From Klebsormidium nitens (lineage: Eukaryota > Plantae > Klebsormidiophyceae), in NCBI GenBank assembly GCA_000708835.1, contig DF236961.1, positions 186,001-250,000 on the forward strand: 64,000 nt of DNA, given 5' to 3'. Below, piece by piece: positions 1-64,000 of the stretch; position 1 is the first letter of the stretch, and each line of letters opens with the position of its first letter. The notes beneath the pieces are model-generated. The model did not search any database. It had not been told where the DNA came from and was given only the letters and a program-made list of their open reading frames with translations. The position numbers and the translations under genes were made by a program.

Positions 1-3000
1 CCAGGATGCTGAGACAACCCAGCAAAGACAAGAACAAAAAGTATGTGGGGTTCAGAAGCATGATTGCCACGCGTGATAGTCTCAGTGGTTAAGTCTCTTC
101 TTCGCACTTCGAAGACGGTGGGCTTCCATGCGCAATCAGAAGCCAGACGTCCATTTGGTCGATTTGGCCCCGTGGAAACTGGAAGCTGCCGCCAACTAAA
201 CGGCCGTTCCACAAAAAACTTTCAAACGGTCGTGGCAATATATCAAACCATCGCAGCACGCAGACGGTCTTGTTGCGGCGTGTACTTTACCTGCTGAAAG
301 TCAAGCGACGCCGTAGGGGGCTGGTAGATGAAGGGCAGGCCGGGGGCGATTTTGGACGGCCGAACGGAGGGCTCGAGGCCCGGGCGGCGCAAGTACTGCG
401 TAGGGGGGTCGATGGGCGCCGGGGGGCCGCCAGCGGTGAAGACGGGCGCAGGAGGAATGCGCTGCGGGAAGACAGGGAGGGATTCAGGCTTACTGATCTG
501 TGTACAACTTTCGAGTGAGGTCGAGAGAGTAGAAACACACGACTGGTGTGTCTGATTGTCATGTATTAGGTTCCTGTCTTGAAGTTACACTGTACGAAAC
601 ACGAGGGTTGGACGCCGGTGAGCTCGTGGAGAGACAGCACCGAACTCTGGACGTGCCGGAAACTGATGTTGAGGAAAGCCAGCATACGGAATGGAAGGTT
701 CCTTCCAAAATGCCACGCAGTCCGACGCTCACCAGCTCGAGCGGGTTTGAAGCCGCCGGCGTGGGCTTCCTTGCTTTCTTCCTCTGAGGAGCGCTCTCTG
801 CGCTTGCCTCGTCGCCGGAACCGCCCGGAACTCCACGCTTGCCACTCGTCTGAGATCGGCCAGCCATCTGACAGGGAGCTCTTGGCCTCTTTACTTGTGT
901 CGCCTTAGGGATCTTCTTTTGGATTCATAAGGTACTGCTCTCGGGTGGCAAGAAAGTCGAGCTTAGGCACGAAAAGTTAGGGCGCTTGAGGAAACCGGAA
1001 GGCAAAGTCAAATCTCCTCGAGATGGACGGGGAGAAGGTAAAGCATGTGAAATCCGGGTTTGTTGATAGAGAGCCTGCCCTTGAGCAAATCACGTTCCCT
1101 TAGTCCCAACACAGAAAGCAGCTCGAAGTTGCAGCAGGACGTTGGAAGAATTGAATCTGACGACTTGGCCTCGCTTATCTTTCTGTACAACCTTCGGCCC
1201 GCTCAGCTTCCTGTACAACCTTTGGCGCGCTCAATAGCCTTGCTCTCGTCACATACTAGTCAAACCAGAATCTCACCTCGGACTGCGCATCCCCGGGCCG
1301 TTGCCCCCCTTGCCCAGCGGCGCCACTCGGCCCCGCTTTTACAGTGAAGCTCTGACCAGAGGGATACGCCAGGCCGCGAGCGCGCGCGCGTGCCCCTGCC
1401 GGGTTGTCCTGTGGAAGCATCCCCGAGTGCATCGACTGAGGGGGCTCTCCAACGAACTCGTTTAGAGCTTCCTGCAGCGGACCGCTCTGCCACAGCTTGG
1501 CCGCCTTTTGCGCTGTGGCCATGGACGCTGCGGTCGGGTAGCTCGCCTGAGGGCTCCCGATGCCACCAAACTGCGGCGAACAAGAGAACTCATCAATCTG
1601 TTACTGAGAAAGTTGCAACACTTCCGACATAACGTAGGAGACAATGGTGCGTTAATGCACAAGGCCTTGATCCTTTCACAAAAGGCAAAATCATAGCTCT
1701 GTGGAACAAGTGTCATTAAGTCGAAGCGAGGAGCAGTACTCCAATCAAATGTGGGAGCTGTGACTCGCATGTACAAGTGCGTTTTGAGCAAGCAATAACT
1801 GCAAGCTTTAACATGCCAAGAACATCTAACAGCAATCTTCGATATGAAGTTCCTACACACTTCTCTTCTGACTTCGATCAAGCAGATTAGGATCGTCCTT
1901 CAAGATGGTGAATAAGATATAAGCCCACCTGCTGTGCTTCTCTCTGGCGCGCCTGCTCCCTCAGCTGTTTCCGCTGATCCATCCGGTCCTGCTGCGCCAA
2001 TATGAACCTCGCCGTGATGTCAGCCGCGCTGGGCCTCTCTGGGATTGCCCCCGGATAGTACTGGTCCAACGAAAGCCTCCGCTGTGCCCCAAAGTGCGCC
2101 GGCGATGCTTGCTCGGGGACATTCATTTGGAACGGGGGCGCTTCGGTTCCCTGGAGCCCTTCCCCCCCTCCCTGCGCGAGGTTCATGAACGCAGACGGGG
2201 ACACTTCTTTGGGGGGAGACGCGCTGGCCTTCTGGAAGAGCTGCTGCAGGGCTGCCCTGGCGGGCGTCGCCCCCCCCTGGGGCGGCGTTCCCAGGAGCTG
2301 CTGCTGCGCGCGGAGGAACTCGCGCGAGTTGGGGGACAGAACGTCCTCCAGGAACGCGCCGGGGGGCAGGTTGTCAATCGCCACGCGCAGCGACTCCACC
2401 TTCCGGATCGCCTCGCTCGTCCGGGGAAGCGTCGGGGTTGAAAGGTTGAGGATCGACTCCAGGGACGCGGCACCGGCTGTGTTGACCGGGGTGTAGACAA
2501 TGGAGGAGATCGGGGATTCCAGCCCCCCCGAAGCGGTGCGGGGGATTGGTTCGGACAGCATAGAAGGGAGGTCTGGGAGGCCGGGGGTTAGCGAGTGGGG
2601 TGGGGGGGTTGTGCGGGACGGGGGTTTTGGGGTGCTCTGCTGCTGGAGCATGTCGAGCAAGCTTGAGAGGTGGGGTGACCTGCATGGTGAATGTGAGCTG
2701 GCCGTGGTGAGGGGTGTGGCCGTGCGGTGTGCAGTGAGCAGGTCCCAAAACCCCGTGAGTGGTGTAGTTTGGTGTGAGGTTAAGAGAAGAGTAACCAAGA
2801 GCAGAGTGGTGAGAGGGCCGCGTGATGCTGGCCCTTCCATCAGCTGGTATCGACTGATGCTTGTATTAAGGATTTGATTTGTGACTGCTCTGCTTACCAC
2901 TCCTCTGAAAGGTACAGTCTCTTCAGGACTATCTAATACTTCCAGGTGCGTACGCTCGGGCAGTTGTCCTTCTCTTCGTCACACTGTGAAAATGCATGTT

Positions 3001-3749
3001 CTTTCAGAACTTTGAATGGAAGTTCTGATGACAATCGATTGCAGGGAGTGTCATCACAGCCCTAGTGACTTGGTATTCTAGAAACCGAAAGCATAAAGGA
3101 GCAAAAGAATAGCCATTTTCTTGAGTTAGGTCAAGGTCTTATTGGTCAATGTGTCATTTGATTTGAGCAGCTGCTGTTTGACTACTTGTGTGGCACACCA
3201 ATTCCAAGTCAGCAGTTCCTCTGAATGTATCCCAAATCTTAAAGCGAACTTGACTGCTGTCTCTTGAGGATCCACAGCACTGAGCGTGTTCGGGATCAAA
3301 GCCTCCACATCAAATAGAAAGCCGGTCCGCAGTATCCAACAGTTGATGCTTCTTGACAGAAAGCTGATGAAAGTGACAATCTGTTGGCGAAGAACCGGTC
3401 CAAAGCACCCCAAACGATCGGACAATTTGAATGCAAACGCGGCAAGGTACAGCGATGTGCACATAAGTGCTTCTGGTCCAATGGGAGAGGCATCTCAGTT
3501 TTTGGCTGCGTTCAGGAGTCCCCCTGCAAATAGTCACTTCAGATCAGTCAGCAGTGTTAGAGTGGAAGTGGTGTGAGGTGCAGTGTGTAGTGCGTGTGAT
3601 GAAGGTACTCACTGCCCCGGTGCTGGACCAAAGCCCTGTGCTGCCTCCCCTTCCAAAGCCCCTGGGACAAATAGCCCGGCCCCAAAGAGAGCTTCCAAGA
3701 GTGCATTGTTATCCTGCTCCTGGCCAGACTGCCCTGGATTATCTGCCAT
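1..3749 (-). CDS. LRL-like bHLH paralogue 1, 3'-truncated by the window edge (bHLH domain itself not in window)
   Basis: Phase-consistent GT-AG exons: 3749-3613 (MADNPG..NALLEALFG), 2679-1929, 1570-1277, 867-733, 497-291, and a further acceptor at about position 8. Shares motifs with the LRL gene at 26974-33751: KVESLRVAI..EDVLSPNSREFL vs [21 protein letters not shown]; KLWQS vs ELWQS; GKRG..EASAESAPQRKKAR vs [19 protein letters not shown]. Family call is by paralogy only. Confidence 0.65.
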
Positions 3750-4670
3750 GCTTCGGAACTAGGTACTGTTAGGCCGATCTTAACGGTGTTATCTCAGCCT
3801 CTTGTGTTCCTCAGACAAGCGCTTCACTCCTTTCTGAACTGCTGAATCCTCCTGATACTGTACAGATGCCCGACCAGCTAGCATTCTCTGACAAGCTCCA
3901 GCAGCTGATTCACTCCACGCCTAATTTGGAAGTGTACCTTCCCGAAATTCTGAAGACCTTGCGAATCAGCTTGCGAATCAACTTATATTTGGATCCGGCA
4001 CCCCTTCTGATCAGCTTCCAGGCATTACGTGCAGCCAACTTAGAGTGTCCAGAACCAAACACGTTGCTACCGTAGCTAGCTACACGTTGCTAATGCAAGT
4101 TTAGCTTGAAGCTAGTCCTTGAAGAGGCAGCAGAGCAAGCAGCATTCAGGACGATGGCGCGCCCCTCTCTCTAATCCCGACGAAGTTGGAAGTTCGGCAG
4201 AGCGCCTCCACAATCCATTGACCAAGCCTTGCAGCTTGCTGCCGTCACCGAAGTCCCAGCCCTTCACTTCGAAATTTGAATCCGGATGGACCGGAGCACG
4301 AGCTGTTGGTCACCGAATTCTGGCCGTCCATGCGCCGAATGGAATGTCGCCACGTACTGGCGGGGGCTGTTCCAAACCCTAGATCAGCCGCGCGCGCTTA
4401 CGCGGCCGCCCCTGAGTCCTAGCCGCGCGGGCCAGATCATGATCGGATGAAAGCTCTCGGCGGCCCGGCCGCGACGCGCAGATAACTTCAAGTTCAGTCT
4501 TGTCGAAAAGTTCAGATCTTCATTCTCAAAAGTCGAGACGTGACGGTGAGAGGACTTTGTAGCTGGCGCAGGGGCGCTTCTCTCTCCTGCTTTTCACTTG
4601 GATTTTAAGCTTTCCTGCTCAGAACCGGCGGCGTTACGGTTAGTTTCTAGGAAGGCAGGTCCCTTCCACA
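3750..4670. promoter_or_regulatory. Probable bidirectional promoter / 5' UTR region between LRL-like 1 and eRF3
   Basis: The two start codons diverge about 920 bp apart, with a GC/CpG-rich stretch at about 4380-4480. Inferred from gene arrangement only. Confidence 0.4.
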
Positions 4671-7600
4671 ATGGGGGAGCCAGATTCGTGGGAGGACATG
4701 GACGAGACTCAAGCGCCCGCAGCGCCGGGTTCGGGTGGTCAAGGGGCCCCTCGATTGAATGTCAATGCCCCCACCTTCGCCTTCAATCCCTCTGCGTCCA
4801 CTTATGCGCCACCTTACGGGTACGGTGGTGCTCCAGGCGGCTATGGGGCGCCGGCTGCTTATGGTGCCCCTGGTTATGGCTACCAGCAGCCAGGATATGG
4901 GGCCGGGTACCAACAACCGGGCTACCAGCAGCCCGGGTATCAGCAGCCAGGTTATCAGCAACCTGGGTATCAGCAGCAGGGGGGCGGCTATGGTGCACAA
5001 GGAGGGGGATATGGTCAGCAAGGGGGTTATGGTGGCAGGGGTTATGGGGCCGGTGGCTCTAGTTATCAGGCGCCCCAGTCTCGGGGTCAGGCACCTCCGC
5101 ATGCAGCGCAACCGAAGGCAACAGAGAAGGGCCCGGCGAAGGTGGGGGTGATTGGCATACCGAAGGATCAGCCGGCGAAGCAGGCTGTGATTGGGATGCC
5201 GAAGGACCAGCCTGCGAAAGTCGGGGTTATCCAACCCAAGGAGAAACCCGCGGTCAGCACAAGCGGCTCTGTCGGGCCCAAACCAGCTGCGAAGGTCGGG
5301 GTCATCTCAGCCAAGCCGCAGCCTGCGGAGGCAAAGGCAGAGACGACCAGCGCAAAGGAAGCTCCAGCTGCCAAAGCGGATGCAGCAAAAGTGGAGACGG
5401 CTGCAGAGGAGAAGATGGAAGTGGACTCGCAGTCGAAGGAGGACCATGTAGGACAGAAGGAGGATCGTGACAGCTCAGGTAGAGCATTGCAACCAGTCTC
5501 CTATTGGTGTTCTCAAGCAGCAGTTGATGTGAAGGATTTTGCGCAAATTGGAGGTTTCCACACCCTGTGTATGCGCATTCCTCTGTGTGCGGGTCTGCCA
5601 AAAGGTGGTGGCAGATATGAAGGACAGTGGGCAAAGCAAGGTATGGTGAAATGTAATGCCATTTTGTATTGATGAAGTGCCTCTTAAGTGCCTCTTCATA
5701 TCTTCAGATTGCCTCTATGTGCAGGAGTTGAGGCAGCAGCAAGCGGGATCGCAGCAATGGAAGTATCGGATCAGCATGATACAGGTCAGTCAGAGTCTAC
5801 AGAATCAAGGAACACTGGAAGGCGCCGAAAGCTATTGCTTGCTTAGCCAGAAAAGCTTGGTAATGGTGTGTTTTGCAATGATGCTTTTGCAGAAATCGAA
5901 GACAAGGTGTGCCTTAGGAGAGACTTTTTGGATCACTGATGGCAGTTCCCCGTTACCGTGGGTTATCAATCTTTCATCAAGCCATTCTGGAACAAATAAG
6001 CTTAGGGTTCTCTGATGAGCGCTTGAAAAGAGAACCGACTACTTGAGGGTCCTACTTGAGAATCGCGAGTTCAGTCCCTGGAACAGTCCATGCATTGCTT
6101 GCACTCTTTGTATTGGCGTATTGCTGGTTGATTACCAACTAGTTTTATCCGCATACAAAAGAGATCTACACCAGGGCATATGGGGTGCTTTTTTCTGCAA
6201 TGCAGAGAGGAGAGCAGGAAAGGAGGCGGAATCTCATGAGGAAGAAGAGGATCACCATGAGAAGCATCATGACGCTGAAACGGCGGAGCCGGCAGACTTC
6301 GGGGATGACAGGGAGCATTTGAACCTGGTGTTCATTGGCCACGTTGGTGAGTTCGTTGGCGCTTTTGGAGACGCTTCCGTGAGGCTTGGAAACTGCCGTC
6401 AGGCCGTGGCGCTTCCGCATGCAGTTTACCACACTGCCCCAAAACATACTTGGTTACAATCGAAGCCATGTCTTGCAGTGGTCTGATGAGGTTCTGCGAG
6501 CGGTGGGACGAAAAACAAGCAGATATGCTCTGTGGCAGATGCATCTCAATGATGTCAGGAGGATTGCATCTGACGCTTTTTGTCAGAATGCAACCAGATC
6601 CGCCCCACTGCATTTTGTCAGACTTTTGGCTCAGTTGTCCTCAGCATTGCAGACCAATCAGCTTGTAATAGCAACGAGCTCAGCTGAGGCTCCTAGCATT
6701 TAGCAGGGGTAAGGAATGTTGGGTCTAGAAAGAAGCAATGCATCCCGCTGAAGCTAGTCGTCAAGCCACCAGATCCTAAGAAGCGGGTTTCTCAGGCAAC
6801 TGACCTTGCACGGAGGAACCCCCAGAGTCCTCCCTTCAAGTTGGCTAAAACGTATTTTTCTTTACGTAATGCTTGAGACCGGGTGAGGTTAGTCTGATGG
6901 TTAGGGTGGGCTTGGGGTGCGGAGCATGTGAATTTGGGGTTCGCATTCACACTCGCAACTTGTCCAGGCGCACAGGCCGCAAGTAGTCAGCAAGTGATTG
7001 AGCAGCCTCTTTAGCATGTTCTTTGCCAAGTTGAATCGTAAATGCACTAGCTCGTTTAGAATGAACACAAGAGATTGGCCTCTCGGTTGCTGCAGATGCT
7101 GGGAAGTCCACCATTGGTGGCCAGATCCTGTACCTCACAGGCTCGGTAGACGAGAGAACCATTCAGAAGTACGAGCGGGAGGCAAAGGACAAAAACAGAG
7201 ACAGTTGGTGAGTTGTTCTGACTTGATTGGCCAGGTAAAAGCAGGCACTCCTGTGCTATGGTGGGGGTGTTATCCTTGGCCTCATTTTGTCGGCTCCTAC
7301 TGCATGGCTCCTTTTGAGATTTCGTTAGAGGGTGGCCCAGCTTCGGTTTGGGAGGTCACTTTAGAGCTGGATGAGGCATGGAGACATATCGCTCATGATC
7401 GTAAGGACCAGTCCCAGTCTGCTTAGAAGATTTGGCGGTCTGCCTTCCCCTCGCTCCTTCATCAAGATTACAGGGTTGCACACACAGCTTGACGTCTAGT
7501 TTCAAGCCATTTAGGTCGAGAGAGGGATTTTGAAGCCCTATGGTCGCACATTTATGCGTTTGCTTGTAAATTATGGATCTGTTTCAAGTCCTGATAAGGT

Positions 7601-10600
7601 CTTACCTCGGCTAAGAACTAACCACTCTTGCAAACCTTGTTCCTCTGCAGGTACATGGCATACATCATGGACACAAACGAGGAGGAGCGCGCCAAGGGCA
7701 AGACGGTGGAGGTGGGGCGAGCAACGTTTGAGACCGACAAGCGGCGTTACACCGTCCTGGATGCACCAGGGCACAAGAACTACGTCCCAAATATGATCAG
7801 CGGGGCGTCGCAAGCCGATGTCGGAGTGCTGGTAAGTCTTCTCTTGGCAGAAAGATGCCATTTGGAGGTGATTGATTTGTTATTAATTGTCTTGCATATG
7901 CATGATTGATTAAAGCCAGTGCTATGGCGATCGAGCGGTTTGCCATGCTGGTAAACGGTCAGCAGGAAGCAGTGTTCAGCCTGTGTATCATTTCGAGTGG
8001 ACGAGATCGTGAGCCAGTATGATGCACAGTTCGGCCGAGGATGAAGCCTGGCGGTGGCTTGCGATTCTTGTCGAGGGCACTGGCCGCCCAAACTGGAGGA
8101 CAGTCATTTTCTGCAATCTCACAAATCCGACTTCGAACGCGAGTTTCCTCGTTGCTGCACAATCCAGCCGTCCTATTGGGTTGCAGAAGTCTACAAGAGC
8201 AAAGTCATTTCGTGGTGTGGTCTCTCTTCTGTCAGCGGTTGGACTTGCAAAGCTTTTTCTTTGTCATCAAACGTGTTTGCTTAACGTTGCAGGTAGTGTC
8301 TGCTCGAAGGGAGATTTTCAAGATCTATTCAGAGGGAAGGGTACTGATCGATACCCTGGTATGTTTCGTTAAAAGTTTATTGCCCCAAAAGGACAAGTTC
8401 TGAGATTAGGTTCAAGCAGGGTGCAGTGATTGATACCGAGGTTACTTTCGCCGCAGGTCATCTCTGCGCGGAAGGGCGAGTTCGAGACTGGGTTTGAGCG
8501 GGGGGGCCAGACGCGGGAGCATGCGCTGCTCGCCAAGACGTTGGGGATCTCGAAGCTGGTGGTGGTAGTCAACAAGATGGATGAGCCCTCCGTGCAGTGG
8601 GCGCAGGAGAGGTGCGCACCTTGACTGATGCCGTTCTGAGATTATCGTGCAATTTTTGCAATCGTTGAATCGGTTTGGGACCCCTCCCCTCTTGAAGGTC
8701 CCAGAATCGATGCTCTTCCCTTTTCGCTCCGGACGGTCTTCGGAATCATCAAAGCAGCAGGTTATTCCATGGCGCTTCTACGTAGATTGCCAGTCCCCCA
8801 TTCTCTGTTTGTCAGATTGAGAGCGATCCTCGTAGATCAAAGAAACGCTTGGTCTTTTATCGAGTTTCTTAGCTTGATTCTGGACGTTCCAGCACATTTT
8901 TGGCCTGGGAAGGGATTTACCTTTCCCGAGTTCCTTTGTATCGTTCTGTTGTCCCTCCTTTCCCAGTCGTCGTTTTGCTTCAAAGTCTTAACTTGTTTTT
9001 CCTCCCTGCAGGTTCGACGAGATTGTCACGAAGATGTCTCCGTTCCTTCGGGGATCGGGCTTCAACCTCAAGAAAGGTGAGTGTAAATACTGAAGCAGCT
9101 AGAACCTTTGTCTGTGGTTCGTTAGGTCTGTGTTGGAAGAGTCGTCCGATTTTCCAGATTTTACCGGTCCTCAAGGCCGAAATATCTCTTCCTCAGGATC
9201 TTTGGGCTCGTTCTCGTTTCCTTCTCATACATGCCCTTGTCGCCCACTCTGAGCAACCTCTGTCCAAAGCAATGACCTTAGAGATGTAATCTGTTCTGAC
9301 GGTGACAAGAATGTTCACATCAGGAATGGGACTGGATTCTAATTAGTCGATCTTGCAATTGCCCTCTCCAGACGTCGTCTTCCTGCCCATCTCCGGTCTG
9401 CACGGCGTCAACATGAAGGAGCGCCCTTCCAAGGAGACCATCCCTTGGTACGAGGGCCCCTGCTTCTTCGAAGTCCTGGACAACCTGGAGTCGCCCGACA
9501 GGGACCCCACTAAGCCCTTCAGGTGAGAAACAGAACGGCCGGGCTGTGTTGACAGTGCAAAGCTTGTGATATCCGAGGACCTTTTTCAACGCAACTTGAG
9601 CGCCTTATGCACGGCCCAGAGGGCAGCTTTTTGCATGACCGATTTCAAGGGCAGGAGCACAGTTGATGCTCAGGAATGCTCAAAGCCGTAGACCGAGAAT
9701 ATTTTCGTGTTTCCGGCCGTGATTCTGTGACTCAAAACTAATCCCGCATCCTCCCCGCTATATGTGCCTCCCTACAAAGGGAAAAACGTGGGCACGGTCC
9801 TTTGGTGCAGGTAGTGTACCCCCCTTGTCCGCACGGACTGCTTCCCTATGCTCTCCGTTCACTGCAGGACTCTCGTTTCGTAGCACTCAAGGTCGGTGCA
9901 AGAGCAGTCTTCCCGCAACAACATGTTACGTGGGCTTCGTAAATGTAGGCAGTCTCAGCATCTCTCCCCCCTTTCTTGCAGGATGCCCTCCAGAGCACAA
10001 ACAAGAACAAGGGCACGATCGTGATGGGCACAAGAAGTGTAGCCCCTTTTGGAACCCTTTTCCCCTGACAGCGGATCCATTCTCTTATCTGTGCTCCAGT
10101 CTGCAGGATGCCCTTCCAGGAGGCAAACAAGGACATGGACGCCCGTGGTCGGTGCAAGATTACTGGTGACTCCAATGACAGACGTTCTTGCCTCTGAAAG
10201 TGGGAATCGGTCTCAGCATCCCTCCTTTACCTCTCTTTGCAGGATGCCCGTCCAGGACAAGTACAAGGACATGGGCACGCGTGGTTGGTGCAAGAGCAAT
10301 GATTACTCCAATGATTGAAATCTTGCCTCTGAAAGTGGAAATTATATCTTCCTTTTTCCTCTGTTCGCAGGATGCCCCTCCAGGACAAGTACAAGGACAC
10401 GGGCATGATCGAGTGACATGTGCTCCATTTATTGACGGGGATGAACTCACTGGTCCTGCTTCTGAAACTACACACATTTTTAATCTTTGTTGATTGTTTT
10501 CTTCAGGATGCCCCTCCAGGACAAGTACAAGGACATGGACTTGGGTGATCAGTGCAACAAGAGAGGGGTCCCTCCAGTCCCTCCCTTCGACTACTTCTCC

Positions 10601-13600
10601 TTTTAGTGTCTCTTTTCCCCCTTGCAAGATCCCCCCAGGACAAAAAACACATTTGTCTTCAGACGAAGTTTAAAAGAGCACTTGTTTTATTGTCTTCTGC
10701 CGGACCCCTGCAAAGTGGATTTATTCTCCGTCCTGCAGAATGCCCCTCCAGGACAAGTACAAGGACATGGGCACGGTGGTCATGGGCAAGATCGAGTCGG
10801 GGACGGTGCACCGAGGCGACGGCCTGCTGGTGATGCCCAACAAGATCCCCGTCAAAGTGGTGGCGATCTTCCGCGACGCCGACGAGGTCCGCGCCGCGCG
10901 GCCAGGGGAGAACCTGCGCATCCGGCTGTCGGGCATCGAGGATGAGGACATCACGCCGGGATATGTGCTCTCGGCGCAGAGTGAGTTCGCTTTCAGCAGC
11001 ATGAGTGAGCTTCTTGGATTTGTCCTGGGGCAGATCTGGGTTTAGTGATCTGGGCTAGTGGGCTCCTCTTAACTGGTTGTTGGGCACAGAAAGACGAGGA
11101 TTTACCTCCAATACGTGCTCTTGTCACAGAGTGGGGTGTCAGTTTGCGGCAGGCTTGGGAATACATTGTTGGGTTGTGGGCGGTTGAGTTGGTCTTATGA
11201 GATGATTGGCTCCTTTTGGCTTCCTTTGGTTAACAAGGACGATGACGTTACCCCCGGACGTGCTTCACTGTAGAGAAGCTTAGGTTATACTCTAGCGGAC
11301 CTAGGATGTTTCGCTGGACGAGAAGAGCAGTCTATACAGCATTAGCAACCAATTGTCACTTCAAGACGCCAGCCTCAGAGAGACACAAAAATCTCAGTGC
11401 AGACTTTTGCTCACTGAGTTTGCACGGAAGTTAAAGCCCGCCGTCGTCAAGTTTGAGGCGCAGCTGTAGAACCCGGAGCTTGACCACAAGAACTGCGTTC
11501 AATCTGCTACTCTCTACAGGGATGATTCCTGAATGATCGCCCTGAAATTCCTTGCACACTGTTTGTGCAGAGAAGCCGATCCCTGCTTTCGTCGAACCTA
11601 AGGCGCAGGTGCAGATGTTTGAGCTGCTGAAGCACAAGAGCATTCTACACAGCCTCAATGCTGAAATTCTTCGGTATAACAAACCTCTCAAAACGGCCGA
11701 AGCCCTGACGAAAACTTCCGCTCACTGGGTATGCAGAGAAACCCAATCCAGCGGTGGTCGAGTTCGAGACGCAGCTGCAGATCCTGGAGCTGCTGGACCA
11801 CAAAACCATATTCATAGCTCTCTACAAAGCAGTTCGTTCCACGAACGATTTGCTATCAATTGTACTCAAAAAACAGTTTCGTTGACTTCTCTGTAGAGAA
11901 GCCAATCCCGGCGGTCGTCGAATTCAAAGCGCAGCTGCAGATCGTGGAGCTGGTGGACCACAAGACATCTTCACAGCTTTCCACAAAGGTGTTCCTTCAA
12001 GAACGTTGAACTTTGAGTTCGTACTCAAACATCTTGCTTGTCTGTTTTGTAGAGAGGCCAATCCCCGCCGTCGTCGAGTTCGAGGCGCAGCTGCAGATTT
12101 TGGAGCTGTTGGACCACAAGAGCATCTTCACGGCGGGGTACAAGGCGGTGCTGCACATACACAGCATCGTGGAGGAGTGCGAGGTTGTGGAGCTGCTCTC
12201 GCAGATCGACCCCAAGACCAAGAAGAAGCTCAAGAAGAAGCCGCTCTTCGTCAAGGGGAACACGGTCGTCACGTGCCGCATCCAGGTAAGGGCTTTGGGC
12301 TTCATTGATTTTGCGCTCACGATTGAACTTCTAGTCCTTGTCTTACAATATTATTGTGTTTCTTGGTCCATAAAGCTTTGGTTTGAGGATGCGAAGACGG
12401 AGGAGTTGTGACTCTAAGACCAAGAAGAAGCTCACAAAGAAGCCGCTCTTCGTCAAGGGGAACACGGTCGTCATGTGTCGCATCCAGGTGAGGGGTTATA
12501 TTGAAGGTTTCGAGTCTTCGGATTTTGAATGGTTGTCTGTACTATGGGGGCTTGAGGGTTACACCTCATCTGATCTGAGGAACTTGGGCATCAAAGATCT
12601 AGAAGGAGCCCAAGAAGAAGCTGCTGTTCGTCAAGGGGAACACCTTCGTCACGTGTTTCATGGTGGGTCTCAGACCCGAGCTTCTGCGATTCCAGCGTGA
12701 GGGTTATCTAACATTTCTCAGGAGTGAGGATCGTGTCGCTTCAGAAGAAACTGCGAGGCCTCAACAAAGCTTAGTGGAAAATTGGCGCTTTCATATAGCG
12801 GAACACCGGCAGTACCAAGCGCAACTGGGTTACTTTCTTATCTCTCAATTCTAGATCAGGGCACTGGCGGGTTTTGAACTGTACTTCGATATGATGTGAA
12901 GGGCTTCAAAGGTGGTAGCGAAAATCTCACTTGAACAAGTACACTTAGGAAGTATCTCTGTCGCTCTCTCCTCGTTCTTACAACCGTCTCGCTCGCTTTG
13001 CAGGTCCAGGAAGCTATCTGCATCGAGCTTTTCTCGGACTTCCCGCAGTTGGGCCGTTTCACGCTTCGAGATGAAGGTTAGCCTTTTCGCCCTTGCCTGT
13101 AACTCTTCGATCGTACATTCCTGGCTCTCAAAGCGCGTCGTCTGGAGGTGGCGAGTCGCTGGAACAGTTTCAGAAACTGGAGCGGCAGTGGGCACGGATT
13201 GTTGACTGCAGACATTTTCATTCGACTCATGCCCGTTTCCACGGGCGTCCAGCTTTTGGGCTCTCTCAAGATAGCTGCATGCCGTCCGTTGTGCATATTT
13301 GTTCTTGCTATGCAAATGTACAAAGAAGGTAAAACGCACGAAGTTAGGAGACTAAGTAACCTGTGAACGGTGGTTTATGGGAAAGTGCGAGTTCCTTTGG
13401 GTTAGGCAGCTTTGCGGAATGGAGGTAGCGGCAATTTCGAGCTCCTCGCCGGGGGGTTCCACCTTAGGTTCGGGATCGAATTGGTGCTTATTGAGGTTCT
13501 TCCCAGGAATACATAAACCTCTTGAATGCGTTTCTCATAGTGCACAGCGCATTCGAAGTGATTGAAAGGTATGTACTTGACGTGCATAACAGTTCATCGA

Positions 13601-13727
13601 AAAGTTCGGAAATCTAATCCCGTAAACGTGCCTTGTGCGTTGCTCGAACTTACCTTGCCTTTGCATGACCGCAGGCAAGACTGTGGCCATAGGCAAGGTC
13701 ATCACTCTCCTCGACAACCAGGAGTGA
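4671..13727 (+). CDS. eRF3: Eukaryotic peptide chain release factor 3 (translational GTPase)
   Basis: Exons 4671-5478, 5725-5784, 6206-6346, 7096-7207, 7651-7831, 8457-8611, 9012-9076, 9372-9522, 10739-10980, 12053-12285, 13004-13076, 13675-13727 join in phase. Motifs: [105 protein letters not shown]-terminal overlapping PAM2-like motifs [19 protein letters not shown] (4752-4811). Confidence 0.96.
4815..5069 (+). repeat. Coding oligopeptide repeats (YQQPG x5 plus G/Y/Q-rich variants) in the eRF3 N-terminus
   Basis: Direct translation: [58 protein letters not shown]. Confidence 0.95.
6880..6943 (-). repeat. Dispersed C/A-rich repeat, copy 1 (inverted, in an eRF3 intron)
   Basis: Reverse complement cgaaccccaaattcacatgctccgcaccccaagcccaccctaaccatcagactaacctcacccg matches the copies at 35738, 49168 and 56205. 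Confidence 0.65.
9960..10738 (+). repeat. Tandem degenerate copies of the eRF3 acceptor plus exon start (5-6 units, about 125-135 bp period)
   Basis: cag|gatgccc..caggacaagtacaaggacatgggcacg-like units start at 9982, 10107, 10243, 10371 and 10507, with a degraded unit near 10628, ahead of the functional exon at 10739. Confidence 0.92.
11420..12052 (+). repeat. Tandem degenerate copies of the eRF3 acceptor plus exon start (4 units, about 150-165 bp period)
   Basis: ag|agaagccaatccc..gtcgagttcgaggcgcagctgcagat..gagctg..gaccacaag units at about 11425, 11571, 11737 and 11897; functional exon at 12053. Confidence 0.92.
12410..12665 (+). repeat. Two degenerate copies of the eRF3 exon end plus donor
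   Basis: aagaagccgctcttcgtcaaggggaacacggtcgtca..catccag|gt copies end at 12487 and 12662, downstream of the functional donor at 12285/12286. Confidence 0.9.
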
Positions 13728-15770
13728 CGTTTTGGCGCCGGCATACCATCCTAGTCCTTTTGAGTAGCCGCCTGAGAAGTAAGTCCACAAGCGGTGACGC
13801 CTCCGTTCAGTCTGCGAGGCCCTGTCCGGAAATCTCGTGAGCAGATGCTTGAACTCATGCGTTGGCCTCCTGTCCGGAAGTTTAGAGGAGCTTGCGGTGG
13901 ATTCTGAACGATTTGCAAACTTGGCAAATCCCTTCGGGGGTTTGCGAATTATCTAGATCTGGATTCGTCAGGAGGCGAGTTGGTCTACTTTGCAAGGAGT
14001 CTTTCTTGTGGTCGACATCATGCCGTCACCACTTGGAATCTTTTGCTGATGCCCTTGTATGACCTGTCATGCAGGTAGTATCACGAGTGGTTGGTAGAAC
14101 CATCAACGGAATTTAGTAGCGTGGCTGCTTCCCGTAGCTCAAACCGCTTTTACGTTGCTCTTTGGAACGCTTGTCCCGGAGCAACTATAAGAAAATGCAT
14201 TCCCTGGCGCGGCAGCTGCCAATGATGCAGGCATGCAATTTTCTGATGGCTTCCATTGTCGGCAGTCTGATCAAGACCCAGTCCTTCCGCTTTGACGTGA
14301 TTGCAATTGTTTTTGAGCAGATATGCTTTCGGTGGCTCTTCGCCCCCTTTATCTCATTTAATTCCGTGTTTGAATTCAGTGATTTTGTCGGAATAAGCTG
14401 GGGTGTACGGGCTTTCATTTTTGCCTGCCTTCCTCCGGTAACTTTCAGCATTATACTCGCAGGCGGTTCAATGGTACAGGATATGACCTTTATATCCGGA
14501 TGTTGCAGCACTGGCCATATATATATAATTGCGGTATAAAGGCCGGCCGAAGTTAATGTGGAAGCATACTGCGTCAATCAGCCTTAGTATAATTGCGCGC
14601 GGCTGCATGTGATTTGCTGCTCACTGAGCTAGCCTGGCCGCCGCCAATGATATATATGTAGTTGCAGAGAACTCGATGCACAATACTCGTCGCTCCTCAT
14701 ATTTACCCCCATGATAATTCATCATTCTGAACTGTTGTAGTGCCGTGTGGGCCTCACAATTTCGAATTTCAACTTATTCTCCTAGCTAGAGCTTTGCGCG
14801 TACGTCTTGCATGCATGCACATGGAATCGACGTCATATCTTTGCAACGCAGGCCAATAAGTTAGCATGATCGAGGCCAACATATGTACATGAGCCTTTAA
14901 GCATGAGTACGTCCCTTCTTCCTTACAGCGGGCGCCGTGCCTCCGACAGCCTGACCACGAGCTCATCCAAGGAGATTGCCCGCTCATGCAGTTAGGGCCA
15001 GAGGTCATCCCCTCTCGAATAGTCGGACGCCTACGCCATGTCAGCTATATTCAAGCCGTTGTAGACCACATCGGCTCTCATCGCATTTCCGAAGTGTTTG
15101 ACCTCCAAATCCGTTCGAGCATATACGCTTTTCGGGAACGGGCTAGGGCCACCATGACGTCCGCACTGCAATACGGGCCCGGGTGACATCATACCGAATG
15201 TTATGTACCTTTCTACACACGTCCTTGCCCTCTGTCGTCCACCAAATCCCCACTTCGGATGTACTCGGAGTGCAGCTTGCATTAAAAGAGAGTCGCCCGA
15301 CTGTACTAAACTTAGAATTCCTTGAGCATCATGTGCAACAGCTCGCCAGTATCTAATTCATGCACCACGTCAACAAGAATATTAACATGGAATATGATCG
15401 GGCGCTCCGGAACTGCAGCCATCGTCTCCCAATAAGCTCGTCGATCCTCCGTATCTCCGCAGGCGGCTCGACGGTAACAAGCCTGCTCGCTGATAGCACT
15501 GGCACCTTCCCGTGCCAGCTTCTGTACGCGTCCGACCGCCTTATATGCTGGATTTTTTGAATTAACAGTATCGACATACCGACCGGGAGTGTCAGGGACA
15601 TGGGGAGTTCGTCTGCTGGTATTGCGATGTTGCGGTATTCAGTGCGGTATTGCAAGTTATTAATCATCAATGCATGCATTCCTCTATACGAATTGGTGGC
15701 AATCAGAGAGAGGACTTAATCCGAAAAGGGCTTTTTGCTCGATTCGTCACGTTGATGAGGTCGACTTCCG

Positions 15771-16013
15771 TCAACTAGAAAGTTGTTTGATTGCAATAAT
15801 CTTGGCCACTAACAAGACTTTTTTGAGAATATCCACGGCTTCTTGCCAAAGTTGGGCCCTCGGGTCATCTTTTCGGCCTAGCACTGAACCCATGTAACGC
15901 CCAAATTGCATGCCGGATCCGAACGTCTTCGCCGCGTAAAGGCCTTTCCCGTACATGCCTAGCGAGTGCAGAAGATTTGGATCTCTCACAAATAAACACC
16001 GGGGAAGCCTCAT
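15771..16013 (-). pseudogene. Possible SET-domain-like coding fragment
   Basis: GKGLYAAKTFGSGMQFGRYMGSVL resembles the N-terminal SET motif GxGLFAxxxIxxGxxIGxYxG. No RFxNHSC or ELxFDY motif was found, so the call is weak. Confidence 0.25.
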
Positions 16014-16066
16014 TCGCGCAGTTACCTATATCAGTCAGGATACACTGTGAAACCCCCTACATACCC

Positions 16067-19000
16067 TTATCGGCCTTGCCTTATCGCTGACACTTGGTAA
16101 TCCATACTGGCCATGATCCCGTCACTCGCCGCGCTCCCGCTCGAAGCACCGGGCTGGTTCCAAGAGCTCGTGGAAGCGCTCGGATACGCGGTTACCGCCT
16201 GCCCGGTACCCGCTGACCCGAACCAGCTACCGTCCGTGACGATCCCCGAGTCCGCCTCCACTCTCCGGCCCATATCTTCCAGCTCGCGGAGCACGTGGGA
16301 CATCTGCGGCCGGTGGACGTCCTCCCGGGCGGTGCAGCCCACAGCTAGGGCCACGAACTGAGCGGAAACTTGAGCCGGGAAGTGGCCATGCAGGCGGGGG
16401 TCCACGACATCGTTCGGCTGGCGAGCGTGGCGTGCTACCTGTTTCGTAGGAGTTTACCGCAATCAGAAAAGTTCGTTAAGCATGGAGATGGAGGGACGTC
16501 CGAGGGCATCATGGAATGTTACGGCAAACCCGTTTGACAAGGTCGGAAAGGTGAAGGCTTCCGCCAGGCGGTTCGCGCTGTTAGATTCGTTTGTAGAAAG
16601 CAGTCAGAATTGGTTCCAACAAGAAAACATCAAATAAGCGCAGAATTACCTCATTTCTCGAGTTATTGGTCCGTACACAACGCAGTACAATAAAACGGAC
16701 GTAACGGAGGGTTTCCCAACAGAATTTTCTAGTAGCAATTGATTCTTATAAACGGGTCACGACCGAGGACTGACTACAGGAGTCGTGATACGCTCGTGCA
16801 ACTCTGTAGATGCTGTCCGACTTCGCGTCCTGCTGCAAGGTTCAAGGACCAGCGCACCCTATTTTGAATCCAGGATTGCAACGGCAGAAAGCTTCAAAAG
16901 TACCCGCCGCGGGCCTGCCCGTTTTTCGACGCTACCTGTGCCCGGCAGAATCGCCTTTGGGCAACCAAAGATAACAAGCGCGGCGCAGGGGCCCGGATAC
17001 GACAAATTTCCTTCCTCCCATCAAAGGGCAATCGCTGTTAGAGCATGGACAGACTCGTCACGAACGTGGGCAGCATCATGGTCACCACCCGATTGGACGT
17101 TTTCCACCACTTTGAAACGTTCTGGTTTCGTTCAACAATGAATTGGAAACTCCGCCTAAAGCAGGCACCGCACAATTTCCTAGTAGCAATCGCTCTTATG
17201 AACGTAGCCAAGGCGACTTCAGAGTTCACGTTTCCGCCTTTGGACTGCGTTTCTGTTCTTAGGCTCACCGCATCAACCAGATTGCAGCGCGTTCCGTCGG
17301 GCATCGCCTCGACCGCGCGCCTCCCCGTCACCAGCTCCAACAACACGACGCCGAAGCTGTAGACGTCAATCATCTTCGTCACCTGCCACATCGAACGGTC
17401 ATCAGCATAGGGGAAACGAACTTTCAGACAAGCTTCGTGTAGGTGCGTTTCCATCCACAAAGCTGAGTCAGGAGGGCCCTTGGACTGCGCTACTTGCAAT
17501 GCGATTGGGTTGGAGGGCTCCTAAGGATTGCTGCCAACTTTCGACCAGCCCGCTTCTTTTGAAGTTGACAGGGACGAGGAATCAAAGATCCAGGAGCTTT
17601 TTGAAGACATCCCGATCTCGCCCCTGGAAGGAGATGGTTGAATGATCAAACGGCATGCTCAGCACCCTGTTATTCCGGCAGGTGAAGACATTACGAAGGC
17701 TTCGTAACCTCCGACTCAAACGCGCTATATCGACACTTGAACCCAAGTGGTCTGAAGTCGAAAATCTTAGGACCCAACTGTGATCGGTTATGAGGGTATC
17801 TTGTGTCGCCTCACCTGGCCGTATAGAGCATACTCGGGGGCGACGTATCCATACGTGCCCCGCACGGCTGTGCTGTGATGAGTAACGCCCTCGTCAACAA
17901 GCTTCGCCAGGCCAAAGTCTGCCACCTGCGGGTAACACAAGCAACCAAAGTCATTGTCCGCTCATCGATGCCAATGCGGAGTTCACGAAAGACTCATATA
18001 GCTTGCAGCGTGAGGAGTCTCAAGGTAATTTACCGTTACCCAACTTGGTCAACTCTAGTGAGGGCCTTACCCACTATAGAAGGGATCACTCACATGATAG
18101 TATACACTTCGAGCTTGATTGAATTTCTCCTCGAAGCCCCAAAACAAGACTCAAACGTCTGGCCTAGCTCAACCCGCGTTTCAAAGCCTGGCAGAAAGCA
18201 AACCGTTCTTGAGCCGGCTGTCGGATCCCGATGCCGGGTCGCAAAACGCACCAGCGGTTCGAAGTTTGCGCCCAGCAGAATGTTGGCGGACTTGATGTCC
18301 CGGTGCAGAATGGTGGGCGCCGTGTCATTGTGCAGGTACGAGATGCCGCGCACTGCCCCGGTCGCGATGTCCAGGCGCTGCTTCCACGTCAGAGGGGCGC
18401 CCGAGACTGCACGCCAAATGTCAGAGGTCGAACAGACGCCGACTACGAATCCACGGCCAAGCGCGAGCTTTGGGCGGAAAAAAGGTTTTCGAGCGCCAGG
18501 TTTTGGAAGGGTTTCGCGGGACGCGGCCGCACAGCGCATGCCGTCACCGATGTGGACGCGTCAGCGGAATTGTGGACCCCGGATGCCATCCGGTCCAACG
18601 AGGCATGGCAGGCGGAACGGAACCCACAAGCGGTCGGAATTGAGCAGACCGAAAAGGTGCGGCTGAATGGGACGGAGACAGATTCGGAGCCTAATTGCAG
18701 CTCAATGTAATTAAACTGGTAAGTCTGGCTCCTCTCAAACCGTTTTCCAGTTCACTTTGAAGACCGGTGCTGATAGAAAAGGAGAAAAGGAGGGACCTCT
18801 ACTTACTTTCCGCCGCTTACATGCACCAAAGTCTTTGGAAGCGCACTTGCAAAAACGCTTTGCTCAAGATGACGATATTCCGGTTACCTTCCACCTTTTG
18901 CGATCACTTTGACAAGCCTGCAGAGCTGCCTTTCATGTTTATGCTGAAACGAGCGAGAATCCTGCTACCGCCCACCGTTAGATATGGCCGTCTGCAGATT

Positions 19001-22000
19001 CCCGTTTGGCGCATAGTCCATGAGCAAGTAATACGCGTTTGCAGCGATGCAGTATCCCCGCAGCGACACCAGGTTCCTGTGTCGAACGTTGCCAATGGTC
19101 CCAAGTTCACTCACAAACTCTTTCTGGCCGACGCCCTGCATGAAATTGTTAGGACGTCTGAAGCAAGCGTCCGTAACAAAGCTAGAAGTTGAATTCGTGT
19201 TGTTTGTCAAGAAGTACGACGTGTTTGGTCTCCAATTAATGTTTTGCTTGAGGACCCACTTTAGCGAGTTGAACTCTCGAAATGTTGGGTCAAAAATACG
19301 TAGTCAACGCTCGCAATTGGGCCTGCTTCAAGGTTTCTCCGATATTTCGTTTACGACGATCCCCGATAACCTGCTGAACGTTTGAGCCACCGAAGTCTGA
19401 CCTGCCTCCATAAGTACTCGGCCTGGACAAATGTTCAATCTAAGAACAATTGCCTGAATGGTAATCTTGATGGACAACTTCCGATAGAAGACGGGCAGCG
19501 CTCGCTGCCCCGCTGCGGCCCGATTTCTTACTGCGTGTTCGAGTTGCCAACAACGAGCGGGCGAGTCAGCACTCTTGCACCGACTGTGAGCTTTGAGGGC
19601 ATTAAAACAAGAGCTCGGACGATTGGCAACTGGTGTAAGGACCTAATCAGGCGAAAAGCGTCACGATCCGCGGGTCCAACTGCTGTAACTTCATTGCACG
19701 AAGGCACCGTGACAAAGACTGGCAGCTGAACGTACGCCCTAAACATGGTCGATTTGAGATTCTTGTTGACCAGGCTGTGCATCCGGACCTGAAGTTAGTC
19801 CAAGCTTTCCCCGCGTCCGCAGAGTGCAGCGAGTCCTGATGATCCATCAATCGTTTTCATGTCAGTCTGATTTTTAGATGGAAACGAGTCGGCAAGAACC
19901 TTTCACCAAGCTAATCAGGCATTCTTAAGCACCGAAGATCAGATCGACTTGGGAAAGCTGGGTCCCTCACCTTCTTGCCCTTCCCGAGCTCTTTGACAGC
20001 CAGAACCGTTCCATCAGAGAACGTGGCCCTGAAGACTCGTCCAAAGGCGCCCTGTCCGATCAGCGCACTGTCGGAGAAGCCGTTCGTCGCTTTTTTGATC
20101 TTCCGGAAGGTGAACAGCCGAACCACGCTGAGGGCCTCCTGAGCCTGAACGATTGCTGCATCGCTGGCACAGATCCACTCTTAACAAGCTTCAAGAGGTC
20201 GTGATCAGGCTTGTTCTGGCTGAACGGTCCTAAGAGCCAGCTTATCAGACCCCAGATGGATTAAATACTCAGCAACCGAAGCTTGCTCGATTGCTGACTT
20301 ACGGACTTTCTTCTTCGCTAACTTCGAAAACTTTCAGCTAAGTTTTGCCAGGGTTACTTTCGATTTACGTGATTAGGATCATCGTTCAGCCTTTTCAAAA
20401 ATGCGAGCGGTTAGGAACTATAGAAGATTATAGCAATGGATAAAGTTCTCGCATCGTTTCAAGTAAACGGCTGTCGGCCGCGTTGAACAGGCTCGGTGCT
20501 ACCGCAGAATGGCATTCTCAACCCTCCCTCAAGTCCTGTGATCGAGGTCCTTCCAAGTGGGATTCACCATACTTCAAGCTTAATACATCTTACATACGGT
20601 AACTGCGCAGTGGTCACGTCAAAATTCAGCATATTGAATCTATTGCCTCTTTTCGGCCACCAGAGCACTCGCCCTTTGTTTTCTTTCATAATACACAGAC
20701 CAGCAGATCAGATAATGCAAACCGAAGCCAGGACATCCCTTTCGGTAATTGCATTCGTCCACTGTGTCCACTGTCAGCATAATCTCAACGTTCAACGTCA
20801 AAAAATGGGAGCTCACCTGAGGGGTTCCGCGCCTTGCCCAACCCGGCAACAGGATCGCCCGCAGCACGGACCGCTTTTACACCAGCAACCGCGCCACCCT
20901 CGAGCGCTGCTGCACCTTCTGTGGACATTGCACGAGGGGCCCTGACCGCGATTGGTGGAGGACCCAAGGGCCCGTCCAACTTGTCCTGTCTTTCCTCGTC
21001 GTACATCAAATCTGGCACGTCTGTAGGGGCTGCTGCCTTGGGATTCCCCGTCTTTCTCCCCAAACTAGCGTCCAACCAATCGGGGGGGCGCTGAGCTTTT
21101 CTCCTCCTCTTTGCCAGGAGCATTACGCCCACAACCAACAACAAGGCAACTCCCACACCCGCAAGAGAGATTCCCACAACGGTCCCGATCCCAAGACCGC
21201 TGTTGCTAGGGGCGGGGTTTGGAGAAGGGGGTTTCGGTGGGGGGGATGGGGAGGGCAGCACAGGGTTCGGAGTTGGGGTGAAGTTATAACCTGGGCTGCT
21301 CGAGGTTAAGTTATAGATTGAGCAGCAGCCAGCTACGGGATGGTCTTGAACTGTTGTTGGGCAATCGAGGATAGTTATATCCGGTGAAATCCCGAGGCAA
21401 ACTAGGTCTTTGCTGCAACAGGCCACATAACTCTTGTCGGCTGGGCAGTCGGTTGCTCTTGCGGTTGGATGTCCATCGTCGAACTGGAAACACGGATTCG
21501 CAGTTGGGGGAGGGGGGATCGGAATGGAAGTGTAATCGTAGGTTGAGCAACAACCGGCTACGGGGTAGGCTGGAAGCGAGCCCGTGCAGTTCACGAAACT
21601 TATGTTGGAAGAAAATCCAACACAAATATTGCCGGAAGAAGTGCAACAAGCGGCAAAACCCTGTTGCTGCAGGGCAATGACTGGCGAAAGCAAGCGGATG
21701 CTTGTCAACAAAAAACTGACAGGTAGGAGGTGGTGGTGACGAAGTATCAGTAGCTCCGCTTGATAACTTGGAATTAATGGCTGGGGGTGGACCAGTATTG
21801 CAGCAGGCTGTTCCATTCTCTCCGCAGTCCACCTCACTGCTGTTCCCATAAGCAGTGCAGGTACAATTGTTGTCCAAAGAGGTTTGGCACGTTGCCGTAC
21901 AACAGCCCACAGATTTGTAGAACGTGTTTCGCGAACAGACATCAGTAGTGATGCTGCCAGTATACCCTTGTTCAATGCAGTCATCCCCCGTCCAAAGGAG

Positions 22001-23281
22001 TCGCGAGGAAGGTCGCCTGGGATGCCCAGCTCTATGCAGCATCTGGTATCTTTGCAAACCCAGATCAGTAGTACTTCAGAATGTTTGAGGTGGTAACTCT
22101 TGTGATGGCAAAATGCTTAGTAAAATGTGCAGTCTTGGCTAAAAAGTCCGTCACTTTTGCATAAAGTAAGAGTACCCCAACACTTTGTGCCTTTGAGACT
22201 GCAAGACTTTTCGCATAAAACTTCAGAAGCGGAAATTGCTTGTCCAGACCACACCAAGAAGGACATTGTTGATTGAGTCAGCAACCAGGTTTGGCTTGGC
22301 AAGTTTTAATTCAAGTTTGTCTTGCTCCGTGCTTATCTAGGCAACCTAATGCTCCTGGCCTGCTTTGAGGAAGGGCATGCATGGGACCCCGTTTTGGCTC
22401 TGACCATGAAGATCAAGGAGGTCCTGAACATCGTCAATGCATTAGGTAGAACTGTCTCTTTTTCTCCATACAATCAGTGTCCAACCAAATGTTCTGTTTT
22501 CAAGAAGCTTTCAAAATCTGAGAAACTCAGGTTCGAATATTACTTGGAAATGTTGTCCTACTTGTGCTCTACAGTAAGAGTTGTTGTATGAAGGCAACCG
22601 TTGCTGCAACAATGCAGTTTGCGCAGGCATAGTCCAGCACAGAGCACTCTTTGCAGGTGCAGCCGGGCGTTCAATTATCTGGTAAAGCTGAGACTTTCAG
22701 TCAGACAAATGGTGCTCAGTTAGCTATGGGCTGAGCTACATATGCAGCACGGAGGCAAGCTCTGAAAGGTGGTCTGAAAGATTAAGCAGGACGTTGGAAG
22801 CTGCGAAAGAAATGTGAAAACTAAAATGGTTGTTTTTTTGCTTAGAGTTTACAATAGTGCCTGCCTCACATTTGGCTTCATCAACAGAGCCACATTTCCG
22901 CTTTCGAAGCACGCCAGTGGGGGCCCCCTTCAGAAAGCAGCACCCCACCAGGCCCGTCTCATTCCTTGTACTGAACCCCCTTGCATTTCCCCAATGGTAC
23001 GACACCCCGAAGCACTCTTTGTGGGCATCACAGACTGCAGTGCACGCCTGCAGGGACGGCTGTGCGTGCCCCGAGTACTCATCACACCGCTCCAAGGTAG
23101 TCACGTTGTCATTGACGAGAACTGTCTCGCCCAAGACGTCGCTGTTCCGGTACAGCGTGTAGCCTGGAAGGTCACGTGAGAGTGATCTGAAGTCACGTCC
23201 TAGTGTCCACCACAGAAGCAGAGCGCAGAGGGAAAGTGCCGCTGCCCAGACCGCACCATCCTTGCCCGCGAACGCCATCAT
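16067..23281 (-). CDS. RLK/Pelle receptor-like Ser/Thr kinase: signal peptide, PAN/apple-like module, Cys-rich repeats, Pro-rich linker, TM helix, kinase; carries an apparent 1-nt frameshift
   Basis: Kinase exons about 20155-19971 ([14 protein letters not shown]), 19135-18976 ([20 protein letters not shown]), 18406-18252 ([11 protein letters not shown]), 17925-17815 ([17 protein letters not shown]), 17382-17269 ([16 protein letters not shown]) and 16438-16067 ([11 protein letters not shown]). TM helix [25 protein letters not shown] followed by KRRRK. Signal peptide [28 protein letters not shown]. Exon boundaries between about 22050 and 22870 are uncertain. Confidence 0.88.
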
Positions 23282-23346
23282 GGTCTGCTCAAGAGAATGT
23301 GTCAGGAGATCAGCTCGTTTGAGGCCGTGCGACGATATGTACAGAA

Positions 23347-23385
23347 ACCGCAAGAGGAAGGAGCGGGGGGGCTTAAGGGGGCGCT
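23347..23385 (+). repeat. Short dispersed repeat, copy 1
   Basis: 24-bp accgcaagaggaaggagcgggggg is identical to 56681-56704, and both are followed by a similar ggggcgc. Confidence 0.7.
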
Positions 23386-26300
23386 GTTGACTCCCCACTG
23401 AAGTGCTGACAATATTCACAGGGCTGTCCTGACTGAGAATTTCAGTCAGGATACGGTAGTCCTACCCCTGTGAATATTGTTAGTGAAATGCCAGCGGCCG
23501 AAGACAAAGCAGAACTGCCGGCCACTGCCAGGTACGGTAGTCTTCGTGTCGTGACTCGTAGGTACCGTATAGGTATCCTATTGACAACCCAAGGGCCGGA
23601 TCGAGTACGGTACGGTACCTACTACCTCATACCGGAAAGTCGCGCCGGAGTCGCGTACATGGTACGGACCCCGGAATCGAGCCGAGATTCAGAATGTTGT
23701 AATGACGAGCGAGCACCGGGACGCAAAACGGCCAAATATTGCCCTGTTTCTACATAAATTCGCGCTTATCGTCGAAAACGCCGGATTCGATGCCGTGCGC
23801 TCGGGCAGCTTTGCATTTAGCGACAGAATCTTGTGACGGATCGTACCTCACGTCAATGCTGCAGTCTGCCATGCAATTGAAGAGGCCGTCGACGATGAGT
23901 ACTCGGGAGTCGGGACGTCTGCCTAGGGCGATGCTTTACCTGAAATCAAGTTGAATTTGTCGCCGCGAATATCTAACCGAGGGGCAAGTCGGAAGTAGAA
24001 TCAGGATTTTGGATGGACCGTGGACCACAGGTCCGTGGTCCGTACAGTATGCGGACTTGAAAATTTGGGTTCTGCTGACCGGGTTCTTTCTACCGGGGTA
24101 ATGTGGAGCTGAACGACCACAATATTCTGTTAATTTTACAGCTGCTTATTCCCGGTAGCTAAAGTCGGTCCTTCGCTCCACCTGTTGGACCGCGTGGGTT
24201 AAGAGGCAAGTTCAGTATCACATCGTAGATTAGTTTTTGTCAACTTTCGATGCGGATATAGCGGTCAGCGGACAGTACCACAAAATCCAATGTCACCTAG
24301 CCTGTCCCATCCTATAGGCTACCGTACACAATTTGTTTAGCCAGGTCATTCTAAGTTGACACTGTCCATTTAATCGGATCCCTTTCGGGGGTGGAGGAAA
24401 GCGAGGACGGGCCTGTTTCCCATTCTGCGAACGGACAGCCGCTGTCCAGGGAACGGAGGACGTGGGAACTCGGTTCCCACGTTTTATCGCTGATGACGAG
24501 CCCAACGAGTTTTTGAAAGGGCTGCTGGGGCGGTGGGATGAGGTTTCGCCTTCGACTGCGGTTCGAGCGTTCGAAAGCTGAACGGCTGGACGCCCGAGGA
24601 GCGCTCGATGCTCCGTAACAGCGGCAGCGGGGCGGCAGCGTCAAGGCTTGGTGTCGGGCCAAGTTTGAGGAGATGCTGAAAAGGAGCGGGTTCTACGTGC
24701 GTTTCATGCGCAAGACCTCGTTGCGACACGCGTAGAGAGTGTTTTCGGGACGGATGACGAAAGGGAGAAAGAGACGGAGAAAGCCCCCGGCGCAGAAAAG
24801 AGAGGGCGGGTCGGACGTTGAGGAACCGGGCGCAAGCGCTGACGTCAGGAAGTGAAAATCGGAGAACGGGGGCGCTGACGCTAGTGCGCCCAAGAGGGTT
24901 CGCGGAACAGGGAATGGCAATTTGCCCGGGGCGTCGTAAGACTAATACACGTGCCAGAGAAGGCTCTCACAGAACACCGGCTTAACAGGGACGGAAAAGG
25001 ACTCAGAGACCGAGAAAAGCGGGGGAGTGGAGAAATGGACGTCGCCGGCCAGAAACTTGGCCAGCCAAGTCAGTTTTCTCTGAGTGACTAGTTAGTAGAG
25101 TTATTGACAAGTGGAGAGGAAGACAAGCGTGCAGCCGATACAGAAAGAGAGAGAGCGGACCAGTCGTTGACTCTGCGGAGGCGGCCGTACCTGAAGGGAG
25201 CGCTTCTGAGACGGAAGAGGCGAACGCTAATTGGCGTCACGTCTTGCGAGGTGAGCGACGAAGCTTTTCCAAAGGTACGAGTCTCGGAATAGAAGACGAG
25301 CCTGAACGCATAGGCTTGCGGATTGCAATTCGAGAGGACGCCGTTGTTCTTTCTGGACGTGGTAGTGCCGGGCCAGTACCATTGTGCTCAAATCCCTCAG
25401 ACTTTCAGACACAAGGGCACCACTCCTAATATGGAACATTTGAAACTTGAATTGCACTTTACCCGAGATTTTAAAATCTCCACACTTGCCATTCTGCCAT
25501 CATAGGCGAATCCCCAGGTGAAAATACGCCTGCGCTTTGCCTGCAAACTTCATTTTCTTTCGAAGATGATCCTAGATTTTCATCATTCCAGATGTCCTCC
25601 CGGATAGGCTTGCTCTTCCGCCGTATTGATCTATTTCTCGTTTGTTAATCGATCTCACTGACCCTAGTCAAGATTTATACAACCGTCTGGTCGTCTGGGA
25701 CCGACATTCTTCAGCTCTGCAGTGTTTCAATACCTTGGCTTCAGCGTTTCTTTGAGCTCGCTCCTCTGCTTCCTCGCTGAATGAATTCATCCACTGCTAC
25801 GGGCCTGGCGTCGGTGTAGTCGTCCATTGAGCGCATGTGCGCATGTGTTTGACAGGGCCCATATACGTTTTTCTATGCCAGGTGCTGTACCCAACGACCG
25901 TAGACGCCTTATCCCAGGTGACGGCAGGGAGCAGGGGTTCCAGCTTAATCTTCGGAGCTTTGTGCTCGCTTGTTCAGCCTCCGTGGGAATCTACCTCGAA
26001 AGCATGCAGGCAGCTCTCAGGTATCATCCCATGCATGCGGCCTCCCGATCGCGCCACCCAGTCATTCAGCGGCCCAATCCTTTGCTTCCCTAGGAAAAGT
26101 GCCAGTGCTGAACCTCCTTCAAATAACAAGTATGCTCTTGTAAGATGCACATCTCGGTCCCAATCTTTGCAACCCTCTTCTGCACAGTCGCCAATTGAGA
26201 CTCGCGGTGGCAGATCCACATCATATAATCTGCCCCCTTGGGCCACCCAGTCAATCGGCGCACGGTTCTTGGCTTCTAATTCAGATCTATTTCAGAGAAC

Positions 26301-26973
26301 GTTTGTTGAATTGGAGAGGAATACAACGTGCACTTGCAGAAGAAGCGCATATTTCGCTCGAATGAATTCGACGCGAAGTTATCAACATCACCAACACCGT
26401 CAGTGAGATAATGAAGACAGAGCCTTGAGTCGTTGCCCAAAGAATGCCCCTATGCCTGCATGAGGATCCAGTAAAGCGCCCGCTAGTCACATGTTTGACT
26501 ACTAATTTGACTATCTCATGAATCAGTATGCTATATCTAGCTTAGCTCACGAGGAGATTCCAGCAAATTGTATGTATGTTGATCGACCTCGCATGCATGT
26601 GGTAGACACTGCGTATACATGCATCATATTGAGTGCACTTCTAAAATATACAGAAAAAGTTGATCAGCAGTGCTGAGTGTCACTGCGAAGGTACTTGATC
26701 CGAGGTGCTCCATGTGCATTTTTTCAAAGCCGCCAGCTCCGTCCAGCAGCAAGACTGCCGAATGTTTGTGTCTTCAGAGAACATGTTTCTTGAATTAAGC
26801 GCCGAGCTGGCTGTTAGTGACAACGAGGACGTTGTCCGTTTATTCGAGTTAGAGTGCGAATAGACATCTCATGTTCTCCAACCTCCACAGACCTGCAAAC
26901 ACTGCGGGCTGACAACTTATACCTCCGTCTGCAGCCGGGCGCTTTTTGACTACCAATCCCGCTAGACTACACC

Positions 26974-29900
26974 CTACTCGTGAGGGTCACTATCCCACAT
27001 TGCTGCCATGTGCCCTGCCTCGTGCACCGAATCTCCCTTCCCAAACCCTGGTAAATCTAAACCCTCCCCAAGCCCGGGCGACATCGCGTCGAAGTCTTGC
27101 CCAGAATCCATTTCCGTAAGCTGATCCACTCCTTGCTCCTCATCTGTCTGGGGCCGCTTATAAGCGCCCCCCATGACTCCGGGCGAGCTCGCAAGACCCG
27201 ACTCCGAGCGAGTCTCCCTTTGCTCCTGCTCTTGGATCGCGTCCGCGACTTCGCGCGCGTCCTCCTCCCGCAACTTATTCTTTATTTCGGCGGCGCGTTC
27301 TTCCTCCTCCTCCCATCCCGAGAACACGGCCGCGGGCGCGCGCCCGCCTTCCGTCTCGCTCGGAAAGACCGTCATCGGACTTGCCAGCAGAGCCGCCGTT
27401 GACGTGGGGCCCCGAGGTGCGGTCGGCACTGCTGCCGACTTCTGCTTCAGAACCTGTAGAACGGAAGAGCCCGTCTGTTGCATGTCTTCCTCTTCTTTTG
27501 TCAGCTGTCTGTTGCACGTCTCCTTGTGACGTCAGCAAATTGTTCAATGCGGTTTAGAACGTTGACATGAATGACACAATTCAACAGCCAATTTGGGGTA
27601 AGTGTGAGAAACCGCCTCGAACTAATCAAGGATAAGAAAGCCCGGGTATTGATTCTCCGGTCAGGGCCGAACTTCTGCTTCCGAACCACTCCCTAGCATC
27701 TCCAATGACCTTCTTCGGACGATCTCAACGAAGCTGATGTTTCCAAATCCCGATCCTAGAAATTCCGATTCATTCTATGTGAAGGGCTGTATTAATGGGA
27801 ATCTTTCGCACCTCCGGGGGGAACTCGATGAGCTTGGCTGCGAGGTGCGCGGGCACCAGGCACAGGCCCTGGTCGAGCAAGAAGCGAACCGCTTGTTCGG
27901 GACTTCTTTGGAGTTGCGCCGCCACTTGGGGGGCAGCTGCCGCTGTGGCAGCGGTTACGTTCCCGGGGGGTACGCCGCCCCTCCTGGTGGCGACTTCGGG
28001 GAGCCCCCCGGGAAGCGTCTCGCGGACTGACTGCGCAGTGTCTTGTGAACCTATGCTCAGTACCTGCGGGGGCGGGGGGCGTGAAGTCAGCAAGCGGGCG
28101 GAGGACGTCAGCAACCAGACGCAGAAATACCAAAGGTGCCACCTTGTCTCGACGTCAAAACCTCGCCATCGAGGATTTTGCAGACGGCTACACAAGAATC
28201 TGGAGCATTGCTGCACTTACGATCCAAGAAACCTGAAGTTGGTGATCACCCGAAAAACGCATTTTTGAGCGAAGACGAAGGAAGCGAAGGAGGAAAAAGA
28301 AAAGGAGTACGATGAATATGAACAAGGTGGGGCACAATGATGGAAGCAAAAAGCAACGGCAAAGGAGGAAGAGGAATTGAGTCTGAAGTACATGGAAAGG
28401 ACGACTCCGAGGAAGGGAGGGGTGCCTTGAAGCAAGACGAAGAGTAGATAGATAAACCACAGACGGCTGGAACAAGGAGTGAGTCCACCTGGAAATTGTC
28501 ACCAGAAAAGGACGAGAGAAGGGAGGAAAAAGACGACAGCGGCTGACCTGAACCTGCAGCTGCATAAATATGACATACTCGATGATCTCTTCCAACATGG
28601 AGGCCTTATCCATCTTGTGGCGGTGCGGGACCAGGCTCTCCAGCTGCCGCATCTTCTCCGTGATCTTGTCCCGTCGAATCTGCACCCGAGCACATTCTGG
28701 ATTTACACAATGGTTTGTAAGGGGAAACCACGGAACTTTCCTCCATGGAAGGAGAAGGGAGGGTCCGTACCTTTTGGGGAACCCTGCGCCAACGATGCTT
28801 CAACGTTGGAGCAACAAAGTGCATGAGAGACTCGAGAAAGGCTCGTCAGCCTCGAAAGAAATAGAAGGCCTCGAAAGCACCCGGAGATCTCAAGAGCAGA
28901 TGTCAGATCTCCATTTTCTGCTTGAAAGCGCCCTGAAAACGTCCACTTGTTGGCCAGAAAACTGAACTGGCAACGGATAAAGCGTCCACCTGGAGCGTCT
29001 CTTCAACCATGCAAGGCTTATTTTTGCCAGCGTGCACTTATTAACGGCTCCACTTTATAGAGTTGTGGCCAGACTCCCAAAGCGTGGGTTGAAAAAGGCG
29101 ACACTGGCAGGGCATCGAAGATTCCAAAAGTGAACTTTTATAATCCATTCGTCGCAACCCAACCTAGCGCCTTCATTGAGTCTGAACTAAGTTCAAGACA
29201 CCCCTTCCGAGGATTCCAATTTCTCCTTAATACTCGGGGGACATGAGACGAGCAAACCATTTCTTTCGTAAGTCATTGACAAAATTCTCACCCGTTCCGC
29301 GACACTGTGGGGGTCCGTTGCCTGACCCCTCTTGGCTCTGTTCAGCTTCACTGGCGTCTCCCCTCGCGCCTTATCCACGTCCGCACCCCGCCCCACGCTT
29401 TGCGCCCCTCCCCCCTTCACCTCCGTCATCGCGTGCCCCTTCTGCTCCTCGTTTCGTGCGGGACTGGGGAAAGAGTACTGCGCCGGGCTACCCCCCCCTA
29501 GGGGCTTGGCAGGCCGCGCAATACCAGGGACCAGTGCGGTGTTGGGGAGGGGAAGCGGGGTTTGGAACTGGAGGGCGGGGGTGGGGGGAAGGGGGGGAAT
29601 CGTGACCTGGGAAACGCGATTGTTGAAGGTGGGTGCGCGCGGGATCTGGCAACCCGGAATAAGAGGGACGTTAGAGTCTCTAAGTTCTTTGCGTCAAAAG
29701 CTTCCCTCGGATTTCAGATGCTCCGAGCACAGTCCCTGATGCTGAACCATTCGAGCAACGACAAGGAGGGCATAGAACGGCTCAAAATCAGGAACCATGC
29801 TCCGGGGACTGGAAGCCGATGGCAAATCCGACACAATAAGCTGTAGCAGCAAATCAGGTTGCAAAGCCAGGGTCTTGAGCGCTTTGCTTCCAAGCCTGAC

Positions 29901-32900
29901 AGGTTGAGGGTTCGGATAATTCTTGTCCCTTAGACTCGGGTATCAGAAAAGGACTTCGGACTTCGGACAAGGTGTTGTCAGCTTGACAGTCTTGACTATG
30001 CAAGATGAGGGTGACACTAAGACTTTTTAAAGGTGTCGCAATCCCATTGACTTCAAAAGTCAAACACACTTTGCTTTAGCCTTACACGGACAACAAGCTT
30101 CTGAACTCTTAAACGTGTTCCTTACCCGTGTCCAGAATTGTCAACAAGAGTTTCCAAGCACAACACGTTGCGGTGCACAGCCGAGGCCACTAAAACGGAA
30201 GTCTTTCAACAGACAATCCGACACAGCAGAGCCCAAAAGTATTGTTCTGAAAGTTTGATCTATGGGGTCTTACAGTGCAGCCACAGATGAACAATGATGC
30301 CTTGCTGGGCCTCCACTCCTGTGGTTAGATGCCCTCTGGAAGCGCCAACGACTACCGATCAATCTGTAGGGTGCTTGAAAGAGCTTTTTCAAGGGTTGAA
30401 AGGCATTTTCGCTATTTGCTAGGTGGTAAATAGATACGCTACGAAAATGACTCATGGCCGGGTACTCACCGCCCCATACGAGATTCTGCTGGACGGCGCA
30501 GGCGAGTTGCCCTGGCGCTGCCGTTTGCGGTCCGTTGGGGTGCTCTCTGCACTCGCCTCCTCCATGCTCGTTTCCGCTGGGTACTGACTTTCTGTGCGGA
30601 ACGAGAGGCCGCGCTTTCCAGTGCGGATGGAGCCCTGGGACAGGGACCCTCCCATGCTAGTTTCCTGCAATAGGATTTTGGGGTTATCAGCTATTGCATT
30701 TCCTGTCCCCAATATTGTGACCGCAGCTGAACATATCTGGGAGATGAAGCTTCCACTCGACGCTACGCTCCTACGAGAAGAAACCGTAACGGCTCCAACC
30801 CGCACATACTCTGTGCGTGAAAAGCAGTCTTAAATGCATGAAGCATTCTCGTTTCCTTCCATGATCCACACCCAAGCTGAGCAAAGTAAGAAGGACTTCT
30901 CAGTACAGACCCAACCTTGAAGAGCAACCACCCCATGCTAACTTCCTGCTTAAGTAAACTGGGAGCTGCACATTGGTTCTCTTTTTGTTCTACGCAGAGA
31001 AGCTGCCTTCTAAATCGCACTTTCAGTGCGAAGCTCAACGAAGAACCCACCCAAGCTCAGCTTTTGCACAGTGTAATGTGGACAATGGGAAAAAAGGTGA
31101 CTCATGCTGGTCTCTACAGTGGTGATACTGAAAGCCTGAAGTGCTACGAGGCTGGGACAACTTGCCAAATGAATGCGGTTTGTTTGAAAGCCAACCCAAC
31201 GCTTGGTTCAACATGGTAAAAATGCTTCTGAACAAGGTACTGCAGCCCAGTGGACCACCAGCTTGCCCAAGGTTAGCAGCAATGGAGAGAATTAATGCAT
31301 GTATGTTGAGCAATAACGAACCAGAATATTAAAATGACGTCATCTGACTTTACCCCATCGGTTCACGCGCAATCAGAACGCATCTCAACTTTAGCAAACC
31401 GACAAGCAGGTCAGCATCTTTGCATGTATTTTTCCAGCCAAGCTGCAAATTTTGATTTGAAATCAGAATGTATCCTCACCGCCGGCTGCGCGCTTAAGGC
31501 GCCTCCCGCCATCAGCGCTCTCCTCATCGCATCGCTGGTCAGCGGGGCTACGAGCGACGACAGGTTCTGATGCCCTTGTCGGCCTTGCTCCGAGCTACCC
31601 CCCCCCTGAGTCGCCGACAGCCCCTGAACCCGCTGCGGCAACGTATGCTGCTGTCCCACAATTACCTGGGCTACTTGGTCAGGCACCGAATAACCGGGGG
31701 ATTGCAGGCCCCCCCGCCCGAGCTGCTGCGCCGTGGCAGCCGCAAACTTTTGCGTGTTGAGAAACGCGCTCAGGCTGCCCTGGTTCTCCTTGGACAGCGC
31801 CGACTGCCAGAGCTCCGTCATCTGGGGGGTCAGTTTCGACAGCCCGGGTAGGGGGGGCATCGGGCTGATCTGGGCGGAGGGGTCGTGTGACGGATTCAGC
31901 AGGCCGGCCCCCAGAGAGATATTCCCCCCTAAGCCCCCAAAGTTTGCCAGGGAGGGGGGATGATGGCTAGGCTGCTGCTGGAAGGTAGGCAGGGGGGGTA
32001 TCTGCGAATGCAGGTGGAAGGACTCCTGTAACTGCCGAATCTGCTGCTGCCGCAACAGCCTCTGCTGCTCCTGCTGCTGCTGCTGCTGCTGGAGGATGAG
32101 ATTGGCCGCCAGCTTCGTGATCCGAGCGTTTGTCTCGTTTGCGGGGAGGTTCACGGTTGCCAAGAACCGGTCCAGGACCGATTCGCCGCTTCCCGGGGGG
32201 GGTGGCGGCGGAATGTTCCACTGAACGTTATCTTGAGCAGGGAAGCTGGACAGCAGGCTGGGGGTTTCTTGGGGCGGAGGACCGAGACCGCCCCCCCGTT
32301 CTGAAAACATTGACGAAGAGGTCTGCAAACCCGAGCGGGGGGTGCGCGGCTGGCCTAGGAGCTGCTGAATCTGGCCCCAGCTAGCGGAAGCCGGGAGCTC
32401 TACCCCCATACTCTGGAAGTGAGAGTGCAGGAACGACAGGGAACGGGGGGACAGAACATCTTCCACCGACTCCGTTGGATCGCGAGTTGCGATCGCAAGG
32501 CGGAGGTTGTTCAGCTTGTTGGTGGTGCTTGATTGAGTGGGCGAAGCTAGGGACGGGAGAGACGTGGAGTAGAGCGAGGAGTTCGTAAAGGATGCTGGGC
32601 CTCGTGCTGGGGAGTTGAAAGGTGCAGGAGGGATGGTCAAACTGAACGGGTTGAAGGGGGCTGCTTGGTTTTGCTGAGGCGGGAAGTTGTGAAGGTTAGG
32701 CAGGCTCGGGAGGTTAGAGAAGTTTGGGAAGCTCGGGAGGTTTGAGTGGCTCAGCGGGGTCTGGAAGCTTGTGCGGTGTAGCTCCTCGAGGCTCTGGCGC
32801 CCCTGCGTGGCCTCCAAGGAGAGGCCTGGCTGCTGTTGCGAAAACGGCCTGCGAGAAGGGCTGCGGCAAATCAGCGACGGTAAGAAGAACTACAAAGGAC

Positions 32901-33751
32901 AAAGCATCGTGGTAAACAAGAGGTGGCAACTTCAAAGAACTTGTCCCCCTTTCAGTGACATTGAAGGTCAGTATTTGAGGTTGCTCCGCAAATCTCGGGG
33001 TGATGAGTTTCCTTAGGACCACGGGGTGGTGGACGGTAAGGAGGGTGACCAATGAGAACTCCGGCCGTTAGAAAAGTCCTCAGTTGCCTGACCTCGGTCC
33101 TTATCCTGCAGTTGTAAAGTTCAAAGGGTCAAGTCGTGTGCAGGTCCCTGACAGAGTCTTGTAGTGTGACATTCCCACTTCAACCGTTGAGAGCTACTCC
33201 TATTTAAAATCTTATGCTACTTTACCTCTCCCGCACCTTGATCCGCTGACCAAGAAAGGCTAGTAGCTGCCACCCCTCAGGCCGAATCGCCCTTTTCTTG
33301 CACCTCCAAATGTTATAATGGCTTTGTTCAAGACTGAATCGTGAACAACTCATGCACCTGGGATAGCCTCAGGTGATTCTACAACTTGGAGCACTACCCT
33401 TACCCTTTTGAGCTCAGTCAAAAGCAGCCAGCAAAAACACACCCATATATGATGTTGCCCTCAGAATGTCTCCACTTCTGACTGCGCAGAGACAGGGACT
33501 GGGACACCGTAACTCTTGAAAAGCGTATCGCTCATCTAGCATTGCTATTTGAGTGGGGCTCATGCGCAATTCACAGCGATTACTTACAGCAGCATTTGTG
33601 ATGCCTCGCCGGTTCCGGTCCCCCCATCAGGACCTGGCTGTTGGCCCCCCTGGGACAAATTGAATATTGCATCGAGGAGACTGCTAGCATCCCCGTGTCC
33701 GGAACCGTCAGAGCCTAGCGATTGCCTGCCATGCCTGTCATTGCTGGACAT
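26974..33751 (-). CDS. LRL: LRL-type (bHLH subfamily XI) transcription factor, paralogue 2
   Basis: Exons 33751-33588, 32860-31480, 30664-30470, 29567-29292, 28679-28548, 28063-27812, 27453-26974 join in phase. bHLH: [16 protein letters not shown]|[44 protein letters not shown]|VLS. LRL domain: [30 protein letters not shown]. Poly-Q tract at about 32066-32092. Confidence 0.9.
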
Positions 33752-34976
33752 TACCTAGTCAACCAGGGGGCCCCTGGTCAAGCAGATACATTTCAGGTTC
33801 GCCGAGGACAGGTTCCGAGCCTAGCCTGCCACTATTACGTGCGTATCCTGCAACCTCTTTACAGCAAACCACCCCCAGCCTGTCAAAAACCAGTTCACCG
33901 GAAGCCTTTGAAAAGCTTCCAACTTTAAGATTTCTTGCAAGCACCTGCGCAGCAAAAGCAATGCTTTGTTAGCGCACCAGCTTTCAGCAAAATTGCAATT
34001 TGAGAACGATAATATCATGTTACATTCTGCTGATGACTTGCACTCAGGTAAAGCAAGCAAGTTGTAGCGATCTTGTCAGACTGTGTGAGGCCTGATCCCA
34101 ACTCACTGTGTTTGTAAATGGACCTGTGCTTAGCGACCCCACTCATTGCACTGCAAGGTGTCTTCTTGGTTGACCACATGCAATGTACATAAACATTGGA
34201 AACAACCATCCTTCTGGCATCTCTTGGTTGGTCGGTCCCCTTTCAACTGGACATACATCAGGGCATGGGCAAAATGTTTCAGAATCAAGCCAAAGGAACT
34301 GTGTAGTTTGTCAAAAGCAAGGAATTGTCAACCACTTGACTGACGTGCTTGAAAAAGAATCCTGGCATGTATTCTCAAAGCTGGGACTCAAAGTCCTACA
34401 ATCAACGAGGCGCGCCAGACACAGTGTACTTACAGGAAATCTCATATTTCAGACAACCTCTAAACCATTCCTTTTCCAAATGTAGCACACAATATCAGCA
34501 TTCTTAGCAGGATTACCATGCAGACTAGGTGGCAAGGCCAGACTCTCCCCTGAGTGCCTTTGCATGTTGAAACAAAGCGCACTCAAGCTCAAGCCACAAA
34601 ACCACAAAGGGCAACGCATGCGATGCCCCACCTGCTAAACCCCCTTCTTCAGCGCTGTAACTGATGTCCACTTATCTCTTTCAGGGCGTTGTGTGCAACT
34701 CAGGTAACTGGATCCAGCCTGCTTTTCCTAACAAAGACCGCGCGTCTTGTTGATTCTGTTGTCTGCACTTTTCTCCAGCTACCGTAGCTCAAAATCCACA
34801 CTGCTGAAAAGAAGAAAGCTGCATTTGAAACCTTTTAAAGGTCTTGGCAATGGTTGACATCCTACTGACGACCGGTCATCATCTGAGCACCATCGTGAGC
34901 AGCCTTCTTTGCTGCCGCTTTTCGCGAAGTCAAGAATTTGGAAGGGAGTCAAATTCGGTACCCCCGGAAATACTGA

Positions 34977-35012
34977 CTCAGAGTGACAGAGTCAGAGTCA
35001 GAGTCAGAGTCA
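34977..35012 (+). repeat. (CAGAGT)n hexanucleotide microsatellite
   Basis: ctcagagtgacagagtcagagtcagagtcagagtca, about 6 units. Confidence 0.85.
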
Positions 35013-35737
35013 AAGGCGAGAGAATGTCAAGGGTCTTCGAAATTGGGTTCCTGATCACCCTGTCGAATGTTTACAAATTTTTGAAGAGCGTGTATCGTCA
35101 GCATTGGTTATATTTCTTTTCCGCTAACTCCATTCGTCCGTTGTCTCGTATCGAACACCTCTCTGTGTGCAGTACAGTGTATCGACCCGACACAGACCCT
35201 AGTTGGAAGCAGTTGGGAGCGGGTTTGGTTTTACAGGTTTATCTACAAATTCGATGCCTGAATTACTTTCCAATACTCGGCGAACAGTGGAGTCACCGTC
35301 ACTCCCACCGTATCTCGATCATATCCTTGGCCGTCGCCTAAATTTACTCCAATGATCACGTTTGCACACGTTGACATCAGCGTTTTCGCACATGGGTAAA
35401 CGCAAGCCGTCCATCTCCAGCGTGTTTGATGCAGAATCCATTCTTGACGTCAGCCTCCTCCGCCAGCTAAAATCTCTGAATTTACCTATATGTCGGATAG
35501 ATTTAACCCCATAATTAAAGCCGTACCCTGGTATCGTACAGTTTCTTCGGTGCAGTCATGCATCGGATGTGTGGTCAACCAGATTGCGTGATCACTTCAA
35601 AACTTCGTCGGGTCGTATTACCACGTCATTAACACGGTATGTACCGGTCTGCCAGGTTTCCGTGTGGAAAAGTGAAGGTAGGTATGTACCTCCTTATCTA
35701 GCCTGGTACCTGGGGTACTGGCAACTCCTTTGTCTCC

Positions 35738-35835
35738 TAACTAAAACCCCTAACCCAAAACCTTACGCGCTCCGCACCCATACCCACCCTAACCACCAAA
35801 ACCAACCCTACCCGACTACCCGGTCACCGGCCATA
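35738..35835 (+). repeat. Dispersed C/A-rich repeat, copy 2
   Basis: aactaaaacccctaacccaaaaccttacgcgctccgcacccatacccaccctaaccaccaaaaccaaccctacccg aligns with the copy at 49168. Confidence 0.75.
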
Positions 35836-36306
35836 AACCTGATGGGAGACAAGCCCCTTTTACATAACGAGAGTTGCCACAATGTACAGCTACAGGCTAC
35901 GGTACATCATCATGGGGTCCCGACTCCCCATGGACCCATGATGCCAATGGGGAGTTGACAAGAGGATCGATCAGATTGTCAGAGCTCATGGCTAGCTACA
36001 CAAGCTAGCTACAATTGTTGATTGTGAGCTGAGCTGTGGCAAGAGCTGAGCTGCAGGTAAACTGCTCAGCTCTAAGATTACTTAGGAATGCCGCCACCAG
36101 TCGCGCCACCAGGTCCCAGCTAGACAAGGGCACAATTAATGTGACTGTTGGCGTTGAAGCCTTGTTGTCAAGAAGGGACAAGTGTGTGCTTAATTCGATG
36201 TTGAAGAAGAAGCGTTTGTAGGGCCTGCTGCTAGGTTTATTTACGGTAATTGAAACAAGGAGGAAGTTAAGACGGTGCACCTGATTGCAACACCGGCCTG
36301 GGAAGC

Positions 36307-39300
36307 ATGAGGATAGTCGGACTAACAGGCAACATTGCATGTGGAAAGGTACACCTCCCAGGGATCCCTCTCAATTGGCTAGGATTAGGGCTGAATGTGG
36401 GTCTCTGGAAATGCGGGAACTCTCCTCAAAGTTGTAGCAGAACTTTTGAAAACATCAACATTGAGAGGGTACAAACCCTCACTTTCTGCAAAACCATCAA
36501 CGGGCTAGCTGCCAAATCTATACTCACTTTGATGATACCAAGGCGATTGGCAGACCCCTGATGAAGTGCTTTTGACTTTGCTGCAGAGCTGGGTTAGTGG
36601 CGTGCTCGCAGCGAAAGGGGCCCCAATCATTGATGCAGACAAGATCTCTCATGTGAGCTTTCTGAATCTGTCCCGCAGTACATTAAATATTTCAGGATCA
36701 GCAGCTCCTCAACCTTTTCACCCCTTTCTGTGGACCGATGTTTTGTGACATTAGGCGGAGGCTAGCAGTCATAGCAGGTCCCCAAGTTCTGAGCTTATGC
36801 CCGTCTGTCGCTCGAGTGGGATGTGCATCCTCTTCATTGGCTTGTGCACACAAGCGGTTGACGTCCAATCATCACAGGTAGGAAGAGAACATAAGAAATA
36901 ATACTTCATTCTAGTTCTTTTCCCCCAGGACGCGGCGAAGCGGGGCACTCCAGGTTATCGCCGAGTTGTGAAGGCTTTCGGCACTGACTTTCTGCAACCG
37001 GATGGGGAGCTAGACCGACAACGCTTGGGCAACCTCGTCTTCCAGGACCAAGCCAAGAGGAAGAAACTGAACAGGTATGAGAGTTATCTCAGGTAGATCA
37101 GAGATTTTTGGAATGGCTCAGACATGGTCGCAGCTCTTCGATCTCAACGTAAAGTGTCCAGCCTGCAGTAAGCAATCAGATAGAATCGGTTGGGATCCAA
37201 CTTGATCACCGTCCGTGCACCTTTGTGTGTGAACCTCTTTCTTCAGCGTCCTTTCTTACAAAACCCAATATTCGGAGATTTGCCTATCTCCACCTCAAGT
37301 CCACAATCGTCAGTCTGCGTGTTGATCCTGGCCCTCCACCCAAAGGGAAGCAACTACGTCTGTGTCCCTAAAGCTTCATACATCTTTGGTATGACGCCCT
37401 TTGTTGGGTTGCATACAGCAGAGTCATTACCATGTTAACTCAGGCTGGTCAATTAGATTCTCAATTCAGTTTGCCTACGCAACTTATGCCCCTCGTGTAA
37501 GACCACAAGCATGATTTTGAAAAGGCTGACAACCCCAGCATTTGCAACGTGTTCTTGGCTGGTTGTATAATCAACAGGATAACGTCTCGCTTCTTTGCTT
37601 GCTTTTTTGACACTCGGCCAGTAGGTGCATGTCTTCTTGTCTCCTTCAGTGGGGTCTGGAGATTTGAGGCTTTGCTAGAGCCAATCGATTGCATCGACCA
37701 GGCGGCGATTTCTAGACGAATTCTTCAGAACCTTAGTCCTGAGAAATAGAATCATCGGACGGGCCCTAATCCATTGTGAATGATGTCTCGAGCCCTTGAT
37801 TCTCATTGCCAGCATTTCTGTGGTCGCTGGTACTCGGATACGCTTTACGAGATCATCGACCTCTAAGCAATCTTCTCCAGGTTCAAACCGAGGCTGAGAC
37901 CTTTTCTTATTCGTTTTCAACGAGCATAGTTGACCAACCGCAGCTCCAAACGTCGACTCTACTCGAACGCCTTCCGGACTTATCATCCAAGTTGATTGGA
38001 TCAAAGCGTTTCTTTCACAGGAGCAACCTTGTTCGACCCATGCCGTAAGCAGGGTTCTGTGGCTCTCTATTCAGGTATTGTTACGGTTGGGATTCTGACG
38101 AGGCTTACTTTGTTTGCAGCATCCTCCAGCCGTTGATTGGCATTGAGATCGCACGCCAGCTGGCGTGGCACTGGCTCCGAGGCTGCCGGGTTGTGATCCT
38201 TGACGCGCCCCTTCTCTTCGAGGCCAAAATCAGCTGGCTAACGAAACCCATCGTTGTCGTCTCGTGCAACGAGGAAACGCAGGTGAGACGCTCACCCACA
38301 TCCGTTGCGGGCAACAGACCCGCCGGCAATGTTCTTCTTATAAGAGTCTTGACAGCGGGAGACGAGAACGACGGTTAGATCGAGATACCAAGGGAAGAAT
38401 TTAAAGTCTCCTCGCCTTCGAAAGCCCGCGCTGTACGCCGTCAACTACGAGTTCCTCGTCGCTGCTGTCATTTGAGGCGACTGCTGGATTTGAGCCCAGA
38501 TTAGGGCTGCAAGTTCCGTCAATTGACGACATCAGCTACCCCAGTTGCCCCCTTGCATCTTGATTGTTAAGCTCGATGCTTAATGCAGCCCGATCTCCGA
38601 ATCCGAGCTCTGTCTGCTTCAAATGTGCAGCCTTTGCGCATCTTTTATTCTTGACAGCAGTAGACGGTGCATCAAAACAGACGTCCCTAATGCTTTCATC
38701 AGCTGGTCACCCAACCGGTCTCTTTATGTGCAGCGCATTCCGCCAACCTTGGGTGTGAAGTTTGTCGGAGACACAGTCGTAAGTTCGTAAGAAAGTAATA
38801 TGTTCGAGTCAAAAGACAAGTTTGGATCTTACCCCCGCATTCTGTCGTACATGCTCAATCACAGGAGAACCAAGATTTGCGCTTCAACCTTTGCAGCTTC
38901 AACGATTGCGAGCGAGGGACGGACTTTCGGAGCAGCAAGCACGCGACCGGATCAACTCGCAGCTGCCACTGACGTGGAAAGAGGCACGCGCCGACGTCAT
39001 TATCAATAACTCGGGTACTCGGGAGGAAACCCGGACACAGGTCAGTAGACGCCTCCTGATTCACTCCTTGTCAAAAAGACTCCAGATCCGAGTAGGTGGA
39101 TCAAAAGAGATTCGCACTCTTCCACAGCTGTCAGGAAGCGCATGAGTTTGCCAGCAATCATCACTAAATCAGTCGCGACAGAACATGGTTATTTCTACGG
39201 GGAAAGGCTCCCTGGACAGCCGCTCGAATGACTATGACAGGAAGGGAGTTTCAGGGAGTTGTCCTGCTTCTTTTTACCATTCGAAGGATCCCAGATTGCC

Positions 39301-40003
39301 TAGTGTCGCGCCTTATTCTGAGAATATATAGCGAGCTCCATTTTGCGGAAAGGAATTTAGGAATCTGCAGATGCTACCTGCCACGAATCTCGTTACCTTC
39401 CTCGTTTGGTGTTTCTGCTGATGAGTATTGCCACGTCGTGGCAGGTAGTCAGAGGACAGTGTATGTGAACGTCGAGGACCACAATCCTTTTGTAAATTTG
39501 ACGGTGCTCCATCTTGTCGATTTGAAGGCATAAAATGGACAATCCATGTGACTGATCGACTTTTCAAACGCCCTTAGAATGGACTAAGGACCTAAATCCG
39601 ACATGCTTCTGTTATCTGGTCGAAGGTTTCGTTTGTATTGCGGGTCCAGGCTGTCAATCTGCTTGTCCCGTGCTCTTTCCAGCTCGCTTCTGAACACAAA
39701 CTGGTAATGGTTTCCACCATCTGATCAGCAGAGAGCTTTTCGGTTGAAGCCGATGTCGTATGGGTGTATCGATTCTGCTTCCACCAAGGGGTAGCATCTG
39801 CTACCTGCCGATGCTCTGCTGGAGACTCTGTGGTTTGCTCCACCTGACACGTGTCATCACCACGTGTGCGACTCTTGATGCAGGTCGACGCTCTCTGGCA
39901 AAAGATCAACGGACGACAGACTTTCTTCCAAAGAATAACGTCGAGAAACGGGCTGCTCTTCGCAGTGGGGATTCTGGTTGTAGGTTTGAAGATTTTGAGG
40001 TGA
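36307..40003 (+). CDS. DPCK: Dephospho-CoA kinase (CoaE family)
   Basis: Exons 36307-36348 (MRIVGLTGNIACGK, P-loop), 36587-36652 (IIDADKISH), 36929-37074 (GELDRQRLGNLVF), 38120-38282 (VILDAPLLFE), 38897-39040 (LRARDG..RINSQLPL..ADVIINNSG) and 39884-40003 (hydrophobic C-terminal tail), all in phase. Confidence 0.94.
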
Positions 40004-42862
40004 CAGCATTGGGTGAAGGCAGGCTGCACTTTTGCCCATTGCGTAAACCACCTAATTGTCTGCATCATGAGTCCGAACAACATGGCATGTTGTTCGGACT
40101 CAATCCCGGCTGCGCATGCAATGCTTTGATAAATCTTTAGCTACAAATTCAGGCCGGCTCTCACGTGCACTTCATAGGTACGTCTATGTAAACATGATAC
40201 ATGATCATGTGGCCGAATCGGCCGTTGTTCATGAAGGGAGCACAATATTCATGAGCTGTGATTTGTCAAGGCAGGCTCCGCCACATGGTACTCTCAAGTA
40301 CCGTCCATCTTTCGAAATTGTATCGTGCATGATAGGGTCCGCATTCGCACCACGCCAGTGCAATGATCACGCAAGGCATACGCCGTGGGCGGCGTGGCCG
40401 CCTGGGCCGTTAGTGAATCTAAGTTGTATTTCTTGAAACTAGATACGTCCGACTGAAGTGGGGAAGTGTTCATACGGCCACTGATGATAGAGCCGGCCGT
40501 TAATGGCCGTCATGGTCGACCCTCAGCCAAACATCGTAGTATGGTCACCTGATATCGGCGTCCTCCGACTATCATGATCGATAATAGTTGCACCATGCGA
40601 CATTATAGTTATGTACCCAGGCTTTGGCCTGCGTGTTCGATCATGCAACGTCGGACTCATGCTACGGGTTAATTCATGCATTTTTTTGTGGAATCACATG
40701 CAACACGGTTCACTAAATATGTCAAAATGCGATGGTTAATGATGCATGCGCAGCGATGACTTGAGTATCTGGTGACTATAGCTAGCTTTGACCCGCATCT
40801 GTAATCTATACATACTTCTTTAGAATAGTTATAGTTTAAAGCTCAGGTTATAGTAAGAAGGACGCCTGACTTAAAATCTAAACCCAAAGAAGCACCCGCG
40901 GCCTGCCCGTGTCTTTCCTGAAGTAACTGCCCAGTCGCGGCAGCATAGCAAGCAGCTCAGCTGGAGGGTATAAGCCGCCGTTTCTAAAACCCCTCTGATG
41001 GCCACATGATCGATCCGAAGCCCCGGAGATTGACTCGTCGTTTGTTAATCAACGTCACTGACGTTTCCCTCGAGAACTAGATGCAGGCTCTCGAAGCCTG
41101 ACCCCAGAACAAAGTACCCCTTCAAGCTTCGCAATAGTACGGGTATCACATGCAACAGCGAGGCACCGTAGCTATCTTGCAAGGTCCTTCAAGAGTTGAA
41201 TGCAAGGGCAGGTTCAAGCAACGACACTAGGGACCGAGGAAAGCAAGCTTCGAGGATAAGGGAGCATTTGGAAGGGCTTTGAGGGCGCGGCGCTCTGCAA
41301 ACTTAGGGGTGAACCCGCGGGAAAATCCATTCTCGGAGGAATCCACAGCTTCGGAGGAAATGTGAGACAGAATCGGGGTCCAAGGCAACCACACGACCAA
41401 CACAAAGCAGGAATCCACGATCCAAGGAAGAGTCCAGGTTCGGAGAGAGAAAACGCATCTTTGAAGGAAAAGTTACCTAGATTCCGAGAGTCAAATCGCA
41501 TTCCAAGATAGGCCCCATATTACTAGAAGAGATGTCCAGGTGCAGAATCGGTAGCAAATCCTCCGAGGGTCGTGCGCTGTTTCCTGACAAACGCTTCGAG
41601 TTTCCCCTGCTATCGCGACTACAAACGAAGACGCACCTCTCGTCAAGACTCAGAAGCATCGCTCGCCAAGTAGTAGCTCTTAATTCGTTTAAGAGCAGAA
41701 GAAGAGGCTTTAGCCTAGCACCTCGTACTCATCGACCGAGGCTGTTCTTCTAAACGGGCTCTAGGAACGTCAAAGAAACACACACTAGCAGATTTGCTTC
41801 GTTGAGAAGTGCCAGGTGGAAAATGAAGCTAGCTTTTAGAGTCATTTTGACTTTTCTCAATCGAGAGGCCTGCTAAGTTGGCCGCTGACTGCGCAAGAGC
41901 AGCAAAAGAAGAAGCGGGCTTCGCTTGGATTGGGCTCGGCGGCACGGAAGGGTTTTCTGTACAGTCCTTTTACCTTGTTGCTACACTACATACTGGTATG
42001 ATCCAGGGGGGGTTCAAAGAGCAAAGTTTCCATCGCTTTCAGACGACAGTAGGTTCGTCTGAAAGCGATAGAAAGGGTCGTCTGAAAGCGATGTGGGTGA
42101 AATTACCTCTCAGAAAATCTCAGACGGCTGATCGGTATAGACGCGATTGGAGCAAAGTTGTGCAGGAGGACGAGCAAAAGTGATCCAGAAGCGCTTGAGC
42201 ATTACGGGGAGAAAAAGGAGCAGAAGCTCTCCAAGAAGATGTGGTACTTTAAGGTGAATGCAGCTTCATTTTGGGCTTCGTTGTCTGTGCATTCGGGATC
42301 GAAGAATGTGGAAGCCACACGGAGAGTCACAACGATTCTATATTGCAAGTCCTTTGGATGTTGCTGCAAAAAGTTAGACGCATGGAGCCCTCGCCGCCGC
42401 ACATGCAATGCCTCCACACCCTGCCTGACCTCCTGACGGGTTCGTTTCGTGGACAAAGAAAGGACTTCTCTGGCTTCGTTCTAAACTGCGCTTAAGCTAA
42501 ACGCAGAAGCGTCAAGTTTTCAGATCAGGTTGCGGATCAGAGAAAGAGACTGCCCGCGTGTGTGTTGCCATCAATTGGAAATTCTCTTTCGTTTTTGATA
42601 AAGCTGGGCAGGCTGTCAATGCTTCACTTCTTGTTACTCTTCTTGCAGCAAAGTTCGACTTCAAACATCCGTCCTTTCATAGCAGTCACGAACTCCCAAA
42701 CGACACGCACTTGTCCGATGTTGTTCTTACGTCTTGTGGCGCGCCAAGAATATTGTAAAAGAAGGAAATTCAACGTAGAAAGGTTAGCTCTTTGTCTCTT
42801 CACATTTGTTTCTGCAAGTATTGCGAAATTGAAGCACGCGACTTCAACTTTTACAGCATTCG

Positions 42863-45800
42863 ATGCAGGGTCCTCTGCAAATGCTCTTGATCATTGTGAT
42901 CTTAGCGCCAGCTGTATCGGCACGTGACCTGCCAAACCCCGCCGACGGCGCCGCCCAGCTGCCACGTGGCAGGGAACTACTGGGCCAAAGCCCCACCGCC
43001 TGGGACATGGACGAGTGCGCGCGCGCGGGCGCGCTTCGCGACCTGGCCGACTGCGGGTGGGGCTTCGGCAAGGAGGCGGGCGGAGGAAGGTGAGGGACTG
43101 CTTTTACGCTGCTAAACATTGCAAAGAGAAGAGGCACCAGATCCTTAAAGTGAAGTACCAGCTTGACCGTTTTCGTTTCCCGTTTCTATGTAGAGGTCGC
43201 TTTATAAGCGTCCTCAAAGAGTGACGTGAAGGCGTCAGAGTTTTTCGCCTGTCACGGTCCAATCGCATGTTTACTTTGCAGACTGAGGTTCCAAGACTGC
43301 CGTGCTTGCACATATTGAACTGTTGCATTTTGAGTCTGAACGGTCTGCTAGACGGGACTCTCCGACCTCAAACAGGAAAGCATAATAAGCGGAAAAGCGC
43401 GCGCCCGGAACGAAAAGCGCCTAGGACAAGATTGACCTTCAGAGTAAGCATACATCAAATCCTGTCCGCCCTTTCCAGATCTGGGTCCATCTACCAGGTG
43501 ACCCACCTGGGGGATTCCACCGAGTACCCCCAGCCCGGAACGCTGCGCCACGCGCTAACCCGCCCGTACAGCGTGTGGGTTACCTTTAACCCGGGCCATA
43601 TGGTGATCAACCTGAAAGCTTATTTGGACGTTCCCTCGGGGACTACGATCGACGGCCGGGGGGCACGTGTTGAGATCGTGGGTCGGGGGCTGTACCTTCA
43701 GAACAAGAGCAACGTCATCGTGACGCACGTGTCAATTCACGTGAGTGCTTGGTTACGAGATCCTCAGGTTGAAGAATTGACTGGCATCCATCTGGTTGAT
43801 GCCTTCGGCTGATGCCAAAAGGTATCCACTATCCACGACAAACTCTTCGAGTTCTGCTTCAGTAACGTTTCTATGCACAGCTCTTTGCGCGCATCTGAAT
43901 CAGCCCACCGAAACATTTGCGAGGAAGAGATGAAAGATTTTCTGCGACTCAAAGTGGAGAGCTCGACACCATCTTCCTCGAAAGTTCACCAAATTTCATC
44001 GGGGCGCTTCTGTCAGAGATTTGAGCGGCACGTTTGAAATTCTTAGGGCTTGCTTTGAGGAGAAGGAAACGCGTCTACGAGCCCCCGCTTAATCGACTGC
44101 ATGACACACTGCTTCCCGGAAAGATATCGATATTAACAGAGCTGATATGTCAATCAAGCTACAGCAAGATTCGATCCGCTAACACGCTTACGACTGTCTA
44201 AGCGCGCAATTCTAGCAAAGCACACAGTGCCGTACGTACCTGCGGTCTTTAGGATTGCCCAAAACTGCTGCTTGTTGCGACAATCTGGTCAAACCCTCAG
44301 AAAGCCTCGGACCTCTCAGGACTCTCGTCAAAAGCGCATATAAACCCTCATAGTTCATTACCATGAAAGAGAATCGATGCAACGGTACTTACTCAAGTCT
44401 TCAGAACTGTTTGACCGACTGCATCTCTCTCCGGCGGAGCCGCGACATCTGGATCAACCACGTGGACCTGTATCGCGGCGGGGATGGCCTCATCGACATC
44501 ACCAAGACGTCGACACGTGTCACCGTCTCCCACTGCCACCTGCACGACCACCACAAGGCGATGCTGCTGGGCGCGAGCAACGAGAACGTCGAGGCGAGCG
44601 ATTCAGCTCGCGAACGCAGTCTAGATCTTCAGAGTGTTTCGGAGGGGGTTCGGACTTGCTGTAGGGGCTTTCGGAAAGTGCTTGCGGACGGCTGACTTCG
44701 AAAAGTTTGTTGCTGTGCGGTCGGGCGACAAACTTCTCCGATGAAAAGAGTCTGTACAAGAACCTTTTCTGCGCGCGTGACGAAAACGCTGCGGCGGGGG
44801 AAAGCCGTTTGCAAAAGCCTGTGGGGATTCCACAGAGGTTTTCAGAAGGGTTTTCATGCATGATTCAGACGCTTGTCAGGGGTTAATCCGAACGATTCAA
44901 CGCGGTTTTAGAGGGTTGGATTCTCTCCAAGCGGGCGGCAGACTTGCTGAGTGAAAGCGAGATTGTAAAAATTCATTTTGCCCCGCAACGAGAATGTGTA
45001 GGTAAGCGGGAGGGTCTTTCAGAACCTGCAACTCTCGCCACTAAGACTGCTTCTCTGGGCATGATTTCGTGGGCATTGTTAACCCGGCTTTACTCCTTCA
45101 AAGTACGCTATTTGAGCTGAGAGAAAAGAGCGGCCTTCAGGAAGAGATAACTTCCATTCATTGTCGATAGGACGCTGCGATGTACGTGTAACTCAACCCC
45201 GAAGACTCGTTAGCTTCCCTTTACGCAGCGGTTTTTTCTGCCATATTGGACGGTCGACCTTCCTCGCAGGACGCGTCGATGCACGTGTTTCTCATCCGCA
45301 ACCACACGTCAGCTGCCAACGTCATGTTGCCGGCTTAAACAGTCAGCTGTATGCACTTCATGGATCGGACGGTCGTCCTTCTTTGCAGGACGCCTCTATG
45401 CACGTGTCACTCATCCGCAACCACTGGGGCCCGCGGCTGATATCGCGGATGCCGCGACTCCGCTTCGGGACGGTGCACTTTGTCAACAACTACGTGGAGG
45501 AGTAAGGCGACGAATACTTCTTCTTTGTGAAACTGAGGAGGATAACTCTGTCTGTTGAGCACAGGTGCAAAAAGTACGAAAGACACGTCGGAACACTTTT
45601 TGAAACCTGAGCACTCTTCAGCACCTTCGTCCGTACAAGGTCTGGGAATCTATCAGTTTCCGGCTAATTTTGGGGCGGTCAAAGCCTCAAAGTCTGCAGA
45701 CGAAACGCTCTGCATCAAAGCATCCACGTCCATTCGTAGGGTGTCTCATTCCTTTGAGTCAGTCTCAAGGAGTCTTTGACATTGGTTCCTCGATGTCCTC

Positions 45801-46853
45801 TCTATAATGCTGATTTCTTTCCAATCTTTTTTTCAGTTGGGTCGCAAACGCCATTGGGATTGACGACACGCCCACGCTCCTGAGCGAGAACAACTACTAC
45901 GAGGCGAGAAGCAACCGCGAGGTGGGCTGGATACTCCGATCTAGTTTCCAGAAGCCCCGTCATCTTCCTTGCTCTTGGCAGAGTGCGTCTTTCTGGGAGA
46001 ACTCAGCAGAATGAGCGAAAGCGGAGAACTTTACTTAAGTCTGTTTGAAGAGCACACGCGCTCGTCTTACATCCCAACTTTGCCAGTCTTGCCCCCTTCG
46101 ATCAGCGACTCTTCGATGCAGTCTTCAGTCCGAATACAGGGCACGGAAACCCTCCAGAAGCTCTGGTAAATGCGCCATTTGAATCCTCAAAGGAGGCTTT
46201 CCAGTGGATGCCCCTTCTATATATGGCCAGGCCCGTGGCGCCCGATGGCAGTTCTAAACGGTGGTTCGTCTACAGACAATTCGCCTTTTGAAGATCTCAA
46301 AGAAGTCGGCATGGTTAGCCTAGCAGGAACTTCGGAACCCGCGCCGGTCTTGCCACCAGAATACCAGATTCTAGCCGATCTGGACTCTTACATGTAACAA
46401 GCTTGCTCGTCAATCTCGCGGTGGCCTGTCGCCTCCGCTGAGCAAATCTCCTCGGCTGATGACAATCATGCGTTTTGCCGCCCCTCGGAATCCTGGAGAG
46501 ATCGCTGTTTTGGCGAGAGAGGCCAAAAAGAGCTTTAGTCTTGAAGACCCTGCATTGTTCCTGCGCAGGTGGTCAAGTATTGGAGCTCGGGGGGCAACCT
46601 GACGACTTTCGGCGACCACTTTGCGAACGGCGCATACTTTGTGGAGTCTGGCAGCAAGGACTACGTGCCGCCCTATCCTTACAACTGCGCCCCGGCCGAC
46701 GAAGCCCTGCGGGACTCCGTTCGACGGACGGCGGGCTGGATTCCGGTTTCGCTGCCTCCTGACGTAGGCGGAAGCGGAATTGGTGAGACGGATGTGGAGG
46801 CGTCAGATACGACCATGCTGATTGATCAAGACCTGCAAGCAGATTCCGATTAG
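42863..46853 (+). CDS. Secreted pectate lyase (polysaccharide lyase family 1)
   Basis: Exons 42863-43089 (signal peptide), 43479-43740 (PGTLRHAL, TIDGRG), 44405-44593 (IWINH, DGLID), 45389-45501 (RMPRLRFG, NN), 45837-45921 and 46569-46853. The intron 44594-45388 has a GC donor (GAG|gcgagc), which gives gap-free spacing with the PL1 LLGxxxxxxxD pattern. Confidence 0.92.
45150..45310 (+). repeat. Two degenerate copies of the pectate lyase acceptor plus exon start
   Basis: tag|gacgctgcgatgtacgtgtaactca (45171) and ggacggtcgaccttcctcgcag|gacgcgtcgatgcacgtgtttctcatccgcaaccac (45270) vs functional ggacggtcgtccttctttgcag|gacgcctctatgcacgtgtcactcatccgcaaccac (45389). Confidence 0.85.
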
Positions 46854-47948
46854 AGAATCGAATTGAAGGGACTAGATTGTTGTTTATAGGCTCCGAATAT
46901 ATATAGACACTTTAATAGCTAGCTAGTGTAGCCTTTCTACAAGGCATGCGCACATGTAACGGCGAGGTTACTATGGAATCCCAAAGTAGCTCGTAAAACT
47001 TGTCCGAAATTGCATGTGTATGTACCGCCCACTTTGAAGTTTTGCCAACTGGTCTTTGCAACTAACTTGCACTTCCTAGGACCAACAGAGAGGCTTTAAT
47101 TGCAGGCAGACTCAGAGGAGTACTGGCTAGTTCTCTGTCAAGCTTGCAAGACACTTGTTGATTTGGGATCAGATAAATTGAACGTGCCCATTATCAGACA
47201 CGATCGCAATGATGCATAGAAATAAGTTTGTACTGCTTCAACATATCACATGTATGGGAGAGGCAGTTGTCTTGCAGCTAGACGCCGCGATGCATTCACT
47301 TTCGCAAACCCTTGGCACGGTGTGCTTTAGTGCTTGGTCACCTTTGGCACTGACGGTTTCCCTCTATAAGTTGTCGATATGTGCATTTGATATTGGAACA
47401 AACATTGAAGACAACGATTAAGCTGTGCTGCAATAATTGATTGGTGCTCAGAGTCAGAGCTCTGCATTCTTATGTAACCGATCTGACGCCTTGTGCATGC
47501 TAACATTAACATGTCTGACATCTGCTTCGGTCGTAACGTTGATTACGTCGTACCTATATTTGTCATAACAATTACGTACATATAATACGTGGCAGACATT
47601 TGCGAATCGAAGTTTTATATATCGACGGTTCAAATCACTTGTTCGACTTGCTTTTATCGAAATGTGGGGCCGGATATAGCCGACATGAGAGTACGGTAGG
47701 TACAAAACTAGGTACCTACCTATATTAGTGTTCTGTGCCGAGTCAGTACGTCCCGGAGACTTGTACTGGCGCGCGGCAAGCCGGCCGCGCGTGTGCCATA
47801 GTGCCCGGCCGTGCTTGAAGCGTAAGATTCAAATTTGTAATAAGTTTGACCGTCCGATCACAACTCGCTGCGACCGCGTGCATCAGCCGGCCGGTATCAC
47901 GCGAAATGCACCACAGTAAAACGTACAGTTGTCGCCGTAACTTGCTGG

Positions 47949-48362
47949 CACTGACGCAAGAGGCACCAAGTCCCCGAATAAATTTTGGTAGAATCGGACG
48001 CGGTACTCGATGGTTCGGACGGGGTCGGACACTCAATTCTGGTCGGGTAGCCTCAAAGCACACTAAAAACCTAAGACCAATGGCTTTGCCGTTAGTGGGA
48101 ACCCTAATCGTAGAGCAGTCACAGGGAAGGATTGTAACCCTAACAAACCGTCACAGGGAAGGGGCATAACCCTAACACACAGTCAGTGCTTTGTGACTTG
48201 ACCCTAAGGCTAGTACGAGTGCCCGGTTGAAGTCGTAGGACTAGGTCCGGTCCTCGTACAATTTCGCGCGGTGGGTACCGTTCCCGTCGATCGACGGTTT
48301 CGATCGTCCGTCTCCAACTCTACCAAAATTTATTCGGGAACTTTGTCCCTTTTGCGGCACTG
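47949..48362. mobile_element. Non-autonomous TIR element (MITE-like), about 414 bp, older and degenerate
   Basis: Left end cactgacgcaagaggcaccaagtccccgaataaattttggtaga pairs with the reverse complement of the right end, cagtgccgcaaaagggacaaagttcccgaataaattttggtaga (inner 24 bp with 1 mismatch). Flanks gctgg / actgg are a possible degenerate 5-bp TSD. Confidence 0.7.
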
Positions 48363-48412
48363 ACTGGTAGGACGCCTAAAATGATTTAATAATCTGCTTA
48401 TACATGCACGAC

Positions 48413-48929
48413 CAGTGTTTCCCCTAATTATTTTGATTGCTGGCCGCCGGGCCGGCCGGGGCCTGAGTTTGCCGGCCCGTTCGGGCCGGGCCGAGGTCGC
48501 CATTGCCGGCCCAAGTCCCACCGAAATATATCGACTTTTCGCGCGCGCACCCTATATTAGGATTTTTCTACAATATTTTTTCTTGTTTTGTTTCTCTCAT
48601 AAGCCTCCAGCTTTTTAACGTGTGAAATATCGACCAACTTCCTACCTGACCTACCGACTCCCGAGGGACTAATATGGGCTAGTTCTGGAAAGAAGTACCC
48701 GGGGAAGGGTTTTTTTGGGGACCAAAACCTTAATTTGTCATCAAATCCTGACCGTTTCACACACTAAATACGATGACAGGGCCAGCTAAGAACTTTCATT
48801 GCCGGCCCAAGAGGCCGGCCCGTGCCCCGCAATGCCGGCCGGATGGGCCGGAGGCCGGCCCCCATTGCCGGCCCGGTTTGACCATTGCCGGCCATTTCAC
48901 CAGAGAGTGGGCCGGCAGGGGAAACACTG
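48413..48929. mobile_element. hAT-type MITE, 517 bp
   Basis: Perfect 13-bp TIRs cagtgtttcccct (48413-48425) / aggggaaacactg (48917-48929), a perfect 8-bp TSD tgcacgac on both sides, and repeated subterminal cattgccggccc motifs. No transposase ORF. Confidence 0.92.
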
Positions 48930-49167
48930 TGCACGACTGCAGTTCTTCAGTACTGAAGCATGCACTTCTACGCTGAGTCGCTGTACTGGACATACGTACT
49001 ATCAACCTGGCCTGCTGCGTCGAGCCTCCGCCGAAGAGGCCGATCTAGGTTCCGCAAATTTGGTTGAATCGCAAGTGTCCAACAGAACTGGTGGCCAACG
49101 ACGATATTAGTCTCGAATTTCTGTTGACTTAGGTGTATGTTGAGTTGGCTCAATTCCCCGGGCTCAA

Positions 49168-49290
49168 ACAAACTAAAAACCTAAACCCAAACTTAACACG
49201 CTCCGCACCGTACCCACCCTAAACCCCCAAACCAACCCCACCCGTCCCCCGGCCGGGCATAACTTAACTCAACAATATAGCCGCAACTCA
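49168..49290 (+). repeat. Dispersed C/A-rich repeat, copy 3
   Basis: aactaaaaacctaaacccaaacttaacacgctccgcaccgtacccaccctaaacccccaaaccaaccccacccgtcccccggccgggcat. Confidence 0.75.
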
Positions 49291-50167
49291 ACATAAAATC
49301 GAGACTACTCCAACGCAGGGGACAACTTTTGTCCCAGGGATGTGGGAGATTCTTGCTCATAGATTCACCAAAATTTTCAACCTGGCACCATTGATGATCG
49401 TCATTCAAGCAAAGCGATTGCAGTACAAGCAAGGCAATAAGCAGGCGCACTCGAAACGGCCAGAAAGATTTCATGCCGACCAATCTTTCAGTATGATGTG
49501 AAAACGTAGCGTTTGCTTTGCTTCTTTTCGTAATCTCTGAGTCGCCAAATAGCAGGAAGTTTTCTACGAGCACAGAGCGAAAAGCGCAGACTCTCACTAG
49601 TACAGTGTGTCAATCGGTCGTTGCGCATGGTCCCATAAGCAGCCGCCAAATCGGAGCAAAAAACGACTATAGCAGAGACCGGGAAGCAGCGCGCTGATTT
49701 AGAAGCAAGGAAACGTCAGAAAGACGAGAGAATGCGAGGTGGTACTTCCGACCAGCCATTTGGTCGGTCAGCACTTAGCGCATTCCCTATTAGGAAGTTG
49801 CAGAAGTCTATAAGGATCTTCTTATCATGACGTCAAAGTCGCCAGAGTTGCATTTGGAACTTGGTCATTGTAGAAACACTGGGTTGGTTCGCTTCGTTGG
49901 TGAAAATTTTCCAGCAGCAACAACGGCTGCCTTTCTATCGGTGGGCCCCACTTGGCTGACAGCTGGCTTTGAACACGTGACACAAGGAGATTGCCACTCA
50001 CTCTTTCAAGGCTCTTCTTGAAGTGCCTTTAGAAGTATCAGATTAAACGCTGAGGTCTGCGAGCTTCAACATACACACGAGCTGTAGACGCGAGCTTAAA
50101 AGAGGTTATTACAAGCTCCAAACAATACCCCGTTGCAGAGTTGAGGCATAATTAGAGTGCGCCAGCC

Positions 50168-53100
50168 ATGGCTTTTACCACCCGCTCAAAGCGTGACATC
50201 AGCGCACTCCCCGCGACGGAGACGGGCAAGAACATCGGCCCGGGGTCATATCTCAGCCCGTCGCACTACTCCGCAAAACCCAACCTCGCTCCCTTTTGCT
50301 CGTCACGCGACCGGGGAATCGCCCCGCCCACTGCCCGGGACAGTGTGAATACCCGCCAAATAAACCCCAGCTCCTCCGAGGAGCTCGCGCTCGGGGCCCG
50401 GGACTTTTCCATCGGGTCCTTCGGGGGGTATTCACACCCCTCACGTCCGAGCAGCAGTTTTGCTGAGGGGGTGTCGAGATTCGAGGATAGGCGACGGTCC
50501 TCTACCCCCGGACCGGGGGCGTATGGACAGCTGTCAACGCGGGATTGGTTCAAGGGGATCCCCCGGGCGCAGGGGGAGGGGCGGCGCCGGGCGGTGGTTT
50601 TCAAGCGGGCGGTGTCGGCGCCGTCGGTGCCGGCAAAGAATCAGAGCTTTGGGTATGACGAGGAAGAATCGGGGGAGCTGATTATGCAGGTGAGAGGGCT
50701 GGGTTTGCCGAACTAACGTGAGGAATGCGAGAGTTGATCTGGTACGCTGGGAGTATAATAGTGTTTGTGTAGGTTTGGTTTGGCCGGTTATGTGGCCACT
50801 GGTGAGAAGGAGCTTTATCCAGCTTACACTCACCTCCATTACTCATTGAATCATTGGATGTTTGAGCAACATTCGAGATGAGACATGAAGAAACTAGAGA
50901 GGAATGGAGACAGAGAGCGTTCCCAGATAACAAAACGAACGAAGAAGAGACGATGAAGCAACCAATCAAGCTTGTAACGTGTTCTCTAGAAAACCTAGTG
51001 AGCTGGCAACAGAATCATTTGCTTGACAACCGACCGCTCTCTTCGTTCCTCTCTGTAGGGGCCTCCACTACAAGAGGGCCACAGCGGTATTTCCGGGGAC
51101 CTTCCTGGACCGGGGGAATATGCCCCGAGGCCCGAACCTAGCGCCAAATTCACCTCGTTCAGCAGGACAGTAGGCCATCAACCGATCGTGGAGGAACGGT
51201 CGGCGAGCGCAATCCCCGGTAGGCTTTCTTTCTAGGCGTGGGATGTGAGCTTTGTCCTTAGTAACCTGAAGAAATTTCCAACTCACGTAGATGCCGAGTC
51301 CTCGAACGTAGGGCAGCTTTCTCGCGGTGGAATGAAGCCCTCGTTTGCCCTCTTGCTGCAACAATTGCTGAGCGACCTTTTGCAATAAAAACAGCCTGCT
51401 GTCGTCACGGATTTGTTTGGTGTTTGAGCATTGCAAGTGCCTCAGCCAAGCCTACATGCTTTCGTACGTCAGATCACGGTGCAAGCTTTGCGGCTGTTCT
51501 ATGCAGAACTCTTTTTGCTGGTATGTCATGCTGAGCTTATCCAGTCTGCGAGAAGAAGCCTGAAGCAAGGCAGTAGCGCACAGGGTTCCCTTTCGGCAGA
51601 ATAGTCTCGAGACACCAGACAAGCAGAAAGCTTCTGATCAGCAAGTAGAAGTCTACTTGACGCTGCCAAACGGCGGTAGCGCCAACATCGCCGCGCCAAA
51701 AACCGGAGTAATCAAGAATCTGCGGGCGGCAAGCAAGTTGCGATGAGTTGGGAACTAGATCCGACGGCAAACTTTCACCTGCTGAGGCCTTTTCATCCGG
51801 CAAGCAGGCCCCGGGTACTACGAGCGGTCGGTAGACAAGCGCTCGGAGAAGCGGCCCCAAACGAGCAGCGCCTTTGTGTCAAAGGTCCCCAAAGCGCACC
51901 AAGTGGCGGTGAAAGAAGAACGCTTGACACCAGGTCCGGGCCACTACGGCACTCTCGGACTCCAGGCGGAGAGGAGTGTCATTCGCAGCCCGACACCTTT
52001 TGGGAGGTGAGGGATAGTTGCGCTTTGGCGCCCGTGACTGCGAGTAGCGTTCTCTTCTCCCCCAATCAGAGGAGGCTTTTCGCGTCAAATCTCTGGAGCT
52101 TATGGCGTCAATCGAACCAGTTGAAAGCCAAGCTAATATTCAGGTTAGAAGTAAACGATTTGCTAACTACTGCCAGATTCGTTGGGAGCAACACTTCGGC
52201 GGTTTCGGCGCATCAACTCCTCTGGCCCAAGTTCAATATCACCCCCTCCCTACCAAAATCCTCCTTCAAGGGAAAAAGGCAGAACAATTTCTTGTGGACT
52301 ACCTTCCCCTCACCGGATCCTATTTCCTTTCAATTCTTCCAATGAGACTCCCTCCCCATAAGAGTAAACTCCTCCCCGCTCCTCAGTTCCGAGCGGCGCG
52401 CATACGAGATCGACGACAGCGCGCTCGTATCCGCGCCCACCATCTACATCACCCCGGGGCCGGGCGCTTATGACGTCAGCAGCGCGCCACGTGGCAGCAG
52501 CAAGAAGGCCCTGCCGGTCATCGTGCCGTTTGCGAGCACAGCGCCCAGGTAGATCCCTCACTCTTGCGTCCATCTTACATCCTGATTATCCGGATCTTTC
52601 TCTTTCGAAGCTTAAATGTGATGTATTGCATTTTCGAGAGCCCTAGAATCTTAATCACCCTCAGACCTCAATACTGGAGAAGCGAAACGCCCAGAGAAGA
52701 CAGTAGAATGTCTAGCTTGCTGAAACTGATGTTCTAGCGGGCGCCTCTAGAACCGGAAAAGAAAAGAAGCTGATACGTGGGAGTCTCAAAGCTGAAAACC
52801 TTCGAAGAGCAAAGCTGAAAACCTTCGAAGGTCAGATAACGACATCAGTGGACTGCCTGAAAGTTTCGGTGTAGCAAAGGGGTAGGACTAGACGGACGCG
52901 GTCAAATCTGACGGCAAGCTGACCGACCATGCTGCAAAAGAGCTCGTGAGAGAAAAGCAGTTGCTGTAATGAAGGGCAGAGTTTCAGGAGACCCGCTGAA
53001 ACTCAAGCGGTGCCATTCATAACGGAGAAGTGACGCCTCAGGTTCGAGAGAGTATAAAAATGCTCAGACCAGCTTCGACGTTTTCACAATAGGTACTCTT

Positions 53101-53946
53101 TTCCGACGAGTTTATCCTCTTCATCCGAGCCAAAACATTTCATGCAGGTTTGAGGAATTCGAGCCCGCCACCCCAGAGCCCGAGGCCGTCACGAACTCCA
53201 CCTCAAGTCCGCCGGAAAAGAAGAAACACAACGGAAAGTCAGCGGGCTTCCTGAGCACCGCCCAGCGCGGCCTGCTGGGGGATCCCCCCGACTCGGGCGA
53301 GACGGAGGCGCGGCTGCTCGATAGCGTATTCGGCGCGCTCGCGCGCAGCGCCCGCGAAACGGCGCGTCGAAGCCCCAAGAGGGACAAGCTGGTCTTGGTG
53401 CAATACAGGGATAACGGTTCGAAAAAGGTCCCGGTGGAGAGCGGGGGCCAGGGGCGGCCTGGGGTTAACGAAGGGTTTAGAAAACCGGGGTCCATGTTCG
53501 TTTCCAAGCTGCAACGGTTCTCGGAACCGAGACAGGTGGCCGAGTCTCCTGGGCCCGGGGAGTACCACCGGGACGAAAATTGGGTCAGACGTAACCGGCA
53601 AAACAACCAGGGGATTTTGCCGCCTCGGAGAGCGAGCTCGGCCGAACCTGGTTTCGAATCGACGGTCGCTCGCTTCGCTTCAACCCGAAAAGACGGGGTG
53701 AGCGTTCCGGGGCCGGGGGCTTACTACAGCCCCAGCAGTTTCGTCGAATATAAGGGCGCGATGTCGGAGCTCCATAAGCTGGCGTTAAGCAAGCGGGAGT
53801 CACTGTGGGGGACTAGTGGAAGGTTCGCGGACCGGACCAATAGCTGGACGCCCGGGCCGGGCGCTTATGAGGCGCGGGACCCGTATGGATCGGTGGTCAA
53901 GAAGACGTTCAACGTTACCTTGGATGCACCCAAAGATATAACGTAA
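50168..53946 (+). CDS. Sperm-tail PG-rich (SHIPPO) repeat protein, STPG/ODF3-like, probably ciliary
   Basis: Exons 50168-50689, 51059-51218, 51808-52006, 52387-52548, 53148-53946 join in phase. Nine (P)GPGxY repeats, several preceded by F.S..R-type motifs. Confidence 0.82.
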
Positions 53947-55122
53947 TCTTTAAAACGCCGTTTGACAAGTACAAAAAGAGCCACGCTCGCATCCCCGCAA
54001 ACGTTGCAGTCTGTAAGTCTTTAGGTGGGTCAAGGCTGTTTTAGTCACATGTTCCAAGTGTACGGTATTGGTCGCACAGACAGGTTTGCTGGTCGATTTT
54101 GATCAGAAGGCCTCTGTCAAGCTGAACGTTATCATGGAGTGATCTGAGTTTATTCCGTTCTTCATCTGGGCTTTTTTCAACCCTCGTTTACATTGAATCA
54201 TCAAAGTTCAAATCGCATCGACCTCAATGGCAGTATTCTGGAAGAATAAAGCACGATCGAACATCACGTACAATCTTTTTGCAGCATACGCATGCGGAAT
54301 GGCAACTGGACTCAGACTCGTTGAGCATGCGGCACAGATCAAAATTGTTTGGTTGGACAGATAAAAGCTCCTTCATAACCCGTTTACAAGGCGGATATAT
54401 ATGCACCGACTTTGTCGACCTCTCTCCTCTTCATCTACTCACTTCTCCACTTTGACGCTCAACCCACATTTGACTTGCTCCGCATCTGCCCCGTCTCCCG
54501 ATATCAACTGTTTAATCTACAAAGATTCTCTCTCTCGCAGCTTCGATGCAAATCCAGTGGAAGCTTGACGAGCTTTCACGTAACTGCTCTAATAGCTCCA
54601 ATGTAGACAAGAAATAAAAAACAATGTTACAAATCTATGACACCCTTCTGACCCCGCATATTCAAGGGCTGATTGACTTCTCGCGCGGCACATTCTCTCG
54701 GTCCTTTTGGACATCAGAGCGAGCTCTTACACCGTTATTGCTTCGCATAGCATAACCACCCTTCCCGTTAGTTTGGCGCGGCGCCAGTCAGCCGTATGCA
54801 AAACCCACATATTGCACCCGAATATGCACATAAGCTATTGGAGACGTTCCTGAGAACATCTAAAACCCAAGTTGGAGGGAACTTCTGGCAAGGAAACCCG
54901 GTTAAGTGTCTGCCGTTTTGACGTCCCACTTATGAGAAGGGGCTGATGAGGAATTCCCCAAGTGAGGTGCTGTGCGGGCCCCAAACACGTATAAGGCGGT
55001 AAGTATCAGTTGGTGACGTCATCAGGGCGTTTGCCTGACGTCATGGCAGTAGCGAGGCAACGGGTCAAGATTGTGTTAGCTCAGGTTCGCAGTCAAGTGG
55101 AAGGACGCAAACTCGTGGGACC

Positions 55123-58100
55123 TTAGATGCCGCGGGGGAGCTGCAGAGAAACAGAACCAGAATCAGCTTTTCCGTGTTCTGTTCAGGTTTAATTTTGTTG
55201 ATGATAAATCAAACAGTTTGTAACGACTGTGAGAATAGGCTGCCTCTGTTTCTTCCCGCAGCTTGCCGTAAGCGTGAAGATTGGACTCGAAGAAAGGCTT
55301 TTACTAGAAGCAACAGCCAGAAACGATCCCGGAATCTTTGAGCTTCCCTTCTCAGCAGCAGGACTCTCAAATAACCAGACTCGGACCAGCAGAACTTACA
55401 GTTTCAAACACTTACCTGTCCACGTGGCGCAAAGCGCGTTGCCGCGACGCTCGTCGGTACCAGGCACAGCCCCCGGTCGTGCAGAAACTGGACCGCCTCC
55501 CCGGGCGCCGTTTTTAGCAGGTGCAGCAGCCCGGTAGCCACCCCGGGATCCTGTAACCGGGGGAGTATTTGCCTCCCTTATTGAAATGACATGTTCCAAA
55601 ACAGGTAAGGCATTTCATTCGGGATCCTATCGGCTGAAACCCTTACCAGGATGACCGCGTTGATCGCTTTGACCGAAATCGAAACTTGGGCGACTAACCC
55701 CCTACTATCCCCAGCAGATTCCCTGCTTCAAAAACGACACATCCATACCCCCATACTAAACCCTTCATCGCACAACTTCCAAGGGGGAGGACATTCTAGT
55801 TTGATTTAGGCCGGGCGGATCAAACTCCACTCGAACGCTGCGAACTTATGTTCCGCACCGTCGGATGGAATGTTGTCCGTCGTGAACGGTCTGAATTGCA
55901 CCTCTGAGTCTCCCAAGGGCATTCACTTCACAGTTACAGGGGAAGGTATTGAAGTAGAGCACCAACAACTGGTTAGCAAAAGTGACTGCAAAAATGACTG
56001 CAAAAAAACCCAGCCTAACGCAGCCCCTTAACGGCTGCTTGCCCGGACCCAAAACCCTCAGTGGGGGTCTGAAGCTGACCCTTTGGAGGGCCCGGTTCTG
56101 ATAGAAGCAGCCCTTTGGCAGTTACAGTAGTAGATGGGACAAATGAAAGGAAGGTTGCCTGGGCTTTTCGTCCTAGGTCTATTCGAGTTACCCCGACTCA
56201 ACAATACCAAAAACTCAAACCCGGAGTTGACATGCTCCGTACCCAGTACCCGCTCTGTTGAAACCCCCAGACCAACCCCAACCGTCCCCTGGGCATTGCC
56301 TGACTCAATGTAGCCGTCGCTCAGTACGTACCTTTGAATTGGGGAAAGGGTTTCAAGTGTATTTCCTTGAAGTCCTCATTAAGGTGTGGGGCACGCTAGT
56401 GCCACCAATGGAATCACTCCCTCTCCGGGAGTGGAATAGAAATCTCTAGAAACCTATTCGAAAAATGGTAGAAAACGAGAGTAACCTGTCCAGGATGTGG
56501 TAACCGGCTGGCGAGGCCTTTTGCGACTTCGGGCAGACCGCCCGGGAGCCCAACGTCGGCCGCCGGGGCACCGTTCGCGCCCATTCGCAGGAGCTGCGAG
56601 TCGAGGGTTGGGTTCAAAAACAGGTTTTAGGCTGGGTTAGCGTGCGAAGTTATAGTCCACATTCGTGTAACGACGTAAAGACCGCAAGAGGAAGGAGCGG
56701 GGGGCCTCGGGGGCGCGGCAGCCCCCCCGATCTTAGGTGTAATAAAAAGGGCGGGGAACCGCGCAAAACGTCTCACTGAGCACATGTGAAGGGACTGCAG
56801 AATTCGCGAACGAGCTCAAACAAAAGACCACATATGCAAAGTGACTGCTGAACATTTAAAAGGTGCTCCCTCGATTTCGTAAGAACAAACAGATGGCTCG
56901 CCTTTTCAATCTCAACGACGTAAGGAAACCGGTGATCCTACGATAGTTGAGGAGATAGGAGAGCCTGTCGCAAAGAAGAATATTTCACGAGAACTTATCC
57001 AGACCCGCGGAAACGGTCCAATCGTAATTCAACACAACAACTGTGCGATAAGTACGGATCAGCGGCACTGGACGACGATAGGCATCGCCGATTCCATGAA
57101 CGTCAGTCACCGGGAAAGACCGGCTGACTTACGGCTCCAATAACGTCAAGGTTCAACCTTCCCCATCGAAGCAGCGCCCGTTTTCGCATTTCATCAGTTC
57201 TCCAACTTCAGGCGGGGAAAACGTTTCAAGGATGGGAAACTGAAGGCGTTGCGGTGCTCACGTGCACTAGCAACTGCACCGACTTGACGTACTCGACAAT
57301 CTCGAGAACAGAGCTCGCCGCACCCGCTTACCGGTGATCCTCCGCGATCGTGGCAGCTTTCATTGCCAACTTCATTCAGCGAAACCGTAACAGGCTAACC
57401 AAAGGCGTTGCGGCGCTCACTTGCACTTGCAGCTGCAGGACTTTGACGTACTTGACAATCACAAATAATAAGCTACCGACCATCGACGATCAAATGTCAG
57501 TGGAAATCGTAGCCGCCCTCCTTCTTAACTTTAAACAACAAGAACGTTGAGGATTGAGAATAAAGCGTTTTGAGCCGCTCACTTGCTTTCGCAGCTGCAA
57601 AATGTTGACTTGCTCGACGATCTCAATCGAAAGCCTATCCGCAATCGAAGGCAGCTTTCTTTCCCGAACAAGCCGAAAAGCGTTGCGCTGCTCAATTGCA
57701 CACTTGCATTATCAGGAACTCGACGTACTCCACGATCTCGATCACAAACCCTCCTGCACAACCGGCGATCAAATATTGGACATCGTAGCTTTCTCAACTT
57801 CGATCACTCTGAAAGTTAAGGATGGGGAACAAAGCGCTTCGAGCCGCTCACTTGCACTTGCATCTGCAGGAACTTGACGTACTCGACGATCTTGGCCAGC
57901 ATGGACGTCTTGTCGAACGCCATGCGCTGCGGGACCAGCGCGCGCAGCTCGTCCATGCGCGCCGCGATGCGCTCGCGCCGCTCCTGGAGATTGGCGGGTT
58001 TAGAAGCTTTTACCGAAACCGTGCGGGAAGACTGTTCACTAGAAAAGCTATTTTCCTCTAACTTATATTTAGAACGAAGCTTACACTGAAGTTGCTTTCT

Positions 58101-60767
58101 TAACCCCCTTACCAAACGCACATGTCCCACTTTTCTTACTTGAGCTTACCTCAAATGATTGCTTGTAAGCCGGAGAGAAAAGAAGACCGAGAAGCAGGCG
58201 GGGCTGACTGATGCGAACAATGAACTGGCGACCGTCGTCCGAACAGGGCATGGCGCAATTGAGTGAATAGCAAAGCGACATCTCAATATCGCGGCTCTCA
58301 AAAGGAAGCTGGAGCCACTCCTTTTTGAAGGAGCGAAGTTACACTGACCGTTACAAGAGTTCGAAAGCTCTCAAGCGCGCGGCGACATATGGGGCTGGTC
58401 ATACAGATAGATCTTTTCCGTGTTTTGAGGGTACTTTACTGGAGAATATCAAAAATCACGAAGGATGTATGATATCTAGCACAATGAATCCTCTTGATGA
58501 GGGAGGCAGTGGGAAAGAAAGTAAAGTCTCAGATTACGCATTCCTCTTCGCTCACCCGCTCAGACACGCTCCGCCTTTCCGTCGCACACCCTCTCTTCGC
58601 TCTCATCTTTATCGGGATCGGGGCGACCATAGCAGGCTTGGCACCCTCTGTACGTGTCGCCCGTTGCGCCGCTTGGCTCTCGGAAGGAAACCCCGGGCTC
58701 GTGGCTTCCGCTCCCGGCGTATTCACACTATGTCTGAACGCCGGCGTTACCGAACGGGGAAGACAACCGAGGGCCTCCAGACCCGGCAATGTGAACTGCT
58801 CTGTGTCCGGTTCCGTCAACAGAGAGACGTAACGCTGCGAAAGAGGGAAATGCGATCGGAAATGTTTCAGAGTTTCGCGTCAATCCTCTCGTACTCGTTC
58901 ACTTTTCAGAGCCGAGAAGAATACGCGGCGGGTGAAGGGGATCGAATCCGTATTTGTTGGTTTTGTTGTGCTTTAATTTCCTAAGCTCAAGAAAGTGTTC
59001 AGTCGTTCCAAACTGTCACTCAAGCGATTCTAATGCTTACCGTCTGCGGAGAATCTTCTGCTTCCAGAGACGGCAGCGCGCTTCGTCTTTGTTTTTTGGC
59101 GGGTCGATCCTCTGCTGCTGCCGGTCTCCCTCTCGTGGATTCCGCCGGAAAGACGAACTCAAACGGAGTCCTTTCGGCGAACAGTGGCTCCTTCTGGAAG
59201 GTTTGAGGAGTCGCCGGCTGCGGGAACGAACGAGAGGCTTCATTGTTGAATACAGGCCTTCAAGAATGTTAAAGCAGATATGTTCAAGTCGTTCAAAAAA
59301 GAGTTGTTGAAGGAGCCTCTGGAAAGACGAAACTTTGTACTGAATCTCAGGACTGTCAAGCAACCTCAAGGGTTGGACCTAACCAAACAATGTTCAAGGC
59401 GTAGAGTTTTTTGAAGAAGATGTTCACAGGAAAAATGTTGAGCAAAAGCTGTTATTCGTCGAATGGTGAAGCAGAGAGTACGGAACTTCGTGATTCTCTA
59501 TGGCAGCGGACAATCAGGACCCTCGTTGCTCAAGCGAGCTTGAAAAAGATACGTGATTCTATCAAAGCAGAGTTTGCGCGATTAAATGGACTTGTGGCAC
59601 GGAATGAAGAAGCATCTTGAGCCAAGGAATTAAGCGGGAGGCGAGTAAGCAAGGAAGCGAGTAATCATAGATACCATGTTCACCGCCAAAAGCAGGGATT
59701 CCCCAAGCAAACTGAAACATCTTCTTTCAGCATCTCGAGTTTCGTCCCCATGAGGCTGAGTGAGCTACTCTACGTTCGCCTTGAGGTTGGTTTCTGCTCA
59801 CCTGAGACAGGCTCGTACCTCCTGAAAGCCCGTGATGCAGTCTTTCCAGATTCTCACTTAGCGTCTTCTCCAGGAGGCCTCGTCGCTGCACGCCACGTGG
59901 CGCTCCCTGAGAGCGCACGCCAGGCGGCCTCAAACCTGACGCACTTTGGGACGCTTCGCTCGCATCCGTTATCCCGCTTTCTGCTGCGGCACCGACTCCT
60001 CTCGGGAAAAGGAATTGAGCGCTTGTAGAAGTTGGGGTGGCGTTTTTCCCTACTGATTCTGCGGCAGACATCAGGCTTAGAAACGTTGGGCTTAATTCAG
60101 GGACCTCGCTCTGCTCCTCCTCAGGTCTTGGTGATGGGGGAAAGGGATACTGGAAAGACAGGCGTGTCTGCGTCCCCCCCACCGAAATAGACGATCTAGG
60201 GGGGGCCCGAGCAGGCGTTTCACCTCCGTGCGTTGGAGGGGGGCTGAACAAAAGCTGGGTCAAGACCGGGTCGTCTGTACCGAGCAGCGTTTGCCCCCCC
60301 GGGTCCTGCTGTGCGCTCTGCTCAATCTGGAACGTGAAGTCCTCCGGGGGGGCAAAGTTTGCCTGCTGCAAGTGCCCCCCTTGCTGCGCACCTTGGCGAG
60401 GGGGTTGTTTCAAGCGGGGCGAAAAGCTCAAGGGTCGCCCCTGCTCGAAGATCTCACGAACGCCCTTGACATAGCTCTTCCTCAGGTCGTGTTTGTACTG
60501 GTCCAGGGCTGTCAAGAATGCTGGATCCTCGTTGGAGTACAGCACGCCTTTGAGCTCCTCAAAGAGATTGTTGATTTCATTGGTAGAGAGCGGGGTCGTA
60601 GTGACTGGGGGTTCACGGGGTGAAAGTTGCTGACTGCTTGACTTTGAAGGTTCTGACATCTGTCCTGTGTGTCCTGGCAGGAGCGCCAAGAAGAAGGACG
60701 GGCATGAGCTTAATTCTGAGGAAGTCTGCGCTTTTGGGGGCTTCCTGAGAATCTTTATGATGCTCAT
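55123..60767 (-). CDS. LRL: LRL-type bHLH transcription factor, paralogue 3 (divergent basic region)
   Basis: Exons 60767-59802, 59217-59041, 58834-58556, 57983-57852, 56593-56486, 55550-55416, 55140-55123. bHLH: RAKRGCATERRSVSER|ERRERIAARMDELRALVPQRMAFDKTSMLAKIVEYVKFLQMQVQ|LL. LRL domain: LLKTAPGEAVQFLHDRGLCLVPTSVA. The start codon and last exon are less certain. Confidence 0.85.
56205..56325 (+). repeat. Dispersed C/A-rich repeat, copy 4 (in an LRL3 intron)
   Basis: aaaactcaaacccggagttgacatgctccgtacc..aaacccccagaccaaccccaaccgtcccctgggcat aligns with the 49168 copy. Confidence 0.7.
56681..56729 (+). repeat. Short dispersed repeat, copy 2, with a GC hairpin
   Basis: accgcaagaggaaggagcgggggg is identical to 23347-23370 and is followed by the stem-loop gggggc-gcggca-gccccc. 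Confidence 0.7.
57243..57851 (-). repeat. Tandem degenerate copies of the LRL3 bHLH helix-2 exon end plus donor (4 units, about 120-160 bp period)
   Basis: Minus-strand units translate IVEYVEFLIMQVCN (about 57678-57743), IVEQVNILQLRKQ|VS (57562-57626), IVKYVKVLQLQVQ|VS (57401-57462) and IVEYVKSVQLLVH|VS (57243-57306), vs functional IVEYVKFLQMQVQ|gtgagc. Confidence 0.9.
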
Positions 60768-61842
60768 CTACACAACTCAGGTGTAGCTTCACTCAATACG
60801 TATGCTTCTTCAAGCTGTGATGGACCAACAAGCGCAGTGATCCACAGAGCTCTATGTACGTCTAGCCTGCGGGGGGTCCTAAAAAATCACGGGGCAGAGC
60901 GGCGGGCACCTCTATGAGAGATCTAGCATTACTTCAGTTGCCCATCTGACTCGTAGACGCTAACAACAGATGCCAATCGGCTATCTCAGGGTGGCAGGTT
61001 CACCACTCAGTGATACTCTGAAACAAAAAGCGATAGCTTGCTCACCTGCGCCTCATTGCCTTGAACGGCACAATACAATTTATTCAGCTAGGTACCTGCC
61101 TTTTCTCAAGATTCAATCTACAATACAATGTGTTCTTCCGAAGCTTCTCATATCGACAACTCACTAAGTTAGACCTTTCTCACGAGGAAGAGATCAACTG
61201 TCCATTTAGGTACATCTCCTGAGTCTCCTGACCCAATGAAAAGCACCTGGATTCCCATGTGCGTCCAGGTGGCTCGACTTGCTCCTATTTGTAACCGTCA
61301 GCTGCCGTCACATGGGCGTCATGATGACCAATTAGCCGCTGACTCAGCCGCGGACCTGGAGCTGCACGTGCGGTATTGGCCATCGAACCCGCGGCCGGGC
61401 CGCGCTGCCGGGGTTTTACCTGAGATTCCGCTCACTGGCAAGCCTGATTCTTGCGCGGAACTCTTCAAAGAGAACGGCAAGATGACGCCTTTCGTATCCG
61501 TTCGATCGTAATATTCAAGATCGGACGTTTAACAACAGGCAGCTTGAGCTGCTTCTTCGAGCGGTCCAATTTGCAAAAGCAGGAGGATCGACGGTGTGAG
61601 AGATGTTGCTTCTCGAAACGTCTCTGTTCATGTCCGACCATTTTGTGTACCTAGGTACTCGGTATGCAATGGCTTTCATGCACAGCTGACAGAAAACACC
61701 TTTGTTGGTGGCGCCTTGCAAGGTTTTGGCAAAAAAGGAGCACTTCGTGAGGTTGGTAGTTTGCATTGCACGGGTGCTCCCATTGATTGGTGCGTATTTG
61801 CCCGTCTACAAAGAAGGGTTTGACCCGCCTTGAAGTAGTGTG

Positions 61843-64000
61843 ATGGCGCCCTCTGCAGATGAATGGAAGGCCAAGGGCAATGCAGCATTCTCTGCAGGGC
61901 GGTATCAGGAGGGGATTGATGCATTCTCAGAAGCAATTAAACTCGCTCCCACCAATCATGTGCTATACAGCAACCGGTCCGCGTGTTATGCCAGCCTGAA
62001 AGATTATGACGCAGCACTTGCGGATGCCAACAAGACGGTGGAATTGAAGGGTGATTGGCCAAAGGTAAGATTTTTGGTCTTTACAATACACAAGTTCCTG
62101 CAGATCTTGTCAATGTTGTGAATGAGATTGTAAGTTGTTTCTAAGTGTGAAGTCTATGAAATATGCTGGACTAGGTCCATTGATCCATTCACTTTGTTAC
62201 AAAACTCAGAAAACACCACCATCCACCACTTAGACTTAGTATCCTGCCACCAAATCTCTGGGCACTAATGAGATCGCTGCTTATGTAGGTTGAGGTTAAG
62301 AAAGCAGCACAACGTTTCAGCACAACCAAACTTGTTCAGTTTTATGTAATTCTTAGGTCCATCTCCAAGCACTACCTGTGGAAGTTTTCTGCGGCGACGA
62401 TCCAAATGAAGCATGGAACAGACTGGAGTTCTTACGTAATGCTGCCAATTAGGAAAGCTTGAGCTCTGCTGAACCGAACAGCAAGTTAATAAGATTTCAA
62501 CTTCACCAAATAAGCACAGTCCAAATCGATAGTCAAGTCGAATGGTGGTATAATGTGGTAATTGGTAATGGTGGCCCTAAACTTGCGCAGCTTCAAGGCG
62601 CTGCAGGCCATTTATTGCAAGGCATTAGCATCCTGCCCATCTTTGAGTCTAAGGTGCTGGTGCTGCTTTGTAGAGCCGTTCTCTGGCCTCTTCGCACATT
62701 GAGCCAATTGTGCAAGCCCTCCAATGCATGATCTCCTTGACATTGTCTTTCGTCAGACATTGATTGCAATCTCCTTGTGGTCACAGGGGTACAGCCGGCA
62801 AGGCAGTGCATACATGGGACTGCAGAAGTACGATGAAGCGATCAAAGCGTTCGAGAATGGCCTCAAAGTGGACCCCAACAACGAGGTTCTAAAAGAAGGT
62901 AATATGAGATATAGGCCAGAAAGCCGCGAGATCTACATGTAATTGCGAGTTGTGTAGGTGCAGGGCTCTCACCTTGCATCATTTATTGATGGTTTCCGAT
63001 TGGACTTGTGAATGCAGGATGACCAAGGGGGGAGCAAATATGTAGCGAAGAATCACAAGCAACTATGAAGCTACATGTCGTTCTGGCCGTATGATGTTCA
63101 AGAGCGGTCTCGCTGCCCTTCGTTGAGAAGCAGGCCATTTCATTCTGTGATCATCCTTCAAGCCTGGCTTTTACAAGTCATAAAGTATGCAGATCTTTCT
63201 TCGATGCTCCTGTGGTTCATCTCATGATCCGTGGAGGAACTGGTGCATGGACCTTTTTGATGAGAGACTGGAAAAAAGTCACTTTTGGTCTACCTATTTG
63301 AAACCCCGTTCCAGGTAGAAGTTGAGGCTGTGATTGAAGCAAGTGTAGCAGTCTAGCAGCGCGACGACTTGGCCCAACAGAGCTGACTTCCGATTTGATG
63401 TTTGCCAAGCTTATGTTTGTGTCACAAATTAGGTCAGCAGTCTTGCAGGCCTGGCGAATGTAAGGGAACGAGACGCCTCAATCAGGGTACCACTTTCCCT
63501 CCCCTTTGTTGGCAGTGGATTCGCCCAACCCTCAGGACTGGAAGATGCACAGAGCTCAATGCTTACTTCACTCTCAAGATCCGTTCTGAGCAAGGCCTGG
63601 GCGCTTTCGCAGGCCTCGAGGATGCACGGGATCAGAAGGATCAAGCCGAAGGGAAGGGCGGCATGTCCGGGCTCTTCTCCACCCCGGAAGCGCTCATGAA
63701 GCTCCACAGCGACCCCCGCACGCGCGCCTTCATGTCGCAGCCAGACTTCCTGCAGAAGCTGGCCGCGATCCAGAAAAATCCAGCGCTTTTCAACGTGTAT
63801 CTGCAACAGGTGAGCGTGAGCGTGACCTTTGCGCTTTGACGCAAGACATAACGCTGCGAGCAAGTGGGTCAACCCACTGCCAAAAGCGGAGGGTTTGAGG
63901 TTTGGAAGCATCTGAGTGCTATGTTGACGTGTCCTATTGGGTTGCTGGTGATTGCAATGAAAACCAGGGCTCTAGATCCATGGTGGATGATGTGGGCTCT
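61843..64000 (+). CDS. HOP: Hsp70-Hsp90 organizing protein (STI1/HOP), 5' part; gene continues beyond the window
   Basis: Exons 61843-62064 (KAKGNAAFS..NHVLYSNRSACYASL..KGDWPK), 62787-62898 (GYSRQGSA..GLKVDPNNEVLKEG) and 63613-63809 (DP1: DPRTRAFMSQPDF..IQKNP), in phase; TPR1 plus DP1 architecture. Confidence 0.92.

What the first reader, a model, noticed from the sequence alone, without database searches (positions are those of the whole stretch)
4752..5069. Sup35-like prion-like domain in an algal eRF3
Seen: after overlapping PAM2-like motifs comes an 85-aa G/Y/Q/P tract with 17 Tyr, one charged residue and five YQQPG repeats, followed by a charged K/E-rich linker and the GTPase domain. Established: yeast Sup35 has this N-M-C layout with PQGGYQQYN repeats that drive the [PSI+] prion and stress-induced condensates; to my knowledge land-plant eRF3s lack such repeats. 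Inference: a phase-separating or prion-capable termination factor in a streptophyte alga, possibly relevant to desiccation stress.
Basis: partly seen in the sequence, partly recalled or inferred. Interest (0 to 1): 0.75.

Follow-up and report, generated by a model that had tools for sequence, protein, structure and literature searches.

The report
Tyrosine-rich disordered domain in algal eRF3
The translation termination factor eRF3 of this alga (probably Klebsormidium) really does start with an expressed, conserved tyrosine/glycine/glutamine repeat domain like the repeat part of the yeast prion protein Sup35, a trait that is rare in green plants but known in fungi, and its prion or droplet behaviour is untested.

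Summary
From the ATG at 4671, exon 1 encodes:
- an acidic PDSWEDMD head;
- two overlapping PAM2-like motifs;
- an 89-aa tract (4803-5069) of G32 Y18 Q17 P10 A9 with one charged residue and five YQQPG units;
- a basic lysine-rich linker, followed by an acidic, histidine-rich stretch.

Transcript contigs from four studies splice exon 1 in frame, through a 60-nt exon, to the eRF3 GTPase.

A diverged relative (dS about 1) keeps 16 of 18 tyrosines, and dN/dS in the tract is about 0.1. The repeat units also differ at synonymous sites. The tract is therefore selected at the peptide level.

Among 119 mostly green-lineage eRF3s, only three have a comparable tract: Pycnococcus, a marine chlorophyte and an unnamed streptophyte alga. 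Land plants lack it. Fungi have it, and the literature reports it in kinetoplastids.

The tract has no asparagine and no N/Q-rich stretch, is 11% proline, and gets only a borderline prion-propensity score. Its tyrosines are very evenly spaced.

The best reading is a sticker-and-spacer domain that drives reversible assembly. A heritable prion is unlikely. This is a new member of a known kind and of moderate interest. The scan had not noted this finding before on other DNA.

The parts
4534..4670 (+). 5' UTR. Transcript contigs begin at 4534-4540. There is no upstream ATG, and the start context is CCACAATGG.
   Evidence: Contig ends in four runs, one of them preceded by an Illumina adapter. ATG scan.
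4671..5478 (+). Coding exon 1 (269 codons plus 1 nt), covering the whole N-domain and most of the linker. GT donor at 5479.
4680..4703 (+). Acidic PDSWEDMD head, shared with most green-lineage eRF3s and, as an SWED-type motif, with the fungal P0072.
   Evidence: 55 of 119 panel proteins carry it in their first 25 aa.
4752..4814 (+). Two overlapping PAM2-like motifs, [11 protein letters not shown] and [11 protein letters not shown]. This is the presumed docking site for the MLLE domain of poly(A)-binding protein.
   Evidence: Motif match, including LNVNA identical to the human-type P0033. Conserved in L001 and across the green lineage. Pfam PAM2 gives only 10.6 bits against a cut-off of 20.
4803..5069 (+). 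89-aa G/Y/Q/P/A low-complexity tract with 18 evenly spaced Tyr and one charged residue.
   Evidence: dN/dS is 0.095 against L001. No residue reaches pLDDT 70.
4878..4982 (+). Run of six (G)YQQ[PQ]G units: five YQQPG and one YQQQG. One GYGAG lies between units 1 and 2.
   Evidence: 15-nt period, 78% match; the units use different synonymous codons.
5136..5309 (+). Basic Lys/Pro/Ala linker carrying four A-K-[VQ]-[GA]-V-I-[GQS] units, at 5136, 5175, 5214 and 5289.
   Evidence: (39-nt period). L001 has four AKQGVIG units plus AKVVVIP. Related K-x-phi-x-phi-G(G) motifs occur in 36 of 150 eRF3 N-domains, against 4.9 expected.
5725..5784 (+). 60-nt exon 2, encoding (G)[19 protein letters not shown].
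   Evidence: GT..AG joints in four runs. Frame checked.
6206..6346 (+). Exon 3: an acidic, His-rich cluster ([15 protein letters not shown]...) followed by the start of the G domain (LNLVFIGHV).
   Evidence: net -10, 7 His.
7096..7209 (+). Exon 4: the G1 motif continues (D)AGKSTIGG...
7653..13727 (+). Remaining eRF3 exons: GTPase, domain 2 and domain 3, to the stop codon ending at 13727. Approximate coding blocks are 7653-7834, 8457-8612, about 9010-9075, 9371-9523, 10737-10976, 12055-12255 or a little further, about 13000-13078, and about 13677-13727. These boundaries are inferred from homology, not from reads.
   Evidence: The contig run-on matches 7653. Pfam GTP_EFTU, D2 and D3. tblastn with an intronless relative. 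eRF3A PDB hits.

Best explanation
This is the genuine, expressed N-terminal intrinsically disordered region of the alga's eRF3. The organism is probably Klebsormidium nitens, according to earlier scan notes that I did not verify.

Shown:
- Exon 1 is spliced in frame to the GTPase.
- The tract is kept under purifying selection in a relative whose synonymous sites are saturated.
- The order of parts is acidic head, PAM2-like motifs, uncharged Tyr/Gly/Gln/Pro repeat tract, basic linker, acidic His-rich linker, GTPase.

Inferred:
- The 18 evenly spaced tyrosines act as stickers, and Gly, Gln and Pro act as spacers.
- This would let eRF3 make many weak homotypic or heterotypic contacts.
- eRF3 could then assemble reversibly into condensates, or join RNP granules next to PABP, as shown for the N-domain of yeast Sup35 and for FUS-type low-complexity domains.
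- The bipartite charged, His-rich linker could tune solubility, possibly with pH.

A heritable amyloid prion state is possible but unlikely. Among green-lineage eRF3s the tract is a sporadic, lineage-specific elaboration of a variable segment that always follows the PAM2 motifs.
For: Part of the eRF3 mRNA:
- One contig in each of four runs from four studies covers 4534/4540-5478, 5725-5784, 6206-6346 and 7096-7209 with 0 mismatches and GT..AG introns removed. It runs on into the next GTPase exon.
- The frame is open across all the junctions.
- 19 runs from 7 studies hold half or more of exon 1's words.

Identity as eRF3.

Selection on the tract:
- The relative's locus L001 has the same exon 1, with 73% amino-acid identity and 16 of 18 Tyr kept.
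- dN/dS is 0.095 in the tract, 0.054 in the head, 0.14 in the linker and 0.048 in the GTPase-C exons, with dS about 1.
- The YQQPG units use all four Pro codons and all four Gly codons.
- The DNA repeat matches at only 78%.

Disorder and patterning:
- No Pfam family matches exon 1.
- No residue reaches pLDDT 70 and no secondary structure is predicted.
- The spacing of the tyrosines has sd 1.49 against 3.87 in shuffles, with none of 10,000 as low, and there are no adjacent YY pairs.

Layout compared with Sup35:
- Sup35N is enriched in Q, N, Y and G, has few charges and carries 5.5 oligopeptide repeats.
- Sup35M has positive and negative charge clusters and acts as a pH sensor.
- Both the N/Q-rich stretch and the repeats contribute to LLPS (PMC13566377).

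Distribution: only 3 of 119 panel eRF3s have 8 or more Tyr in a 60-aa window, and they fall in separate clades.
Against: - No experiment or expression-state data bear on assembly. Everything about condensation is by analogy.
- The tract lacks Asn and the N/Q-rich stretch, and is rich in Gly and Pro.
- The runs are only guessed to be RNA, although intron-free contigs imply it. A processed DNA copy is not formally excluded.
- dN/dS in a repeat tract depends on an ambiguous alignment, and synonymous sites are saturated.
- The tract could serve another role, such as a binding platform or a flexible spacer.
- Dictyostelium ERF3 aggregates under stress through its C-domain, without any Q/N-rich N-domain (PMC11537047). 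Stress assembly of eRF3 therefore does not need such a tract.
Confidence: 0.6

Rival explanations
1. A true Sup35-like prion: the tract converts to self-templating amyloid that sequesters eRF3 and heritably raises stop-codon readthrough.
For: - The N-M-C order matches, the tract is uncharged and rich in Q, Y and G, and it carries 5-6 imperfect oligopeptide repeats.
- The best 41-aa window scores 0.069 on a PAPA-type scale, just above the 0.05 threshold.
Against: - The tract has no Asn, only 19% Gln, 36% Gly and 11% Pro.
- The relative's tract scores 0.016, whereas fungal N-domains score 0.09-0.20 (propensity table from memory; simple window, not real PAPA).
- Evenly spaced aromatics with no YY pairs are the pattern reported to favour liquid over solid assemblies (my own knowledge: Martin et al. 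2020).
- Prion-forming ability is sporadic even among fungal Sup35 proteins (title of Edskes et al. 2014, cited in PMC4727409).
- Propagation needs a suitable disaggregase regime, which is unknown here.
Confidence: 0.12
2. A functionally neutral low-complexity expansion: replication slippage or compositional drift in a tolerant linker, with no role of its own.
For: - The segment after the PAM2 motifs is highly variable in length and composition among eRF3s (PMC2613156).
- Close relatives can differ completely. P0019 has the tract while its sister P0170 has no Tyr.
- There are small indels between the window and L001.
Against: - dN/dS is about 0.1 with dS about 1.
- 16 of 18 Tyr are kept, and the other two fall in indels.
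- Identical peptide units are encoded by different synonymous codons, and the DNA repeat identity is only 78%. This rules out recent slippage.
- The Tyr spacing is non-randomly regular.
Confidence: 0.1
3. The tract is mainly a binding or spacing module, not an assembly module. It could be an extended platform next to PAM2 for PABP or other partners, or a flexible tether that sets the reach between PABP and the ribosome-bound GTPase.
For: - It always lies directly after the PAM2-like motifs, in every lineage that has it.
- The second PAM2-like motif overlaps the start of the tract.
- The linker carries a separate, repeated short motif that is widespread in eRF3s, which suggests peptide-motif interactions in this region.
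Against: - Most green-lineage eRF3s manage with Pro/Ala-rich segments of similar length, so plain spacing does not need Tyr repeats.
- No partner is known.
- This reading does not exclude the best explanation.
Confidence: 0.15
4. Gene-model artefact: exon 1 belongs to another transcript or is not coding.
For: - Automatic gene callers mis-call this region. In L001, other frames were called.
- A word search with exon 1 found nothing.
Against: Spliced contigs in four studies join it in frame to the GTPase. The ORF and its start are conserved in L001. The head and PAM2 motifs match other eRF3s.
Confidence: 0.02

Closest known systems
Saccharomyces cerevisiae Sup35 (eRF3) N-M-C, and fungal Sup35 N-domains generally
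   Same: - It is the orthologous protein, with a disordered N-terminal region.
- The segment is uncharged and rich in Q, Y and G, with 5-6 imperfect oligopeptide repeats ((G)YQQPG here; Sup35 has 5.5 repeats).
- A linker with positive and negative charge clusters follows, and then the GTPase (PMC13566377).
- Non-yeast fungal eRF3s in my panel (P0072 Phaeoacremonium, P0128 Chytridium, P0042, P0093) even share the order: PAM2-like motifs, Q/G/Y tract, K-V-L-S-I-G-G-type motifs, acidic stretch.
   Different: - It has no Asn and no N/Q-rich stretch, more Gly, Pro and Ala, and shorter 5-aa units.
- PAM2-like motifs precede the tract.
- Prion and condensate behaviour are unknown.
- The tract is probably not homologous residue by residue, because its distribution in the green lineage is sporadic.
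FUS/EWS/TAF15-type [G/S]Y[G/S]-rich low-complexity domains
   Same: Tyr every 5 residues or so in a Gly/Gln matrix with almost no charge. There are 8 [GS]Y[GS] triplets and 14 GY dipeptides in 89 aa. The aromatics are evenly spaced.
   Different: It has very little Ser, contains Pro and Ala, is much shorter, and is attached to a translation GTPase and not to RRM/RGG modules. There is no sequence match to any solved chain, even at E 10.
Q/G/N/Y-rich eRF3 N-extensions of kinetoplastids (Leishmania, Trypanosoma cruzi)
   Same: Compositionally Sup35-like repeats in eRF3 outside fungi, judged non-homologous, with no evidence of prion behaviour (Atkinson et al. 2008, PMC2613156).
   Different: A different supergroup. 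I did not see those sequences here.
eRF3 N-domains of other green algae: Pycnococcus provasolii / Pseudoscourfieldia marina (P0246 cluster), a marine chlorophyte (P0019) and an unnamed streptophyte alga (P0264)
   Same: The same head and PAM2-like motifs, followed directly by a G/Y/Q-rich uncharged tract with 10-12 Tyr per 60 aa.
   Different: They are richer in Gln and His, or in Asn and Met, and lack the YQQPG unit. They lie in separate clades whose close relatives lack the tract.

Membership tests
eRF3 / GSPT translation termination GTPase | EF1A-like GTPase plus domains 2 and 3, closer to eRF3 than to EF1A or HBS1 | tested here: met
   Pfam GTP_EFTU, D2, D3 and GTP-eEF1A_C on separate exons. 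Exon 10740-10973 scores eRF3A 1e-23, EF1A 1e-6 and HBS1 4e-4. The gene is collinear with an intronless plant eRF3.
eRF3 / GSPT translation termination GTPase | The N-terminal extension is part of the same mRNA and reading frame | tested here: met
   Spliced contigs in four runs from four studies. The frame is open across three junctions.
PAM2 motif (PABP MLLE ligand) | L-N-x-x-A-x-x-F-x-P type peptide recognised by Pfam PF07145 | tested here: inconclusive
   PF07145 scores 10.6 bits against a cut-off of 20, E 0.51. LNVNA..F matches the human-type eRF3 P0033 and is conserved in green-lineage eRF3s. One panel protein (P0255) carries a precomputed PF07145 hit. Binding was not tested.
Sup35-type prion domain (N-M-C) | N-proximal low-complexity region enriched in Q/N, Tyr and Gly with very few charged residues | tested here: met
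   G32 Y18 Q17 P10 A9 S2 R1 in 89 aa. Asn is absent, so the Q/N part of the feature rests on Gln alone.
Sup35-type prion domain (N-M-C) | Imperfect oligopeptide repeats | tested here: met
   Five YQQPG units plus one YQQQG. TRF finds a 15-nt period with 5 copies.
Sup35-type prion domain (N-M-C) | N/Q-rich stretch ahead of the repeats | tested here: not met
   Residues 45-69 are G/A/P/Y with no Asn or Gln. PMC13566377 reports this stretch as dispensable for prion formation in yeast.
Sup35-type prion domain (N-M-C) | Middle domain with clusters of positive and negative charge | tested here: met
   Residues 134-218 have net +9 and 219-269 net -6. The exon-3 piece has net -10 with 7 His.
Sup35-type prion domain (N-M-C) | Predicted prion propensity above threshold (PAPA, PLAAC) | tested here: inconclusive
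Real PAPA and PLAAC were not available.
Sup35-type prion domain (N-M-C) | Forms self-propagating amyloid, or stress-induced condensates | not testable with these tools
   Needs yeast Sup35C-fusion assays, SDD-AGE, ThT, and in vitro or in vivo condensation assays.
FUS-type tyrosine-rich low-complexity domain | Many [G/S]Y[G/S] triplets in an uncharged disordered region | tested here: met
   8 triplets and 18 Tyr in 89 aa. No residue reaches pLDDT 70. This is a compositional class, not a homologous family.

The most novel reading that the evidence does not exclude
The alga's eRF3 is a stress-switchable termination factor. The Tyr repeat tract would drive reversible, or even self-templating, assembly that lowers the pool of active eRF3 and changes stop-codon readthrough or mRNA decay during drying, freezing or energy loss. 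That would be the first Sup35-like switch outside fungi. In addition, the shared order (PAM2, Q/G/Y tract, K-x-phi-x-phi-GG motifs, acidic stretch, GTPase) in fungi and green algae would be an ancestral eukaryotic eRF3 design that has been lost repeatedly.
Probability: 0.2. Interest if true: 0.8.

Novelty: new member of a known kind. Interest (0 to 1): 0.5.

Why it matters
Sup35 is the textbook case of a translation factor whose disordered head makes prions and protective condensates. Whether that is a fungal oddity or a recurrent solution is still open.

Here a streptophyte alga, from the lineage leading to land plants, has an expressed eRF3 head of the same compositional kind, with the same order of parts, and selection maintains it. 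A few other green algae have one too, while their close relatives and all sampled land plants do not.

That gives natural 'with and without' pairs for testing what such a domain does for termination, mRNA decay and stress tolerance. It also gives a non-fungal N-domain for the standard yeast swap assays. It does not show that the alga has a prion.

Tried and rejected
- Word search with exon 1. None of the 8000 scored candidates passed E 1e-5. Low-complexity words crowd out relatives, the length window of 148-470 aa excludes full-length eRF3, and gene callers did not call this ORF in L001. The blank therefore says nothing.
- Word search with the head of P0264, residues 1-70. Only 7 candidates, and only the query itself was recovered. 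Uninformative.
- Metagenome scan with the exon-1 alignment. One locus, L002, an intronless plant-type eRF3 (probably a bryophyte) without the tract. I used it only to map exons.
- PDB sequence search with the tract at E 10. No hit.
- ESM Atlas look-alikes for exon 1. Best score 0.78, which is noise level.
- Pfam on exon 1: nothing. PAM2 is sub-threshold.
- The first dN/dS run on the GTPase exons had one block shifted by a codon. Corrected.
- Literature searches for an algal or plant eRF3 prion-like domain found nothing relevant. The library holds open-access papers only, so this is weak evidence of novelty.
- I rejected the idea that Dictyostelium ERF3 is a precedent. [quoted passage not shown]
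- I built and searched no joined spliced protein. Exons were searched, translated and compared one by one by reference. As a result, the alga's own full-length protein was never retrieved, and it was not placed in the tree.
Full report
**What is there.** On the + strand an ORF opens at ATG 4671. Its product reads, in order:
- [12 protein letters not shown], an acidic head.
- [11 protein letters not shown] and [11 protein letters not shown], two overlapping PAM2-like motifs (4752-4814).
- An 89-aa tract (residues 45-133, nt 4803-5069) made of G32 Y18 Q17 P10 A9 S2 R1, so one charged residue.
- A Lys/Pro/Ala-rich basic stretch and then an acidic one.

YQQPG occurs five times (nt 4881, 4908, 4923, 4938, 4953), followed by YQQQG. 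This is the only Tyr-dense G/Q/Y tract in six-frame translation of the whole window.

**Is it part of eRF3?** Yes. Exon 1 is held by 19 runs from 7 studies. I laid four runs from four different studies on 4400-7300. Each gave a single contig of 2.46-2.76 kb with no mismatch. Each contig covers 4534/4540-5478, 5725-5784, 6206-6346 and 7096-7209, skips three GT..AG introns, and runs on with letters that match the next GTPase exon at 7653.

I translated the exons one at a time with phase bookkeeping. The frame stays open...[81 protein letters not shown].... This revealed a 60-nt exon 2 that I had missed by eye.

There is no ATG in the 5' UTR. The downstream exons carry GTP_EFTU, domain 2 and domain 3. 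The exon at 10740-10973 matches eRF3A chains at 1e-23, against 1e-6 for EF1A and 4e-4 for HBS1.

The runs are only guessed to be RNA. Intron-free contigs in small assemblies from several studies are what transcripts give. A processed DNA copy is not formally excluded.

**Organism.** Earlier notes of this scan call the genome Klebsormidium nitens. I did not verify this. It fits two observations. The holders carry two organism labels that both have identical sequence. The closest panel proteins are streptophytes at 72-78% identity.

**Is the tract maintained?**
- A representative search with one eRF3 exon found a 91%-identical fragment (P0001). Its contig (L001, a JGI metagenome, 100 kb) carries a collinear eRF3 gene.
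- Its exon 1 begins with the same [13 protein letters not shown]. It keeps the PAM2-like motifs and has a slightly shorter tract, with YQQPG four times plus YQQPA.
- Exon 1 is 73% identical at the protein level. Sixteen of 18 tyrosines are kept, and the other two fall in small indels.
- By Nei-Gojobori counting, synonymous sites are about saturated (dS 0.95-2.2). dN/dS is 0.095 in the tract, 0.054 in the head, 0.14 in the linker and 0.048 in 349 GTPase-C codons.
- Within the window, the five identical YQQPG peptides use all four Pro codons and all four Gly codons. The 15-nt DNA repeat matches at only 78%.

The repeat is therefore old and is selected as peptide. It is not a fresh slippage product. 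One caveat applies: alignments of repeats are ambiguous, and saturation makes dS rough.

**Physical character.**
- Exon 1 matches no Pfam family.
- A single-sequence AlphaFold model has no residue at pLDDT 70 or more and no secondary structure. This is weak evidence, but it is the result expected of a disordered region.
- Tyr spacing is 2-7 residues (mean 5.1, sd 1.49), against sd 3.87 in shuffles. None of 10,000 shuffles is as regular, and there are no adjacent tyrosines.
- There are 8 [GS]Y[GS] triplets.
- The linker is bipartite: net +9 for residues 134-218, then net -6, and then an exon-3 piece with net -10 and seven His just before the G domain.

**Comparison with Sup35.** A 2026 deletion study defines the parts (PMC13566377):
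- Sup35N (1-123) is enriched in Q, N, Tyr and Gly, with few charges. It is divided into an N/Q-rich stretch, 5.5 oligopeptide repeats and a C-terminal piece.
- Sup35M (124-253) has clusters of positive and negative charge and acts as a pH sensor.
- Sup35C is the folded termination domain.
- Both the N/Q-rich stretch and the repeats contribute to phase separation and fibrils.
- The repeats and the C-terminal piece matter for prion inheritance.

The algal protein meets the composition, repeat, charged-linker and orthology criteria. It does not have the N/Q-rich stretch and has no Asn at all.

The published threshold is 0.05. Real PAPA and PLAAC were not available.

The title of Edskes et al. 2014, cited in PMC4727409, records that prion-forming ability is sporadic even among fungal Sup35 proteins. 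I therefore rate a heritable prion as unlikely (about 0.12). I rate reversible, Tyr-driven assembly as the most likely mechanism. That part is inference by analogy with Sup35N and FUS-type domains. The idea that evenly spaced aromatics favour liquid states rests on my own knowledge of Martin et al. 2020.

**How unusual is it?** Two searches supplied the panel. The representative search and a word search with the GTPase part of a hit (P0019) gave 119 mostly green-lineage eRF3s with a G1 motif. Fifty-five of them have the complete PDSWED-type head.

Among those 55, the highest Tyr count in any 60-aa window of the N-domain is:

| Max Tyr per 60 aa | Proteins |
|---|---|
| 0-1 | 46 |
| 2 | 1 |
| 4-6 (mostly gymnosperms, Y/P/N-rich) | 6 |
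| 10 | 2 |

The window has 13.

The Tyr-rich ones are:
- P0246, the Pycnococcus provasolii / Pseudoscourfieldia marina cluster.
- P0264, an unnamed EukProt transcriptome.
- P0019, a marine metagenome protein that lacks the head (12 Tyr per 60 aa).

Chlorokybus, Coleochaete, liverworts, mosses, a lycophyte, ferns and angiosperms lack the tract. The Chara model lacks the head and is not informative.

In a tree of the GTPase-C part, P0264 sits among streptophyte algae next to P0211, which lacks the tract. P0019 is sister to P0170, which has no Tyr. Pycnococcus is separate. The trait is therefore sporadic in the green lineage, with several gains or losses. The window's own protein is not in that tree, because I built no joined model.

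Outside plants, fungal eRF3s in the panel have PAM2-like motifs followed by Q/G/Y tracts (Phaeoacremonium P0072, Chytridium P0128, P0042, P0093). Atkinson et al. 2008 already reported Gln/Gly/Asn/Tyr repeats in fungal and kinetoplastid eRF3 and judged them non-homologous (PMC2613156). An et al. 2016 describe deep conservation of the Q-rich Sup35 domain in Ascomycota (PMC4727409). Dictyostelium ERF3 lacks such a region (PMC11537047).

I found no paper on an algal or plant eRF3 of this kind. That is only as strong as an open-access library allows.

**Verdict.**
- The domain is a real, constrained low-complexity head of eRF3, similar to the Sup35 oligopeptide-repeat region and to FUS-type domains. 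It is rare among green-lineage eRF3s and absent from the land plants sampled.
- 'Prion-capable' and 'desiccation-related' are untested, and the composition argues more for reversible assembly than for amyloid.

It is a new member of a known kind, and the interest is moderate.

**Limits.**
Exons were handled one by one by reference.
- Boundaries of exons after 7209 are inferred from homology.
- The panel is the best 120-150 hits of two searches, not a complete census. Many metagenome and Logan proteins have truncated N-termini.

Noticed in passing
window 5136-5309; L001 4983-5165; panel proteins P0219, P0225, P0042, P0072, P0246, P0214: The basic linker carries four A-K-[VQ]-[GA]-V-I-[GQS] units, and the relative has four AKQGVIG plus AKVVVIP. 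A related K-x-phi-x-phi-G(G) peptide (KKELVIGG, KVLSIGG, KPVSISIGG, KLSIGG) occurs in 36 of 150 eRF3 N-domains from green algae and fungi, often repeated, against about 5 expected from shuffles. It looks like an undescribed short linear motif of eRF3 linkers with an unknown partner.
   Followed up: partly
window 9960-10738, 11420-12052, and also 12374-12700: The introns flanking two eRF3 exons hold decayed tandem copies of the neighbouring exon edge. [15 protein letters not shown] copies lie upstream of 10737, and KPIPAVVEF...-like copies upstream of 12055. [21 protein letters not shown] copies lie downstream of that exon, at about 12374-12470 and 12603-12660. The upstream arrays are other findings of this scan. 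The downstream, donor-side copies may not be.
   Followed up: no
window 5725-5784: A 60-nt exon lies between the N-domain exon and the first GTPase exon. It is present in all four transcript contigs and is easy to miss by eye.
   Followed up: yes
window 6206-6300: A Glu/His cluster ([15 protein letters not shown]; 7 His in the 46-aa exon-3 piece) lies just before the G domain. It is a candidate pH-sensitive element, by analogy with the pH-sensing Sup35 M domain.
   Followed up: no
L001 (JGI metagenome 3300060284, contig Ga0590114_0001167) 4527-12750: A 100-kb metagenome contig carries a collinear eRF3 gene of a related alga. Its GTPase-C is 94% identical at the protein level, with dS about 0.95. 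It is useful as a comparison genome for this window. The automatic gene calls there missed the exon-1 ORF and called other frames.
   Followed up: partly
panel proteins P0241, P0247, P0256, P0265, P0273, P0277, P0287, P0303: Gymnosperm eRF3s (Araucaria, Wollemia, Ginkgo, Cryptomeria, and four unnamed panel proteins, P0256, P0273, P0277 and P0287, with the same kind of N-terminus) keep a weaker Tyr/Pro/Asn-rich segment (3-7 Tyr) at the same place after the PAM2 motifs. Bryophyte, fern and angiosperm proteins do not.
   Followed up: no
P0259 (Chara braunii model): The annotated 336-aa N-terminus of the Chara braunii eRF3 model lacks the conserved PDSWED head and the PAM2 motifs, and looks like a mis-predicted 5' end.
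   Followed up: no
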